64,000 nt of DNA from Bacteroidia bacterium (lineage in GTDB: Bacteria; Bacteroidota; Bacteroidia; M30B66), in the NCBI GenBank assembly GCA_965279035.1, contig OZ257142.1:480001-544000 (forward strand). Direction: 5' to 3'. Position numbers and translations under genes: made by a program. The notes below the pieces were generated by a model. It saw only the letters and a program-made list of their open reading frames with translations, was not told the DNA's origin and searched no databases. Positions 1 through 64,000 of this stretch are shown in pieces (positions within the stretch are counted from its first letter, which is position 1; each line of letters begins with the position of its first letter).

Positions 1-144
1 ATTCACAATGTTAAAGGCTTTGGTTTAGGATTGAGCTATGTTCAAATCATTGTAGAAAAGCATCATGGCCACATCCGAGTTGAAAGTGAAGTTGGAATGG
101 GAAGTACATTTACTCTGTTACTTCCTAAAAAACAGAAAACCTAA
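1..144 (+). CDS. Sensor histidine kinase, C-terminal fragment (HATPase_c), RprX-like; truncated by window start
   Basis: Frame 1 reads [42 protein letters not shown]...stop at 142-144. This has the G2 box GxGLGL and GSTF motif and lies directly upstream of an OmpR-family regulator. Confidence 0.9.
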
Positions 145-230
145 TTTCTTTAATTTTATAAGGAAGCGACATTCAGTCAGTCGATTTTCCTTGCACGGTC
201 TTTGAGGAAAAAATCGACATACAACATCTT

Positions 231-926
231 ATGAAAATTCTCCTTGCCGAAGACGATCCGAATCTGGGTTCTATCATTCGTGAATATTTAGAAGCCAAAG
301 GATATCACACCGAATTATGCTCCAATGGCGAAGAGGCATTTAAGTTTTTCCTAAAAGAAAAATGGAATCTCTGCATTTTTGATGTGATGATGCCTCAAAT
401 GGATGGATTCACACTAGCACGCGAAATCCGAAATCACAACAAAGAAATTCCCATTATATTCCTCACCGCTAAATCGATGAAGGACGATACCATCGAAGGT
501 TTTAAAGCTGGAGGTGATGATTATATGACTAAGCCATTCAGTATGGAAGAGCTCTTGCTTCGAATAAAAGCAATTCTCAAACGTACCGAACGCGTAGTGG
601 ATGATGGTCCGATTCAGGAATTCATCATTGGAAAATACAGTTTCAATCCAACACATCAGCAATTAACATTAGGAGATCACATTCAGAAACTCACTTCGCG
701 AGAATCCGATTTGCTCAAGCTCTTGTGTATGAATTTGAACGACACCTTAGAGCGAAACTTTGCCCTTCGTGCAATTTGGAATGATGATAATTACTTCAAT
801 GCTCGAAGCATGGATGTTTACATTGCTCGTTTGCGTAAATACCTCACGGGTGATCCTGCACTTGAAATCATCAATGTTCACGGAAAAGGATTTAAGCTGG
901 TAGATGGACATACACCATCATCCTAG
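231..926 (+). CDS. rprY: OmpR/PhoB-family response regulator (RprY-like)
   Basis: Receiver domain (LLAEDD, DVMMP, FLTAK, DDYMTKPF) plus winged helix (RSMDVYIARLRKYL, NVHGKGFKL), typical of Bacteroidota RprY. Confidence 0.85.
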   Translation: MKILLAEDDPNLGSIIREYLEAKGYHTELCSNGEEAFKFFLKEKWNLCIFDVMMPQMDGFTLAREIRNHNKEIPIIFLTAKSMKDDTIEGFKAGGDDYMTKPFSMEELLLRIKAILKRTERVVDDGPIQEFIIGKYSFNPTHQQLTLGDHIQKLTSRESDLLKLLCMNLNDTLERNFALRAIWNDDNYFNARSMDVYIARLRKYLTGDPALEIINVHGKGFKLVDGHTPSS

Positions 927-932
927 TTAAGC

Positions 933-2204
933 TTACATTTTGAAGTTTGCCAGCTTTTTATAGTTGCGCAAAATGGGAATCATCCAAAAGCCAACAAACA
1001 CGGCACATACCGCAAACGCATATACAATTTGATCGTTTCGATTGAAAAATGGGAGGGCGAAAAGAGAGCTGATTCCCGCTCGAAACAAGATGTTTACCGT
1101 TTGAAAAACGCTGCTTACCCGACCAATCGATTGATTTGGCACATGCTGAAACAACCAAGTTGTTCGTAATACGCGTGTTCCAGCATTGGTAATTCCGACC
1201 AATAAGCAAAGGATAGAAAACAATAGTAAATTAGAACTGCTCGCAAATAGCGCATAAATTAGCACTGTAATGCCCATCATTACTGTAATTCCGAGTATAA
1301 AACCAGATTTTCGGAAAGTCCAAACCATAAATACACCGGCGAGCATAGCGCCTATCGAGTACATAACTTCCGCAAACGCATAGGTACCAGCGCCTGAATG
1401 TAAATGCTGATCAATGTATTGAGGTAGCAATTGCTGAAACGTCACCAGCAATACAACGAAGATGGCGTAAGAGGCATTTCCAAACTGAAATATCAGTGGA
1501 TTGTCTTTCAGGAATTTCATTCCCGTGCGAATTCGATCGAGTGCCGAACCCGCTTCTTGATGACGAATAGCAATCGCTTCGTAGCGAATCATAGCAATTA
1601 GAAAAAAACCAATGAGGTATGTGATTGCATCCGTCAGGAAAACCTCTTGTAAAGTCCAAGGGTTAATTTCAAAAGGAAAATTGACCGTTAAGCCAGCAAA
1701 ATGGTGTTCTCCCTCTGAAACACCTGATAGCAAAAGCGCCGCAGCAGAACCAGATAAAATACTCGTCGATTGTCCAATGATTTCTGTCCAGGAAGTGAAT
1801 CGGCCGTAATACTGCTTCTCTGTGATTTCTTGTCCGAAAGCATACAAGGCTGGATAATGTATGTTGTACACGAGGATTGTTCCGGCAAATACGAGCATCG
1901 CTCCCCAAGCTGGCACAGAGCCTTGATAAAAACCAATAGCTGAAACCGAACCCAGCAATAGCAGGCCAAATGCATTGACAGCCATAAATACATGTCGTCG
2001 GGAAAAACGGTCGATTAGAGAGCCGGCATACAAGCCCCAAAACAACATGATGAATGTGGTGGCGGCATACATCATCCCGAATAGTTCGGGTTTACCTAGA
2101 ATTTTACTGAAGTACCAAGGAATAGCTAACATGCATATTCCCTGCGACAGGCCCGATACAGCATTGGCAATAAATAGCAAGCGATAAGCTCGAACGTTCT
2201 TCAC
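933..2204 (-). CDS. MFS transporter
   Basis: About 12 hydrophobic segments and MFS motif A (GSLIDRFSRR). Start moved to GTG at 2204, 4 nt below a TATCTTTG promoter box. Confidence 0.85.
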   Translation of the reverse strand: MKNVRAYRLLFIANAVSGLSQGICMLAIPWYFSKILGKPELFGMMYAATTFIMLFWGLYAGSLIDRFSRRHVFMAVNAFGLLLLGSVSAIGFYQGSVPAWGAMLVFAGTILVYNIHYPALYAFGQEITEKQYYGRFTSWTEIIGQSTSILSGSAAALLLSGVSEGEHHFAGLTVNFPFEINPWTLQEVFLTDAITYLIGFFLIAMIRYEAIAIRHQEAGSALDRIRTGMKFLKDNPLIFQFGNASYAIFVVLLVTFQQLLPQYIDQHLHSGAGTYAFAEVMYSIGAMLAGVFMVWTFRKSGFILGITVMMGITVLIYALFASSSNLLLFSILCLLVGITNAGTRVLRTTWLFQHVPNQSIGRVSSVFQTVNILFRAGISSLFALPFFNRNDQIVYAFAVCAVFVGFWMIPILRNYKKLANFKM

Positions 2205-2352
2205 GGAGCAAAGATAGAAAGGCGATTTTGGGTATTTAGATGGGTGCAAAATCTTTCATTCACAATGCCTGTGAAATAAATGGAGCTTATTACCTAACGG
2301 TAGCACCTATATTCCATCTATCTTGTTTTCGAAATAAATCGGAGAGATTCGC

Positions 2353-3729
2353 ATGAGTGCACATAAAAAATTATCGCTGTTCGACAGCTCAACCATCATC
2401 ATGGGTTCGATGATTGGCTCGGGAATATTTATCGTAAGTGCTGATATCGCTCGCCAAGTGAATTCAGGAGCTTTGGTATTACTCGCTTGGGTGATGACAG
2501 CCGTAATTACCTTGATGGCAGCACTCACGTATGGTGAATTAGCCGCGATGTTTCCTCAAGCTGGAGGACAATATGTTTACCTGCGTGAAGCATACGGGAA
2601 ACGAACAGCATTTACATACGGTTGGTCGCTATTTGCTGTCATACAAACGGGGACAATAGCAGCAGTAGGAGTTGCATTTGCCAAGTTTAGCGGTGTGTTT
2701 TTCGATGGAATAAGTGCGAAGAATATCTTGCTCGATTTGGGATTTCTAACCGTTAGCACGCAGCAAATGACCGCCATTTTGGTGATTGTTTTCCTTTCCT
2801 TGTTGAATCTTCGGGATGTGAAAAACTCAGCCATCATTCAAAATTTCTTCACGGTTGCGAAGATTGTCGCCTTGTTGGGAGTTGTGGCTGTAGGAATTTA
2901 CTTCGCTGGTCAGGGAAAAGGAAACTGGCAAAATATGGAACCCGTTTGGCCCGAGAACATGGGCTTGGGAACAATTGGGATATTCTTGGCTGCATTAACT
3001 GGAAGTTTGTTTTCGGCAGATGCTTGGAATAATATCACGTTTACAGCTGGTGAAATCAAGAATCCAGGAAAGAATCTACCGCTGTCTCTTGCTATCGGGA
3101 CAGGCATTGTATTACTGATTTACATTTTGGTGAATGTGATTTATTTGTACATGATGCCCCTGGCGGATATTCAACATGCACCCGAAGATCGCGTTGGGAC
3201 AGCCTTGATGAATTCCATGTTGGGTAGTAATGGACAGTTTGTGATGGCCGCTATCATTATGGTTTCGACGTTTGGGTGTTTAAACGGATTGATATTTACT
3301 GCACCACGAGCATATTATGCAATGGCGAAAGATGGATTGTTTCTGAAACGCGCCACACAACTGAATAAACATGGTGTTCCGGCATTTGCGATATTGATAC
3401 AATTGGTTTGGAGCAGTGCTTTATGCCTTTCAGGAAAGTATGGTGATTTACTGGACTATTTGATGTTTGTGGTGATGTTGTTTTACATTTTAACGGTAGG
3501 AGCTGTATTTATTCTGCGACGAAAAATGCCTGATGCGCCTCGTCCTTACAAAGCTTTTGGCTATCCGATTATTCCCATTTTATATATCCTATTAGCGACT
3601 TGCATTTGTGGTGTGATGCTGTATTACAAAACCACTTTCGCTTTGTATGGATTGGCAATCGTAGGCCTTGGAATTATTGTTTATCAGTTTAGCTCTAAGA
3701 AAGAAATCGAAGACACTACAGCTCAATAA
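2353..3729 (+). CDS. APC-family amino acid permease
   Basis: GSMIGSGIF, ELAAMFPQAGGQYVYLREAYG, GEIKNP and RPYKAFGYP motifs; about 12 TM segments. Confidence 0.92.
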   Translation: MSAHKKLSLFDSSTIIMGSMIGSGIFIVSADIARQVNSGALVLLAWVMTAVITLMAALTYGELAAMFPQAGGQYVYLREAYGKRTAFTYGWSLFAVIQTGTIAAVGVAFAKFSGVFFDGISAKNILLDLGFLTVSTQQMTAILVIVFLSLLNLRDVKNSAIIQNFFTVAKIVALLGVVAVGIYFAGQGKGNWQNMEPVWPENMGLGTIGIFLAALTGSLFSADAWNNITFTAGEIKNPGKNLPLSLAIGTGIVLLIYILVNVIYLYMMPLADIQHAPEDRVGTALMNSMLGSNGQFVMAAIIMVSTFGCLNGLIFTAPRAYYAMAKDGLFLKRATQLNKHGVPAFAILIQLVWSSALCLSGKYGDLLDYLMFVVMLFYILTVGAVFILRRKMPDAPRPYKAFGYPIIPILYILLATCICGVMLYYKTTFALYGLAIVGLGIIVYQFSSKKEIEDTTAQ

Positions 3730-3730
3730 A

Positions 3731-4198
3731 ATGCCTGTAATTTTTACCGTTACCGAAGCTGTTGAGAAAATGAAAAAGTTCTGTGCTTATCAGGAGCGCA
3801 GTCAGCTAGAGGTGCGACAGAAATTGTATCAAAGCTCCATCAAGGGCGAAGAAGCCGAATTTGTGATAGGTGAATTGATTCGGGAGAATTTCCTCAATGA
3901 AGAACGCTTTGCCCGTGCATTTGCCCGCGGAAAATTCAGAATGAAGCAATGGGGAAAGATTCGCATTCGGATGGAGTTGCAACACAAAGGTGTATCGGAA
4001 CCCTGCATTCGAAAAGGCTTGTCGGAAATCAGCGATCGCGATTATCGTAAAACAGCCGAAGTGGTTTTAAAGAAACTTTCGGGCGGAATTATTCCAGATT
4101 CGAAAAAAGAAGCGTGGAAACTCCTGAGTAAAATGCGTTCAAAAGGCTTCGAACCTGAATTGCTTCAGTCAATCATGAAAGACTTCTCCGACGAATAA
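3731..4198 (+). CDS. recX: Regulatory protein RecX
   Basis: FCAYQERSQLEVRQKL, FLNEERFARAFARGKFR and WGKIRIRMEL motifs. ATG at 3731 follows the permease stop. Confidence 0.88.
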   Translation: MPVIFTVTEAVEKMKKFCAYQERSQLEVRQKLYQSSIKGEEAEFVIGELIRENFLNEERFARAFARGKFRMKQWGKIRIRMELQHKGVSEPCIRKGLSEISDRDYRKTAEVVLKKLSGGIIPDSKKEAWKLLSKMRSKGFEPELLQSIMKDFSDE

Positions 4199-4216
4199 TT
4201 GAGGAGAGAATCGGAC

Positions 4217-5596
4217 TTAGTTACCCGGAAGATTCGAAAGCAAATCTGGGAAGATCCCTAACAAGAGCGTAAGAATAACTCCCAATGCCAGCACGAAATT
4301 GAAGGTCCAGCTGGTTTGAATACGATCCATTGGTTGTCCATCGTTGTTGAATGCAAAAATCACCGGGCGGAAATAGTAGTAAATACCAATTAGTGAACCT
4401 GCAATAGCAATGATGACAGCAATGTTGAGGTTACTTTCCATAGCTGTTAGGAAAACAAAATATTTCCCGAAGAAACCAGCTAATGGTGGAATTCCTGCCA
4501 AGGAGAACATGGAAACAACAAGAGCTAAGGTCATCATCGGATTGTTCTTAGCCAAGCCTTTATAGTTATCTACCGGCATTTCGTTGTTAAACTGACTAAT
4601 CGCGATAAGCACACCGAATGCAGTTACAGAAGCTACTGAATAAGCAGCAGTGTAATAGAAAATCGAAGAAGAAGAAAGCTCATTCAAAGCTAAAACAGGC
4701 AATAATAAATATCCTGCATGAGCAACTGAAGACCAAGCGAGCATACGTTTCGCTTCGCTTTGCATAACAGCTGAAATGTTCCCAAGTAAAATGGTCGCAA
4801 CAGCAATCACCCAAAGGATATTGTACCACACACCATCAATTCCACTGAAACAGGTGTCGAACAAACGATAGAATGCAGCAATACCAGCAGTTTTAACCAC
4901 AGTTGCCATGAACGCTGTGATGAGTGTTGGAGCTCCTTGATACACATCTGGAGTCCAGAAATGGAATGGAACAGCACCAATTTTAAAGGCGAAACCAATT
5001 AGAATTAAAACAACTCCTGTGTTGAAAATCAAAGGAAGGTCATCTGTTCCATTAGCGTAATCAGAGATAGCAGCTAAATCGAAACTTCCGGTAACGCCAT
5101 ACATCAAGGTTATTCCAAATAATAAGAATCCGGATGCAAAAGCTCCCATGAGGAAGTATTTCAAGGATGCTTCGTTTGAGGCAAGATTCAATCGACGACT
5201 TCCAGCCAAGATATACAAGGCAATGGAAAGGATTTCGATACCTACGAATAGCATGACCAGACTTGAATAAGAAGTCATGACTAAAGCACCTACCAGCACA
5301 AAAATCATCAAGGCGTAGATGTCGGCCACATGGCTGTCTTCGTTACGAAAGTGATAGCTAGCAATAAGCAGAATCAGGATGAGTGTTACGATCATCAATC
5401 CGGTAAAAGAAACCGCATAGTTATCGTACAGCATCATGTTATACCAAAGGTGATTGGTTCCCCAATCGAGCGCATTGGTAATAAATGCTGCTACCAAGCC
5501 TAAAATGGCTACAGGCAGAAGCAATTTTTTCTGATGAAAGGCTCCAAGAAATAGAACGATGAAGCCAAGAAGCGACAGGAGTACCAGTGTAGACAT
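4217..5596 (-). CDS. nuoN: NADH-quinone oxidoreductase subunit N
   Basis: EASLKYFLMGA, FKIGAVPFHFWTPDVYQGAP and AGIPPLAGFFGK motifs; last gene of the nuo operon. Confidence 0.96.
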   Translation of the reverse strand: MSTLVLLSLLGFIVLFLGAFHQKKLLLPVAILGLVAAFITNALDWGTNHLWYNMMLYDNYAVSFTGLMIVTLILILLIASYHFRNEDSHVADIYALMIFVLVGALVMTSYSSLVMLFVGIEILSIALYILAGSRRLNLASNEASLKYFLMGAFASGFLLFGITLMYGVTGSFDLAAISDYANGTDDLPLIFNTGVVLILIGFAFKIGAVPFHFWTPDVYQGAPTLITAFMATVVKTAGIAAFYRLFDTCFSGIDGVWYNILWVIAVATILLGNISAVMQSEAKRMLAWSSVAHAGYLLLPVLALNELSSSSIFYYTAAYSVASVTAFGVLIAISQFNNEMPVDNYKGLAKNNPMMTLALVVSMFSLAGIPPLAGFFGKYFVFLTAMESNLNIAVIIAIAGSLIGIYYYFRPVIFAFNNDGQPMDRIQTSWTFNFVLALGVILTLLLGIFPDLLSNLPGN

Positions 5597-5597
5597 A

Positions 5598-7076
5598 TCA
5601 GAGATTCGGTACCATGTGATTAGAAATCTCGGTGAGCAGGTACTTTACCGACTCATCTGTGAGATTGAAAATAAACTGAGGGAACAATCCGAAGAAAACG
5701 ATGAGCCCAACGATTGGGAACAACACCAGTTTCTCGGAAATGGTAAGGTCGGCAAACACCGTGATTGCAGGATTCTCACCTAGCATCGATGTTTTGTAGG
5801 CGCGTAGCATATAAACTGCTCCAAAAATGACGGTTAAACCAGCAAATGCGGCAAACACATAACTGTAATCGTACAAAGAGCTAAGCAGCAAGAATTCACC
5901 AATAAAGCCATTGGTTAGCGGTAAAGCCACACTAGCAAAGGTTATCACCATAAAGCAAGAAGCAAACACGGGAGCTAACTGACGAATACCGCCCAACTTG
6001 GCGATTTCGTTTGTGCCTGTTCTCTGTTGAATGATTTCGGCTACGAAGAACAATCCAACTACGTTGACACCGTGTGCCAACATTTGAATCATTGCTCCTT
6101 GGAAACCAGTACGTGAAAGTGTGAAAATACCTGCTGTTATTAGTCCAACGTGAGCAATCGACGACCAAGCAAACAAGCGCTTAAGGTCTTTTTGTCCGAT
6201 TGCAATCCAAGAAGCGTAGATAATTCCAACTACACACATGATTAAAACCACATCGGTGTAGGAACTAACAGCCATTGGAGTGATAGGTAGAATCCAACGG
6301 AAAATGGAATAAATACCCATTTTTAACATGATACCGGAAAGTAACATCGAACCAGCATTTGGTGCGGTTGTGTATGTGTCGGGCTGCCAAGAGTGGAATG
6401 GTAGTAAAGGAATTTTGATCGCATAGGCGATGAAGAAAGCCCAGAAAATCCAACGTTGTGCAACTGGATCAAGGCGTAATGCATAGAAAGCATCAATACC
6501 AAAGCTACGATCGGCTGTTTGAAGGTACAGCCAGATGATAGCTGCCAACATGAGTAGCGATCCGAGTAAGGTGTAGATAAAGAACTTGAAAGTGATTTTC
6601 ACCCGATTTTCTCCACCCCAAATAAGGACGATGAAATAGATTGGAATAAGTGCTAATTCCCAGAAGATGTAGTAAAGGAAAGCGTCTAATGATACGAACA
6701 CACCAACTAGCGCACTTTGCATCATCAACACGAGGAAATAGAAAAGGCGCGGATTGCGGAATTCCCGGTTCCAAGTAGTGAGGACGATAAGTGGTAGAAG
6801 GAAGTTAGTAAGAATAACCATGAGCATGCTTAATCCGTCGAGTCCGACGAAGAAGCGAATTCCCATGGTAGATATCCAGTTTTCGGACAGAATAAACTGT
6901 TCGTTAGAAAGCAAGCTTCGGTGTTCGTTGATGTCGAACAGGAAGATGACATAGGCTGTAAAGGCTGCCTGAATGAGAGTGGCAACGAGGGCGCCTTTTT
7001 TTGCCGCATTTGCAGGAAGCAAAAACAGCAGTAGGGCAGCCAGGAACGGAAACGCGATGAGGGCAGCTGTTATCAT
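5598..7076 (-). CDS. nuoM: NADH-quinone oxidoreductase subunit M
   Basis: FWELALIP, IKIPLLPFHSWQPD and LKMGIY motifs. Confidence 0.96.
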   Translation of the reverse strand: MITAALIAFPFLAALLLFLLPANAAKKGALVATLIQAAFTAYVIFLFDINEHRSLLSNEQFILSENWISTMGIRFFVGLDGLSMLMVILTNFLLPLIVLTTWNREFRNPRLFYFLVLMMQSALVGVFVSLDAFLYYIFWELALIPIYFIVLIWGGENRVKITFKFFIYTLLGSLLMLAAIIWLYLQTADRSFGIDAFYALRLDPVAQRWIFWAFFIAYAIKIPLLPFHSWQPDTYTTAPNAGSMLLSGIMLKMGIYSIFRWILPITPMAVSSYTDVVLIMCVVGIIYASWIAIGQKDLKRLFAWSSIAHVGLITAGIFTLSRTGFQGAMIQMLAHGVNVVGLFFVAEIIQQRTGTNEIAKLGGIRQLAPVFASCFMVITFASVALPLTNGFIGEFLLLSSLYDYSYVFAAFAGLTVIFGAVYMLRAYKTSMLGENPAITVFADLTISEKLVLFPIVGLIVFFGLFPQFIFNLTDESVKYLLTEISNHMVPNL

Positions 7077-7078
7077 GC

Positions 7079-9001
7079 TCAGTTCAGAAAGCTGTTAGCC
7101 GCAAGAATGACCAATATTCCGATCACCATTGCGAAAATGTAAAAACCGACATTCCCTGTTTGTAAGAACCGAGCTGTGCGGGAACCCAACACAACGAGTT
7201 GTCCAACACCGTTCACAATGCGATCGATGACGTTTACTTCGAGGAATTTATAAATGCCTTTGGATGCAGAAACTACCGGATTAGCTAAGACTGTGTCGTA
7301 AAGTTCATCGATGTAGTATTTGTTGACGAGTACTTTCTCAAATGCCGAAATGTGTTCGCCCTCGGCAGCAGGAATGTGCCCGTTCTTTTTATACCGAATC
7401 CACGCATATCCAATCACCGCTAAAACTGCAGATACCGAAACAACCATTAAGATGATTTCGAGCGAATGAGAAAGATGGTGTTCTAATCCGAAATCTTCTA
7501 GTATGATTGAAGATCCAGCTAAAATTGGTTCGAAGAAACGATCTAACCAATGTGTGCCACCTAATACTTCAGGGATATTGACAAATCCTGCAAGCAAAGA
7601 ACAGATTGCTAAAATCATCAAAGGAATGGTCATCGTTTTAGGCGACTCGTGCAGGTGATGTTCTTGTTCGTGTGTTCCGCGGAATGAACCAAAGAAGGTG
7701 AGGTAATACAAACGGAACATGTAGAATGCAGTCATCAACGCTCCACAAACACCTAAAATCCAAAGAACAGGATTGTGTGCAAATGCAGAGGCCAATATTT
7801 GGTCTTTCGAGAAGAACCCAGCAAGTGGAGGAATACCTGCAATCGCAATGGTTCCGATTAGGAAAGTGAAATGCGTTATAGGAAGTGCTTTTTTCAATCC
7901 ACCCATTTTGCGAATGTCTTGCTCGCCGCCCATTGCGTGAATAACCGAACCCGATCCGAGGAACAATAAGGCTTTAAAGAAGGCGTGAGTAAAGAGATGG
8001 AAATAAGCAGCCGAATAAGCTCCTAATCCAAGGGCGAAAAACATATAGCCCAATTGAGAAACCGTTGAATAGGCAAGCACTTTCTTGATGTCGTTCTGTT
8101 TGAGACCGATACTCGCTGCAAAAAGAGCAGTGCACAAGCCAACAATCATGATGATTTCTTGTGTGAATGGTGCTAAAGTAAATAGCACATTGCTACGAAT
8201 GATCAAGTAAACACCTGCTGTTACCATGGTTGCAGCGTGTATGAGTGCCGAAACTGGAGTTGGACCAGCCATCGCATCCGGTAGCCACGTAAATAATGGC
8301 AATTGAGCCGATTTACCGATAGCACCTACAAACAATAATAAGGTCGCGTTGCGGATAATTGGATCGCCCGACATAATATCCAATGCTTCGAGCGAAATGC
8401 GATTGTATTCTAAGGTTGAAAAACGCAGATACAGCAGGAAGATACCCAATAGCAATCCCAAGTCACCAATGCGGTTCATGATGAAAGCCTTGTTTGCTGC
8501 TTTGTTGTATTCGGGGTTTTTATACCAGAAACCGATGAGTAAGTAGGAACACAGTCCAACACCTTCCCAACCGATGAATAGCATGATGTAATTGCTTCCC
8601 ATCACCAAAATCAACATGAAGAAGATGAAGAGATTGAGGTAGGCAAAGAATCGGCTAAAGCCCGGATCATCGTGCATGTATCCAGCAGAATACACGTGGA
8701 TGAGAAATCCAACTCCAGTAATAACCAGCATCATCATTAAAGAGAGCTGATCGAGTTGGAAACTGTAGTTAACAGATAGTTTTCCTATTTGAATCCATTC
8801 ACCCAACAAGATGCGGATTGGCTCAGCGTCGAGTGTATTGACAAACGGAATAAAGATCGAAACAGTAAGAATGAATGGCACTAAAACGGCCACAGAAGCA
8901 ACAGATGCTACAAGATTCTTCGGAAGACGTTTTCCAAAGAAGATGCTGAACAGGAATCCGAACAGCGGGAGTGCGGGAATCAACCAGGCTAAGTCTTTCA
9001 T
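7079..9001 (-). CDS. nuoL: NADH-quinone oxidoreductase subunit L
   Basis: GWEGVGLCSYLLIGFW, GKSAQLPLFTWLPDAMAGPTPVSALIHAATMV and HAFFKALLFLG motifs. ATG at 9001 preferred over TTG at 9007. Confidence 0.96.
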   Translation of the reverse strand: MKDLAWLIPALPLFGFLFSIFFGKRLPKNLVASVASVAVLVPFILTVSIFIPFVNTLDAEPIRILLGEWIQIGKLSVNYSFQLDQLSLMMMLVITGVGFLIHVYSAGYMHDDPGFSRFFAYLNLFIFFMLILVMGSNYIMLFIGWEGVGLCSYLLIGFWYKNPEYNKAANKAFIMNRIGDLGLLLGIFLLYLRFSTLEYNRISLEALDIMSGDPIIRNATLLLFVGAIGKSAQLPLFTWLPDAMAGPTPVSALIHAATMVTAGVYLIIRSNVLFTLAPFTQEIIMIVGLCTALFAASIGLKQNDIKKVLAYSTVSQLGYMFFALGLGAYSAAYFHLFTHAFFKALLFLGSGSVIHAMGGEQDIRKMGGLKKALPITHFTFLIGTIAIAGIPPLAGFFSKDQILASAFAHNPVLWILGVCGALMTAFYMFRLYYLTFFGSFRGTHEQEHHLHESPKTMTIPLMILAICSLLAGFVNIPEVLGGTHWLDRFFEPILAGSSIILEDFGLEHHLSHSLEIILMVVSVSAVLAVIGYAWIRYKKNGHIPAAEGEHISAFEKVLVNKYYIDELYDTVLANPVVSASKGIYKFLEVNVIDRIVNGVGQLVVLGSRTARFLQTGNVGFYIFAMVIGILVILAANSFLN

Positions 9002-9023
9002 ATTCAAGCGTGCTGCCGGTGCG

Positions 9024-9353
9024 TTACCATTTCAAGTTTCTCAATGCATTAATGTCGGTCGATCGGATGTTCCGATATATCATTACCAAGATGCCCAAAC
9101 CAACAGCAACTTCGGCCGCGGCAACCACCATGATAAAGAAGACAAACACTTGTCCCGACTGGTCTCCGTGAAAACGAGAGAAAGCAGCAAGGAGAATATT
9201 TACAGCATTCAACATGAGTTCAATAGACATGAAGATGATGATAAAGTTTCGGCGGAGAAGAACGCCCATCACCCCGATCGAGAATAGTATCGCGCTCAGG
9301 AAGAGGTAGTGATGAATGCCGATTTCGCGGAAGGAATTCTGTAGTTCTTCCAT
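9024..9353 (-). CDS. nuoK: NADH-quinone oxidoreductase subunit K
   Basis: [11 protein letters not shown] and [12 protein letters not shown] motifs. Confidence 0.96.
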
Positions 9354-9355
9354 GA

Positions 9356-9853
9356 TCAGTCGTTAACGTGTTTTTTACCCAAAATAACTGCACCTACCAT
9401 GGCCGAAATGAACAGGATAGAGGAAACTTCAAAAGGGAGGAGAAAATCTTTGAATAATACTTTACCCACTCCTTTAGCAGTACCAAAATCTTCGGTAATC
9501 ATGGTTGCTGGTCGCGTATCGTATTCACGAAGTGAAGCAGCTAAAATAATCATGAGCAAGCATGCTGAAAAGACAGCTGCCACTTTGAGCAACATGGGTT
9601 TATGTGGCTCTGTTTCTTTGTTGAGATTGAGCAACATGATCACGAAAAGGAAGAGCACCATGATGGCTCCTGCATAAACGATCAAGTTGACAATCCCGAG
9701 AAATCCGGCGTCAAGCAGGATGTAATGTCCGGTGATGGAAAAGAAACAGATCACCAGCCAAAGCACGCTGTAGATCGGATTCTTGGAGAATACCACCATC
9801 AGCGCGGAGCCAATGGTAAGTGCTGCAAGAATAAGGAAGGCGATCGGTGTCAT
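9356..9853 (-). CDS. nuoJ: NADH-quinone oxidoreductase subunit J
   Basis: [26 protein letters not shown] and LPFEVSS motifs. Confidence 0.95.
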
Positions 9854-9907
9854 AGCTTAGTATCGGGCGCGAAAATAGCGGAATTTTATGATTTAGGGGA
9901 GGAATGA

Positions 9908-10435
9908 TTAGCGGTCCTGACGTTTCGTGATATCAATTCGTTTAGAAGCTTCAACACCTTCTACCAAACGGTCCTTTCCATAGATAAAATCATCTCGATC
10001 ATAATCAGATGAAACAATCTCTTTTGTTAGGAAAATGGCCTGTTTCGGGCAGGCCTCTTCGCACAATCCACAGAAAATACAACGCAACATGTTGATCTCA
10101 TAGATTGCAGCATATTTCTCTTCGCGGTAAAGTTTCTCCTCGCCTTTCTTGCGTTCATCCGCAACCATCGTAATGGCTTCTGCCGGACAAGAAACGGCAC
10201 ATAATCCACAAGCAGTGCAACGTTCAGCTCCATTTTCATCGCGCTTCAATACGTGTTTTCCGCGATAAACTTCGCTGAATTCACGTGTTTGCTCAGGATA
10301 TTTCAGCGTAGCAGGACGTTTAAAAAAGTGTTTCAGTGTAACCGCCATGCCCTTCAATACCGCGGGCAAATAGCTGCCTTCGGAAAGGGTCATTTTTTTA
10401 TCGGATACGACTTTCGATCGGTTGGTGAGTTGCAT
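9908..10435 (-). CDS. nuoI: NADH-quinone oxidoreductase subunit I
   Basis: Two 4Fe-4S motifs, CTACGLCAVSCP and CIFCGLCEEACP. Confidence 0.96.
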   Translation of the reverse strand: MQLTNRSKVVSDKKMTLSEGSYLPAVLKGMAVTLKHFFKRPATLKYPEQTREFSEVYRGKHVLKRDENGAERCTACGLCAVSCPAEAITMVADERKKGEEKLYREEKYAAIYEINMLRCIFCGLCEEACPKQAIFLTKEIVSSDYDRDDFIYGKDRLVEGVEASKRIDITKRQDR

Positions 10436-10467
10436 GTTTTTCTGTCTTCAGAAATAAATGAACAGTC

Positions 10468-11496
10468 TTATTTATCGGCCCAAAGCAAAACTGCTCCGGT
10501 AGCAAATAGGTGAATCAAAGCGAGTGGAATCATGTATTGCCAACCCAAACGCATCAATTGATCGTAACGGAAACGTGGTAAAGTCCAGCGAATCCACATG
10601 AACAAGAAGATGAATGCGAAAATTTTGAGAAAGAACACGAATACTCCTATGATGGTGATGATGTTTTGATCTAATCCCAAGCTATCCATGAACGGGAAGT
10701 TATATCCTCCAAAGTACAAGCTTGCCATAAACGCCGATGAAATGAACATGTTGATGTATTCGGCGAACATGAAGAATCCCAATTTCATGGAAGAATATTC
10801 GGTGTGATATCCACCTACTAATTCTGTTTCACATTCAGGCAAATCGAATGGAGTTCGATTACATTCTGCAAAAGCACAGACTACAAAAAGCAAGAATCCG
10901 AATGGTTGATAGAAAATGTTCCAATTCATTCCGTGTTGCTGATCTACAATTTCCTTAAGACTCAATGTCCCTGTCATCATAATCAAGGCAATCAGCGCTA
11001 AGCCCATACTCAACTCATAGCTGATCATTTGCGAAGAAGCACGAATAGCACCGAGTAGCGCGAACTTGTTATTGGACGCCCATCCGCCAATCATAATTCC
11101 ATAAACACCTAAGGATACTACACCAAAAATGTAAAGAACACCGATGTTGAGATCTGAAACTTGAAGCGAAATTTCACGTCCGGCAATGTTCAATGTATCA
11201 CCCCAAGGGATAACAACGCTGGTCATCAAAGCTGTTAGCATCGCGATTCCTGGACCTGCGATGAACAAGAATTTGTCAGAAGCATTCGGAATAATTTCCT
11301 CTTTGAAGAAGAATTTACCCGCATCAGCTAATGGTTGCAAAATACCAAATGGCCCCGCACGATCAGGACCAACGCGGTCTTGCATGAATGCTGCAATTTT
11401 ACGTTCAGCATACGTGCTGTAAGTAGCTATGAGCAGCGTGATGGCAAAAGCGATAAACGCAATGACCGTTTTATCGAGTAAAAACAGCATGTCCAT
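10468..11496 (-). CDS. nuoH: NADH-quinone oxidoreductase subunit H
   Basis: ERKIAAFMQDRVGP, QPLADAGK, RTPFDLPECETELVGGYHTEYS and LPRFRYDQLM motifs. Confidence 0.96.
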   Translation of the reverse strand: MDMLFLLDKTVIAFIAFAITLLIATYSTYAERKIAAFMQDRVGPDRAGPFGILQPLADAGKFFFKEEIIPNASDKFLFIAGPGIAMLTALMTSVVIPWGDTLNIAGREISLQVSDLNIGVLYIFGVVSLGVYGIMIGGWASNNKFALLGAIRASSQMISYELSMGLALIALIMMTGTLSLKEIVDQQHGMNWNIFYQPFGFLLFVVCAFAECNRTPFDLPECETELVGGYHTEYSSMKLGFFMFAEYINMFISSAFMASLYFGGYNFPFMDSLGLDQNIITIIGVFVFFLKIFAFIFLFMWIRWTLPRFRYDQLMRLGWQYMIPLALIHLFATGAVLLWADK

Positions 11497-11497
11497 A

Positions 11498-12475
11498 TCA
11501 GCTCAGTTGTTTGTTAGGAAGGGATTCCGGAGAAGCCACATACTTGGTTCCTTTTTCATAGTGATTGGCCGAAATAACCGAATGACGATCAATCATGCGC
11601 GGTCCTTCTTCAGTCCAATCGCTTAATTCTTTCTTATCGTAACGACAAGTGTTGCAGATGAAATCTTCTACTTCACCCCATTGGTCTTTACGTCCTGTTA
11701 CACGGTAAATAGCATTTCCGTATTTCCAGATAACAGCTTTACCGGTGCACTTATCATTGTCGCAATTGCGGTGAGCATCCATCGGTTTGAGGAACCAAAC
11801 ACGACTTTTGAAGCGGAACGTTTTATCGGTAAGCGCTCCAACCGGACAAACATCAATCATGTTACCCGAGAATTCGTTTTCGATGGAATTTTGGATGTAG
11901 GTGCTGATTTCAGCCACATCACCACGATTGATTACCCCGTGAACGCGTCCCGGAGTGAGTTGATCAGCCACTTTCACACAACGGAAGCACATAATGCAAC
12001 GGTTCATGTGAAGTTGGATTTTCTCACCAATATCAATACGTTCAAACGTACGGCGCTCAAACTCGTAACGACTTTTGCTTCGTCCGTTTTCGTAGGAAAG
12101 ATCTTGTAAATGACATTCGCCAGCTTGATCGCAAACAGGGCAATCGAGTGGGTGATTGATCAATAGAAATTCAACAACACCTTTACGTGCATCCACCACT
12201 TCTGGTGAAGTGTAATTCTGAACTTCCATTCCGTCCATCACAGTGGTACGGCAAGAAGCAACCAGTTTTGGCATCGGGCGCGGATCTTTTTCCGAGCCTT
12301 TGCTCACTTTTACAATACAGGTACGGCAGTATCCTCCCGAAGTTTTTAGCTTCGAATAATAGCACATAGCAGGCGGCGCCACTTCTTTCCCAATCATGCG
12401 GGCAGCCTGAAGAATCGTTGTTCCCGGAGGAACCTCGATGGTTTGATTGTCGATCGTTACTTTCAGCAAGTCCAT
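11498..12475 (-). CDS. nuoG: NADH-quinone oxidoreductase subunit G, short form (Fe-S domains only)
   Basis: 2Fe-2S domain (CYY...CRTC...ASC), NHPLDCPVCDQAGECHLQD, RCIMCFRCV and DVCPVGALT motifs; position between nuoF and nuoH. Likely start is ATG 12475. Confidence 0.92.
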   Translation of the reverse strand: MDLLKVTIDNQTIEVPPGTTILQAARMIGKEVAPPAMCYYSKLKTSGGYCRTCIVKVSKGSEKDPRPMPKLVASCRTTVMDGMEVQNYTSPEVVDARKGVVEFLLINHPLDCPVCDQAGECHLQDLSYENGRSKSRYEFERRTFERIDIGEKIQLHMNRCIMCFRCVKVADQLTPGRVHGVINRGDVAEISTYIQNSIENEFSGNMIDVCPVGALTDKTFRFKSRVWFLKPMDAHRNCDNDKCTGKAVIWKYGNAIYRVTGRKDQWGEVEDFICNTCRYDKKELSDWTEEGPRMIDRHSVISANHYEKGTKYVASPESLPNKQLS

Positions 12476-12491
12476 AGATACATGCGTCAAA

Positions 12492-13853
12492 TTAAGCGTT
12501 GACCGGAGCCGGAGCTACGGGCATAATAGGTTCACGTTGTCCGTGTTTCGGATCTTTCACTTTATCAGGGAAATTCACGTGGTATTCGAATTCGTGGCGA
12601 AAGTGACGAACGGCAGCAGCAACAGGCCAAGCAGCAGCATCACCCAGCGGACAAATGGTATTTCCTTCGATTCGGCGAGCTACATCAACCAAAAGATCGA
12701 TATCGTCCATGTTGCCCAACCCTTTTTCCAAGCGATGTAGCACTTTTTCCATCCATCCCGTTCCTTCGCGACAAGGGCTGCACTGACCACAACTTTCGTG
12801 ATGGTAGAAACGGCTGAAGTTCCATGTATTACGAACGATACATTGATTTTCGTCGTACACGATAAATCCTCCAGAACCCAACATAGAACCCGTTGCAAAA
12901 CCACCATCAGAAAGCGATTCGTAGGTCATCAAGCGAGGTTCTCCTGCTGCTGTTTTGCAGACTAGGTAATCGGGTAGAATTGGAACAGAAGAGCCGCCAG
13001 GAACACATGCTTTCATGCGTTTTCCATTGGCAATTCCTCCACAATATTCGTCAGAGAAAATAAATTCTTCAACTGGTAAGCCGAGTTCAATTTCGTAAAC
13101 GCCTGGTTTGTTAATGTTTCCAGAAGCTGAAATCAATTTTGTTCCGGTTGAACGACCTACTCCTATTTTAGAATAAGCTTCCCCACCATCGTTCACAATT
13201 GGAACAACGGCAGCAATGGTTTCTACGTTATTTACAACTGTTGGACAACCATACAATCCAGCAATTGCGGGAAATGGAGGTTTGATACGAGGATTTCCGC
13301 GTTTTCCTTCGAGTGATTCGAGCAATGCGGTTTCTTCTCCACAGATGTATGCTCCACCGCCAACTTGAACGTATAAGTCGAGATCGTAACCCGAACCTAA
13401 GATGTTTTTACCTAGCCAGCCATTTGCGTATGCTTCGGCGATGGCGTTTTCGAGGATGCGGGAAACATAGAAATATTCTCCGCGGATATAGATATAGGAA
13501 GTGTTTGCACCTAAAGCGAAACTGGAAGTAATCATCCCTTCGATGAGCAAATGTGGAATGTGCTCCATCAGGTAACGATCCTTGAACGTTCCAGGTTCGG
13601 ATTCGTCGGCATTGCAAACGAGATAACGAGCAACACCTTCGGGTTTAGCGAGGAAGCTCCATTTCATTCCTGTAGGGAAACCGGCCCCTCCGCGTCCACG
13701 TAATCCGGAAGTTTTCACTTCTTCGACGATGGCTTCAGGAGTCATGGTTTTGATGGCTTTCTCTACAGAAGCATACCCGCCTTTGGAGCGATACACCTCA
13801 TATGTTTGAATGCCTGGTACGTTTTCGTGTGTTAACAGCAGTTTTCTACCCAT
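12492..13853 (-). CDS. nuoF: NADH-quinone oxidoreductase subunit F
   Basis: GLRGRGGAGFPTG, CNADESEPGTFKDR, GAYICGEETAL and ESCGQCSPCREG motifs. Confidence 0.97.
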   Translation of the reverse strand: MGRKLLLTHENVPGIQTYEVYRSKGGYASVEKAIKTMTPEAIVEEVKTSGLRGRGGAGFPTGMKWSFLAKPEGVARYLVCNADESEPGTFKDRYLMEHIPHLLIEGMITSSFALGANTSYIYIRGEYFYVSRILENAIAEAYANGWLGKNILGSGYDLDLYVQVGGGAYICGEETALLESLEGKRGNPRIKPPFPAIAGLYGCPTVVNNVETIAAVVPIVNDGGEAYSKIGVGRSTGTKLISASGNINKPGVYEIELGLPVEEFIFSDEYCGGIANGKRMKACVPGGSSVPILPDYLVCKTAAGEPRLMTYESLSDGGFATGSMLGSGGFIVYDENQCIVRNTWNFSRFYHHESCGQCSPCREGTGWMEKVLHRLEKGLGNMDDIDLLVDVARRIEGNTICPLGDAAAWPVAAAVRHFRHEFEYHVNFPDKVKDPKHGQREPIMPVAPAPVNA

Positions 13854-13864
13854 GATGCGCGCTA

Positions 13865-14446
13865 TTACTTACTGTTTTTGTAATCAAGATCGGTGTAGTT
13901 GTGGCGCTTGTTTTCGCTTTTAAAACGATCGAGTAAAGCATCCACTTTGGCTTCGGTGAGGTTTTCGTGGTATTCGGCACCGCATTGAAGCATCGGAGCA
14001 CTGCCACAAGAACCTAAACACTCCACAGTTTTAAGTGTGAACATGCCATCGGGTGTGGTTTCTCCCACTTTTAAGTTGAGTTTTTTGCTGATGTAATCAA
14101 CAATGTCTTCCGCCCCGCGTGTCCAACAAGAAGAAGTACGGCATACTTCCAAATGACATTTTCCTACTGGTTGTAAGTTGTACATCGAATAAAACGAAGC
14201 AACTTCAAACACTTCAATGGCTTGAATCCCTAGAATTTGAGCAACCAAATCCATAGCTTCTGGACTTAACCAACCTTCATTCTCCGCTTGTGCAATGTGA
14301 AGAATAGGTAATAAGGCTGATTTGCTTTTCCCTTCGGGATAGCGACTGATGATTTTCTGAATGGTAGCCATCGCGTCCTCGCTGAATTTCAGCTGAGATC
14401 GGAGGGCTGGGTCGAAGGAATGCGTTCCTGTTGGATGTGCTGACAT
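13865..14446 (-). CDS. nuoE: NADH-quinone oxidoreductase subunit E
   Basis: EVASFYSMY, VCRTSSC and ECLGSC (2Fe-2S) motifs. Start taken at ATG 14446, after the nuoD stop. Confidence 0.94.
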   Translation of the reverse strand: MSAHPTGTHSFDPALRSQLKFSEDAMATIQKIISRYPEGKSKSALLPILHIAQAENEGWLSPEAMDLVAQILGIQAIEVFEVASFYSMYNLQPVGKCHLEVCRTSSCWTRGAEDIVDYISKKLNLKVGETTPDGMFTLKTVECLGSCGSAPMLQCGAEYHENLTEAKVDALLDRFKSENKRHNYTDLDYKNSK

Positions 14447-14456
14447 TCGATAAATT

Positions 14457-15668
14457 TTAAGCGTCGAGTTCGCCGGCAATGACGTTCATACTCGACATAG
14501 TAAGGATGGCATCGGAAAGCATCGAACCTTTGATCATTTCCGGGTAAGCCTGATAGTAAATGAAACAAGGACGGCGGAAGTGAAGACGATAAGGAGTTCG
14601 GCCACCATCCGAGATGAGGTAATAACCAACTTCTCCATTTCCACCTTCAACAGAATGGTAAACTTCCCCTTTTGGAAGATCTACTTCGCCCATCACAATT
14701 TTGAAATGCCAAATGAGAGCTTCCATGCTGGAATACACGTCTTTCTTGGCAGGAAGATAGAATTCGGGGCAATCTGCCACAAAGTTCCCTTCGGGTAAAT
14801 TATTAAGAGCTGTTTCAATAATTTTCAAACTCTCACGAATTTCGGCTTGACGCACACAAAAACGATCGTATGTATCGCCACTCGTTCCAACCGGAATGGT
14901 GAAATCAAAATCGTTGTAAGAGCAATATGGATTCATCACTCGGACATCATAATCAACACCCGCAGCTCGTAAATTTGGGCCGCTGAAGCTATATTCCAAC
15001 GCACGTTCACCTGAAATAGGGCCAACATTGATAATGCGATCCATGAAAATTCGGTTACGTAATAACATGCCTTCGAACTCATCGAAACGTTTCGGAAATC
15101 CAGAAATGAAATCACGAATCATCTGAATAGTCTTCGCACTGAAATCGCGTTCGAAACCACCAATACGACCAATGTTCGTCGTTAAGCGGGCACCACACAT
15201 TTGCTCGAAAATATCATAGATGCGTTCACGCTCTTGGAACATGTAGGTAAAACCTGTCAAAGCTCCAGTATCTACGCCAATTACCGTGTTGCAAACAATA
15301 TGATCGGCGATACGAGAAAGCTCCATCACGATTACACGCATGTAATCAACGCGTTTTGGAGTTTGTACACCCAAAAGTTTCTCTACTGTTAAATGCCAAC
15401 CGATGTTATTGATTGGTGAAGAACAATAGTTAAGGCGATCGGTGATAGGTGTTACTTGATAAAAAGGGCGATGCTCAGCCAATTTCTCAAATGCACGATG
15501 GATATAGCCAATAGTGGCTTCGGAGCTCATGATGATCTCTCCGTCCATTTGCAAAATATTTTGAAAAACCCCGTGAGTAGCTGGGTGAGTAGGTCCAAGA
15601 TTAAGCGTATTGTATTGCTTATTCTCCGATTGGATGTTCTCTTCGCCGAAAATCGATTGTTCTGCCAT
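14457..15668 (-). CDS. nuoD: NADH-quinone oxidoreductase subunit D
   Basis: LNLGPTHPATHGVF, IGYIHRAFEK, DRLNY and GDTYDR motifs. Likely start is ATG 15668. Confidence 0.96.
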   Translation of the reverse strand: MAEQSIFGEENIQSENKQYNTLNLGPTHPATHGVFQNILQMDGEIIMSSEATIGYIHRAFEKLAEHRPFYQVTPITDRLNYCSSPINNIGWHLTVEKLLGVQTPKRVDYMRVIVMELSRIADHIVCNTVIGVDTGALTGFTYMFQERERIYDIFEQMCGARLTTNIGRIGGFERDFSAKTIQMIRDFISGFPKRFDEFEGMLLRNRIFMDRIINVGPISGERALEYSFSGPNLRAAGVDYDVRVMNPYCSYNDFDFTIPVGTSGDTYDRFCVRQAEIRESLKIIETALNNLPEGNFVADCPEFYLPAKKDVYSSMEALIWHFKIVMGEVDLPKGEVYHSVEGGNGEVGYYLISDGGRTPYRLHFRRPCFIYYQAYPEMIKGSMLSDAILTMSSMNVIAGELDA

Positions 15669-15678
15669 GAATTTCGTG

Positions 15679-16182
15679 TTAACGTCCAAAGAAACGGTCG
15701 TCTTTATCTTCGCGGGAAGAATCTTCCAGCGGGTATTGTTTCAACATGGGGAAAATCTCCATGTGATCTACATTGAGAATGCGTTTTAGGTTCGGGTGAC
15801 CGAGGAATCGTACTCCAAAGAAGTCGTAGGTTTCGCGTTCCATCCAGTTAGCTCCAGCAAATAATCCAGTAGCCGAAGCGATTTCGGTATTGGTTTCTGG
15901 AATCCAGCATTTGATGCGGATGCGAACGTTGTTGGTAAGGCTGTGAAGGTGATATACTACTGCGATTTCACGTCCTTTTTGATCAGGCATGTGAACAGCA
16001 CATAAATCGGTGAGGTACCCGAAAGCTAAATCGGATTCATTTTTCAGAAAACCGATTACATCCAGATTACGATCAGCAGGTACTTCAATGGTAAGAAAGC
16101 CATAAGGCTCGTCGTGACTGAGAATCGCGTCTCCAAATTTATCCTGAAGTCGACTCAGGGTTATTTCTTGGGTCAGTGCCAT
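15679..16182 (-). CDS. nuoC: NADH-quinone oxidoreductase subunit C
   Basis: ANWMERETYDFFGVRFLGHPNLKRIL motif. Likely start is ATG 16182. Confidence 0.95.
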   Translation of the reverse strand: MALTQEITLSRLQDKFGDAILSHDEPYGFLTIEVPADRNLDVIGFLKNESDLAFGYLTDLCAVHMPDQKGREIAVVYHLHSLTNNVRIRIKCWIPETNTEIASATGLFAGANWMERETYDFFGVRFLGHPNLKRILNVDHMEIFPMLKQYPLEDSSREDKDDRFFGR

Positions 16183-16183
16183 A

Positions 16184-16726
16184 TTATTCGATACCGTAAG
16201 AGGCAAGTAAAGCTTTGTATTCGGGTTGATTGCGGCGACGCAGGCTTTCGTTTTTCACGAGTTCCTGAATTTTCATGATGCCATCGATAATTTGTTCTGG
16301 ACGAGGAGGGCATCCAGGTACATATACATCAACCGGAATTACTCGGTCGATACCTTGAAGAACGCTATATGTATCGAAAATCCCACCACTTGAGGCACAT
16401 GCTCCAACTGAAATCACCCAACGTGGTTCAGCCATTTGCTCGTAAACGTGTTTAAGAACTGGGGCCATTTTTTTAGCAATGGTACCCATCACCATCAATA
16501 AATCGGCTTGGCGAGGAGAGAAACTCAATCGCTCTGAACCAAAACGAGCTAAATCGTAATTGGATGCCATAGTTGCCATGAACTCAATTCCACAACAAGA
16601 AGTTGCGAATGGCAAAGGCCAAATCGAATTAGCACGTGCAAGACCGATTACCGAATCCAGACTCGTAGCAAAGAAACCTTGTCCTTCTACACCTGCTGGT
16701 GCATCCACCATCTTCAAATCACTCAT
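16184..16726 (-). CDS. nuoB: NADH-quinone oxidoreductase subunit B
   Basis: [23 protein letters not shown] and VPGCPPRPE motifs. Confidence 0.97.
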
Positions 16727-16747
16727 ATCGCTTTGTGTATTGTTGGA

Positions 16748-17110
16748 TTATTCCCATTTGAATGCGTCTTTCTTCCACAGATAAAGAAATCCAAGTAGGA
16801 AGAAAGCAACAAAAATTAGCATGCTGATAAAGCCATCCAACCCAGAATCGCGGAAGTTGGTTGCCCATGGATAGAAAAAGATTACTTCCACATCGAACAA
16901 AACGAAAAGAATAGCGGTGAGGAAATACTTAATGGAGAAAGGTAAACGTGCGTTTCCTTTGGATTCAATTCCGCACTCAAAACTTTCGAGTTTGCGATCT
17001 CCTTTACGTTTTGGTCCAATTAAGTGGGTAATAACGAGCACCATTAGTACAAAGCCCGCAGCAAAAACCAATTGTATCAGTAGCGGGATGTATTCGCTTG
17101 TTCCGTTCAT
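16748..17110 (-). CDS. nuoA: NADH-quinone oxidoreductase subunit A
   Basis: FECG and FVLFDVEVIFFYPWA motifs; 3 TM segments. Likely start is ATG 17110. Confidence 0.95.
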   Translation of the reverse strand: MNGTSEYIPLLIQLVFAAGFVLMVLVITHLIGPKRKGDRKLESFECGIESKGNARLPFSIKYFLTAILFVLFDVEVIFFYPWATNFRDSGLDGFISMLIFVAFFLLGFLYLWKKDAFKWE

Positions 17111-17184
17111 GAGCGTTAGTTTTGGCGAATGATGTAACACAGTTTTCGTGAATGTGTTCAGCGATTCCACCCGAATTTTGCGCC

Positions 17185-17192
17185 CAAATGTA
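17185..17192 (-). promoter_or_regulatory. Bacteroidota housekeeping -7 promoter element (TACATTTG) for the nuo operon
   Basis: Exact TAnnTTTG match on the minus strand about 75 nt upstream of nuoA. Confidence 0.65.
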
Positions 17193-17387
17193 CAAACATT
17201 TGTATTTCAAGAAAGCAGAAGTTTTTTATGAAATACATTGTTCTTTTAACAAAAGATTTAAACCCTGTATTTAATTTATTTCGGTGAATTTATAAATGAA
17301 CAGAGCACATTCAGAGGGATAAATGATTATCAAGACTCAGTAATTTAAATTAGATTTACTTCAGTTTCTAAAGAATATATGCTCCAA

Positions 17388-17414
17388 TGCAACGCATTAT
17401 TCAGTTTATGCGTC
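17388..17414 (+). promoter_or_regulatory. Candidate ECF sigma promoter TGCAAC-N17-CGTC upstream of the lipoprotein/ECF/anti-sigma operon
   Basis: TGCAAC at 17388-17393 and CGTC at 17411-17414 with a 17-nt spacer. The AAC/CGT cores are typical of ECF promoters, and the same motif recurs at 20049-20075. Confidence 0.65.
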
Positions 17415-17437
17415 TAATAAACAGGAACATAGAACCC

Positions 17438-18136
17438 ATGAAAAATCCTTACTTCAAACTTACATCGTCGGTCTTTTTAGCCATAATAGTAACATTATTA
17501 GGTTCTTGTGGCAAAAAATTCAAAGAAACATCTCCTTTGAACGTGACAGTTAAAATGGTCAACACAGATGTTTCAGAACATTTTTCATTTGAATCAGGGG
17601 AAATGTATTTGGGCACATTTGGAATGAATGGAGATCGCAAGCAAGGTGATGATGTGCTTTTTTCAAATGTTCTTTCCGATGGAACAACAGCTGATTTAAA
17701 AACAGGTGTAATTTCTCCGGTATTAACGTATGATTTACCACAAGGAACCTACACGACACTTTCTATTAATTTGGGAAGCAAACCGAAACAGTCACTGGGT
17801 GCAATTCGGCTTATAGGGAAATACATTCAAATAGAACAAGGAGGTGAGCAGGAAACTCATCAGATTGTTTTTCAATATTCTCCAGCAACTATGTATTCAT
17901 TAAATGCTATTACTTCGGGAGAGATTAATATTTTATCAGACAAATCAACCACAGTCAAAATAGAGATGGACGCCCATTACCTTTTCTCGGCAGTTCCTGA
18001 AAATCTGTGGCATACAGCTCAGCATATTGAATTGGATGGGAAAGAGACAATCTTTATCACCGATATAAATAACACAAGCATTTACAATCTTCTTATAACG
18101 CGTTTAAATGCAGCATTCTCGGTACACATTGAGTAA
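17438..18136 (+). CDS. Hypothetical lipoprotein, first gene of the ECF operon
   Basis: MKNPYFK...IIVTLLGS-C lipoprotein signal and a beta-rich mature part. Its stop lies 6 nt before the sigma start. Confidence 0.7.
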   Translation: MKNPYFKLTSSVFLAIIVTLLGSCGKKFKETSPLNVTVKMVNTDVSEHFSFESGEMYLGTFGMNGDRKQGDDVLFSNVLSDGTTADLKTGVISPVLTYDLPQGTYTTLSINLGSKPKQSLGAIRLIGKYIQIEQGGEQETHQIVFQYSPATMYSLNAITSGEINILSDKSTTVKIEMDAHYLFSAVPENLWHTAQHIELDGKETIFITDINNTSIYNLLITRLNAAFSVHIE

Positions 18137-18142
18137 TTGAAC

Positions 18143-18730
18143 ATGGCAGATGAAGCCACAGAGAAGCAATTAATCGAAGGATGTGTTCGTGAAGAACGCC
18201 GCTTTCAGGAATTGCTATATCAACGCTTCTCGCCAAAAATGTATTCCGTATGTAAAGGTTATGCTGTAAGGAATAATGAAGCAGCCGACTTATTACAAGA
18301 AGCCTTCATAAAGATTTTTAAAAACATCGGGGAGTTCCGGTTTGATTGTCCTCTTGAAGGTTGGATTCGACGAGTTGTGGTCAATACAGCGATAGATCAT
18401 TACCGAAAAGATGTTCGACAATTGCCTTCGGTTTCGCTTGATGATACTGCCGAAACAGCTGATGAAACGGAGTTTTCACATCCAACGGATCATCAATATT
18501 TTTTAAAAATGATTTCGGCTTTACCTGATGGATATCGATTGGTATTTAATCTTTATGTGATTGAAGGATTGAATCATCGGGAAATAGCAGAAAAAATAGG
18601 CATTAGCGAAGGCACATCAAAGTCGCAACTAGCTCGCGCTAAAAAATACCTGCAGCAACGATTAAAGCAGGAAATGAATTTACAAGTTAATCCTCAAAGC
18701 AATGAAGGAAGATATTTTCAATTGGTATAA
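18143..18730 (+). CDS. ECF RNA polymerase sigma-70 factor
   Basis: Region 2 (DLLQEAFIKIF, LEGWIRRVVVNTAID) and region 4 (LPDGYRLVFNLYVIEGLNHREIAEKIGISEGTSKSQLARAK). Confidence 0.95.
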   Translation: MADEATEKQLIEGCVREERRFQELLYQRFSPKMYSVCKGYAVRNNEAADLLQEAFIKIFKNIGEFRFDCPLEGWIRRVVVNTAIDHYRKDVRQLPSVSLDDTAETADETEFSHPTDHQYFLKMISALPDGYRLVFNLYVIEGLNHREIAEKIGISEGTSKSQLARAKKYLQQRLKQEMNLQVNPQSNEGRYFQLV

Positions 18731-20030
18731 AAAGGGATTTGAATCCCTCCCACAAGAAACTCCTCCACCCATGATATGGGAAAACGTGGAGGCAGCTCTC
18801 GATGGAAAACCGAATCGGAGAAAACCATTGGGAATCTGGTGGTGGACAAGTGGTCTGTTTATTTTGCTCGTTTCAGCCGGCATCCTAATTTCGAAAATGA
18901 ATAGTGGTTCCAATGAAAACACAGCGAATGTGAACAGCTCGAATGTTGGGAAATCTGCTAAAAATGAATCAGTTGCATTATACAATAAATCGTTAATCAC
19001 TACTGATTTGAATTCTAATTCCTCAATTACGGAAATAGAAAAGGCAGAAGTGAAAAGCAATACAGCAGAATCAAACGAAATTTCTGTTCAAGAAACAGTT
19101 CAGCCTAAATCAGGTTTGTATGTAATACCAGTGGTTATAGAGGAAGAAATCGCACAGATTAATTCTACTATTGAAATGCCCAAAGAAGCGAATAAATTGA
19201 ATAATGTAAATCAATCTGAAATTAAACAACCACTATTAGTTGAAATTCCTGAAGAAGAATTGGTGGAAGCTCCATCTCAATCAAATGATATCTTGAGTTC
19301 TTTGAGTGCGATAGAAATTACGAATCAACCAATTCCTTTAGTTCTAAATTCAAAAGAAGAAAATTTTCCAGCGTTTGTAATGCCTTCTGAAGGTTCAAAC
19401 GGACCACGTTGGAGTTTTGGTATTGCTTCGGAAGTGAATAATAATTGGCTGTTTAATCATGATTTTGTGGATGCGTTGAGGAAAGAGTCAAATAACTCAA
19501 TCATGCCTCATTTTAGTTCTACTTGGTCATTTTCTGCTGCAAAGGAATTCCTTCCAGGACAAAGCATTCGAACCGAATTCATTGTTTCTAAAAGAGAAGG
19601 ACAGCACTATTTAATATATTCAGAGGGAATGCTTCAACAAAAAACCATTCATTTAAATTATTCTGGAGCTACAATTCTGTATGATCATGCTAAACTCAAT
19701 AGCCGCATATTCCTCGGAATTCCTTTGAGAACTCATTGGTTGGTTGGAACTTCCGTTTGTTATTTATCCGAAAGCACTTTTGCCTTTGGAGGACAAGTTA
19801 CTAATCCACTTGGGTACCGTAAAATGAATGTTTCTTTGGTTGGTGGATTTGAAAAGGAAATGCTGTTTTCTAAACATCTTTCATTTGGAACCGGCCTTCG
19901 TTTATATGGTGGGTTAACTAATATTTTCAAGGGATATGAGAATATTCCATCTTGGTTTAACCGAACTCATACTGGAAATATTGCTTGGACATTCTCACTT
20001 CGATATACGATTGGTATCCCAAAGCATTAA
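18702..20030 (+). CDS. Putative anti-sigma factor with a single TM helix, low-complexity linker and C-terminal outer-membrane beta-barrel-like domain
   Basis: Overlaps the sigma gene end. N-terminal PPPMIWENVEAAL helix, then TM WWWTSGLFILLVSAGILI, a ~170-aa N/S/E-rich linker, and amphipathic beta strands ending in WTFSLRYTI. Confidence 0.7.
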   Translation: MKEDIFNWYKKGFESLPQETPPPMIWENVEAALDGKPNRRKPLGIWWWTSGLFILLVSAGILISKMNSGSNENTANVNSSNVGKSAKNESVALYNKSLITTDLNSNSSITEIEKAEVKSNTAESNEISVQETVQPKSGLYVIPVVIEEEIAQINSTIEMPKEANKLNNVNQSEIKQPLLVEIPEEELVEAPSQSNDILSSLSAIEITNQPIPLVLNSKEENFPAFVMPSEGSNGPRWSFGIASEVNNNWLFNHDFVDALRKESNNSIMPHFSSTWSFSAAKEFLPGQSIRTEFIVSKREGQHYLIYSEGMLQQKTIHLNYSGATILYDHAKLNSRIFLGIPLRTHWLVGTSVCYLSESTFAFGGQVTNPLGYRKMNVSLVGGFEKEMLFSKHLSFGTGLRLYGGLTNIFKGYENIPSWFNRTHTGNIAWTFSLRYTIGIPKH

Positions 20031-20048
20031 AGAAAAATTAAAAGTTCA

Positions 20049-20075
20049 TGCAACCCTCATTTTAGTTTGATCGTC
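20049..20075 (+). promoter_or_regulatory. Second candidate ECF promoter TGCAAC-N17-CGTC
   Basis: TGCAAC at 20049-20054 and CGTC at 20072-20075. Same hexamer, spacer length and -10 core as 17388-17414; both copies are preceded by A and contain AGTTT in the spacer. Confidence 0.6.
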
Positions 20076-20081
20076 CTTTTT

Positions 20082-20179
20082 AAGAGAGGACTTTGGTCAG
20101 GAATCTCTTTTCAAACCATCTCATTTTTTCAACCAAAAACCGGCTGCCTTTGCAACAAAAGACAGTCGGTTTTATTTTT
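20082..20179 (+). ncRNA. Candidate ECF-dependent small RNA (~98 nt)
   Basis: Lies between an ECF-type promoter and an intrinsic terminator. It has a 5' hairpin (AAGAGA 20082-87 / TCTCTT 20104-09) and a C/U-rich single-stranded middle, with no credible ORF. Confidence 0.5.
20136..20179 (+). terminator. Intrinsic terminator hairpin
   Basis: AAAACCGGCTGCCTTT pairs with AAAGACAGTCGGTTTT (one GU pair, one mismatch), running into TTTTATTTTT. Confidence 0.7.
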
Positions 20180-20213
20180 ACCAATAGCCCAAGAACGTTC
20201 GTAGTTTTGTGTG

Positions 20214-22076
20214 ATGATAACACACAGAATTTTGCTACGATTGGTTTTAGGATTCGTACTTCTCTTTCCTCAGGTTTCTAGTTCCCAAGCTAATTGGTGG
20301 AAAGATGCTGTATTCTATGAAGTGTTCGTTCGAAGTTTTTACGATAGCAACGGAGATGGTAAAGGCGACTTAAATGGTATCATTGAAAAGATGGACTATT
20401 TAAATGATGGAAACCCATCTACCAAAACAGATCTTGGAGTAAATGCCCTTTGGCTTATGCCAATCATGCCTTCGCCCAGCTATCATGGATATGATGTAAC
20501 TGATTATTACGGTGTTGAAAGTGATTACGGAACAAAGCAAGCCTTTAAAAACCTTATTGATAGTGCTCATGCCCATGGTATTAAGGTGATTATTGATTTG
20601 GTTTTGAACCATTCTTCTAGTTCGCATCCTTGGTTTCAATCAGCTTTGGGTTCTGTAAATAGTCCCTATCGTGATTATTATATTTGGGAAGATAGCAATC
20701 CGGGATTTCTGGGTCCTTGGGGACAAACGGTATGGTATCAACGAAATGGAAAGTGGAATTACGCTTTGTTCTGGAATGAAATGCCCGATTTGAATTACCG
20801 GAATGAAGGCGTTCAAGATGAAATGAAATCCGTTGCTCGTTATTGGGTTGATAGTATGCGGGTTGATGGATTTAGGCTCGATGCTATACAATATTTGGTT
20901 GAAGACGGAACTCAACTTTTGGGAACACCAGAAACCTTTGCCTATATTGAAGATTGGAGCGCAAACTTTAAGTCTGTTAATCCCGAAATTATGACCGTTG
21001 GAGAAGTTTGGTCGCCTACGGCAGTTGGTATTCAGTATGTGCAAAATGGCAGATTGGATATGTGTTTTGAATTTGATCTTGCTGAATCCATCATTAGTAG
21101 CATCGTTGCTGATAGTCCAGATGATTTTCAAAATATGATGAATACGGTGAACAGCTCATTTCCGGAAAGTCGCTACGGTACGTTTTTAACCAATCACGAT
21201 ATCAATCGTTCGTTCGATCAAATAGGCCAGAATACAGCTAAAGCAAAACTGGCTGCTGCTGTTTATCTTACATTACCAGGAACTCCGTTTATATATTATG
21301 GTGAAGAAATCGGGATGAGTGGAACAGGTAATGACGAAACCAAACGCAGGCCAATGCAATGGAGTAATCAAGGAAATGCTGGGTTTACGTGGGGCACACC
21401 TTGGGAATCTTTAGCTAGTAATTATACTGTAGTAAATGCTGCAGCTCAACAACAAGATTCGAGTTCACTTTGGCAAACGTATCGGACATTTATTGAGCTT
21501 CGGAAAGGTCAAACCGCTTTGCGAAAAGGAGCTTATAAAGTAATGGCTGATGTAAATCCTGAAGTTATTGGATATGCTCGTTATACAAATGATGAGTTGC
21601 TATTGGTTCTTCATAATTTCACGAGCACTAGTGTTTCTAATCTAGCATTTGCATTAGGAACAACCAATTTAGCAGAAGGGAATTATACCGTATTGGATCT
21701 TTTAAACCCCGATGATTTAATAGCCCCAATTAGTTTAGGTGCAACTGGGAATGTGGTTAATTATATGCCTGGAGTTGAAATACCTGCGTATGGAACACGC
21801 GTATTATCAGTTCAAATTTCCCCAGGATTCTCAACACTTGAAGTTTCGAACAATGTTCAAGTATTTCCAAACCCAGCTCAAGATAAAATAAACTTCAATT
21901 TTCCTTCTTCAGTAAAGTTAAAGTCTAGTCGGATATTTAATGAGAATGGGCAAGAATTAATGAAATCGAATACAGAGAACACACTCGATATTTCTAAACT
22001 TTCTTCTGGGATTTATCAAATAGAACTCAGGTTTGAGTCAGGAAAAAGAGTTCTTCGTTCTTTTATTAAGGAATGA
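20214..22076 (+). CDS. GH13 alpha-amylase with T9SS type A C-terminal domain
   Basis: Signal peptide; FYDSNGDGKGD, YHGYDVTDY, DLVLNH and catalytic GFRLDA / VGEVW / FLTNHD motifs; CTD VFPNPAQD...LSSGIY...FIKE. ATG 20214 lies 4 nt after TAGTTTTG. Confidence 0.93.
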   Translation: MITHRILLRLVLGFVLLFPQVSSSQANWWKDAVFYEVFVRSFYDSNGDGKGDLNGIIEKMDYLNDGNPSTKTDLGVNALWLMPIMPSPSYHGYDVTDYYGVESDYGTKQAFKNLIDSAHAHGIKVIIDLVLNHSSSSHPWFQSALGSVNSPYRDYYIWEDSNPGFLGPWGQTVWYQRNGKWNYALFWNEMPDLNYRNEGVQDEMKSVARYWVDSMRVDGFRLDAIQYLVEDGTQLLGTPETFAYIEDWSANFKSVNPEIMTVGEVWSPTAVGIQYVQNGRLDMCFEFDLAESIISSIVADSPDDFQNMMNTVNSSFPESRYGTFLTNHDINRSFDQIGQNTAKAKLAAAVYLTLPGTPFIYYGEEIGMSGTGNDETKRRPMQWSNQGNAGFTWGTPWESLASNYTVVNAAAQQQDSSSLWQTYRTFIELRKGQTALRKGAYKVMADVNPEVIGYARYTNDELLLVLHNFTSTSVSNLAFALGTTNLAEGNYTVLDLLNPDDLIAPISLGATGNVVNYMPGVEIPAYGTRVLSVQISPGFSTLEVSNNVQVFPNPAQDKINFNFPSSVKLKSSRIFNENGQELMKSNTENTLDISKLSSGIYQIELRFESGKRVLRSFIKE

Positions 22077-22131
22077 AATAAGGAGTTGAATTAATTTATT
22101 TGAAAAGCATTTCGAACATTACGTTCAATAA

Positions 22132-22166
22132 AAAAGCGGGCTGTTCAATAAGAACAGCCCGCTTTT
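22132..22166. terminator. Bidirectional intrinsic terminator
   Basis: AAAAGCGGGCTGTTC-aataa-GAACAGCCCGCTTTT perfect stem between convergent genes, with A/T tails on both sides. Confidence 0.9.
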
Positions 22167-22183
22167 ATTTCTTCAATCGATGA

Positions 22184-23062
22184 TTACTTATCTATTGTAA
22201 TCACTAAGTATTTAGAAGATCTCCAAAAAGTTTCAGAATTGGTGATTGTTAAACTTTTCACCATTTTCTTACCATCCATTTCCAATTTGTATGAACTCGT
22301 TGGGTGATTGGTAACAAGTTTTGCATTCTTTCCTCCAACATTAATGGACTTAACTTTAGAGATGTCCACTTGAGTAAAATAATCTTGATTGAAATCTGAT
22401 TTCAACAATTTCTTTTTACCCAAACCTAGGAAACCACCTTCTTTGTTTAACACTTTATTGTCGCGCAACTCTTTGTATGTCCCTACAGTGTAATAAGCTG
22501 TATTGATTTTAGTTGTTTGTTGCTCGATCGTTTGAGTTTTGCTAGCACTTTCTGTTTGAAGTCCAGTAATAGCTGTGTTCATCTCATTAATTTGGATGTT
22601 CATAGCTGCCAATTGCTCTTTCAAGGTTCCAATTTCCTTGTCTTTCTCAGCTAATTGCTCTGTCATTCGAGTAATCATTTTCTCAAACTCAGCAATTTTG
22701 AGGTTCGACTTTTTCAAACGCGATTGAAGGGAAGCAATTTTACTTTTGTTCTCTTCCATCAATTCATTGATAAAATTGATGTCTTCGTTGATTCTGTCTT
22801 TTGCAGATCCTTGAAGTTCAGCACCTCCTTCGGTTGCAGAAGATTTAATCGCACCTTGCTTTTGTTTCACTTGAGAAAGATTGTCTTCAATCTCATTGAG
22901 TGATTCCATAAAGGAATTGATCGTAGAATCTTTGGTAGCAGCTTCTTTTGCTAAGGCAGCTTTTTCGGCTTTTAAAGCTTCCATTTCGGGATTTGGCTCA
23001 TCACCTCCCTTGCAACCAGCAAGAGCGAGCACTACAGCGGCTGCATACAGAAAACGTTTCAT
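22184..23062 (-). CDS. Conserved Bacteroidota coiled-coil lipoprotein (Cbp1-like family)
   Basis: LALAG-C lipobox, long heptad coiled coil, and a C-terminal domain TAYYTVGTYKEL...FNQDYFTQVDI...LVTNHPTSSY...FWRSSKYLVI. Confidence 0.7.
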   Translation of the reverse strand: MKRFLYAAAVVLALAGCKGGDEPNPEMEALKAEKAALAKEAATKDSTINSFMESLNEIEDNLSQVKQKQGAIKSSATEGGAELQGSAKDRINEDINFINELMEENKSKIASLQSRLKKSNLKIAEFEKMITRMTEQLAEKDKEIGTLKEQLAAMNIQINEMNTAITGLQTESASKTQTIEQQTTKINTAYYTVGTYKELRDNKVLNKEGGFLGLGKKKLLKSDFNQDYFTQVDISKVKSINVGGKNAKLVTNHPTSSYKLEMDGKKMVKSLTITNSETFWRSSKYLVITIDK

Positions 23063-23326
23063 AGAATTTTAGGGTTTTGATATAATTCGTGGACAAAGGT
23101 AGATGCTTAAAACCGCCTGAACGGCCAATAAATGGTACAACCTTACAGAAAGAATACACGGTTATAAAGCCTATCGTTCCTGAGAATTGTTGATAACAAA
23201 CGCATTCCTATGAATTCTAATTGTCCCGATGTAAGGAATGAAAACAGTTTATCCATCCGTTGAAATTATCGTCCAATTCCAAACATTCACCCCTTGAATC
23301 AGCGTTAGCCGAACGCCCCATTTTTC

Positions 23327-23334
23327 TATCTTTG
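23327..23334 (+). promoter_or_regulatory. -7 promoter element TATCTTTG for ileS
   Basis: Exact TAnnTTTG match 28 nt upstream of the ATG. Confidence 0.7.
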
Positions 23335-23362
23335 CGCCCCTAATCCGCATAGGATCTCGCAT

Positions 23363-26300
23363 ATGCATTACCCAGAACAAAAAAACTTAAACCTGCCCGC
23401 CATTGCTGATGAAGTATTGGATTGGTGGGAACTACATAAGGTCTTCGAATCTTCCGTTTCTACGCGCGAAGGAAAGCCGTCATTCACTTTTTACGAAGGT
23501 CCTCCATCGGCCAACGGACTTCCCGGCATTCACCACGTAATGGCGAGAACCATCAAGGATCTATTTTGTCGATATAAAACGCTCCAAGGTTTTCAAGTAA
23601 AACGAAAAGCAGGTTGGGACACTCATGGTTTGCCAGTTGAGTTAGGTGTTGAAAAAGCACTCGGAATTACCAAAGAAGATATTGGCAAAAGCATCAGTAT
23701 CGAAGAGTATAATATAGCCTGCCGCGAAGATGTGATGAAGTTTACCGGCGTTTGGAATGACCTCACCCGTCGCATGGGCTATTGGGTAGATATGGATAAT
23801 CCATACATCACCTACGAAAACAAATACATCGAAAGTGTTTGGTGGTTACTTGGTCAATTGCACGAAAAAGGACTTCTTTATAAAGGATTTACAATACAAC
23901 CTTATTCTCCCGCTGCAGGCACAGGACTTAGTTCGCACGAACTGAACATGCCAGGAACATACAAAGACGTAAAAGACACTACCATTGTCGCGCAGTTTAA
24001 GGTGAAAGCCGATGATAAAGTGAAAGCACTTTTCGCCGGAATCAATCTCGAAAACCTAAGCTTCATGGCTTGGACGACAACACCTTGGACGCTTCCTTCA
24101 AATACTGCTTTAAGTGTTGGAAAGAACATTCGATATGTTGCTGTAAGTACCTTCAATCCCTATGTTCACACACCATGCACTGTAATTCTTGCAAAAGATT
24201 TATTAGGTCGATTCTTTCTCGAGAAAAATGCTGAATTGGAATTGTCGTCTTATAAAGCAGGCGACAAAGCAATTCCATTCACCATTGTTGGAGAATATAG
24301 CGGTGCAGAATTAGTAGGCATTCGATATGAACAACTTCTTCCCTATGCGCAACCAACCGATGGCGATGCTTTCAAGGTAATTACCGGAGATTTTGTGACT
24401 ACTGAAGATGGAACTGGAATCGTACACACCGCACCTAGCTTTGGTGCAGACGATTTTAAAGTGGCTCGTCAACACGGAATTGGCTCATTGACATTGGTCG
24501 ATTTACAAGGTCGTTTTGTGCCGGAAGTGAATGATACTGTTTTTGGTTTTGCACATGAATACGTGAAAGAGCAATACCTCAATGAGGATGAAAAGGCCGC
24601 AGAGCTTGCGCTTCAGCAAGAACATCTGAAACATATCATTCCTCACTTGGAAAAATACATGAGTGTGGATGAACGCATCGCCCTCAAATTAAAGATTGAA
24701 GGGAAAGCGTTCAAGATTGAAAAATACGATCACACTTATCCTCATTGCTGGAGAACCGATAAGCCTATTTTGTATTATCCATTGGATAGTTGGTTTATCA
24801 AATCAACAGCTGTAAAAGATCGCTTGATTGAACTCAACAAAACCATCCACTGGAAACCAGAAAGTACCGGAACTGGACGTTTTGGAAACTGGCTAGAGAA
24901 CTTGCAAGATTGGAACTTAAGCCGCAGCCGTTATTGGGGAATTCCAATTCCCATTTGGACGAGCGAGGATCGTTCTGAGCAAATCATTATTTCTTCGGCT
25001 GAACAACTTCGTTCAGAAATTGAAAAAGCAATTGCAGCGGGAATCATGAGCCAGAATCCGCTTGGAGCATTTGTTCCAGGCGATATGAGTGAAGAAAACT
25101 ACCGCAGTTTCGATCTGCATCGTCCGTATGCTGATGACATATTCCTTGTTTCGGCAAGTGGGAAGAAGATGAAACGCGAAAGCGATTTGATTGATGTATG
25201 GTTTGATTCAGGCGCAATGCCTTATGCGCAGTGGCATTATCCGTTTGAGAATAAAGACTTAGTCGATAGTGGAAAAGCCTTCCCTGCGGATTTCATTGCC
25301 GAAGGTGTAGACCAAACGCGTGGTTGGTTTTTTACGCTACATGCGATTGGAACGATGGTATTCGACTCGGTTGCGTTTAAAAACGTGGTGTCGAACGGAT
25401 TGGTGCTCGATAAGAATGGCAATAAAATGTCGAAACGTTTGGGGAATGGAGTTGATCCGTTTGAAACGCTCAGTCAATATGGTCCTGATGCCACACGTTG
25501 GTACATGATCGGAAATGCTCAGCCTTGGGATAATTTGAAGTTTAATGTGGATGGTATTTCAGAAGTTCAACGGAAATTTTTCGGAACGCTCTATAATACC
25601 TATGCATTCTTTGCGCTTTACGCCAATATCGACAAGTTTAACATGGACTTTTCGAATCAAATTCCGGTTCAAGATCGACCTGAAATTGATCGTTGGATTT
25701 TATCGCGATTAAATAGCTTGAAGAAAGAAGTAGCTGAAAAGTTAGATGACTACGATCCGACTCCTGCCGTTAGAGCCATTGAGGAATTTGTTAGTGAGCA
25801 ATTAAGTAATTGGTATGTCCGTTTAGGCCGTCGTCGTTTTTGGCGGAGTGAAAGTGATTCCGATAAACAAGCAGCCTACGAAACTTTGTATGAATGTTTG
25901 CTTGTTGTTTCGCAGTTGATGAGTCCGGTAGCTCCTTTCTTTGGCGAATGGTTATTCCGGAATCTACATGCAGCTAGCGATTCGGGAAAAATAAATTCGG
26001 TTCATTTGAGCGAATGGCCTATCGTGAATGAATCGTTGATTGATTCTGATTTAGAAGAACGAATGGAGCTTGCACAACGCTATACCTCAATGATATTGGG
26101 ATTGCGAAAAAAAGTAAACATACGAGTTCGTCAACCTTTGCAAAAAATCATGGTCCCCGTGATTGATCCGCATATTAAAACCCAGTTGAATGCCGTTAAA
26201 GATCTCATCCTTTCTGAAACCAACGTCAAAGAATTGGAGTATGTAGGAGATGATACGGGTGTGATTGAAAAGAAAATCAAACCCGATTTTAAAGCATTAG

Positions 26301-26806
26301 GACCTAAATACGGGAAGTTGATGAAGAGCATCGCTGCAGTTGTAAATACCCTAGAAACGCCGCAGATTAATCAATTGCAGCGAGAAGGAAAGCTTGCGGT
26401 GATGGTCGAAGGGCAAGAAATTGTATTAAGTCCAGAAGACGTAGAAATATTCACGGAAGATATTCCGGGATGGCTTGTCGCTAGCGAAGGCTCCTATACT
26501 GTTGCTCTCGATATCACCCTTAGTGAAGGACTTTTGGAAGAAGGTCTTGCGCGTGAGCTTGTGAATAAGATTCAGAACTTACGCAAGACCAGTGGATTAG
26601 AGGTAACTGACAGTATTGAAATCATTGTGCAAAACCATCCAGCATTGACTGCTGCAATCGAGAACAATAAAACCTATATTTGCGCCGAAACCCTTGGAGC
26701 ATCACTGACCATTGTCAATGATGGCGCGGCTTCCGGTGGTTCTTTAGTAGAACTAACAGAAGACATCTCCACGGTAATCAACATCTCTAAACTGAACGGA
26801 CTATGA
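23363..26806 (+). CDS. ileS: Isoleucine--tRNA ligase (IleRS2 type)
   Basis: FYEGPPSANGLPGIHH, GWDTHGLPVE, WTTTPWTLP, DWNLSRSRYWG and KMSKR motifs; C-terminal EGLARELVNKIQNLRK with no zinc-finger tail. Confidence 0.97.
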   Translation: MHYPEQKNLNLPAIADEVLDWWELHKVFESSVSTREGKPSFTFYEGPPSANGLPGIHHVMARTIKDLFCRYKTLQGFQVKRKAGWDTHGLPVELGVEKALGITKEDIGKSISIEEYNIACREDVMKFTGVWNDLTRRMGYWVDMDNPYITYENKYIESVWWLLGQLHEKGLLYKGFTIQPYSPAAGTGLSSHELNMPGTYKDVKDTTIVAQFKVKADDKVKALFAGINLENLSFMAWTTTPWTLPSNTALSVGKNIRYVAVSTFNPYVHTPCTVILAKDLLGRFFLEKNAELELSSYKAGDKAIPFTIVGEYSGAELVGIRYEQLLPYAQPTDGDAFKVITGDFVTTEDGTGIVHTAPSFGADDFKVARQHGIGSLTLVDLQGRFVPEVNDTVFGFAHEYVKEQYLNEDEKAAELALQQEHLKHIIPHLEKYMSVDERIALKLKIEGKAFKIEKYDHTYPHCWRTDKPILYYPLDSWFIKSTAVKDRLIELNKTIHWKPESTGTGRFGNWLENLQDWNLSRSRYWGIPIPIWTSEDRSEQIIISSAEQLRSEIEKAIAAGIMSQNPLGAFVPGDMSEENYRSFDLHRPYADDIFLVSASGKKMKRESDLIDVWFDSGAMPYAQWHYPFENKDLVDSGKAFPADFIAEGVDQTRGWFFTLHAIGTMVFDSVAFKNVVSNGLVLDKNGNKMSKRLGNGVDPFETLSQYGPDATRWYMIGNAQPWDNLKFNVDGISEVQRKFFGTLYNTYAFFALYANIDKFNMDFSNQIPVQDRPEIDRWILSRLNSLKKEVAEKLDDYDPTPAVRAIEEFVSEQLSNWYVRLGRRRFWRSESDSDKQAAYETLYECLLVVSQLMSPVAPFFGEWLFRNLHAASDSGKINSVHLSEWPIVNESLIDSDLEERMELAQRYTSMILGLRKKVNIRVRQPLQKIMVPVIDPHIKTQLNAVKDLILSETNVKELEYVGDDTGVIEKKIKPDFKALGPKYGKLMKSIAAVVNTLETPQINQLQREGKLAVMVEGQEIVLSPEDVEIFTEDIPGWLVASEGSYTVALDITLSEGLLEEGLARELVNKIQNLRKTSGLEVTDSIEIIVQNHPALTAAIENNKTYICAETLGASLTIVNDGAASGGSLVELTEDISTVINISKLNGL

Positions 26807-27183
26807 GCCAACAGGAAAAAAACCGTTACAACCCGGAAGAGTTGCAGGAGTTTAAGGACATCATTGAAAAGAAATTGGACGAAGCCCGCAAGGACTACGA
26901 CCTTCTTAAAAGTGCTTTTTCGAATAAAGACGATCATGGAACGGATGATACTTCGCCTACTTTCAAATTATTGGAAGAAGGATCGGATGTTCTTTCTAAA
27001 GAAGAAACAGGTCAATTGGCATCACGCCAAAAGAAGTTTATCGAAAATCTCGAAGCTGCTCTTATCAGGATCCAAAACAACACCTACGGCATTTGCCGCG
27101 TTACTGGAAAACTAATTCCTAAAGAACGTTTGCGGATTGTTCCGCATGCAACACTTAGCATTGAAGCTAAAAACTTACAGTAA
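26803..27183 (+). CDS. dksA: TraR/DksA family transcription factor
   Basis: Coiled coil with acidic tip (DDHGTDDTS) and ALIRIQNNTYGICRVTGKLIPKERLRIVPHATLS; conserved ileS-dksA-lspA order. Confidence 0.85.
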   Translation: MSQQEKNRYNPEELQEFKDIIEKKLDEARKDYDLLKSAFSNKDDHGTDDTSPTFKLLEEGSDVLSKEETGQLASRQKKFIENLEAALIRIQNNTYGICRVTGKLIPKERLRIVPHATLSIEAKNLQ

Positions 27184-27192
27184 ACCATTCCG

Positions 27193-27221
27193 GCCCCGCG
27201 CATGCCGCGGGGCTTTTTTTT
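27193..27221 (+). terminator. Intrinsic terminator between dksA and lspA
   Basis: GCCCCGCG-catgc-CGCGGGGC followed by T8. Confidence 0.8.
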
Positions 27222-27234
27222 GATTCGTGCTCCC

Positions 27235-27861
27235 TTGAAGAAATCCCTTCTTATTTTGTTTTCGGTATTGTTCGTGGATCAAACCGTTAAGTATCTGATT
27301 AAAACAAATCTGATGCTTGGTGAATCTATTCAAGTTGCTGGGAATTGGTGCTATCTCACTTTTGTTGAAAATAATGGGATGGCATTCGGGATGGAATTTG
27401 GGGGAGAATTCGGAAAGTTATTTTTAAGTTTATTCCGAGTAGTGGTTGTTGGCACCATGTGTTACTTCTTACTTAAAGCGTCCAAAGAGAAAAAATTACA
27501 TCCTGGATTACAGATTTCTTTTTCCTTAATCATTGCCGGAGCCATCGGAAATATTATTGATAGCGCATTTTACGGATTGATTTACAATGATAGTTTTGGA
27601 CAGGTCGCAAGCTTATTTCCTGCCGAAGGTGGATACGGTACTTTTCTTCATGGACGTGTGGTTGATATGTTTTATTTCCCACTATTTGAAGGACATTTTC
27701 CTTCGTGGTCGCCCATTTATCCAAGCGAAGAATTCATCTTTTTTAGTCCCGTGTTCAATGTTGCCGACTTCTCTATCAGCATTGGAGCTGTAATCTTTCT
27801 TTTCTACCAGAAGCATTTTTTCCAGGAAAAGAAAAAAGAAGAGTCTGTTATTGAGGCTTAA
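27235..27861 (+). CDS. lspA: Lipoprotein signal peptidase (SPase II)
   Basis: DQTVK, ENNGMAFG, GAIGNIID, GRVVDM and FNVAD motifs. Likely start is TTG 27235 (LKKSLLIL), downstream of the terminator hairpin. Confidence 0.93.
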   Translation: MKKSLLILFSVLFVDQTVKYLIKTNLMLGESIQVAGNWCYLTFVENNGMAFGMEFGGEFGKLFLSLFRVVVVGTMCYFLLKASKEKKLHPGLQISFSLIIAGAIGNIIDSAFYGLIYNDSFGQVASLFPAEGGYGTFLHGRVVDMFYFPLFEGHFPSWSPIYPSEEFIFFSPVFNVADFSISIGAVIFLFYQKHFFQEKKKEESVIEA

Positions 27862-27862
27862 A

Positions 27863-28858
27863 TTAAGCTGGTAGCCAACCTTTTTCAAGCATCAATTCCG
27901 CAATTTGGATAGCATTGGTTGCAGCTCCTTTACGCAGATTGTCTGATACAATCCACATGTTTAACGTCTTATCCTGACTTTCATCGCGGCGTAAACGTCC
28001 CACAAAAACCTCATCCCGATTGTTCGCATTGATGGGCATTGGATATTTGTTGTGCATCACATCATCTTCCACAATTACACCTGGTGCATTGGATAATATT
28101 TCGCGCAATTCTGCCAAATCAAATTCCTTTTCGAATTCCACATTCACCGATTCGGAATGCCCGCCAATTACAGGAACACGAACAGTCGTTGCAGTTAATC
28201 GTATGTGATTATCACCCATAATTTTACGGGTTTCGTTAAGCATTTTCATCTCTTCTTTGGTGTATCCATTTTCTTGGAAGGAATCAATGTGTGGTAAAAT
28301 GTTGAGGTCGATTGGATGAGGATAAGCTGGTTCTCCCAATGTGCCTTTGCGTTCATTAATTAATTGCTGAACGGCTTTCAAACCGGTACCAGTAACACTT
28401 TGATAGGTTGAAACTACAATGCGTTTGATCGTGTATTTCTTATGCAATGGCTGTAAGGCAACTACCATTTGGATTGTAGAGCAATTGGGGTTGGCTATAA
28501 TTTTATCTTCAGCAGTCAACGCATCAGCATTCACTTCGGGAACAATCAACTTCTTTGTAGGATCCATCCGCCAGGCTGATGAATTATCAATCACCACACA
28601 ACCAATCGCTTCAAATTTTGGCGCCCATTCTAAGGAAGTACTCCCGCCCGCCGAAAACAAGGCTAAATCGGGTTCAAGCAATAATGCATTTTCCGGTGTA
28701 AGTACTGTCCATTCTTCATTATTAAACTTCACTCTTCTGCCAGCCGATCGCTCCGAAGCTACTGGAATTAAAACAGATACAGGAAAATTACGTTCCTGAA
28801 GAATTTGGAGCATTTTATTACCAACCAATCCGGTGGCACCTACAACAGCTACTTTCAT
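27863..28858 (-). CDS. asd: Aspartate-semialdehyde dehydrogenase
   Basis: VVGATGLVG, IDNSSAWRM, ANPNCSTIQ, STYQSVTGTG and SDNLRKGAATNA motifs. Confidence 0.97.
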   Translation of the reverse strand: MKVAVVGATGLVGNKMLQILQERNFPVSVLIPVASERSAGRRVKFNNEEWTVLTPENALLLEPDLALFSAGGSTSLEWAPKFEAIGCVVIDNSSAWRMDPTKKLIVPEVNADALTAEDKIIANPNCSTIQMVVALQPLHKKYTIKRIVVSTYQSVTGTGLKAVQQLINERKGTLGEPAYPHPIDLNILPHIDSFQENGYTKEEMKMLNETRKIMGDNHIRLTATTVRVPVIGGHSESVNVEFEKEFDLAELREILSNAPGVIVEDDVMHNKYPMPINANNRDEVFVGRLRRDESQDKTLNMWIVSDNLRKGAATNAIQIAELMLEKGWLPA

Positions 28859-28928
28859 TTACAGCAGAAGTTTTGTTTCTTTAACCAATAGAATTCTGTC
28901 AAAAGTAATCATTCGTATACCTTGATTT

Positions 28929-31562
28929 ATGCAATACCTCATTAAACAAATCTTTACAATTTCATTCCTTATTCTTTCTATCTGTGCACAAGCTCAACTC
29001 CAAGATGATTTTGCCGATGGAAATTTTACCTCAAATCCAGCCTGGTCGGGCTCTACTTCAGAATTTCTTGTTGATGGAACTTTTGCATTACAAAGCAATG
29101 GCGACACTACATCGCTTTCGAACAGAGAGATTTATCTAAGCACTCCTTCATCATCCATAGTGAGTACACAATGGGAATTTTACGTGAATCCCAAAGTTTC
29201 TACTTCTTCCAATAACCGAATGGATGTGTATCTCACTTCAAGCGATGCTGTTTTGAATGGGAACAATACCGGATATTTTGTTCGCATTGGTGGTACGCCC
29301 GATGAAGTTGCCTTGTTTCGTAAAGATGGATTAGGAACAGAATCCTATGTTATTAATGGAGTTACAGGTGCAATCAATAGCAGCAGTACAAATCCAACTA
29401 AAGTTAAAGTCACACGAGACGCATCAGGAAACTGGACGCTTTTTGCCGACTACAATGGCACAGGTGTTCTATACGAATTGATCGGTTCTGCTCAGGATTT
29501 AACCTACACAACCTCTGCTTATTTTGGATTGGTTGTTCGATATTCAAGTTCGAATAGACAAAAATATTATGCTGATAATTTCTATGTTGGACCAATCATC
29601 GTCGACAATACACCACCTGTTGTTCAATCGGTTAAGGTGCTTTCTGCAACGAGTTTAGAACTAAGTTTTTCGGAAAGTGTTAGTCAACTAACTGCTGAGG
29701 AAACGGCCAATTACTTAGTGAATAATAGCATTGGCGAACCAGTTTCTGCTGTCCGATCATCCACTTCCTTTTCAAAAGTAACCCTAAGCTTTCTTGCACA
29801 ATTTCAAGAAGGAGTTGAAAATATCCTAACAGTTAGTGCTGTGGAAGATCTTTCGGGGAACGATATGAATCCTCAACCAATTCCTTTCTTATACTACAAT
29901 GCAAAACCATACGATGTAGTAATAAATGAAATCATGGCAGATCCTGATCCTTCTGCTGGTTTGCCTAGCGCCGAATTCGTTGAGGTAAAGAATCGAACTT
30001 CGTATCCAATCAATCTTGAAAATTGGATGATTGAAGCTGGTACAAACCGAAAAGTAATTCCGGCCATTATACTTTACCCTGATAGCTTTGTTGTCCTTAC
30101 CGGTGAAACAGGGCAGGAATTATATTCTGATTCTCTTTCTGTTGTTGCATTAACATCTTTCCCTGCTCTTACCAATACTGGCGCTCGACTTACACTTTAC
30201 AATCCCGACACCGTGGTTATTTCTTCTATAACCTATGCCGATTCTTGGTATCAAGATCCCAACAAAGCTTTGGGTGGATTTTCACTGGAACAAATAAGTC
30301 CATTACAACCTTGTGCTGGCTCCGAAAACTGGAAAGCATCAGCTAGAATTTGGGGCGGAACACCCGGAAAGCAAAACAGCGTGTATGCAAATAATGCTGA
30401 TCAGCAAGCACCTAAAATTGACCGTGTTGTCGTAATTGCCATCGATACCATCCGAGTATTTTTCTCAGAAACGATTCGTTTAAGCAACCAATTGAATCTT
30501 AATTCCTACACGATTGATCAAACGATTGGTCATCCTACGTCTATTTTGTCTTATTCACCCGACTTCCTTTCTGTTAAATTATCTCTTGCTAATCCTTTAC
30601 AGGAAGGCGTTTTATATACCATTTCGATAACATCCGATTTACTCGATTGTGTGGGGAATTCGTTTGATGTAACCTCAACAGGTCGTTTTGCAATTCCTGA
30701 AATACCACAAGCAAACGATATAGTTATCAATGAAATTCTCAGCAACGAAAAGGACGGGGCGAGCGATTATGTTGAAATTTACAATCGTTCCAATAAAATC
30801 ATCGATTTAGCAAGTTTGCAATTAAGTCAATACGATACATTGGTTCAAGTTCCAATTGATATTGAGTTTATTGCACCTGATGGATACTTGCTTTTTCCGG
30901 GAGAATATTTAGTGCTTACAGATGATATTTCTGGAGTGAAGAATTTTTATTATACCTCAAATCCTACGGGTTTTTTGCAAATGGCGGGCTTTCCAACGAT
31001 GAATAATGATGATGGAACTGTTGCTCTTTCTCGCGTTTCGGATTTTGGAATCATTGATCGAATGACCTATTCTACTTCGATGCATTTTGCATTGCTGAAT
31101 AACCTCGATGGAGTGAGTTTAGAACGGGTAAATTATGATCGTCCCTCGGATGATAAAACCAATTGGAATTCAGCATCATCGGCTGTTGGTTATGGAACTC
31201 CCGCGTATAGAAATTCCCAATACAGCGAATTGATTAGCTCTCAACCCGGCTCTATTACTATTTCTCCCGAAGTGTTTTCTCCCGATGGGGATGGATTCGA
31301 TGATATCGTGAATTTTGCCTACGCTTTCGACACGCCCGGTTATACTGGAACTCTTAGCATTTACGACTCCCATGGACGATTAGTAAAATATGTTGGCAGA
31401 GGAGTCTTATTAGGAACCTCAGGTCAGTATTCTTGGAATGGAATTAACGAGGACAATGAAAAAGCCCGTTTGGGAATTTATGTTTTTGTGCTTGATGCTT
31501 TTACGCTTGATGGGAAAACAAGCAAGATAAAAAAAGCATTTGTTCTCGGTGGAAAGCTATAA
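28929..31562 (+). CDS. Secreted lamin-tail-domain protein with T9SS type B (CHU_C-like) C-terminal domain
   Basis: Signal peptide, two LTD repeats (VVINEIMADP..EFVEVKN; IVINEILSN..DYVEIYN) ending in GTPG/GTPA, Ig-like spacers, and C-terminal PEVFSPDGDGFDD. Confidence 0.8.
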   Translation: MQYLIKQIFTISFLILSICAQAQLQDDFADGNFTSNPAWSGSTSEFLVDGTFALQSNGDTTSLSNREIYLSTPSSSIVSTQWEFYVNPKVSTSSNNRMDVYLTSSDAVLNGNNTGYFVRIGGTPDEVALFRKDGLGTESYVINGVTGAINSSSTNPTKVKVTRDASGNWTLFADYNGTGVLYELIGSAQDLTYTTSAYFGLVVRYSSSNRQKYYADNFYVGPIIVDNTPPVVQSVKVLSATSLELSFSESVSQLTAEETANYLVNNSIGEPVSAVRSSTSFSKVTLSFLAQFQEGVENILTVSAVEDLSGNDMNPQPIPFLYYNAKPYDVVINEIMADPDPSAGLPSAEFVEVKNRTSYPINLENWMIEAGTNRKVIPAIILYPDSFVVLTGETGQELYSDSLSVVALTSFPALTNTGARLTLYNPDTVVISSITYADSWYQDPNKALGGFSLEQISPLQPCAGSENWKASARIWGGTPGKQNSVYANNADQQAPKIDRVVVIAIDTIRVFFSETIRLSNQLNLNSYTIDQTIGHPTSILSYSPDFLSVKLSLANPLQEGVLYTISITSDLLDCVGNSFDVTSTGRFAIPEIPQANDIVINEILSNEKDGASDYVEIYNRSNKIIDLASLQLSQYDTLVQVPIDIEFIAPDGYLLFPGEYLVLTDDISGVKNFYYTSNPTGFLQMAGFPTMNNDDGTVALSRVSDFGIIDRMTYSTSMHFALLNNLDGVSLERVNYDRPSDDKTNWNSASSAVGYGTPAYRNSQYSELISSQPGSITISPEVFSPDGDGFDDIVNFAYAFDTPGYTGTLSIYDSHGRLVKYVGRGVLLGTSGQYSWNGINEDNEKARLGIYVFVLDAFTLDGKTSKIKKAFVLGGKL

Positions 31563-32327
31563 TAAGTGTTTAAACATAGGATCTTCGGTTCGTAACACCT
31601 CATACATATCTTCCCGAATTTTGTTTTTCAACTCGGGCAAATTTTCTTTGGTTAATCCAGTTGTATCGTAAGGACCTAAATATTTAATGGTGATTGTTCC
31701 CGGTCGAACAGCGTAATTATCGGAAGCAGTTATATTTCGTGCATTAATACTGCACATTGCCACGATGGGTTTTTGACTTTCAATGGCAAAACGAAATGCA
31801 CCATCGTAAAATTCGTTCAGCGGTTCCAAACCTTTATTTCGTGTCCCTTCGGGGAAAATAAAAATGGAATTCCCATTCAGAATCTCACTCATCATCGCTC
31901 TTGAACTTTTGTCGCGGCTTTCTTTGCTTCTTCTATCAACAAGCACGCATACGGTGGCGAATAAAAACCCTAAAAGGGGCATTTTTTTCAATTGCACTTT
32001 TGCCAAAGGTTTTACACTAATGGGCAAGCTGTATGCTCCAATAAACATATCGAGATTGGAGCCATGGTTTGATACAACTATGCATGGTAAATTCCCGAAA
32101 AGCTTTTCGCGATTTACCGTTTTAATTCGTATTCCAGCGCAAAGAAAAAAGGTAGCAGACCAAAATTTATACACCATCATCATGGGTTGATGGGCGCGTT
32201 TTCCTATTGTCGGAATAAGTAATAATCCAATGAGGCTGGAGGAAACCAAAAAACACAGAAATACGAGTATCAACCAGATCCAATAAGGAATCAATAGAAA
32301 ATAGGAGAGAAGTCGGAGCACGGTCAA
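31557..32327 (-). CDS. plsC: 1-acyl-sn-glycerol-3-phosphate acyltransferase
   Basis: NHGSNLD (HX4D) and FPEGTRN motifs. Confidence 0.88.
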   Translation of the reverse strand: MTVLRLLSYFLLIPYWIWLILVFLCFLVSSSLIGLLLIPTIGKRAHQPMMMVYKFWSATFFLCAGIRIKTVNREKLFGNLPCIVVSNHGSNLDMFIGAYSLPISVKPLAKVQLKKMPLLGFLFATVCVLVDRRSKESRDKSSRAMMSEILNGNSIFIFPEGTRNKGLEPLNEFYDGAFRFAIESQKPIVAMCSINARNITASDNYAVRPGTITIKYLGPYDTTGLTKENLPELKNKIREDMYEVLRTEDPMFKHLL

Positions 32328-32392
32328 ATGTAACGAGGTTCCTGAAAATGCCAGCAGACGAAAAAAATCATTTATCGGTTTATCTTCGTGCC

Positions 32393-33454
32393 ATGAAGTG
32401 CGACTTTATAATCGTTGGTCAAGGAATAGCTGGGACAACGCTCGCTTTGGAGTTAATTTCACAAGGCGCATCGGTGAAAGTAATTGATGTATTTGGTCCA
32501 AGTAATTCTTCTCGGGTAGCCGCAGGATTATTTAATGCAGTTGTATTTAAACGAATAACCTTTGGGTGGAGGGCAAAAGAAAGTCTGAAAGAAGCACATC
32601 GTTTTTATGCAAGTCAAGAAGAATTTACAGGCATTCCTTTATTTTATCCCATCGGATTGCATCGTGTTCACGGAAGTTTAGCCGAAAAGCAGTCTTGGAG
32701 TAAGTTTCGAGAAGAAGATGAGTTTGAAGGATTCTTAGGAGAAACACAAGATTCCGAATCAAAGCCCTGGTTAAAACAAGAATACGGAGGTGCACTTGTA
32801 CCGGGAGCTGGATTTGTTGATACACGTGCTTGGCTTAATAGTGTTAGAAGAATCTTCTGTTCAAAGAATAGTTTACTTGAAGAATCATTCGATTATTCAG
32901 CATTGGTGATTAAAGAAGATACTGTTCGATACAAAGACATCGAAGCTCAAAAGATAATTTTCTGCGAAGGTGCTGATGCAATTAAAAATCCCTGGTTTAA
33001 CTATTTACCATTTAACCTAGCCAAAGGCGAAGTACTCGTTATTCATGCACCGGGCTTGAAGAACGAAATATTTAATGGGAGCATTTATGGAGTTCCTCTT
33101 GGTGATGGAATGTTCCGTGTTGGATCTACGTATGAGTGGGAAACCCTCAATACAGAACCTACTGCAGAAAAAAGAAATGAACTAAAAGATAAACTCAATC
33201 AACTTCTAAATGTTCCATTTACCATTATTTCTCATGAAGCAGGTATTCGTCCAACGGTGCTTGATCGCAGACCTTTAATTGGTTTGCATCCTTTGTATCC
33301 TTCTCTTGGAATTTTTAATGGACTTGGCACTAAAGGCGTTTTGTTGGCTCCTTTGCAAGCCAAAGAGTTTGTCAAGTATTTACTTCATGGAGAAACACTT
33401 TCGCCTTTATCTTCCATTGATCGATTTGTGAAACTACTTCCCAAACATGAGTAG
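32393..33454 (+). CDS. FAD-dependent oxidoreductase (DAO/glycine oxidase-like)
   Basis: IVGQGIAG Rossmann motif, SRVAAG, KGEVL, AGIRPT and NGLGTKG. Start at ATG 32393. Confidence 0.85.
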   Translation: MKCDFIIVGQGIAGTTLALELISQGASVKVIDVFGPSNSSRVAAGLFNAVVFKRITFGWRAKESLKEAHRFYASQEEFTGIPLFYPIGLHRVHGSLAEKQSWSKFREEDEFEGFLGETQDSESKPWLKQEYGGALVPGAGFVDTRAWLNSVRRIFCSKNSLLEESFDYSALVIKEDTVRYKDIEAQKIIFCEGADAIKNPWFNYLPFNLAKGEVLVIHAPGLKNEIFNGSIYGVPLGDGMFRVGSTYEWETLNTEPTAEKRNELKDKLNQLLNVPFTIISHEAGIRPTVLDRRPLIGLHPLYPSLGIFNGLGTKGVLLAPLQAKEFVKYLLHGETLSPLSSIDRFVKLLPKHE

Positions 33455-34586
33455 TTCTGCTCCCAAAAACTATTTCGAAAACCTTGATGCAACCAGGTTT
33501 CTGGGTTTCTTTCATGTCTTTTTAGCACATTGTTTTTTCACGACAAATCCTCAAATAGAAAACTCGAAAGCTTTTCATATAGCTACAGTAAACATTCGAT
33601 CGGGCTTTCTTGGTTTGGATTATTTCTTTGTGCTGTCAAGCTTTCTGCTCACATGGTTAGCTTTAAATGAATGGCAGAAAACAGGGAATTTTAAACCTGG
33701 CTTGTTTATGATTCGACGCGGATTAAGACTTTGGCCGCTTTACTTTTTATTGGTTTTAGGTACATATATCACCGTATTTTTTTGGGGCGATAGATTCTCC
33801 ATTTCTGAACTTCCTCCTATTTCTGTTTTCCTATTATTTGTTTCCAACCTCTGGGTTTCTATCCACGGTCAAGGCTTTCTTTTTCTACTCGTATTTTTTT
33901 GGTCGATTGCTGTTGAAGAACAATTCTATGTTTTCTGGGCTTTTGTTCTTCGTTTTTTGCATAATCATCTTGTTGTGGTAAGCTTTGTCATGATTGCGAT
34001 TTCACTAATTTTTAGAGCACTTAATCTGCAAAACGAACCCAACTTATTTTTTAATACGCTAAGTTATTTGGGGAATTTTGGAATTGGTGCATTAACGGCA
34101 AATCTCGCATTTCAACAAGGGGCTTTGCTTCGGAGAATAGAACAAATGCCTCGCTGGTTTATACTAAGCACCTATCTTCTCTTATTGACTCTCACGCTTG
34201 GATATTTCCGATGGTTTCAATCACCTTTCATGATAGTAACAGAAAAAATCATTTTCGGAATCTTCTTTTCATTCCTGATTTTGGAACAATGCTATGCAAA
34301 GAATTCACTTTTTAAATTGGGTAAATTCAAAGTCATCAGTTACTTCGGACAACTTTCTCTTGGATTGTATTGCTTCCACGGAATTGTTCTAACTCTTGCT
34401 ATACCTTTTATTAAATCTCATGGTTTTGCTGTTGAAGGATGGCAAGTTTATGTGATCAATCCGTTCATTATTTTTTCCTGTACTCTAATCATAGCATGGC
34501 TTAGCTATCGATATTTTGAGCAACCAATTCATAATAAACGGCGGTTTTTTTACCCAAAAACTTCTTCTAAAACTTCGGGTGTATGA
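33447..34586 (+). CDS. Acyltransferase family 3 (OafA-like membrane O-acyltransferase)
   Basis: LDATRF, FFVLSSFL, RRGLRLWPLY, WSIAVEEQFY and SYRYFEQP motifs. Confidence 0.88.
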   Translation: MSSSAPKNYFENLDATRFLGFFHVFLAHCFFTTNPQIENSKAFHIATVNIRSGFLGLDYFFVLSSFLLTWLALNEWQKTGNFKPGLFMIRRGLRLWPLYFLLVLGTYITVFFWGDRFSISELPPISVFLLFVSNLWVSIHGQGFLFLLVFFWSIAVEEQFYVFWAFVLRFLHNHLVVVSFVMIAISLIFRALNLQNEPNLFFNTLSYLGNFGIGALTANLAFQQGALLRRIEQMPRWFILSTYLLLLTLTLGYFRWFQSPFMIVTEKIIFGIFFSFLILEQCYAKNSLFKLGKFKVISYFGQLSLGLYCFHGIVLTLAIPFIKSHGFAVEGWQVYVINPFIIFSCTLIIAWLSYRYFEQPIHNKRRFFYPKTSSKTSGV

Positions 34587-35269
34587 AGCCCCGAAATGGA
34601 TGGTAAATGCCAACGAAAATATTCTAAGATCATCCGAGAGATTTGTCTTCGTTGAGGTCGACTAAATTTCAAGTTAGATAATTGACCAAATCCGGTACAC
34701 ATTAATTGATAGATGGCGGCACTTGATTGAAGATCGAAGCAAGTTGGACCCGGACTATGATGAAAAGCTCCATCGGTAAATTGAAAGTAAGGAGTGTTTT
34801 CGCTATAATTATCAACTGGATAAAAACCCAAAAAGCGAGAAAACTCCAACAGAAATTTCAAATGAAAATCGGGGATTTCGAATGGTGTTTGATCGAGTAA
34901 AATCAAAACATCCCTCAAGAAATCGAAAAGCGGATCGTTTTGCTCTTCTTCTTTGATGGTTCTTAAAAGTACTTCCGATAAAAAAAGGGCTTGTGCCGTT
35001 TTACCGTTTGAAAATGGAATTCCAACAAAAGGAATATCAATTCGGAGTTCTCGCAATTGTTGCAAACCGCGATTTTCCTTAATCTGCATTTGAATTTCAA
35101 GCAAACTTAAGGGTTGAAGTAAGGCAGCTTTATTTCCTCCTTTTTTACTACGAACACCATTCACCAAAAAAGAAACGAGCCCCCGATGACGAGTATACAT
35201 TCTAGCCACAACCGATGAATCGCCATGCTTGAACGTGTGCAATACGATGGCTTGGCTGCCGATCAACAT
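34550..35269 (-). CDS. recO: DNA repair protein RecO
   Basis: AIVLHTFKHGDSSVVARMYT, LQPLSLL and FHLKFLLEFSRFLGFYP motifs; adjacent to porZ as is usual in Bacteroidota. Confidence 0.9.
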   Translation of the reverse strand: MLIGSQAIVLHTFKHGDSSVVARMYTRHRGLVSFLVNGVRSKKGGNKAALLQPLSLLEIQMQIKENRGLQQLRELRIDIPFVGIPFSNGKTAQALFLSEVLLRTIKEEEQNDPLFDFLRDVLILLDQTPFEIPDFHLKFLLEFSRFLGFYPVDNYSENTPYFQFTDGAFHHSPGPTCFDLQSSAAIYQLMCTGFGQLSNLKFSRPQRRQISRMILEYFRWHLPSISGLHTPEVLEEVFG

Positions 35270-35272
35270 TGC

Positions 35273-37594
35273 TTAATTGATAAATAAAAACTTAGTTACC
35301 TTGGTTTGACTACCATCGTCGTTCGAACAAAATACCAAGTAAACGCCTGTTGCTGCTCGTTCACCCGAAAATAGCCTTCCATTCCATATTGCTGTTCCAC
35401 CATTAGCAACAGTAGTATAAACAAGGTTCCCACTCACATCGGTGATTTTAATATTGGCATCTGTCACCAAACCTGTTATTGCAATGGGACCTTCGTATCC
35501 ATGTTGAACGGGATTTGGAAAGGTATACACATGGCCAAACGTATCACCACCGCGGCTTGCATCTGTTCTATAAGAGCAAATTCCCACATTGGTTCCAATG
35601 AAGATTTCACCTGTTTCTCCGTTGATGCTTAGGCTATTGATGGTATTGCTTAGTAAGGGACTGTTTTCGGATGTAAACTGAGCAATTTGTTCAGTTCCAT
35701 CGGGTGAAACCACAAAAATACCTGCCTTCTTCGTCCCAATCCATTTTCTATTGGCGCCATCAACTGCAATGGCTGTAACATCTTCTTCTTTTAATAAATA
35801 CTGATTGAAGCCATCTTGCCCGATGATGATAGTTTGAGAATCCCATCCTGTTGCACCATCTTGGAATATTGCTTCAGGAGTATAAAAAACACTTATTCCT
35901 TTGGAAGTCCCAACCCAAATCTGTCCTTCAAGATCTTGTGCCATGCAATACACCGTTGAACTTGCAAGAGCTCCATTTCCGATTTGATCGTTCAAGAATT
36001 TAAATCCCTTCAAGGTAGTTCCATCTGTATTGGCAACGAGAATTCCATGCTCTTGAACAATTACCCATTTTAGACCGGAACTGTCGATTAGCAGATTACC
36101 TAAAAACTGGTTATTAACGGAGCTATTAAACGTAAAATTCTTCCATTCTCCACCTGGTGTTTTTACTGCTAAAGGGTGAGAAGACGATGAACATGTTGCC
36201 CAAAGATTTCCATCGGCATCCGTTGCTACATCCGAAACTCGGATGTCGTTAGGGTAGTTTGCAATTCCCACTAAACCACTATTGGAAGCGGCAAATTGTT
36301 GAACGATGCTTCCATTTTTAAATTCAGCAATTCCATTTCCCCAAGATGCCAAATACACGTGATTTGCATCACCTGGATCGATGCATAACGAAACAATATC
36401 GCGGATAAAGTCAGTCCCATTATTTAAGATATAGGAGTCCCAATTCAATCCGTCGAATTCAAAAACTCCATCAATAGAATAAAGTGGAGAATATGCCACA
36501 TCCCATGCTCCAGGCGCAACCCACACTTTTCCTCCTGAGTTTTTCAGTTTAAAAACATTGGAAGTTGGCGGACCTTCAACCGAATACGAAGTATTAATAA
36601 ATACATTTTGGGATTTAATGAGACTTTGATTTTTATCAGCAATCCAAATTCGTTTATTATCTACCTGATCAACAATGGCATCCAGCGGTGATGGAGGTAA
36701 AGTGACATCCGAATAGGAAAGCACATTTTCTACATACAAACTACCCGAATCAATCATGGTAGTTCCATAATTCGTAGTGTAAACCAAGCGTTCAGGCTTC
36801 GACGTTATTGAATGTATCGATTGTCCCGTTCGAACGATTGTTAGTTGATTGTCTTTAATTGAATACAAGGTGTCTTGATCAACGGCATTGTCTACATAAT
36901 GCGAAACATAAACTCCTCCGTTAAAACACGTAACATGACTTAAAGCCAAACCATTTAGAAGTGAATCGCGCGTCCAAGCGACATAATAGGGTAATGCGGG
37001 ATTTGTTACATCAGCCTTGAAAAGTCCTTTAGAGGTTGCAGCATATATGATGTTACCATTAGAAGCAACATCCAAAATATCAGGGTTGAGAAGTGAAGGA
37101 TATAGTGTTGTACGAACTTCTCTTTTAGTCATATCATACACTACGATTCCAAAATTGCAGCACAAATACGCTTTGTCGCCAATAAATCGAATGGCATTAA
37201 TCGTTTTTCCTCCTTGAACAACTGTAGAACGCTTAATGTCGCCAACATTCATCACCACATTATCACGAACTAAATCGAGATTTCCATTTTTATATCCAAC
37301 GACTAGTGTATTGCTTCCTTCATGATAATTTACACAGGAAAGACTAATATCACTCAAGCCATTGGAGCGGGAAAGTCGTTCGATGCTGCCATCATCTTTT
37401 TTGAAGATTATCACTCCATTGGTCGTTGCGCAATACACGAATTTTGAACTTTGAGCAACAGAGAGCGCCTTCGTAAAAGGAAGATGTTCTCTCCATTCGC
37501 CTAAAGCAATATTTCCAGATTGTTGTGCACGAAGTGAAAAGGCTATTTGAGCAAGAACTATGAGAAGAAAGAATGCACGGAAATTCATTTTCAT
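35273..37594 (-). CDS. porZ: T9SS component PorZ (beta-propeller, CTD-bearing)
   Basis: Signal peptide, GEWREHLPF, propeller repeats (IAVDGANRKWIGT, FTSENSPLLSN) and CTD VYTFPNPV...ATGVYLVF; next to recO. Confidence 0.85.
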   Translation of the reverse strand: MKMNFRAFFLLIVLAQIAFSLRAQQSGNIALGEWREHLPFTKALSVAQSSKFVYCATTNGVIIFKKDDGSIERLSRSNGLSDISLSCVNYHEGSNTLVVGYKNGNLDLVRDNVVMNVGDIKRSTVVQGGKTINAIRFIGDKAYLCCNFGIVVYDMTKREVRTTLYPSLLNPDILDVASNGNIIYAATSKGLFKADVTNPALPYYVAWTRDSLLNGLALSHVTCFNGGVYVSHYVDNAVDQDTLYSIKDNQLTIVRTGQSIHSITSKPERLVYTTNYGTTMIDSGSLYVENVLSYSDVTLPPSPLDAIVDQVDNKRIWIADKNQSLIKSQNVFINTSYSVEGPPTSNVFKLKNSGGKVWVAPGAWDVAYSPLYSIDGVFEFDGLNWDSYILNNGTDFIRDIVSLCIDPGDANHVYLASWGNGIAEFKNGSIVQQFAASNSGLVGIANYPNDIRVSDVATDADGNLWATCSSSSHPLAVKTPGGEWKNFTFNSSVNNQFLGNLLIDSSGLKWVIVQEHGILVANTDGTTLKGFKFLNDQIGNGALASSTVYCMAQDLEGQIWVGTSKGISVFYTPEAIFQDGATGWDSQTIIIGQDGFNQYLLKEEDVTAIAVDGANRKWIGTKKAGIFVVSPDGTEQIAQFTSENSPLLSNTINSLSINGETGEIFIGTNVGICSYRTDASRGGDTFGHVYTFPNPVQHGYEGPIAITGLVTDANIKITDVSGNLVYTTVANGGTAIWNGRLFSGERAATGVYLVFCSNDDGSQTKVTKFLFIN

Positions 37595-37813
37595 TTTTTG
37601 GTATTCAGCCTCGTAAAACGTGGAAGTGGTAAAGATATTTTATTTAAAATAAAGATCAGGTTGGGCGATAAAAATAGCAATCGTTTAAAATCGAAGGGCG
37701 AATTATAGGATTTGATAAATTTCTTAACACAAAAACACATGAAACAGGATATTTTCATCTACTTTTAAATATCCGCAAACATACTACTGAGCGGAAAAGG
37801 CTATTTTTGACCC

Positions 37814-39958
37814 ATGCAAACACCAGAAGAATCGCTTAACACACCGGAGTCCGGCCCGAATGAAATGCCGGAACTAGAAATTGCCAATAGTGCCGAAAGT
37901 ACTGTAAACACGGAAGTTTCAACTGAAATTGTTTCTGAATCTGAACCTGAAATTGAAGTGCCGGAAGATATTCCAACTCCAATTATACCAGAAGAAATGC
38001 CCCAGAGCGAACCTTCTCCTTCAGAAAATCCAGAAGAACCCGAAGATATAGCTAATCCGGAAATTCATTCTGATTCAGCTGTATCAGAAATTGCTAATGA
38101 TCAACAATTGCTTGAAGAGACGCCTGTTCAAACGGTTGTTAATGAAGTGATTGAAGTGGCTCATCCTGAAATAACATTGAAGGAAGAAGAAGAAGATTCA
38201 CACGAATCTGATCCCAATGAGGATTTGCATCCACAAGTAGCTTTTCAAGAATTATCTCGCATCGAATTAGTTGCCGCCATTCAAGAAGCGGTTGATTCTG
38301 ACGATACCGATAGTATGCGCATGCGCGTTCGTGCTATTCGTGATGGATACTATAAAGTGAAAGATGAAGAAGTTGCTGCAAAGCGATTGAAGTTTATCGA
38401 AAATGGTGGTTTGTCGGAAGAGTTTGAAGTGTTGCGTGATGAAACAGATGAGCAGTTTGATGCTTTAGTGAAGCGTTTTCAAGAAAAGCGTGCAGAACAA
38501 CGTCGTCGTCGTGAGCAAGAATTACTTTCTAACCTTAAGAAAAAAGAAACAATACTGGCCGAATTGAAGGCCATGCTTGAAAATACTGAAAACATTTCAG
38601 CCAGTTTTGATCGACTGCACGAGTTACAAGAACAATGGCGTTCGATCGGATTAGTTCCTTCACAACATGTGGATGAACTATGGAAAAACTACCATCATCA
38701 CATCAACAACTTCTACGATATCATTAAGATAAACAAGGAGTTGCGCGACTTAGACAACAAGAAAAATCTCGAACTTAAAACGCAATTATGCGAAAAAGCC
38801 GAAGATTTATTGATGGAAGAATCAATCACCAAATCGCTCGATGTTTACAAAGAATTACAAGATCAGTGGAAAGAAATTGGTCATGTTGCTCGTGAGTTTA
38901 GCGAAGTACTTTGGGAGCGTTTTCGTGCTGCAGGAGATAAACTGTTCGACAGAAGAAGAGAATACATTCAAGGTCAAGAGAAAGATTATTCTGCCAACTT
39001 AGCGTTGAAGAATGAGATTGTAGCTAAAGCAGAAGCATTCTTGCAAGAAGCTCCTTATAAAAATCACGTTCAATGGCAGGCTGCTTCCGAAAAACTGGCT
39101 GCTTTGCTTGAAGAATGGAAAAAAGTAGGTTTTACGTCGCGCAAAGACAATGAAGCTATTTGGCAAAAATTCAAAGGAATTCGCGATCAGTTTTACACGA
39201 CCAAAGAAGATTTTTACAAAACATTACGAAATGCTCAAAACCACAATTATAAGTTAAAAGTGGATTTGTGTATGGAAGCTGAAGCGCTTCGTGAAACAAT
39301 GGATTGGAAAAAAACGGGCGAACGACTTCGTCAGCTTCAAGAAGCCTGGAAGCAAGTTGGTCCAGTTTCTAAAAAACATAGCGATAAACTTTGGATTCGT
39401 TTTAGAACAGCATGCGATGCTTTCTTTGAAAATAGAAACAAGCATTTTGCTGGAATGAATGATGAACAAGACTTAAATCTTCAAAAGAAGAAAGAGCTTG
39501 TCGCCCGTGTTGAAGCCTTTGTTCCAAGCGAAGATACTCCAGCCAATTTTGATGCTTTAAAAGCCTTTCAAAATGAATGGATGGAAATTGGGCATGTTCC
39601 AATCAAAGAAAAAGATAAGCTTTATAAAATGTTTAGAACAGCAATTGATGCTCAGTTTTCTAAACTTAAAACCGATAGCGCCAATTCAAGAAGAGAGCAT
39701 TTCCGTTCTCAGGTAAATCATACGATTGCCGACAAAGGTGGAAAAGACAAATTGAATCATCAAAAAGTGGTAGTTCAGGATAAAATCCGCAAACTGCAAA
39801 CAGATGTTCAAACGCTCGAAAACAATATTGGATTCTTTGGAAATTCAAAGTCGAAAGCCGCCGAAGAAATGAAGCGCGACATCGAACGTAAAATCAGTAA
39901 AGCCAAAGAAGATATTGGTCAGCTCTACGATCAACTTCGAATTTTACAAGAAGTCTAA
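37814..39958 (+). CDS. DUF349 domain protein
   Basis: Acidic disordered N-terminus and repeated LQEQW(K/R)xIGxV...LWxRFRxAxDxFF helical repeats. Confidence 0.85.
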   Translation: MQTPEESLNTPESGPNEMPELEIANSAESTVNTEVSTEIVSESEPEIEVPEDIPTPIIPEEMPQSEPSPSENPEEPEDIANPEIHSDSAVSEIANDQQLLEETPVQTVVNEVIEVAHPEITLKEEEEDSHESDPNEDLHPQVAFQELSRIELVAAIQEAVDSDDTDSMRMRVRAIRDGYYKVKDEEVAAKRLKFIENGGLSEEFEVLRDETDEQFDALVKRFQEKRAEQRRRREQELLSNLKKKETILAELKAMLENTENISASFDRLHELQEQWRSIGLVPSQHVDELWKNYHHHINNFYDIIKINKELRDLDNKKNLELKTQLCEKAEDLLMEESITKSLDVYKELQDQWKEIGHVAREFSEVLWERFRAAGDKLFDRRREYIQGQEKDYSANLALKNEIVAKAEAFLQEAPYKNHVQWQAASEKLAALLEEWKKVGFTSRKDNEAIWQKFKGIRDQFYTTKEDFYKTLRNAQNHNYKLKVDLCMEAEALRETMDWKKTGERLRQLQEAWKQVGPVSKKHSDKLWIRFRTACDAFFENRNKHFAGMNDEQDLNLQKKKELVARVEAFVPSEDTPANFDALKAFQNEWMEIGHVPIKEKDKLYKMFRTAIDAQFSKLKTDSANSRREHFRSQVNHTIADKGGKDKLNHQKVVVQDKIRKLQTDVQTLENNIGFFGNSKSKAAEEMKRDIERKISKAKEDIGQLYDQLRILQEV

Positions 39959-39973
39959 AAACACATTGCATTC

Positions 39974-40008
39974 AAGCCCCGCTTTCTCTTTCATAGCGGG
40001 GCTTTTTT
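39974..40008 (+). terminator. Intrinsic terminator
   Basis: AAGCCCCGCT-11 nt loop-AGCGGGGCTT followed by a T-run. Confidence 0.85.
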
Positions 40009-40090
40009 GTTTTTAAATAAGATCGTTTTGATATCATTATAAGATTCACACTCTTGAAAAACGAAACTCATTTCATATTACCTTTCGTTC

Positions 40091-40471
40091 ATGGTAAACG
40101 ATCCCGACAAATCCCGATTTTTCGCCGACTTGCGTGAACTCATTGTGGATTATCTTCAAAATCGAGCTGACTTAACGCGAGCACTTGCATTTGAGAAAAT
40201 TGCCCGAATAGTTGCCTACTTGGTTATTGGAGTTATTCTAGCTCTTCTTTTCTTTTTTGGATTGCTGTTTTTAAGTTTTATGCTCGGCTATTATTTGAGT
40301 GAACAGCTTAACAGTCAGCTTGCCGGTTTTGGAATAATTGCCGGAATGTACTTTTTAGCATTTGCCTTCATTTTCGTGTTTCGCGAACGGCTTTTTGCTA
40401 AAACAATCGTTGATTCTATAATTCGAATCTTGTATGAACGCCAATTAGAAGACGATGAAGAAGAAGCGTAA
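40091..40471 (+). CDS. Two-TM membrane protein, YqjE-like ('phage holin family 3.6')
   Basis: N-terminal amphipathic helix (DYLQNRADL) and two TM segments; paired with a YqjK-like small gene. Confidence 0.6.
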   Translation: MVNDPDKSRFFADLRELIVDYLQNRADLTRALAFEKIARIVAYLVIGVILALLFFFGLLFLSFMLGYYLSEQLNSQLAGFGIIAGMYFLAFAFIFVFRERLFAKTIVDSIIRILYERQLEDDEEEA

Positions 40472-40784
40472 AATCGAAAATCTAGATGACCTTAAATTGG
40501 AGCAGGCGCGGCTTCGGATGGAAGTTCGTCAATCAGAAAAAGTGATTAGCGAGCGCATGGAATATCTTCGAAAGAACTATCCTTCCATTTTACTCATGCA
40601 AGTATTGCCATTTGAAGATCGGAAAAAGGAAATTATATTAAGCGGATTAGGGCTAGCTGCAAGTCTCTTCATGGGACGAATAGCCGAATCAGGAAAAGAG
40701 CTCCTGGAAAGGAATCTCCAGAAGCTCTTACAATGGGTGAGTAAAAAATTTGGTGGCTCTTCAGAACCTAAATCAGAAGATTAA
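40455..40784 (+). CDS. Small hypothetical protein, YqjK-like
   Basis: IENLDDLKLEQARLRMEV coiled N-terminus and a short hydrophobic segment; overlaps the upstream gene. Confidence 0.55.
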   Translation: MKKKRKIENLDDLKLEQARLRMEVRQSEKVISERMEYLRKNYPSILLMQVLPFEDRKKEIILSGLGLAASLFMGRIAESGKELLERNLQKLLQWVSKKFGGSSEPKSED

Positions 40785-42139
40785 CCAAGCGCTTCGATGA
40801 TGTCATACTTCGTAATAATATGAACCGCTCCAAGCATATCGCGAACTAATACCGCTTCATTTTCGCGGTTTATTTGTTTCGATACTTCCTCCAATTTTGA
40901 TTGAGGATTTACAAATGGAAATGATTTCTGCATTAAATCACTTACACGCGCTTGTTTCAATTCGGGATTGTCGCAAATGCTTGCATATAAATGACTATCG
41001 CTTAAAGAACCCACAAAATCAGCTCCCGATTTCACTGGTATTTGAGATACGTCAAACTTGCGCATGATGGCAAAGGCTTCTCCTACCGAATCTTCCGCAT
41101 CAACCGTTACTAATTTTAAATGCTTGTGACGCTCAATGAGGTCGATAGCTTTCGGAGATTTCTCTTCCAAGAATCCACGATCACGCATCCAATCATCGTT
41201 GAACATTTTGCCTAAGTAGCGAGTGCCATGATCATGGAAAATAACCACAACTACATCGCCTTCCTTAAACATATCTTTCATCTGTAGCAATCCAGCCATA
41301 GCCGAACCAGCTGAGTTTCCTGCAAAAATGCCTTCTTCACGAGGAATACGACGAGTCATCACCGCCGCATCTTTATCCGTTACTTTTTCAAAATGATCGA
41401 TCACATTAAAATCGACATTCTGTGGTAGAAAATCTTCTCCAATACCTTCGGTGATGTATGGATAGATTTCGTTCTTATCGAAAATGCCGGTTTCTTTATA
41501 TTTCTTGAAAACCGAACCATACGTATCGATACCCAGAATTTTGATGTTTGGGTTTTTCTCTTTCAAATAGCGGCCTGTTCCGCAAATGGTTCCACCTGTT
41601 CCAACACCAACAACTAAATGCGTGATTTTCCCTTCGGTTTGCTCCCAAATTTCAGGACCGGTTTGTTCGTAATGCGCTTGTGAATTGCTTAGGTTGTCGT
41701 ACTGATTCGGCTTCCAAGAATTTGGAACTTCAGCAATTAGTCGACTCGATACGGAATAGTATGAGCTTGGATCTTCAGGTTCTACGTTGGTTGGACAAAC
41801 AATTACTTCCGCTCCAAAAGCGCGTAAAGCATCCACTTTTTCTTTGGATTGTTTATCGGTAGTGGTGAAAATGCATTTGTATCCTTTAATAACAGCAGCA
41901 ATGGCGAGTCCCATGCCTGTATTTCCACTTGTTCCTTCGATAATGGTTCCTCCAGGTTGAAGTCGCCCATCTTTTTCAGCATCCTCAATCATCTTCAAGG
42001 CCATACGATCCTTAATAGAATTGCCCGGATTGGTTGTTTCGATTTTAGCAAGAACGATTGCCGGAATGTCTTTGGTGATTCTGTTGATTTTTACCAAAGG
42101 CGTATTACCGATAGTTTCGAGGATGTTTTTATAATACAT
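40781..42139 (-). CDS. Cystathionine beta-synthase-like PLP enzyme with C-terminal CBS pair
   Basis: IGNTPLVKI, NPGNSIKDR (PLP Lys), TSGNTG and GVGTGGT motifs; C-terminal CBS domains (MRKFDVSQIPV...IITKYDII). Confidence 0.9.
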   Translation of the reverse strand: MYYKNILETIGNTPLVKINRITKDIPAIVLAKIETTNPGNSIKDRMALKMIEDAEKDGRLQPGGTIIEGTSGNTGMGLAIAAVIKGYKCIFTTTDKQSKEKVDALRAFGAEVIVCPTNVEPEDPSSYYSVSSRLIAEVPNSWKPNQYDNLSNSQAHYEQTGPEIWEQTEGKITHLVVGVGTGGTICGTGRYLKEKNPNIKILGIDTYGSVFKKYKETGIFDKNEIYPYITEGIGEDFLPQNVDFNVIDHFEKVTDKDAAVMTRRIPREEGIFAGNSAGSAMAGLLQMKDMFKEGDVVVVIFHDHGTRYLGKMFNDDWMRDRGFLEEKSPKAIDLIERHKHLKLVTVDAEDSVGEAFAIMRKFDVSQIPVKSGADFVGSLSDSHLYASICDNPELKQARVSDLMQKSFPFVNPQSKLEEVSKQINRENEAVLVRDMLGAVHIITKYDIIEALG

Positions 42140-42211
42140 GCGGCAAAGGTAGAAATTACGGAAATTGCGGGACTATCCTACACCATATTCTCTGAATTAA
42201 TTTATTTCTGA

Positions 42212-43021
42212 ATGAATCAACCTGATAAAACAACTATTACCGACATGCTTGGGCGCAACTTAGCCATTAAGAAAACTCTTAAACGCATTGTTTCGGTTGT
42301 TCCATCTCAAACAGAGTTGTTGTATGATTTAGGATTAGAAGAAGAAGTGGTTGGAATCACCAAGTTTTGTATTCACCCAGATGAGTGGTTTCATTCTAAA
42401 ACACGCGTAGGAGGAACGAAGAAAATCAATCAGGAAATTATCCTTAGCCTCCAACCCGATATCGTGATTGCTAACATGGAGGAAAATACGCAGTCGGAAT
42501 TGGAAGAATTGGCGAAACATGTTCCTGTATGGATTTCGGATGTGCGTAATTTGAACGATGCATTGCGGATGATTGAGCTTCTCGGAGATTTGGTTGATAA
42601 AAGCGATGAAGCAGAAAAAATCATCCTCAAAATTCGAACGGGTTTTGATCTGTTAAAACCAATGGCGAAATCTCAAAAAGCTTTGTATTTAATTTGGCGA
42701 GATCCATTCATGTCGGTTAATTCCGACACATTTATTCATGATATGATGATGCGATGTGGGTTGATCAATGTTTCGTCGGAAGCAAAAACACGCTATCCTC
42801 AATTGAGTCCGGAACAAGTTCATGCGCTGAATCCGGATTTGGTCTTGCTTTCATCAGAACCATTTCCTTTTGCAGAAAAGCACATAGCTGAAATTCAACG
42901 ATTATTACCTAAAGCCCGAATTGGCTTGGTTGATGGAGAAGCGTTTTCTTGGTATGGTAGCAGATTGACCCAATCGGCACCATATTTCAAACAACTCATT
43001 CGATTTTGGGATGTAAAATAA
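42212..43021 (+). CDS. Helical-backbone metal/cobalamin-binding receptor (BtuF-like)
   Basis: RIVSVVPSQTELLYDLG, VGITKFCIHP, VGGTK, LSSEPFPF and VDGEAFSWYGSR motifs. Confidence 0.85.
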   Translation: MNQPDKTTITDMLGRNLAIKKTLKRIVSVVPSQTELLYDLGLEEEVVGITKFCIHPDEWFHSKTRVGGTKKINQEIILSLQPDIVIANMEENTQSELEELAKHVPVWISDVRNLNDALRMIELLGDLVDKSDEAEKIILKIRTGFDLLKPMAKSQKALYLIWRDPFMSVNSDTFIHDMMMRCGLINVSSEAKTRYPQLSPEQVHALNPDLVLLSSEPFPFAEKHIAEIQRLLPKARIGLVDGEAFSWYGSRLTQSAPYFKQLIRFWDVK

Positions 43022-43124
43022 ATTATGTTTCGGATTATCAAGCGATTGAAGAATAATTTAGAAAAGTAAAAATCCAAGAGTACAGTTAAGAACGTAGTTA
43101 ATCACAACCCAAAAATCTTCGGTT

Positions 43125-43514
43125 ATGGTTAAGCTAATTTTTACAGGTATTTTACTCATTGGAGTAAGCGCTTATTATACATTAAACTCAGAACCCGATC
43201 GTATTGGTCCTGAAATAAAACCAATTGAATTAGCCGCATTCTCGCTTCCTAAAAATAACTCAGTAAAAGATTCAAGCTCAATAGAAACGGCTTTAAGTTC
43301 TCTGAAAGGAATTACGGGATCTGCCATCAATCGGAAGTCTGGAATTGTTTCCATTACCTATTATCCAGATCAATTAAATCCAGACCGACTTCAAAAAGTA
43401 TTGTCATCAAGTGTTGGCAGCACTATCTCAAAACATCAATTTCCTAAAGTCGCAAATGGATGTCCCTTTCATGAAGGAGGAACTTTCTCATGGTTAGGCA
43501 AACTGTTCAACTAA
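43125..43514 (+). CDS. Membrane-anchored hypothetical protein with HMA-like fold (no CxxC) and a C-terminal GCPFH motif
   Basis: N-terminal hydrophobic anchor; IETALSSLKGITGSAINRKSGIVSITYYPDQLNPDRLQKVL follows the HMA beta-alpha-beta-beta-alpha pattern. Confidence 0.55.
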   Translation: MVKLIFTGILLIGVSAYYTLNSEPDRIGPEIKPIELAAFSLPKNNSVKDSSSIETALSSLKGITGSAINRKSGIVSITYYPDQLNPDRLQKVLSSSVGSTISKHQFPKVANGCPFHEGGTFSWLGKLFN

Positions 43515-43533
43515 ACCTTTAATTTCCATTCAT

Positions 43534-44019
43534 ATGAAAAATGTCCCACGTTTACTTCTTTTGTTATTATTAACTGGATCTAGTGTTTTTGTGAGTTGTA
43601 AAAAAGACGAAGACCCTGTTGTTACACCAACACCAACTCCAACTCCAACCCCTAGTTTGTATACTCGTCTTGGTGGTGTACAAGCAATTTCAGCTGTTAC
43701 TGATAAGTTCTTAGCAAATGTTGCAGCCGATAATGTAATAAACGCGCGTTTTGCTGAAACAGTAGCTAATCCATCCCGTTTGGAATTGTTACGCCTCAAT
43801 CTGATTGATCAGATTTGTGCTGGATCGGGTGGTCCTTGTATTTACAAAGGAGAAACGATGCTTGTTGCCCATTCGGGAATGAATATTACCAATGACGAAT
43901 TTGGTGCTTTAGTTGGGGATTTAATCGCCGCCCTCGATTTTTATACAGTTCCTCAGAAAGAGAAAGATGAATTAATTGCTATTCTAGGACCGATGCAATC
44001 GGATATTGTTGGGCACTAA
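43534..44019 (+). CDS. Lipoprotein group I truncated hemoglobin (trHbN/GlbN-like)
   Basis: Lipobox VFVS-C-KKDED and a PT linker, then SLYTRLGG...GGP.Y.G..M..AH.GMNIT..EF..LV.DL..AL, the group I 2/2 globin signature with proximal His. Confidence 0.88.
   Translation: MKNVPRLLLLLLLTGSSVFVSCKKDEDPVVTPTPTPTPTPSLYTRLGGVQAISAVTDKFLANVAADNVINARFAETVANPSRLELLRLNLIDQICAGSGGPCIYKGETMLVAHSGMNITNDEFGALVGDLIAALDFYTVPQKEKDELIAILGPMQSDIVGH
43624..43653 (+). repeat. Coding Thr-Pro tandem repeat (ACACCA/ACTCCA hexamers), linker of the hemoglobin
   Basis: acaccaacaccaactccaactccaacccct encodes TPTPTPTPTP. Confidence 0.8.
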
Positions 44020-44193
44020 TTTATTTCCTACAAAACGGTCGAGTCTAAAGCTGATTTTGGTTTTGATACGTTCTCAAGCAAAGGATTTCGACCGTTTATT
44101 TTTTTCATATTCAATAAGAGCAATCTTTCATCATAGAAGGAAAAAATGTAGGTTTGGAGATTAGAAGACGGTTTTTTCCGTTTTCAAATTTCT

Positions 44194-46482
44194 GTGTTGA
44201 ATTTTCGATTATTTCTCTGCTTCATCTTGTTTGCGCCCATTTTTTTAAAAGCGCAAAAAGTGGGTGTTGTTCTTAGCGGAGGCGGCTCTAGTGGACTAGC
44301 TCACGTTGGGGTTCTAAAGGCTCTCGAAGAAGCACATATTCCAATCGATTATATTGCTGGAACTTCCATGGGCGCGCTTGTTGGCGGTCTCTATGCCATG
44401 GGTTATTCTCCTAATCAAATTGAAGAATTAGTTAAGAGTGATGAATTTAAAGGTTGGGTATTCGGAAAGCCAGTTGAACGTTATGTGTATTTCTTTCGCG
44501 AACGCGAACCTGATGCTAGTTGGGTTGGGATAAAATTCCGAATTGATTCAGTAATTCAAACACGCTTTCCAACGAACATTATTTCTCCATCCAATATGGA
44601 TTTTGCTTTTTTGGAGAGAACCTCTGCAATAAGTGCTGCTGCTAAATACAATTTCGATAGCTTGTTTGTTCCCTTTCGATGCGTCGCTGCGGATATTTAT
44701 AACAAAGCAGAAGTTGTTTTCAAAGATGGAGATGTTGGCCAGGCTATGCGAGCTTCTTCTACCTATCCATTTTTCTATAAACCAATTGTTGTAGATGACA
44801 AATTGCTTTTCGATGGTGGTTTGTATAATAATTTCCCAGCCGATGTGATGTATCGTGATTTTTTGCCAGACGTCATCATTGGAAGCACCGTTGCATCTGA
44901 AATAAAACCGCCTCAAGAAGAAGACATTCTATCTCAAATTAAAAATATGTTGATGGATAGAACCAGTTATGGTGAAGTATGTGAGACAGATCATATGATC
45001 ATTATTAAACCTTTGATTCCCAAAGTGGCAATCCTCGACTTTGATCAAACAAATGCCATTGTTGAAGGAGGATATCAGAGTACAATTGCTCGCCTTCCCC
45101 AATTAATGACTATGATTAGTCGACGTCAAGATTCACTTGTATTGGTTGAACGTAGGAAGGTTTTTAAGGAAAAACAAAAGCCTGTAGTGATTGATGATAT
45201 TCATATTGAAGGCTTAAGTAAAAATCAGGTAAATTATATCAAACGAGCATTTGGTGAAAAAGCTTTTCCTGTTACAATAGAAGATATTCGCCCTTATTTT
45301 TATCGAGTTGCCTATGATGATCGGATTAAAAAAATCCACCCAACAGCGATACTCGACACCAACGATGGTCATTTTCTGTTGAATCTAAAAATGAAGGTTG
45401 ATAAAGATCTTCAGGCCCAATTTGGTGGATTGATTTCCTCTAGGCCAATCAATACTGGATTTGTAGCACTTCATCTAAAACGGATAAATCGAATTGGGTT
45501 AACACTTGATGCCAATTCCTATTTTGGGAAATTCTATGGTTCACTTCAAGTAAAAGCGACACTCGATTATCCTTTCAAATTGCCTTTTCAAGTAGAAACC
45601 GATTTTACCTTAAACAACTTCGATTATTTCTATAGTTCAAGTACCTTTTTTGAAGATGTAAAACCTTCTTATTTAATTCAATATGACCGTTCAATTACAG
45701 GTGCAATTGTATTTCCTTGGAGGAATAAATCAAGAATGAAAGTTGGATTAACTGGAGCAAGAATGTTTGATGATTATTATCAAACACAAAATTTTACCAC
45801 AGCCGATACAGCCGACCGAACCAATTTCAACCATGGTTCTTTTTGGATGAATTTTGAACGCAACACCTTGAATCGGAAGATGTACGCCAATACGGGTTCA
45901 CAGTTTTTTGTGAAATTCAGGTATTTAGCTGGACAGGAATACAATAATCCAGGAAGTACTTCTCAATTAACAGATGAATACCGTCGCATTCACGATTTCT
46001 GGAGATTGAGAACAGTTTACGATGTTTACTTCAATAAGCGAGGACGAGTGCATATTGGGTTTTATGGAGAAGCTGTTATTTCAAATCAACCATTATTCAA
46101 CAACTTTACAGCGAGCTTACTACAATCGGCCGCTTTTTCACCAATTCCTGAGAGTAGAACCTTGTTTCAATCTCAATTTCGTTCGCATAATTATGCAGCA
46201 ACAGGACTAAAAGCAATCCTAAGTTTCACATCGCGTTTGGATCTTCGAATGGAAGGATATATTTACCAACCACATCGAGTGATTCTTCAAAATACCGATT
46301 TAACGGCCTATTATGGTGAGCCATTTAGCAAACGTTATTTTATGGCTTCTGCAGTATTGGTTTATCATTCACCCATTGCTCCAATTGCAATTAGCGCTAA
46401 TTTCTACGATCAAAGTGCGAATCCAATTTCAATCATTTTCACCACCGGTTTCTTAATATTCAACCGAAGAGCTTTTGATTAA
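44194..46482 (+). CDS. Patatin-like phospholipase with POTRA/beta-barrel C-terminus (PlpD-like)
   Basis: VLSGGGSSG, GTSMG (catalytic Ser) and DGG motifs, then a long beta-strand-rich C-terminal region. Confidence 0.85.
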   Translation: MLNFRLFLCFILFAPIFLKAQKVGVVLSGGGSSGLAHVGVLKALEEAHIPIDYIAGTSMGALVGGLYAMGYSPNQIEELVKSDEFKGWVFGKPVERYVYFFREREPDASWVGIKFRIDSVIQTRFPTNIISPSNMDFAFLERTSAISAAAKYNFDSLFVPFRCVAADIYNKAEVVFKDGDVGQAMRASSTYPFFYKPIVVDDKLLFDGGLYNNFPADVMYRDFLPDVIIGSTVASEIKPPQEEDILSQIKNMLMDRTSYGEVCETDHMIIIKPLIPKVAILDFDQTNAIVEGGYQSTIARLPQLMTMISRRQDSLVLVERRKVFKEKQKPVVIDDIHIEGLSKNQVNYIKRAFGEKAFPVTIEDIRPYFYRVAYDDRIKKIHPTAILDTNDGHFLLNLKMKVDKDLQAQFGGLISSRPINTGFVALHLKRINRIGLTLDANSYFGKFYGSLQVKATLDYPFKLPFQVETDFTLNNFDYFYSSSTFFEDVKPSYLIQYDRSITGAIVFPWRNKSRMKVGLTGARMFDDYYQTQNFTTADTADRTNFNHGSFWMNFERNTLNRKMYANTGSQFFVKFRYLAGQEYNNPGSTSQLTDEYRRIHDFWRLRTVYDVYFNKRGRVHIGFYGEAVISNQPLFNNFTASLLQSAAFSPIPESRTLFQSQFRSHNYAATGLKAILSFTSRLDLRMEGYIYQPHRVILQNTDLTAYYGEPFSKRYFMASAVLVYHSPIAPIAISANFYDQSANPISIIFTTGFLIFNRRAFD

Positions 46483-46692
46483 TTCTCATCACTGGAATTC
46501 TCCTTTCAAAAGATTTTTACTCTTATTTATACCAGTTCCTTATAGGCCTTACATCAAAAACTCGAAATAACTAAAACATAAACACCTGATAATAAGCCGA
46601 CTTAAAACGCTTCGTTAAAAAATAGTTGCAAAATAGGTAACAATACTTACATCGATAAAGTATATCCTATTCTAACCTAAACTTTTTTTATC

Positions 46693-49014
46693 ATGATGAA
46701 GCAAATTACCCTCAAAAATGGAATTCTAACAACGCTAGCAGTATTGTTAGTTAACCTGTCATCCAATGCTCAATGTGGCGGCGGCGGAAATCAATACGGA
46801 CAAGCATGTCCTGGGTTTAGAACTCAAACACAAGGTGGATGGGGTGGAAATGCCTGCGGAAACAATCCTGCAAGCTATCTACAAGCAAATTTTGCTGCCG
46901 CTTTCCCTTCTGGATTAACCATTGGTTGTACAAATAAGCTTAAGCTTAGTACTTCTACTGCCGTTAAAAACTTTTTGCCATCCGGAGGAACAGCTTCTGT
47001 GTTGCCCGCTGGAACATTAAATAATCCAACTAATTATAGCAATGTATTTGCGGGACAATTGGTTGCGGCTACTATCAATGTTCAGTTTGATCTAACTTTT
47101 GCCAATTTCGGAAGTTCTGCAACCAATTTGAAAGATCTTGTAATTGGTTCAGGAACTTTTACGGGACTTACCGTTGCTCAGGTACTTCAATTGGCCAATA
47201 ATAAAATTGGTGGTTGCGGAAACGTTACTTACACCTGCTCACAATTAAGTTCAGCTTTAGAAAGCATCAACTCTAGCTATGATAATGGATATGCTAGCGG
47301 AAGTTTCCTTCGTTGTCCAACAATCAACGTATCGGTTGTAAAAGCTGATGTTTCTTGTTTCAGTGGTTCGAATGGATCTATCAACCTAACTGTATCTGGT
47401 GGTGCAGCTCCTTATACTTACTTATGGTCAAACGGAAGTACATCAGAAGACCTTAGCGGAATTCCAGCTGGGACTTATTCTGTTACAATCCGTGATCATA
47501 ATGGTCAAAACAAATTGGCTAGCTATACTATCGGCCAACCATTAACAGCTGTAACGTCAAGCGTTTCAAATAGTGGTATGCTAGCTTGTAATGGAAACAC
47601 AAACGGATCTATCGATTTAACAGTAAGTGGCGGTACTGCTCCTTACTCTTATTCATGGAGCAATGGTGCTAGTACTCAAGATTTAAGTGGACTTGGCGCC
47701 GGAACATATTCAGTTCTAATCACAGATTCAAAAGGTTGTTCAACAACAAACAGCTCTACTATTTCTCAACCTGCTGCTCTTTCTGCTCAAGCAACTTCAA
47801 CTGCAGTTTTATGTAATGCTGGATCTACTGGGTCTATCAACTTAACAGTAATTGGTGGAACTTCACCATATACATTTGGCTGGAGCAATTCTGCAACTAG
47901 CGAAGATTTAACAGGACTTTCTACCGGAAATTATAGTGTGCTTGTAACCGATAGTAAAGGTTGTTCAACGAATGCATCTGCCTTTGTTGCTGAACCGAGT
48001 GCATTAACATTAACTGCTTCAACTTTACCATCAACTTACTGTCAGTGTAATGGTTTTGCTAGTGCAAGTGCATCAGGTGGTGTAATTCCTTATAGTTACA
48101 GTTGGTCAAACGGAACTGTTGGTGCTGCATCAACAATTGATGGTCTTTGCGGTGGAGATGCCGTTTCTGTAACCGTAACTGATTATAATGGATGTTCAGC
48201 AAGTTACAATGCTGGTTCTATTACATACCTAACTGGATGTACTGGATATTCGGTTGAAGAATATGTTCAAGGATTACGCAATAACAACACTCCAGTTGAA
48301 GCAGATCGCTCGAATCCATCTGCTGTATTGGGTTACCCAGATTTTAACAACAACCCTGGTGGTTTCTACTCTCTTGGTTTCGGTGGACACATTACAATTC
48401 GTTTAGATGGTGGAATCGTAGATCATCCAGGTAATGACCTTCGTATTTCTGAAACGACTTTCAATAGCCCAAATCCACAAGGATGTGCTAACTATCCTGA
48501 AAAAGCTCAGATTTTTGTATCAAATGATAACGTTTCATGGTACGATTTGGGAATTATTTGTCAAGATGGTGAATTGGATATCGCTCCTTTAAGCTGCATT
48601 CTTTTCGTAAAAATTGTGGATGTATCTAATCCAAACGCTTTCGGAAATCAAATTGTAGATGGTTACGATGTAGATGGAATTCAGTGTATTGCTTCAACTT
48701 CAGGTGCTCGTATGGCTGCTCCAGTAACTTCTAATACAATTACTGTAGCTCCTGCAGGCAGACAATCGTTGAATGTTTTCCCTAACCCTGCTGAAGATCG
48801 TATCTCTCTTTCGATTGGTGGTGCTAAAGAAGGACAAGCATTACAAATTTCAATTGTTGATGTAACAGGACGTGAAATGAAATCAATTTCAGTAACTCCA
48901 GAAACATCACAACAAATGTTTGAACTTACTTGCGATGGAATGGATGCAGGTATGTATTTCGTTCAAGTTAGCGGTAAGAACTTTAATCAAACAAAAAAAT
49001 TCATGAAGAAATAA
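46693..49014 (+). CDS. T9SS-secreted adhesin-like protein with SprB repeats and type A CTD
   Basis: Signal peptide, 3-4 SprB repeats (GSINLTVSGGxAPYxYxWSNG...DLSGLxAGTYSVxIxD), and CTD LNVFPNPAED...AGMYFVQV...KKFMKK. Confidence 0.85.
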   Translation: MMKQITLKNGILTTLAVLLVNLSSNAQCGGGGNQYGQACPGFRTQTQGGWGGNACGNNPASYLQANFAAAFPSGLTIGCTNKLKLSTSTAVKNFLPSGGTASVLPAGTLNNPTNYSNVFAGQLVAATINVQFDLTFANFGSSATNLKDLVIGSGTFTGLTVAQVLQLANNKIGGCGNVTYTCSQLSSALESINSSYDNGYASGSFLRCPTINVSVVKADVSCFSGSNGSINLTVSGGAAPYTYLWSNGSTSEDLSGIPAGTYSVTIRDHNGQNKLASYTIGQPLTAVTSSVSNSGMLACNGNTNGSIDLTVSGGTAPYSYSWSNGASTQDLSGLGAGTYSVLITDSKGCSTTNSSTISQPAALSAQATSTAVLCNAGSTGSINLTVIGGTSPYTFGWSNSATSEDLTGLSTGNYSVLVTDSKGCSTNASAFVAEPSALTLTASTLPSTYCQCNGFASASASGGVIPYSYSWSNGTVGAASTIDGLCGGDAVSVTVTDYNGCSASYNAGSITYLTGCTGYSVEEYVQGLRNNNTPVEADRSNPSAVLGYPDFNNNPGGFYSLGFGGHITIRLDGGIVDHPGNDLRISETTFNSPNPQGCANYPEKAQIFVSNDNVSWYDLGIICQDGELDIAPLSCILFVKIVDVSNPNAFGNQIVDGYDVDGIQCIASTSGARMAAPVTSNTITVAPAGRQSLNVFPNPAEDRISLSIGGAKEGQALQISIVDVTGREMKSISVTPETSQQMFELTCDGMDAGMYFVQVSGKNFNQTKKFMKK

Positions 49015-49028
49015 GCTTCTTCTTAATC

Positions 49029-49063
49029 AAAAGCTCGGTCAATTTTATTGACCGGGCTTTTTT
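49029..49063. terminator. Bidirectional intrinsic terminator
   Basis: AAAAGCTCGGTCAAT-ttt-ATTGACCGGGCTTTT hairpin between convergent genes. Confidence 0.85.
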
Positions 49064-49929
49064 CATTTTGGACCTAATCCTCCCGTGTGGATATAAACGA
49101 TTCGTGTTTTGTTACCTAGTTTCTGTTCTTGGTAAAGAGCATACAAACCAAACAGTGCTTTTGCTCCGTAAACTAAATCTATTGGAATTTCTGATTGCTC
49201 CATCCAGTGTTGTTGAAATGCGATCAACTCCGGTTTTGACTTAGCATATCCACCAAAATGAAAGTTGGAGTTAAACTCCAAATTCGGATAATTCCTCGAA
49301 TCAAATCCGTGTTTACTCAATTCTTGTTGTAAAATCTGTTCACCTTTCAACACTTGAAAACAGAGCACTTTGCTTGAACTTTCTGCTAATTTCTGAGCTA
49401 TTCCAGCCGCGCTTGTTCCCGTTCCTCCAGGAAGAACAATCCAATCGAATGGCTCATCTGAATGAACCATTTTTGCTGCACCCAAAATCCCCGGCAATCC
49501 AGCTCCACCTTCGGGTACAATTCGACAGGAACCCAATTTATCGGTCCAGTTTTGCAAAAATTCCTGGTCGGTTTTCTGTCGATATGCATCGCGACTAACG
49601 AAATGAATCTCCATTCCATTCTGCTTCATCGCTTGTAACCACGGGTTTTCTACATTGTCGCCACGTACAATTCCAATGGTGCGAATTCCCGTTTCTTTTC
49701 CTGCTGCTGATAAAGCCAACAAATGATTCGAATACGCACCACCAAAGGAAACGACAGCTTCATTGTCGGGTAAATCGCTCAACCAATGAATCAATTTAAA
49801 CCACTTATTACCACTAATTTCTGGATGAAGCGTGTCGAATCGCCTTACTGTAATTTCCATTTCTGGCTTGCCGGGTAATGAAAAGCGAGTGGTTTGATCG
49901 TAATGTGATAGCGGTGCTAATGAAATCAT
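49063..49929 (-). CDS. ACC deaminase / D-cysteine desulfhydrase family PLP enzyme
   Basis: HPEISGNKWFKL, SFGGAYSNH, PEGG, GTGTS, FHFGGYAK and IHTGGL motifs. Start probably ATG 49929, since the longer ORF overlaps the opposite gene. Confidence 0.88.
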   Translation of the reverse strand: MISLAPLSHYDQTTRFSLPGKPEMEITVRRFDTLHPEISGNKWFKLIHWLSDLPDNEAVVSFGGAYSNHLLALSAAGKETGIRTIGIVRGDNVENPWLQAMKQNGMEIHFVSRDAYRQKTDQEFLQNWTDKLGSCRIVPEGGAGLPGILGAAKMVHSDEPFDWIVLPGGTGTSAAGIAQKLAESSSKVLCFQVLKGEQILQQELSKHGFDSRNYPNLEFNSNFHFGGYAKSKPELIAFQQHWMEQSEIPIDLVYGAKALFGLYALYQEQKLGNKTRIVYIHTGGLGPK

Positions 49930-50002
49930 CCTGCTAAGCAAACAATTTCTGCCGTTCGAGCATTCTATGCCTTCTTTAAATTTTGCGAACTTTGAAGCCT
50001 TA

Positions 50003-50200
50003 ATGGAAAACGAAGGATTCTCAAGACTCTCCAAACTCGATAAGGACGAATATTATTATTCTCCCGAAGGATACGTCGTTTTCACCGCCAAATATCTGCT
50101 CAAACGCGGCTATTGCTGCAAAAATGGATGCAGACATTGTCCCTATAACTACAACATCCGCACAGGAAAATTCGATAAAGACGCACATGGCAACTCTTAG
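50003..50200 (+). CDS. Small Cys-rich protein (DUF5522 family)
   Basis: YYYSPEGYVVFTAKYLLKRGYCCKNGCRHCPY signature. Confidence 0.85.
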   Translation: MENEGFSRLSKLDKDEYYYSPEGYVVFTAKYLLKRGYCCKNGCRHCPYNYNIRTGKFDKDAHGNS

Positions 50201-52232
50201 CACAACCGAATTAGAAGCATTTCAACACGATTTACTTGCTGGAATTCCTACCGAACTTCCTACTGCTCGTAAGCCCAATCCAGCCATCAGTCATGCGCCT
50301 AGGAGAAAAGACATTCTTTCTGCTGATGAGAAAAAACTAGCATTACGAAATGCATTGCGTTATTTCGAACCGCGTCATCATGCTGTTTTGGCCCCCGAAT
50401 TCATGGAGGAATTGAAACAATACGGTCGCATTTACATGTATCGTTTCCTACCCGATTTTCACATGCATGCGCGACCTGTCAAGCATTATCCGGCAAAATG
50501 CAAACAAGCAGCAGCCATTATGCTCATGATTCAAAACAACCTGGATCATGCTGTAGCACAACATCCCGAGGAACTCATTACTTACGGAGGAAACGGAGCT
50601 GTTTTTCAAAACTGGGCTCAATACCGTTTAACGATGCAATACCTCTGTCAGATGGAAGAAGATCAGACGTTGGTAATGTATTCGGGACATCCGATGGGAC
50701 TTTTTCCGTCTCATAAAGATGCACCTCGCGTGGTGGTAACAAATGGGATGATGATTCCCAACTACAGCAAGCCCGACGATTGGGAGAAATTCAATGCTTT
50801 GGGCGTTACTCAATACGGACAAATGACTGCTGGATCGTACATGTATATTGGTCCGCAAGGAATTGTTCATGGAACAACCATTACCGTAATGAACGCGGCG
50901 CGGATGTGTTTACGTAAACGTGGCGACGTGCACTCGGATGTAATTGAAGGGAAAGGATTATTATTCGTGACTGCCGGTTTGGGTGGAATGAGTGGCGCTC
51001 AACCTAAGGCTGCAAAAATTGCTGGATTGGTGAGTATTACTGCTGAGATAAATCCTGCTGCTGCTCGAAAACGTCATGCACAAGGTTGGGTTGATGAACT
51101 GCATACCGATTTGGATGAATTGATTTCTCGTTGCGAAGAAGCGCGTGAAAAAGGAGAAGCACTCTCGTTGGCATACGAAGGAAACACGATTGATTTGTGG
51201 GAAGCTTTGGTTCGACGCGGCATTCGGGTGGATATTGGTTCGGATCAAACGTCATTGCATAATCCTTTTGCGGGTGGATATTATCCTGCAGGATTTAGTT
51301 TAGAAGAGTCGAATCGCATGATGGCAGAAGAGCCAAAACGCTTTCATGATGAAGTGTATAGGAGTTTAGTTCGCCATGCGGCAGCTGTAAATAAGCTTTC
51401 GGATACAGGCATGTACTTTTTCGATTACGGAAATGCCTTTTTGTTGGAATCTTCCCGCGCTGGTGCAGATGTGAAAGGAGCAACAGCTGAGTTTCGCTAT
51501 CCATCGTATGTGCAGGATATATTAGGTCCGATGTGTTTCGATTATGGATTTGGTCCGTTTCGATGGGTGTGTTGTTCAGGCGAGGCCGAAGACCTTGATT
51601 TGACAGATCAACTCGCTGCTGATGTATTGGAAGAATTGCTGCAAAGTGCTCCGGAAGATATTCGTGGACAAATTCAAGATAACCTCAACTGGATTCGAGC
51701 AGCCAAGAAAAATAAATTAGTAGTTGGCTCTCAAGCACGTATCCTGTATGCCGATTCACAAGGTAGAATTCAAATTGCATTACGTTTTAACCAAGCGATA
51801 GCTGATGGAACGATTCGCGGGCCGATTGTGTTAGGTCGCGATCATCACGATGTTTCGGGCACCGATTCTCCATACCGCGAAACTTCTAATATTTATGATG
51901 GCAGTCGCTTTACTGCTGACATGGCGGTTCAGAATTTTGCAGGTGATGCCTTTCGTGGTGCTACTTGGATTTCGTTGCACAATGGCGGCGGCGTTGGTTG
52001 GGGCGAAGTAATTAACGGCGGATTTGGAATGGTGATCGATGGTACGGAAGACAGTGCTCGTCGCATTAAATCGATGCTCCATTGGGATGTAAATAACGGA
52101 ATTGCTCGTCGTGCTTGGGCTCGTAACAAAGAAGCTGTTACAGCCATTAAACGCGCCATGGAACTCGAACCTAAACTGAAAATTACTGTTGCAAGCGAAG
52201 TAGACAATACTATTATTGATTCGCTTGATTAA
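50187..52232 (+). CDS. hutU: Urocanate hydratase (long, eukaryote-like type)
   Basis: NNLDHAVAQHPEELITYGGNG, GQMTAGSYMYIGPQGIVHGT, GLGGMSGAQP, SDQTSLHN, GRDHHD and HNGGGVGWG motifs. Start at ATG 50187. Confidence 0.96.
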   Translation: MATLSTTELEAFQHDLLAGIPTELPTARKPNPAISHAPRRKDILSADEKKLALRNALRYFEPRHHAVLAPEFMEELKQYGRIYMYRFLPDFHMHARPVKHYPAKCKQAAAIMLMIQNNLDHAVAQHPEELITYGGNGAVFQNWAQYRLTMQYLCQMEEDQTLVMYSGHPMGLFPSHKDAPRVVVTNGMMIPNYSKPDDWEKFNALGVTQYGQMTAGSYMYIGPQGIVHGTTITVMNAARMCLRKRGDVHSDVIEGKGLLFVTAGLGGMSGAQPKAAKIAGLVSITAEINPAAARKRHAQGWVDELHTDLDELISRCEEAREKGEALSLAYEGNTIDLWEALVRRGIRVDIGSDQTSLHNPFAGGYYPAGFSLEESNRMMAEEPKRFHDEVYRSLVRHAAAVNKLSDTGMYFFDYGNAFLLESSRAGADVKGATAEFRYPSYVQDILGPMCFDYGFGPFRWVCCSGEAEDLDLTDQLAADVLEELLQSAPEDIRGQIQDNLNWIRAAKKNKLVVGSQARILYADSQGRIQIALRFNQAIADGTIRGPIVLGRDHHDVSGTDSPYRETSNIYDGSRFTADMAVQNFAGDAFRGATWISLHNGGGVGWGEVINGGFGMVIDGTEDSARRIKSMLHWDVNNGIARRAWARNKEAVTAIKRAMELEPKLKITVASEVDNTIIDSLD

Positions 52233-52262
52233 CAAATAGATATCATTTTTATTAACGGATAT

Positions 52263-52305
52263 TAACCTTGCAAATTGGAATTTGTATTTCCAATTTGCAA
52301 GGTTA
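52263..52305. repeat. Perfect 18-bp inverted repeat (7-nt spacer) upstream of the AAA ATPase gene; candidate operator
   Basis: TAACCTTGCAAATTGGAA (52263-80) and TTCCAATTTGCAAGGTTA (52288-305) are exact reverse complements. The repeat ends 4 nt before TATATTTG (52310-17). Confidence 0.85.
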
Positions 52306-52321
52306 TTTATATATTTGTGGT

Positions 52322-53488
52322 ATGATAATTAGAAGGGCTGTTCATGAGATTCGCGAATTGCTGGAAGACTTTCCGGTGGTGGCGATTATTGGTCCGAGGC
52401 AAGTTGGGAAGTCGACCTTGGCGAAAGCGCTTGAGGGCGATCGAGAAATCCTCTATATTGATTTAGAAAATCCCGCTGACCGAGTTCGTTTAGGCGATCC
52501 TGTTTTGTTTTTTGAAAGCAATCGAGATAAGTTGGTCGTTTTGGATGAAATTCAGTTTGTGCCAGATTTGTTTCCTGTCATTCGAAGCATGGCAGATAAA
52601 TATCCGGAGAACGGACGGTTTTTGGTGTTAGGTTCAGCTTCTCCCGATTTGTTGAAGCAAAGCTCTGAAACCTTGGCAGGAAGAATTGCTTATGTCCGCT
52701 TGTATCCCTTTTCGTATGCTGAATTGGAGAACGAGCCGGAATTTAGTTGGCAACAATTGTTGCTTCGGGGCGGGTTTCCCAAAAGCTATTTAGCACGTAA
52801 CGATAGCGCTAGTTTAACTTGGAGAAACCAGTTTATTCAAACGTTTTTGCAGCGCGATTTAGCCACATTGGGATTTAATTTGAATCCAGCGGGGATGTAT
52901 AATTTATGGATGATGTGTGCGCATTATCATGGCCGGATTCTTAACCATAGTTCTATTGGCAACTCACTAGGATTAAGCAATAACACCATTCGAAACCATT
53001 TGGAAATTCTCAAAGGAACCTTCATGGTTGATGTATTGCAACCTTGGCTTCCGAATCTTTCGAAACGTCTGGTAAAATCGCCCAAACTTTACATTTCCGA
53101 TTGTGGGATATTAAATGCTCTCCTGTCGGTGCGAAATTTTTCAGATTTACTAGGGAATCCAATCGTGGGTTTTGCCTGGGAAGGACTGGTTCTACAAACG
53201 ATGCGGGCGCAATTACCTGCCGATTGGAACATCTATTATTTATCAACTGCAGCACAAGCTGAAATTGATTTTATTGCTATTCGAGGAAATCAGGTATTGG
53301 CGATAGAATGTAAATTTTCGACGAGCCCAGCCTTGAGTCGAGGTGCTAAAGAGTTGATTAAGGACTTGAATCTAGAAGAGATAATCGTTGTAAGTCCTGT
53401 GGAGAATGATTTCCCAATGAGTGTAGGTGTTGATGTGCTGTCGCTGAAGAGTTTTTCGGCTCGAATGGGAACTAAAAAATATCAGTGA
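52322..53488 (+). CDS. AAA_14 ATPase with wHTH and DUF4143 / PD-(D/E)xK-like C-terminus
   Basis: Walker A GPRQVGKST, Walker B LDEIQ, LGSAS, ETLAGR, GGFP, KRLVKSPKLY..D.G and EIDF...AIECK motifs. Start at ATG 52322. Confidence 0.9.
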   Translation: MIIRRAVHEIRELLEDFPVVAIIGPRQVGKSTLAKALEGDREILYIDLENPADRVRLGDPVLFFESNRDKLVVLDEIQFVPDLFPVIRSMADKYPENGRFLVLGSASPDLLKQSSETLAGRIAYVRLYPFSYAELENEPEFSWQQLLLRGGFPKSYLARNDSASLTWRNQFIQTFLQRDLATLGFNLNPAGMYNLWMMCAHYHGRILNHSSIGNSLGLSNNTIRNHLEILKGTFMVDVLQPWLPNLSKRLVKSPKLYISDCGILNALLSVRNFSDLLGNPIVGFAWEGLVLQTMRAQLPADWNIYYLSTAAQAEIDFIAIRGNQVLAIECKFSTSPALSRGAKELIKDLNLEEIIVVSPVENDFPMSVGVDVLSLKSFSARMGTKKYQ

Positions 53489-53499
53489 TACACGTTCTC

Positions 53500-53577
53500 G
53501 CGCCAGCGATTGAAGCCATTACCGGTTTTGAACCGAAGGTGAAAAAGCAGTAGAGGCGTAAAGCGCGGTTCAGGCGC
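53500..53577 (+). ncRNA. Structured intergenic element resembling the Flavo-1 RNA motif / Bacteroidota intergenic repeat
   Basis: GCGATTGAAGCC...GGCGTAAAGCGC flanks with nested pairings (GCGCC/GGCGC, GCG/CGC, GCC/GGC, TAC/GTA, ACC-GAA-GGT). Resembles the GATTGAAGCGG...GCGGAAAGCG pattern recalled for Flavo-1; not model-verified. Confidence 0.45.
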
Positions 53578-53581
53578 CCAA

Positions 53582-54547
53582 TCAACGAAGTTTTAATTGT
53601 TGTCCTTCGTTGGGTTCGGAGCCTTCTTCGAGATGATTGAGACGATACAATCGGCTGAGTTTGATAGCATGTTCCTGAGAAATGGACCTCATGGTTTCTC
53701 CAGATTTAACAGTATGCTGTTCTTCAGACGCTTTACGACGTTTAGGTTGAATGTATAAAATATCGCCGGCATTGATTTTAGCCGAGGGTGCTAGATCGTT
53801 GTATTTTGGGAGTTGCCAGCGCAGTAAACCAAGTTCTGTATTGAGTGATTCGAACGTATCGCCCTGTTTTGCTACTATGTATTGCACGCGATTGCGAACC
53901 AAGACCGAGCGGCCGCCTTGTTTTTTTAATTCAAAATCGGGCAGATCGGTTTCTCCTGATTTTCCACGTGGTGTTTTAGGATTCAACGCCGATGGTTGTT
54001 TAACATCGTTTCCGGTTTTGACCGATTTTCCTAAAACGGCACTTCCTTTTTTATCGAGTTCGTAGAGGCGATTGTCTTCGATTGTTTTTATGAGCAATTG
54101 CGCATATTGCGGATTGGTAGCATATCCAGCTTTTTTTAAACCATGCGCCCAGCCTTTGTAATCGGTAATATCGAGGGAGAATAATTCGGCATAGCGGGAA
54201 CTATTTTTTAGGAATTGAGAATGGTCTTCATACGAAGCGAGCACCGTTTCATATTTTCTAAAACATTCGTCTTTAGCATCATCGTCTTTGGTAAACGTAG
54301 GACCTGTCCATTCTTTTTTGCACTTTATTCCAAAATGGTTGTTGGCTTCTGTTGCCAGATCACTATTTCCAGCCGAAGATTCGAGCAAACCTTGTCCGAG
54401 TTTGATCGATGCTGGTATTCCATAACGCTCCATTTCGGTGATTGCAATGTCTTTATAAGCGGCAATGTATTCGGTTGCCGATTGTTTGCGTTGAGCGCTT
54501 AGCAGGGAAGGAGAAAGAAGAACAAAAAGGAAAAAGCGATAGATCAT
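53582..54547 (-). CDS. GH73 glucosaminidase/muramidase with two LysM domains
   Basis: [28 protein letters not shown] and [10 protein letters not shown] motifs; LysM-like repeats (IVAKQGDTF; [14 protein letters not shown]). Start at ATG 54547. Confidence 0.92.
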
Positions 54548-54662
54548 TTTGCAAAGAACGGATTTGTAGTGCTTTGTATTTTTGGGATGAGCTGGAGTTT
54601 TTAACGAAGCATCGTGTAAATGCTCCAAAGAAGAAAGCACGTTCGTGTTATCCCTTTTTTTC

Positions 54663-54670
54663 TACCTTTG
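54663..54670 (+). promoter_or_regulatory. -7 promoter element TACCTTTG for queA-ispD
   Basis: Exact TAnnTTTG match 26 nt upstream of the queA ATG. Confidence 0.7.
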
Positions 54671-54696
54671 CCCGCTATTTTTATGTTGCCCTACAT

Positions 54697-55746
54697 ATGA
54701 AGTTATCTCAGTTTAAATTCAAACTGCCACCCGAACTAATCGCTGAACGCCCAACAGACAATCGTGATGAATCGCGCTTGATGGTGCTGAATCGTAAAAC
54801 GAAAACCATTGAACACCGGATGTTCCGGGATATTTTGGAATATTTTGATGATGGCGATACCTTCATTATCAACAATACCCGTGTTTTTCCTGCTCGTATG
54901 TACGGGAACAAAGAAAAGACCGGTGCCAAAATCGAGGTGTTTTTATTGCGTGAGCTAAACGCAGAAAGTCGTCTTTGGGACGTTTTGGTTGATCCAGCAC
55001 GTAAAATTCGTATTGGAAACAAATTGTATTTCGGAGAAGATGATTCGTTGGTTGCAGAGGTGATAGACAATACTACTTCGCGTGGAAGAACCTTGCGTTT
55101 CCTTTTTGATGGACCGCACGAGGAATTTAAAAAAGTACTGTATTCTTTAGGTGAAACGCCTATTCCAAAATACATCAATCGTACACCGGATGAAGAAGAC
55201 GAACTTCGTTTTCAAACCGTGTATGCTAAAAACGAAGGTGCTGTTGCTGCTCCAACAGCTGGTTTACATTTTAGTCGTGAATTGATGAAACGCATGGAGT
55301 TGAAAGGGATTAATTTCTCTGAAATTACGCTCCATGTTGGTTTAGGAAGTTTCCGTACGGTGGAAGTGGAAGATTTGAGTAAGCACAAGATGGACAGCGA
55401 AGAAATGTACATTACTGCCGAAGCTGCTGAAATTGTGAATAAGTCGAAAGCCGAAAAACATAAAATCGTTTCGGTTGGAACAACGACCATGCGCGCTATT
55501 GAAAGTTCTGTATCTACCGAAGGGTATTTGAAAGAATACAGTGGCTGGACGAATAAATTTATTTTTCCTCCATACGATTTCCGTGTAGCAGATGCGCTTG
55601 TGACCAATTTCCACATGCCAATGAGCACCTTATTGATTATGGTTTCGGCATTTGCTGGACATGATTTCTTAATGGATGCGTATAAGGAAGCTGTTAAAGA
55701 AAAATATCGCTTCTTTACATACGGCGATGCGATGTTAATTATCTAA
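54697..55746 (+). CDS. queA: S-adenosylmethionine:tRNA ribosyltransferase-isomerase
   Basis: [50 protein letters not shown] and [12 protein letters not shown] motifs. True start is 54697. Confidence 0.97.
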
Positions 55747-55753
55747 AACTCGG

Positions 55754-56425
55754 ATGCAAACCCACGTATTGATCGTGGCAGGAGGAAGTGGCCTACGTAT
55801 GGGAGCTGCTTTACCTAAGCAGTTTTTACTGCTAGATGGTATTCCTGTTTTAATGCATACGATTCGTCGTTTTTACGAAACACTTCCAAGTGCTTCTATT
55901 CTTTTGGTTTTACCCAAAGATCATTTTTCGTACTGGGAAGAATTGAAGAATATCCATGCATTTGAAATTCCTCATCGTGTGGTTGCTGGAGGAGAAACCC
56001 GTTTTCATTCGGTGAAAAATGGTTTAGCTCACATTCAGGAAGGAATCGTTGGAATTCACGATGGTGTCCGTCCGCTTGTGAGTGTAGAAACCATTATCCG
56101 ATCTTATGATGCCGCTCAAGAATATGGAGCAGCAATTCCGGTAATTTCAGTGAATGAATCTTTGCGTGAAGTTTTTTCAGATGGGAAAAATCGTGCTTTA
56201 GATCGCTCTACAATAAGAACAGTTCAAACACCCCAATGCTTTGATGTTTTGAGGCTGAAATCAGCATTTGAGCAAGAATATAAAAGCGATTTTACCGATG
56301 ATGCTTCAGTAATGGAAGCGGCAGGACATACAATTTGCTTGGTTGATGGCAATGAGGAAAACATCAAGATAACTCGTCCATCCGATTTAATCTTGGCGGA
56401 ATTCTTTTTAAAAGCGGTGAAATAG
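55754..56425 (+). CDS. ispD: 2-C-methyl-D-erythritol 4-phosphate cytidylyltransferase
   Basis: AGGSGLRMGAALPKQF, GGETRFHSVKNGL, IHDGVRP, VQTPQ, TDDASV and NIKIT motifs. Confidence 0.93.
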   Translation: MQTHVLIVAGGSGLRMGAALPKQFLLLDGIPVLMHTIRRFYETLPSASILLVLPKDHFSYWEELKNIHAFEIPHRVVAGGETRFHSVKNGLAHIQEGIVGIHDGVRPLVSVETIIRSYDAAQEYGAAIPVISVNESLREVFSDGKNRALDRSTIRTVQTPQCFDVLRLKSAFEQEYKSDFTDDASVMEAAGHTICLVDGNEENIKITRPSDLILAEFFLKAVK

Positions 56426-56472
56426 TAGGTAATTATTTAAAAATCCGGAAAAAAAACTCCGAATTTGCAGCC

Positions 56473-57744
56473 ATGAAAATCCTTTTGCTTGGCTCAGGTG
56501 GACGTGAGCACGCACTCGCTTGGAAGCTTGCTCAAAGTCCACGATTGACAACACTTTTTATTGCACCTGGAAACGCAGGAACAGGCTTATTTGGAACGAA
56601 TGTCGACTTGAATCCAAACGATATTGCTGCGGTCATTGCATTTGTTTTGGAGAAACAAATTGAATTGGTGCTTGTTGGTCCAGAAGAACCTTTGGTGAGA
56701 GGAATTGTAGATTCATTTGCTTCGAATGAATTGGTAAAACACATTCCTGTAATTGGGCCCGATTCAATAGGAGCGCAATTGGAAGGAAGTAAGGATTTTT
56801 CCAAGGCATTTATGGAGCGGCACAAAATTCCTACGGCGCGTTATCGAAGTTTTACCCCTGCTTTGATGCAAGAAGGGAAGGAATTTCTAAAGAGTTTTCA
56901 TCCGCCTTATGTGTTAAAAGCGTCTGGACTTGCTGCCGGAAAAGGAGTTGTTATTCCCGAAACATTGGAAGAAGCCGAATTGGAATTGGAAGCGATGTTA
57001 GGTGGAAAGTTTGGCGATGCAGGTAATGTTGTGGTGATAGAAGAGTTCATGAAAGGCATCGAATGTTCGGTGTTTGTGTTGAGCGATTCGGAGCATTATC
57101 TCATTTTGCCCGAAGCGAAAGATTACAAGCGCATTGGTGAAAGCGATACTGGATTGAATACTGGAGGAATGGGAGCGGTTTCGCCCGTTCCATTTTGCAC
57201 ACCTGAATTCATGGAGAAAATCCGCCAGCAGATTATTGATCCTACCATTTTGGGTTTAAAGCAAGAAGGCATTGTTTACAAAGGCTTTATCTTTTTCGGT
57301 ATCATGAATGTGGATGGAAATCCCATGGTGGTTGAATACAACTGTCGTTTAGGTGATCCCGAAACCGAAGTGGTTATACCAAGAATTGAAAACGATTTGA
57401 TTGATTTATTGGAAGCAGTTGCGAAAGGAGAACTACACACTCATGTATTAAAAACACGATCTGAAATAGCAGTTACTGTGATGACTGTTTCGGGTGGTTA
57501 TCCTGGAGATTATGAGAAAGGAAAAGTAATTCATGGATTAAAAGAGCTTCAAGGAGAACTTGTTTTTCATGCTGGAACGAAATCCCAAGGAGATCAAATT
57601 ATTACGAATGGTGGTCGCGTATTGGCATTTACTTCTTTGGCTTCTACGATAAAAGAAGCAGCCGATCGTTCTTATAAAAACATCAACACCATCTGTTATG
57701 ATGGAATTTATTATCGCCGCGATATTGGAAAAGACCTTTGTTGA
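56473..57744 (+). CDS. purD: Phosphoribosylamine--glycine ligase
   Basis: GSGGREHALAW, APGNAG, LEGSKDFSK, GLAAGKGV, NTGGMGA and EYNCRLGDPE motifs. Confidence 0.97.
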   Translation: MKILLLGSGGREHALAWKLAQSPRLTTLFIAPGNAGTGLFGTNVDLNPNDIAAVIAFVLEKQIELVLVGPEEPLVRGIVDSFASNELVKHIPVIGPDSIGAQLEGSKDFSKAFMERHKIPTARYRSFTPALMQEGKEFLKSFHPPYVLKASGLAAGKGVVIPETLEEAELELEAMLGGKFGDAGNVVVIEEFMKGIECSVFVLSDSEHYLILPEAKDYKRIGESDTGLNTGGMGAVSPVPFCTPEFMEKIRQQIIDPTILGLKQEGIVYKGFIFFGIMNVDGNPMVVEYNCRLGDPETEVVIPRIENDLIDLLEAVAKGELHTHVLKTRSEIAVTVMTVSGGYPGDYEKGKVIHGLKELQGELVFHAGTKSQGDQIITNGGRVLAFTSLASTIKEAADRSYKNINTICYDGIYYRRDIGKDLC

Positions 57745-57763
57745 ATGGATTGAAATCCAGCAA

Positions 57764-58615
57764 TTAATTCAGCGAAATTGAAGTAGAAAGCTGTCGATTT
57801 TTCATAGAAGCAAAACGTTCAATTCGAGCTGCTTGATCTTGTCTCAATATGCGACACATCGCTTTGTACAAATAGGGAAGCTTTTGTCTGAATTCAATGG
57901 GAGCTTCAAAGAAATGCTCTACACACACTGCCCAAAATTCATGCATGTTCGATTTCGCATAGTCGCGCAAAAATGGGTGATGAGCATTCCTTTGCATCTC
58001 TTCAAAAACGGGAAGTGCAACCAAGGTCCAATCGTCAAATCCGTATAGCATTCTCCGATGCCCAAAATAGTCGAGATAAAGTGCATGTGCCATCTCGTGT
58101 AAGCCAAGATTTAGTTTGTCGGTTGCATCGGAATATCCATCTTCATAATGAGGCCAAGAAAGAATCACAATTCCATTGTGATAAACGGTTAAACCTTTCA
58201 CATCCTGTTCAAATAGACGAGAATAAAACATTTCAGGAAACAGGACAATTCGGTCGAAACGAGGAAAATAAAACCGTTCGATACCTAAACTGAGTTGAGC
58301 CATTGTTGCTCCTATGAGCAAGATCTTTTCATCGGTTATGACCAATCCTTCGCGTCCGACAAACCACTTGTTTTTAAGGATGTTTCGAAGGCGATTTCGG
58401 AAAATGGTCTGCTCATTACTATCAAGTAGATGATAAAATGCAAACTTTTCTATTAAGAATTTATGAAGTGTTGAATCGGTCCAAGTAGGGGAGATTTGGA
58501 CATATCCATCATAATCAGATTCTTCAAAGGAAACTGGATATTCCCCATCATCCTGTTTAAGAGAGATGGAAAAGATATAGAAAGCGATGAAAACAAAGAC
58601 GATTACTGCCCCCAT
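57764..58615 (-). CDS. Zinc-dependent peptidase, M90/MtfA-like family
   Basis: LSW...NLGLHEMAHAL (HExxH) and LRDYA..N.HEFWAVCVEHFFEAP motifs; N-terminal hydrophobic anchor. Confidence 0.8.
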   Translation of the reverse strand: MGAVIVFVFIAFYIFSISLKQDDGEYPVSFEESDYDGYVQISPTWTDSTLHKFLIEKFAFYHLLDSNEQTIFRNRLRNILKNKWFVGREGLVITDEKILLIGATMAQLSLGIERFYFPRFDRIVLFPEMFYSRLFEQDVKGLTVYHNGIVILSWPHYEDGYSDATDKLNLGLHEMAHALYLDYFGHRRMLYGFDDWTLVALPVFEEMQRNAHHPFLRDYAKSNMHEFWAVCVEHFFEAPIEFRQKLPYLYKAMCRILRQDQAARIERFASMKNRQLSTSISLN

Positions 58616-58629
58616 GCAGGAATTTTAGA

Positions 58630-59742
58630 TCAAGCCGCGAATGCCGGGCTGGCCATTGAGGGCTGTTCTTCTTGTCCGAATTTTCGCATGGTCCGGTAAT
58701 GACTAGCAATAGCGCCTATCATGGTTGGCATGTTGTAATACGGAACTCCATATTCTTTGCAAACCTTCTGAACGATTGGGCTTAGAGCAGGATAATGAAC
58801 ATGACTAACTTTAGGGAATAGGTGATGTTCAACTTGGAAATTCAATCCACCCACATACCAGTTTACAATTTTGTTTTCAGTAGCAAAATTGGCCGTAGTT
58901 CGCATTTGATGAACAGCCCATGAATCTTCAATGGTCAATCGAACATCATCATTTTGGTTAGCATCAACAAATTCGGTTATCTCAACAACATGAGCTAATT
59001 GAAACACCAATGAAAGTGTAAATCCAACTACAGCACTCATAAACAAGTACCCAATGATATAATGTGAAAACCCAACCATCATAATTGGAAGAGCGATATA
59101 GAAAATCACATATAACACCTTTGACACCCAAAACAAAATGTGCTCTTGCATTGGAATCTTATTGATGGGAGTTGTGTGGATGCTGCGTTTAAAATACTTA
59201 TCAAAATCTGTGTACAAAGCCCATAGAATATAGGATATTCCATAGAAGAAGAACATATACAAATGTTGATATCGATGCAGTGGTTTGTAGGCTTGAGAGT
59301 AACAATGGCGTAACACAGGCGACTTCGCTATATCATCATCCATCCCGTCAATATTAGTATAGGTATGATGAACAATGTTGTGCTTGATTTTCCAAATAAA
59401 AGCATTTGCACCGAGAGCATTCATGGTTAAACCCATGATGTAGTTGATTCGCTTACTTTCGGAGTAGCTTCCATGATTCGCATCGTGCATTACATTGAAA
59501 CCAATAGAGGCGATGCATAATCCCAAAACACCACAAATTAACAAGGCTACAATTGCAGGAAACTCAACTGTGAGCAATGAGATGTAACACGTAAGTGCAA
59601 GAGGAATTAGAATGAAACTTTTAAGATATAGTCGCCAATCACCGGTTTGCTTAAGATTATTCTGGGTGAAATAGTTCTTCACTTCCGCATTAAGAGCTTC
59701 AGAGAACGAATTGTTTTTGTTGTTGAAAACGACTTTTTTCAA
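58630..59742 (-). CDS. Membrane fatty acid desaturase (acyl-CoA/linoleoyl desaturase-like)
   Basis: Three His boxes (HDANH, HNIVHH, QVEHH) plus GGLNFQ; TTG start. Confidence 0.92.
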   Translation of the reverse strand: MKKVVFNNKNNSFSEALNAEVKNYFTQNNLKQTGDWRLYLKSFILIPLALTCYISLLTVEFPAIVALLICGVLGLCIASIGFNVMHDANHGSYSESKRINYIMGLTMNALGANAFIWKIKHNIVHHTYTNIDGMDDDIAKSPVLRHCYSQAYKPLHRYQHLYMFFFYGISYILWALYTDFDKYFKRSIHTTPINKIPMQEHILFWVSKVLYVIFYIALPIMMVGFSHYIIGYLFMSAVVGFTLSLVFQLAHVVEITEFVDANQNDDVRLTIEDSWAVHQMRTTANFATENKIVNWYVGGLNFQVEHHLFPKVSHVHYPALSPIVQKVCKEYGVPYYNMPTMIGAIASHYRTMRKFGQEEQPSMASPAFAA

Positions 59743-59837
59743 TTGATCGAGGTAAATTTTTGTTAAATATAGGGGATTAAAAGCGTATCCCGTTTTAAAT
59801 GTTTTGAATGCTGGAAGTTAAAATGGAAACACTTGCC

Positions 59838-60812
59838 TTAAAGAGCCATGATATCGGCGATTTCAAGGATGGTTTCATTTACGTCGATGTTATGTTTTAC
59901 GGCTTGTTCAAGAGGAATAAAATTCACTTTGCCAGCTACCTGACCAACCATCACTTTATTTCTACCTTCTAATAAACCACAAACAGATTCAAATCCTAAA
60001 CGTGTTGCTAAAACACGATCCATACAGGTTGGATTTCCACCGCGTTGAATATGTCCTAAAATACAGACCTTGGTTTCGAGCTTATCGAATTTTTGTTTTA
60101 CGATATCGGCAATTTTAAAGGCTCCACCAGCATCATCGCCTTCGGCTACAATTATAACGTGCCCTGATTTTTGACGCTTCCAACCGCGTTCTAATTGAGC
60201 AATTAATTTATCGATATGTGTCTTCGTTTCGGGAATCAAAATCGCTTCTGCTCCGCATGCAATACCACTTCGAAGTGCTATTAATCCAGCATCACGTCCC
60301 ATCACTTCAACAAAGAACAATCGGTTGTGAGAGCTGGCAGTATCACGAATATTATCAACCGCCTCAACAACTGTATTAATTGCTGTATCGTATCCAATGG
60401 TGAAATCAGTTCCAAACAAATCATTATCGATGGTTCCGGGAATTCCAACAACTCGAATCTCAGGATATTCTGTTGCTAAGATATCGGCACCTTGAAAAGA
60501 ACCATCTCCCCCAATCACTACTAATCCTTCGATGCCTCTTTCACGAATGTTTTTCATTGCTTCGGCACGTCCTTCTGGTGTTCTGAATCGGGCGCTTCGA
60601 GCAGTCTTTAAAATGGTTCCTCCCTTTTGGATGATATTTCCAACGGAAGTCGAATCCATAGTTCTGAAATCACCTTGAATAAGTCCTTCATAACCAGCAA
60701 TTACGCCCGTAACTTTCAAACCTTTAAACATCGCGGTACGCACAACAGCACGTATACACGCATTCATTCCGGGAGCATCACCACCGGAAGTTAAAACAGC
60801 AATGTGTTTCAT
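59838..60812 (-). CDS. pfkA: ATP-dependent 6-phosphofructokinase
   Basis: TSGGDAPGMNA, IGGDGS, PGTIDND, EVMGR and LGHIQRGG motifs. Confidence 0.97.
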   Translation of the reverse strand: MKHIAVLTSGGDAPGMNACIRAVVRTAMFKGLKVTGVIAGYEGLIQGDFRTMDSTSVGNIIQKGGTILKTARSARFRTPEGRAEAMKNIRERGIEGLVVIGGDGSFQGADILATEYPEIRVVGIPGTIDNDLFGTDFTIGYDTAINTVVEAVDNIRDTASSHNRLFFVEVMGRDAGLIALRSGIACGAEAILIPETKTHIDKLIAQLERGWKRQKSGHVIIVAEGDDAGGAFKIADIVKQKFDKLETKVCILGHIQRGGNPTCMDRVLATRLGFESVCGLLEGRNKVMVGQVAGKVNFIPLEQAVKHNIDVNETILEIADIMAL

Positions 60813-60832
60813 TGTTAAGTGTTAATATGACA

Positions 60833-60840
60833 CAAAGATA
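60833..60840 (-). promoter_or_regulatory. -7 promoter element TATCTTTG for pfkA
   Basis: Exact TAnnTTTG match 20 nt upstream of the ATG. Confidence 0.65.
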
Positions 60841-60874
60841 TTGAATTCTAGTTTACCTTTCTGTTCGATTGGAA

Positions 60875-62353
60875 TCAAGGAATGTATTCCATCGCACCAC
60901 AATCGGGAGCAACATCTCCTAGACGGTTGTTTCCTAGTAAATCGCTTGGAATAGCAGGAGTTTCATTGACTATTGCAACACTTCCTTTATCACGAGCAGA
61001 CGAACTTTCATTCAATCGATAGTCTTGTCCCTGATTATCTTTAAAGGAAGGATCTTGATTCAACACCATATTGCTAAAATGATTCGAGTCGCCGGGATCG
61101 ATGTCTTCATTCGCAATCTTCAAAACGGTGTTTTCAAATTTCCAGTTAAATGCTGCTCCGGCATCACTGTCAATATCTAATTCATTGTCGTTTTGCAAAT
61201 TCCCATATACAATACCGTTGCTGAATTTAAAATCCATATCTGCAACGAAAGTTGTGTTTTGAACTACTTGATAATTACTTAGAAAAACGGCCGTTTCGGT
61301 TCGAACTGATTCTCCCCAATAATTTGCAACAGTAGTGTGTCTAAATCGATACACTCCTCCATTAATCAAGGCTAATGCATACGAGCCGCAATTGGAAATG
61401 ACATTGTTGTAAGCATTGATGTTGTAATGAACGCCATAAACACCATAGGCTTTCATGTTTTTTATTCGGCAATTTGTGAGCGTTAATTGACTGTTCAATC
61501 CAGTTCCAAATTGAAAAACATCTTCCGCTTGAATACCAATATTGCCATTTTTGATCACCGCATAATTGATCAAATTTCCCGTACTACCCTGATTAATCCA
61601 AATACGATCCCATTGCCCAGGAGTGTTTTTATATGCATCTTCATTTCGAACACCTTGAAAAACCACGGAATCTTGAAGAGTTCCATTGACAATCAATCGC
61701 CCTTGTTTATAAACCCAAATGCCCGAATTGTTGTACAAATAAACTTGCGTACCAGCTTCAATAGTTAAGGTACATGCCGAATCAACAGCAAGATAACCAA
61801 TGATCACTTTTGGACGATTATTGGTCCAAGTCGTATCGCAACCTACAACCGAGTATGCAGGAAATCCATTGGTTGGATGAACCTTCGGTCGGAAGAAATC
61901 AGCATTGCGACCATAGGCCATCAATTTTACATTTTGAAGATTGCCATTCGTTTCAAACAGCACACTATCCATTACCACAAAGGGATTTAGATCGTTGTTG
62001 GGATCAATGGTCACTTCTGCAAAAACGAAAATACTGTCCTTGCCATCAATTTCGATATCACTTGCATTCAAAGTAGCTTGTCCATCGATATTTAATCGAA
62101 ATGGAGAATTACTTCCTCCAGCCAAACGAATGTTGGAGATTTTGATTTTAGAATCGCTTGGGTTATATACTCGGAATCGTTTCGTAACCGAGCCCATTGT
62201 TACAAAAACGGTATCAAAATAAACGGTATCGGTTGAGAATGCTAGCTTAGAGGAAGTATTGGTGTCGAGAACATCTTTTTTGCAACTGTTAAAGAATAAC
62301 AATCCAGAAAGGATGCATAAAATGACAAATGGAAGGAGGTTTTTTAATTTCAT
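60875..62353 (-). CDS. Lipoprotein with Ig-like domain and right-handed beta-helix repeats
   Basis: Lipobox FFNS-C-KKD, FSTDTVYFDTVF motif, Asn-rich beta-helix repeats and C-terminal PDCGAMEY (choice-of-anchor Q-like). Confidence 0.7.
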   Translation of the reverse strand: MKLKNLLPFVILCILSGLLFFNSCKKDVLDTNTSSKLAFSTDTVYFDTVFVTMGSVTKRFRVYNPSDSKIKISNIRLAGGSNSPFRLNIDGQATLNASDIEIDGKDSIFVFAEVTIDPNNDLNPFVVMDSVLFETNGNLQNVKLMAYGRNADFFRPKVHPTNGFPAYSVVGCDTTWTNNRPKVIIGYLAVDSACTLTIEAGTQVYLYNNSGIWVYKQGRLIVNGTLQDSVVFQGVRNEDAYKNTPGQWDRIWINQGSTGNLINYAVIKNGNIGIQAEDVFQFGTGLNSQLTLTNCRIKNMKAYGVYGVHYNINAYNNVISNCGSYALALINGGVYRFRHTTVANYWGESVRTETAVFLSNYQVVQNTTFVADMDFKFSNGIVYGNLQNDNELDIDSDAGAAFNWKFENTVLKIANEDIDPGDSNHFSNMVLNQDPSFKDNQGQDYRLNESSSARDKGSVAIVNETPAIPSDLLGNNRLGDVAPDCGAMEYIP

Positions 62354-62403
62354 GGGCTTCGCCAGAACGCCAAAGGTAAACGATTATTTTTCGGAGCTCT
62401 CAA

Positions 62404-62748
62404 TCAGCTTGGCTTCTTATCAAATGGAAATTTGAGTCTTAATCGTTCAACGGGTTTTCCGCCTTCGATATGTTCATCAACAATTTCCTGAACATCACTC
62501 AATTGAACGTTTCCATAAAAAACACCTTCGGGATAAACCACCACTGTTGGTCCCAATTCGCATAAATCGAGGCAACCTGCTTTTTGAGCACGAATCGGAA
62601 TGCTTAATTTTTTATCGTTGATTGCTTTTTTAAATGCTGCAACCAAAGCAATTCCATGTTGTTCGCCACAACTTGGTCTTGGCGCTCCTTCGGGTCGTTG
62701 GTTGGTGCAGATGAAAAGATGCTTTTGGTATTTGAGTATTTCGGACAT
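62404..62748 (-). CDS. Thioredoxin-like [2Fe-2S] ferredoxin
   Basis: HLFICTNQR...SC...GCLDLCELGPTVVVYPEGVFY motif. Confidence 0.9.
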   Translation of the reverse strand: MSEILKYQKHLFICTNQRPEGAPRPSCGEQHGIALVAAFKKAINDKKLSIPIRAQKAGCLDLCELGPTVVVYPEGVFYGNVQLSDVQEIVDEHIEGGKPVERLRLKFPFDKKPS

Positions 62749-62871
62749 GCCGCAAATGTCGGAACAATTTTAAGAAATTGATTTAGGTTAGATGATGAAA
62801 ACAGTTCTCCTCACAGGTGTGTCACCAGATGAATTGATTCACACATACTTTCGAATTTGAATGAAAAATGG

Positions 62872-63999
62872 CTAGTTAAGAACAACAATTTTAACTGTTA
62901 ATGAAATTTCATTCTCTTGATGAATTCGAATAAAGTAGATACCTTCTATAAGATTTTCACGATCTATTGAAAGTGATTTCCCATTCACATGATTGATTTC
63001 TCTCATTATTTTACCATGTATATCATACAGTTTAATACAAGCATCTTTTAGTTGATTCTCGAATTGTAGATTCGTTTGAATAGAAAAGGGATTAGGCGAA
63101 ATAGAAATAGAATTTGCATCTACAATTTCATTTATTCCAACTCCTGAACAACTAAACTCCCACCAATCACTGTAGTAATTTGAGAAATCGTCTCCGGTTC
63201 CCACATAAACATGTCCATTCGATTCGCATGCTATCATTAACCATCTCGTATTACCATCGAAATCTCCAATTTGAGACCAGGTGTCTATTGTACTATCATA
63301 TTTCCAAAAGTCAGAAAATGCAATGCTATTTATTTGACCCGTACCGAGATAACCAGAATCGCATAAAGTAAAACCAGAAAGATACGCTCTACCCAAACCG
63401 GGATAATTGGCTATAGCCGTCCACGAATTTGTTGGTTGATTGTAAGCATACATGTCGTTAAAACTGGTAGATCCAGACACTCCCATACCCGTAAATGCTT
63501 TATTACCAATAACGAATGCTGTATTTGTAATTCCAAATCGAGCATTTCCAATAAAATCAGCCTTGGCATTCCAGAAATCAACTTGAGGATCATATTCCCA
63601 CAATTCATTTGTATATGGTCCTGATGCAGTACCTAAATTACCGCAGCAGATATATCCCTTTTCATTCATACTAAACCCTGAAGCTCCATATCGCCCGTTA
63701 CTAGGTAAGCTTGCTTTTGCTGTCCATGTATTTGTTGATGGATTGTATTCAATGACATCATTTAATAAACCTATAGAGTTGATTCCACAGCATACATATC
63801 CTTTCCCATTTATTGAAAAAGAAGTAGCTAATCTCCTATTAATTGGATAATCAGCTTTTTGATTCCATGAATTTGTTGCTGGGTCGTATTCCCATAAATC
63901 ACCATAATCCATCGTTCCATCATTACCCATCCCCACATATATTTTTCCATTTATTGAAAATGAAATCGCTCCCCATCTTTCCCCTCCTGGGAATTCGGC
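62872..63999 (-). CDS. Kelch-repeat beta-propeller protein with T9SS type A CTD; 5' end beyond window
   Basis: Repeats of R....FSINGKGYV..G......D.WEYDP.TN.W...A and CTD ISPNPFS...EGIYFIRI. The frame stays open to the window edge (AEFPGGERWGAISFSINGKIYVGMG). Confidence 0.88.
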   Translation of the reverse strand, partial: AEFPGGERWGAISFSINGKIYVGMGNDGTMDYGDLWEYDPATNSWNQKADYPINRRLATSFSINGKGYVCCGINSIGLLNDVIEYNPSTNTWTAKASLPSNGRYGASGFSMNEKGYICCGNLGTASGPYTNELWEYDPQVDFWNAKADFIGNARFGITNTAFVIGNKAFTGMGVSGSTSFNDMYAYNQPTNSWTAIANYPGLGRAYLSGFTLCDSGYLGTGQINSIAFSDFWKYDSTIDTWSQIGDFDGNTRWLMIACESNGHVYVGTGDDFSNYYSDWWEFSCSGVGINEIVDANSISISPNPFSIQTNLQFENQLKDACIKLYDIHGKIMREINHVNGKSLSIDRENLIEGIYFIRIHQENEISLTVKIVVLN

Positions 64000-64000
64000 T

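Follow-up and report, generated by a model that had tools for sequence, protein, structure and literature searches.

Directly behind an operon for a lipoprotein-like protein, an ECF sigma factor and an anti-sigma factor in the window (the whole 64-kb stretch of DNA that was analysed), we found a conserved, non-coding element that follows a second copy of the promoter motif of the operon and is independent of the downstream gene. Our preferred reading, which we consider fairly probable from the comparison of related sequences, is that a ~95-nt non-coding RNA is transcribed from this second motif copy (P2) by the adjacent ECF sigma factor, and that the RNA likely acts in trans by base-pairing. 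Since the RNA carries a copy of the operon's own promoter (P1), it is probably an RNA regulator built into the system of the sigma factor. The element would then represent a new RNA family, composed of ECF-dependent small RNAs (sRNAs) attached to a Dma-like system, with expression and function both being predictions.

The operon and the predicted architecture of its anti-sigma factor

The locus comprises a lipoprotein / ECF sigma / anti-sigma operon with a copy of TGCAAC-N17-CGTC on either side. The first gene of the operon (17438..18136, plus strand) encodes a lipoprotein-like protein of 232 aa, in which a signal peptide is followed by a Cys. This protein matched 0 Pfam and 0 NCBIfam families, and its homologues were found at the equivalent position in four related loci (L001, L003, L004 and L007). 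The second gene (18143..18730, plus strand) encodes an ECF sigma factor of 195 aa, which was matched by Sigma70_r2 and Sigma70_r4_2 of Pfam and by sigma70-ECF of NCBIfam; only such generic ECF models matched, and the family assignment stays at that level. The sigma factors of the relatives are 59-80% identical to that of the window. The third gene (18702..20030, plus strand; stop codon TAA at 20028-20030) encodes an anti-sigma factor of 442 aa. The anti-sigma gene begins within the sigma gene, with an overlap of 29 nt (18702-18730) that recurs in L003 and L004 and suggests translational coupling.

The anti-sigma factor found no Pfam match at threshold, the score for OMP_b-brl_2 being 13.5 bits against a cut-off of 27. 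Among the members of the anti-sigma family, OMP_b-brl_2 matched weakly in 2 of 20 (best E = 0.0028). In the AF2 model (mean pLDDT 55.8, with mostly 70-93 in the C-terminal part), N-terminal helices are followed by a single membrane helix at residues 44-68, a linker of ~160 aa that is disordered at about residues 68-229 (pLDDT < 50), and eight long strands at residues 236-438, which form a beta-barrel of the outer-membrane type. Foldseek matched this barrel to OprG, Ail, OmpA, OmpW and the OprF barrel with a probability of 1.0 and TM scores (target) of 0.52-0.67. The protein is thus predicted from the model to be a dual membrane-spanning (Dma-like) anti-sigma factor, which would span both membranes.

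Two copies of one promoter motif

The ECF-type promoter motif in front of the operon, P1 (TGCAACG-N16-CGTC(TAA); 17388..17414, plus strand), lies 24 nt before the ATG at 17438 and is presumed to be autoregulated. P2 (TGCAACC-N16-CGTC; 20049..20075, plus strand) begins 18 nt after the anti-sigma stop, with TGCAAC at 20049-20054, a spacer of 17 nt and CGTC at 20072-20075, and both copies are preceded by an A. The first-pass annotation, made from the letters of the window, had described this pair of motifs, including the distance to the stop and the preceding A, and we found every part of the description in place. Judged from the sequence, P2 matches the recognition motif of the putatively autoregulated promoter P1.

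The 64-kb window contains three exact copies of TGCAAC-N17-CGTC, where 0.06 would be expected from shuffled sequences, and at least three copies appeared in 0 of 100 shuffles. The third copy (44869-44895, minus strand) was set aside as a probable chance match, because it lies antisense inside a gene for a patatin-like phospholipase (44194-46482), has a GC-rich spacer and has no terminator behind it. In five related genomes (12.3 Mb), GCAACS-N16-CGTC gave 25 matches and its reversed control 55; six of the 25 belong to the sigma locus, as P1 or P2. From this rarity, the regulon of the sigma factor looks very small. Other intergenic sites with GCAAC[C/G]-N16-CGTC were noticed at L020 (G004:C32), upstream of a TAT-signal lipoprotein; at L024 (G001:C8), upstream of a large secreted protein; and at L022 (G002:C126), upstream of a lipoprotein with a 227-nt AT-rich stretch in between. 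These three sites are possible extra members of the regulon.

The anti-sigma family comprises 23 proteins including that of the window, to which the full-length members are 40-46% identical; about 20 more relatives of the anti-sigma factor are present in metagenomes. Alignments of the anti-sigma factor led us to seven related loci, four among 16 candidate stretches in species genomes and three among 173 in metagenome contigs. The anti-sigma identity in these loci is 43.9-51.6% over the best aligned segment, and the locus with 51.6% (L002) is a partial match. Three loci (L004, L005 and L006) are identical over the element, and the comparison covered eight distinct sequences in two clades. In all seven related loci, [G/A]CAAC-N17-CGTC, the RNA and a terminator stand directly behind the anti-sigma stop. 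The core proposal of the first-pass annotation, an RNA gene of its own that carries the ECF promoter a second time, is supported by this arrangement, along with the same motif upstream of the operon; absence of the motif behind orthologous anti-sigma genes, which would have spoken against the proposal, was seen in none of the seven.

At the position of P2, [G/A]CAACC-N16-CGTC is present in eight of eight distinct related sequences, and the spacer sequence differs between the clades. Invariant boxes together with spacers that diverged between the two clades are the pattern expected of a promoter. The P1 motif (TGCAACG-N16-CGTCTAA) was found in each of the four loci that reach far enough upstream (L003, L004, L005 and L007), ~1.3 kb upstream of the anti-sigma gene, and also at a contig end in G001 (L033). 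We also considered a housekeeping promoter for the RNA and rejected it, as no TAnnTTTG box occurs within 70 nt upstream of the RNA in any of the eight sequences.

Structure of the predicted RNA and its terminator

The predicted RNA of ~95 nt spans about 20083-20176 and consists of a 5' hairpin, an unpaired stretch and a terminator. This layout agrees with that given in the first-pass annotation, in which a C/U-rich unpaired stretch lay between a 5' hairpin and a strong stem with a tail. The conserved part of the RNA begins 8-9 nt after CGTC (the -10 box). A unit of 98 nt folds at -28.0 kcal/mol (z = -4.2), and none of 200 shuffled sequences folded as well. The Rfam 15 covariance models gave no match in 20049-20179 even at E <= 10; seven weak matches in 17000-21000 all lie elsewhere and are below the gathering score.

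The 5' hairpin, SL1 (20083..20108, plus strand), is built on AAGAGA...GAC-TTTG-GTC...TCTCTT at 20082-20109, and its outer stem pairs 20083-20087 with 20104-20108. The single-sequence minimum free energy fold does not contain this hairpin, but the outer stem, as previously drawn, is backed by the comparative alignment. In the alignment of eight sequences, 39 of 40 cells of the outer stem are paired, and in two of its five pairs both partners are replaced, once in the window (U-A to A-U) and once in clade B (A-U to U-G). The score of the outer stem was reached by two of 500 shuffles, and slid controls showed 25-58% pairing. As the eight distinct sequences fall into two clades, the covariation rests on about two events, and the compensatory changes lend the outer stem modest support. 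The inner part of SL1 varies between lineages.

The unpaired C/U-rich stretch (20110..20134, plus strand), which is unpaired in the alignment fold, is a candidate seed. Its conserved core in the window is CAAACCATCTC at 20112-20122, and the candidate core of the seed is CAAACCAUCUC. The consensus of the core is CAAA[C/U]CA[U/C]C[U/A]C, in which the columns C30, A31, A32, A33, C35, A36 and C38 are invariant among the eight sequences.

The intrinsic terminator (20136..20179, plus strand) has a stem of 15 pairs with UUUUAUUUUU; the strong stem covers 20136-20173, and TTTTATTTTT follows at 20170-20179. A strong terminator is present in every relative, with a stem of different sequence in clade B. 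Over 20135-20179, an A-run precedes the stem and a U-run follows it, and the copy in clade B lies between convergent genes; from these two observations, the terminator may work in both directions.

As the interval from the anti-sigma stop (20030) to 20136 contains no other terminator, the hairpin must terminate the operon mRNA as well, and the RNA is expected to share its 3' end with that mRNA. Transcripts of the operon must therefore cross the element before they end at the hairpin (20136-20173), as they would if the element were a cis-acting 3' UTR, composed of the terminator and a stabilising or processing element, with an inactive P2 and a small RNA made by processing only. We regard this explanation as unlikely. 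The 17-nt spacing of the boxes is exact in eight of eight sequences despite the divergence of the spacer, and boxes that match P1 would be needless in a mere 3' UTR. Furthermore, two genomes have lost the operon, and with it the upstream mRNA, but still have P2 and the RNA (see below). The first description of the element had allowed for a hairpin that acts as the terminator of the operon mRNA and nothing else. The terminating role stands, but the conserved promoter boxes and the conserved 5' part are left unexplained by that role.

Conservation and distribution of the RNA

The RNA transcribed from P2 in our preferred reading contains conserved blocks, namely UGAG..., GUCAGG and CUCAUC[U/A]CAAA[C/U]CAUC[U/A]C, which are followed by the strong terminator. 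Within the clade of the window, nucleotide identity is 82-92% for the RNA, 73-77% for the sigma gene, 66% for the lipoprotein gene and 60-63% for the anti-sigma gene. By these alignments, the RNA is the best conserved stretch of the locus within that clade. When the clades are compared with each other, identity over the full RNA falls to 63-65%, about the level of the coding genes, and the blocks named above are still kept.

A covariance model of the RNA found one strong copy per genome in six of the 24 genomes of the order containing G001-G004; the family tier of these genomes consists of the same 24. Six matches of ~33 bits in the family were dismissed as plain terminators. In a sample of 149 other genomes from the class, the model found nothing real, its single match of 43 bits being a look-alike terminator that follows a gene whose product has a secretion tail. 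In the genomes covered by these searches, the distribution of the RNA family appears to be narrow, being confined to six of the 24 genomes of one small order and the window; the group of Bacteroidota concerned is small and uncultured.

Relationship to the downstream gene and coding potential

In the window, the gene 3' of the RNA element encodes an alpha-amylase with a type IX secretion tail (ATG at 20214) on the same strand as the operon. The amylase gene has a housekeeping -7 box of its own, TAGTTTTG at 20202-20209, an exact TAnnTTTG that is kept in four of four loci of the same clade, as the first-pass annotation had proposed for the window. The box ends 4 nt before the ATG (20202-20216 in the window, 5509-5523 in L004), and such proximity suggests that the amylase mRNA is leaderless or nearly so. 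Clade B lacks the amylase, and the next gene there encodes a coiled-coil protein in convergent orientation. The RNA is thus not a leader, as the next gene is convergent in clade B and the amylase has its own conserved -7 box. This agrees with the earlier claim that the promoter and terminator pair does not serve the amylase. The same coiled-coil gene is found in the window beyond the amylase (22184-23062, minus strand). As the coiled-coil gene adjoins the RNA directly in clade B and is separated from it by the amylase in the window, the amylase appears to have been inserted in clade A.

An ordinary terminator accompanied by a chance promoter-like motif, or else a leader or attenuator of the amylase, would account for a hairpin that is a good terminator and for an amylase encoded on the same strand in the window. 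Neither form of this explanation is compatible with the conservation of the motif and the 5' part of the RNA in eight of eight sequences, given a chance expectation of 0.06 motifs per window. Besides, clade B has a convergent gene in place of the amylase, and the -7 box of the amylase lies after the terminator. The explanation is already contradicted by these comparative data, and we find it scarcely tenable.

A small protein is also very improbable. One frame, TTG-initiated, is open across the core in clade A, where it reads L-I-S-N-H-L, as well as in clade B, where it reads L-I-T-N-H-H, and one of three clade differences in it is synonymous (AAC to AAT). Nevertheless, the frame has no ATG, the positions of TTG differ between the clades, and L001 has no start codon of any kind. 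Between the window and L004, an indel after the core shifts the frame, and the C-terminal parts are unrelated. The frames also enter or cross the terminator hairpin. A short frame on the minus strand could be proposed instead, but the frames on this strand, of 8-18 aa, vary in length and sequence. With frames broken by indels between close relatives and no start codon in L001, the aligned sequences mark the element as non-coding.

Loss of the operon in two genomes

In two genomes, G005 and G007, the operon was lost by a natural deletion. Downstream of a PhoH-like gene, these loci (L014 and L015, respectively) keep a remnant of the final portion of the anti-sigma gene, with P2 and the RNA behind it. 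The remnant was seen in the DNA alignment; tblastn of L014 and L015 found no lipoprotein, sigma or anti-sigma factor. No orthologue of the sigma factor was found elsewhere in the two genomes, both of which are incomplete; the best match, with 30% identity, is a paralogue that G003 has as well.

Between two loci that both have the operon (L003 and L007), the RNA is 95.6% identical (87/91) and the next gene 90.0%. The corresponding values between L003 and the operon-less loci are 89.1% for the RNA and 93.3% for the next gene in the case of L015, and 89.2% and 93.6% in the case of L014. These values, which rest on small counts, fit an RNA that came under relaxed constraint after the loss of the sigma factor, with the copies in G005 and G007 being relics. 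The orphan RNA could equally have been kept in these genomes for some other reason. Thus, either the RNA can persist without a strict need for this particular sigma factor, or the two copies are relics.

Search for targets and proposed mode of action

If the RNA acts by pairing to mRNAs, the unpaired stretch is the obvious place to look for complementarity. The first-pass annotation had noted that the stretch is complementary to AAAAAAUGAGAUG and had connected this sequence with start-codon regions. The complementarity does exist in the window, but the relatives do not share its AUUUUUU part, which is peculiar to the window. The proposed pairing at start codons found no support, as that part is not conserved and searches with the core stayed at chance level. 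For instance, searches of six related genomes for 18-mer complements of the unpaired stretch with up to three mismatches returned the RNA gene itself and chance-level matches only. Exact 11-mer complements in the same number of related genomes lay inside or antisense to coding regions, with 0 at start codons. A duplex scan of the operon mRNA in four loci found no conserved site. In a duplex scan of the 65 start regions of the window, the best value was -16.8 kcal/mol, and 76 of 100 shuffled seeds were at least as good. All of these are weak tests, being made with exact or near-exact matches, on incomplete genomes and on 64 kb of the window's own genome.

The results of the target searches bear on a different role for an ECF-dependent RNA, namely one without pairing to mRNAs. 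The RNA could bind or sponge a protein through the repeated CAUC[U/A]C, or could feed back on the sigma and anti-sigma factors. Most relatives have CAUCUC (clade A) or CAUCAC (clade B) twice in the unpaired stretch, both copies change together between the clades, and no complementary mRNA target was found by the 18-mer, 11-mer and start-region searches. On the other hand, the first repeat of the window is degenerate (CUUUUC), so that the double motif is not universal, and the searches for targets have the limited power described above. We do not think a role of this kind likely.

For an RNA that pairs in trans, the following course of events can be put forward. The sigma factor encoded just upstream would read both P2 and the near-identical P1. 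Upon release of the sigma factor by the envelope-spanning anti-sigma factor, the operon and the RNA would rise together. The RNA would arise as a primary transcript of P2 and also as the 3'-terminal part of the operon mRNA; two forms are expected because both transcripts end at one terminator. It would most likely pair in trans via CAAA[C/U]CA[U/C]C[U/A]C and, presumably by repression of its targets, form the non-coding arm of the response.

The genomes of Bacteroidota carry dozens of ECF sigma factors each, and we know of no Hfq in this phylum. It is attractive to speculate that Dma-type modules of an anti-sigma factor and an ECF sigma factor carry a hard-wired sRNA output, by which one envelope signal would set off the sigma module together with an RNA that regulates envelope or lipoprotein genes in trans. 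To our knowledge, Bacteroidota are devoid of Hfq, and an ECF-dependent sRNA arm would be a first for this phylum. The RNA may even outlive the operon, as promoter and RNA were kept in two genomes after the operon was deleted. We offer this wider proposal tentatively, as a possibility to which we lean less than to the sRNA itself. The tight physical coupling of the RNA to the operon gives a simple rule for finding more RNAs of the kind, namely to check whether the autoregulated promoter recurs right after the stop codon of the anti-sigma gene.

Comparison with known systems

Small RNAs dependent on sigmaE are well documented in Enterobacteria, Vibrio and Pseudomonas, as are FoxI and FoxJ in Fusobacterium; before FoxI, the evidence for such sRNAs was limited to Proteobacteria, according to PMC9546586. 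The RNA described here resembles them in having an ECF-type promoter with the autoregulated motif of the sigma factor, in the layout of hairpin, unpaired stretch and terminator, and in its presumed role as a non-coding arm. It differs from them in that it has no sequence or Rfam relationship to them, occurs in Bacteroidota, is encoded by a gene fused to the 3' end of the sigma operon with a common terminator, and is known from sequence. In the literature, including the available portions of PMC9723704, PMC7366714 and PMC10861873, we found no ECF-dependent sRNA in Bacteroidota. If the RNA is confirmed, the logic of a coding arm plus a non-coding arm would extend to a third phylum.

The genomic arrangement recalls sRNAs with promoters of their own at the end of an upstream gene. 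DapZ is a 3'-UTR-located sRNA with its own promoter. MicL is transcribed from a promoter inside cutC (PMC4102768). As in these cases, a separate promoter at or behind the end of the upstream gene is combined, by sequence, with a terminator that would be common to the upstream mRNA. Unlike in these cases, the host mRNA is that of the sigma factor's own operon, both promoters have the same motif, and P2 lies after the stop and not in the coding sequence.

Non-coding RNAs linked to ECF sigma genes in Bacteroidota are also represented by the guide RNAs of dCas12f-sigmaE systems, which need an adjacent dCas12f gene and use no promoter motifs (PMC13472631). We considered such a guide RNA and rejected it, as the operon encodes a lipoprotein, a sigma factor and an anti-sigma factor, with no dCas12f gene. 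The window locus also differs from these systems in its canonical two-box motif.

Lastly, the protein components of the locus invite comparison with the Dma/Das systems, namely Dma1 with the ECF21 sigma factor Das1 in B. thetaiotaomicron and Reo/EcfO in B. fragilis. According to PMC10927553, Dma1 is annotated with OMP_b-brl_2 of Pfam, and three genes are strongly up-regulated in the dma1 mutant, so that the published regulon is tiny. The terms 'sRNA' and 'small RNA' have 0 matches in the main texts of the Dma1 and Dma2 papers. In the supplements to PMC7366714, as far as these were available, the locus tags of the B. thetaiotaomicron Dma1 locus occur only in the tables of TSSs and terminators. 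The lipoprotein of the window differs from the Dma/Das systems in having no match to NigD of Pfam, and its anti-sigma factor in matching OMP_b-brl_2 below threshold. Nevertheless, the predicted model of the anti-sigma factor has the architecture of Dma proteins, i.e., a cytoplasmic N-terminus, one membrane helix, a long disordered linker and an 8-stranded C-terminal barrel. If the RNA is confirmed, a non-coding arm would be tied to this dual membrane-spanning type of anti-sigma factor. The locus further shares with the Dma/Das systems an ECF sigma factor as the partner, a lipoprotein gene at the locus and a regulon that appears to be very small.
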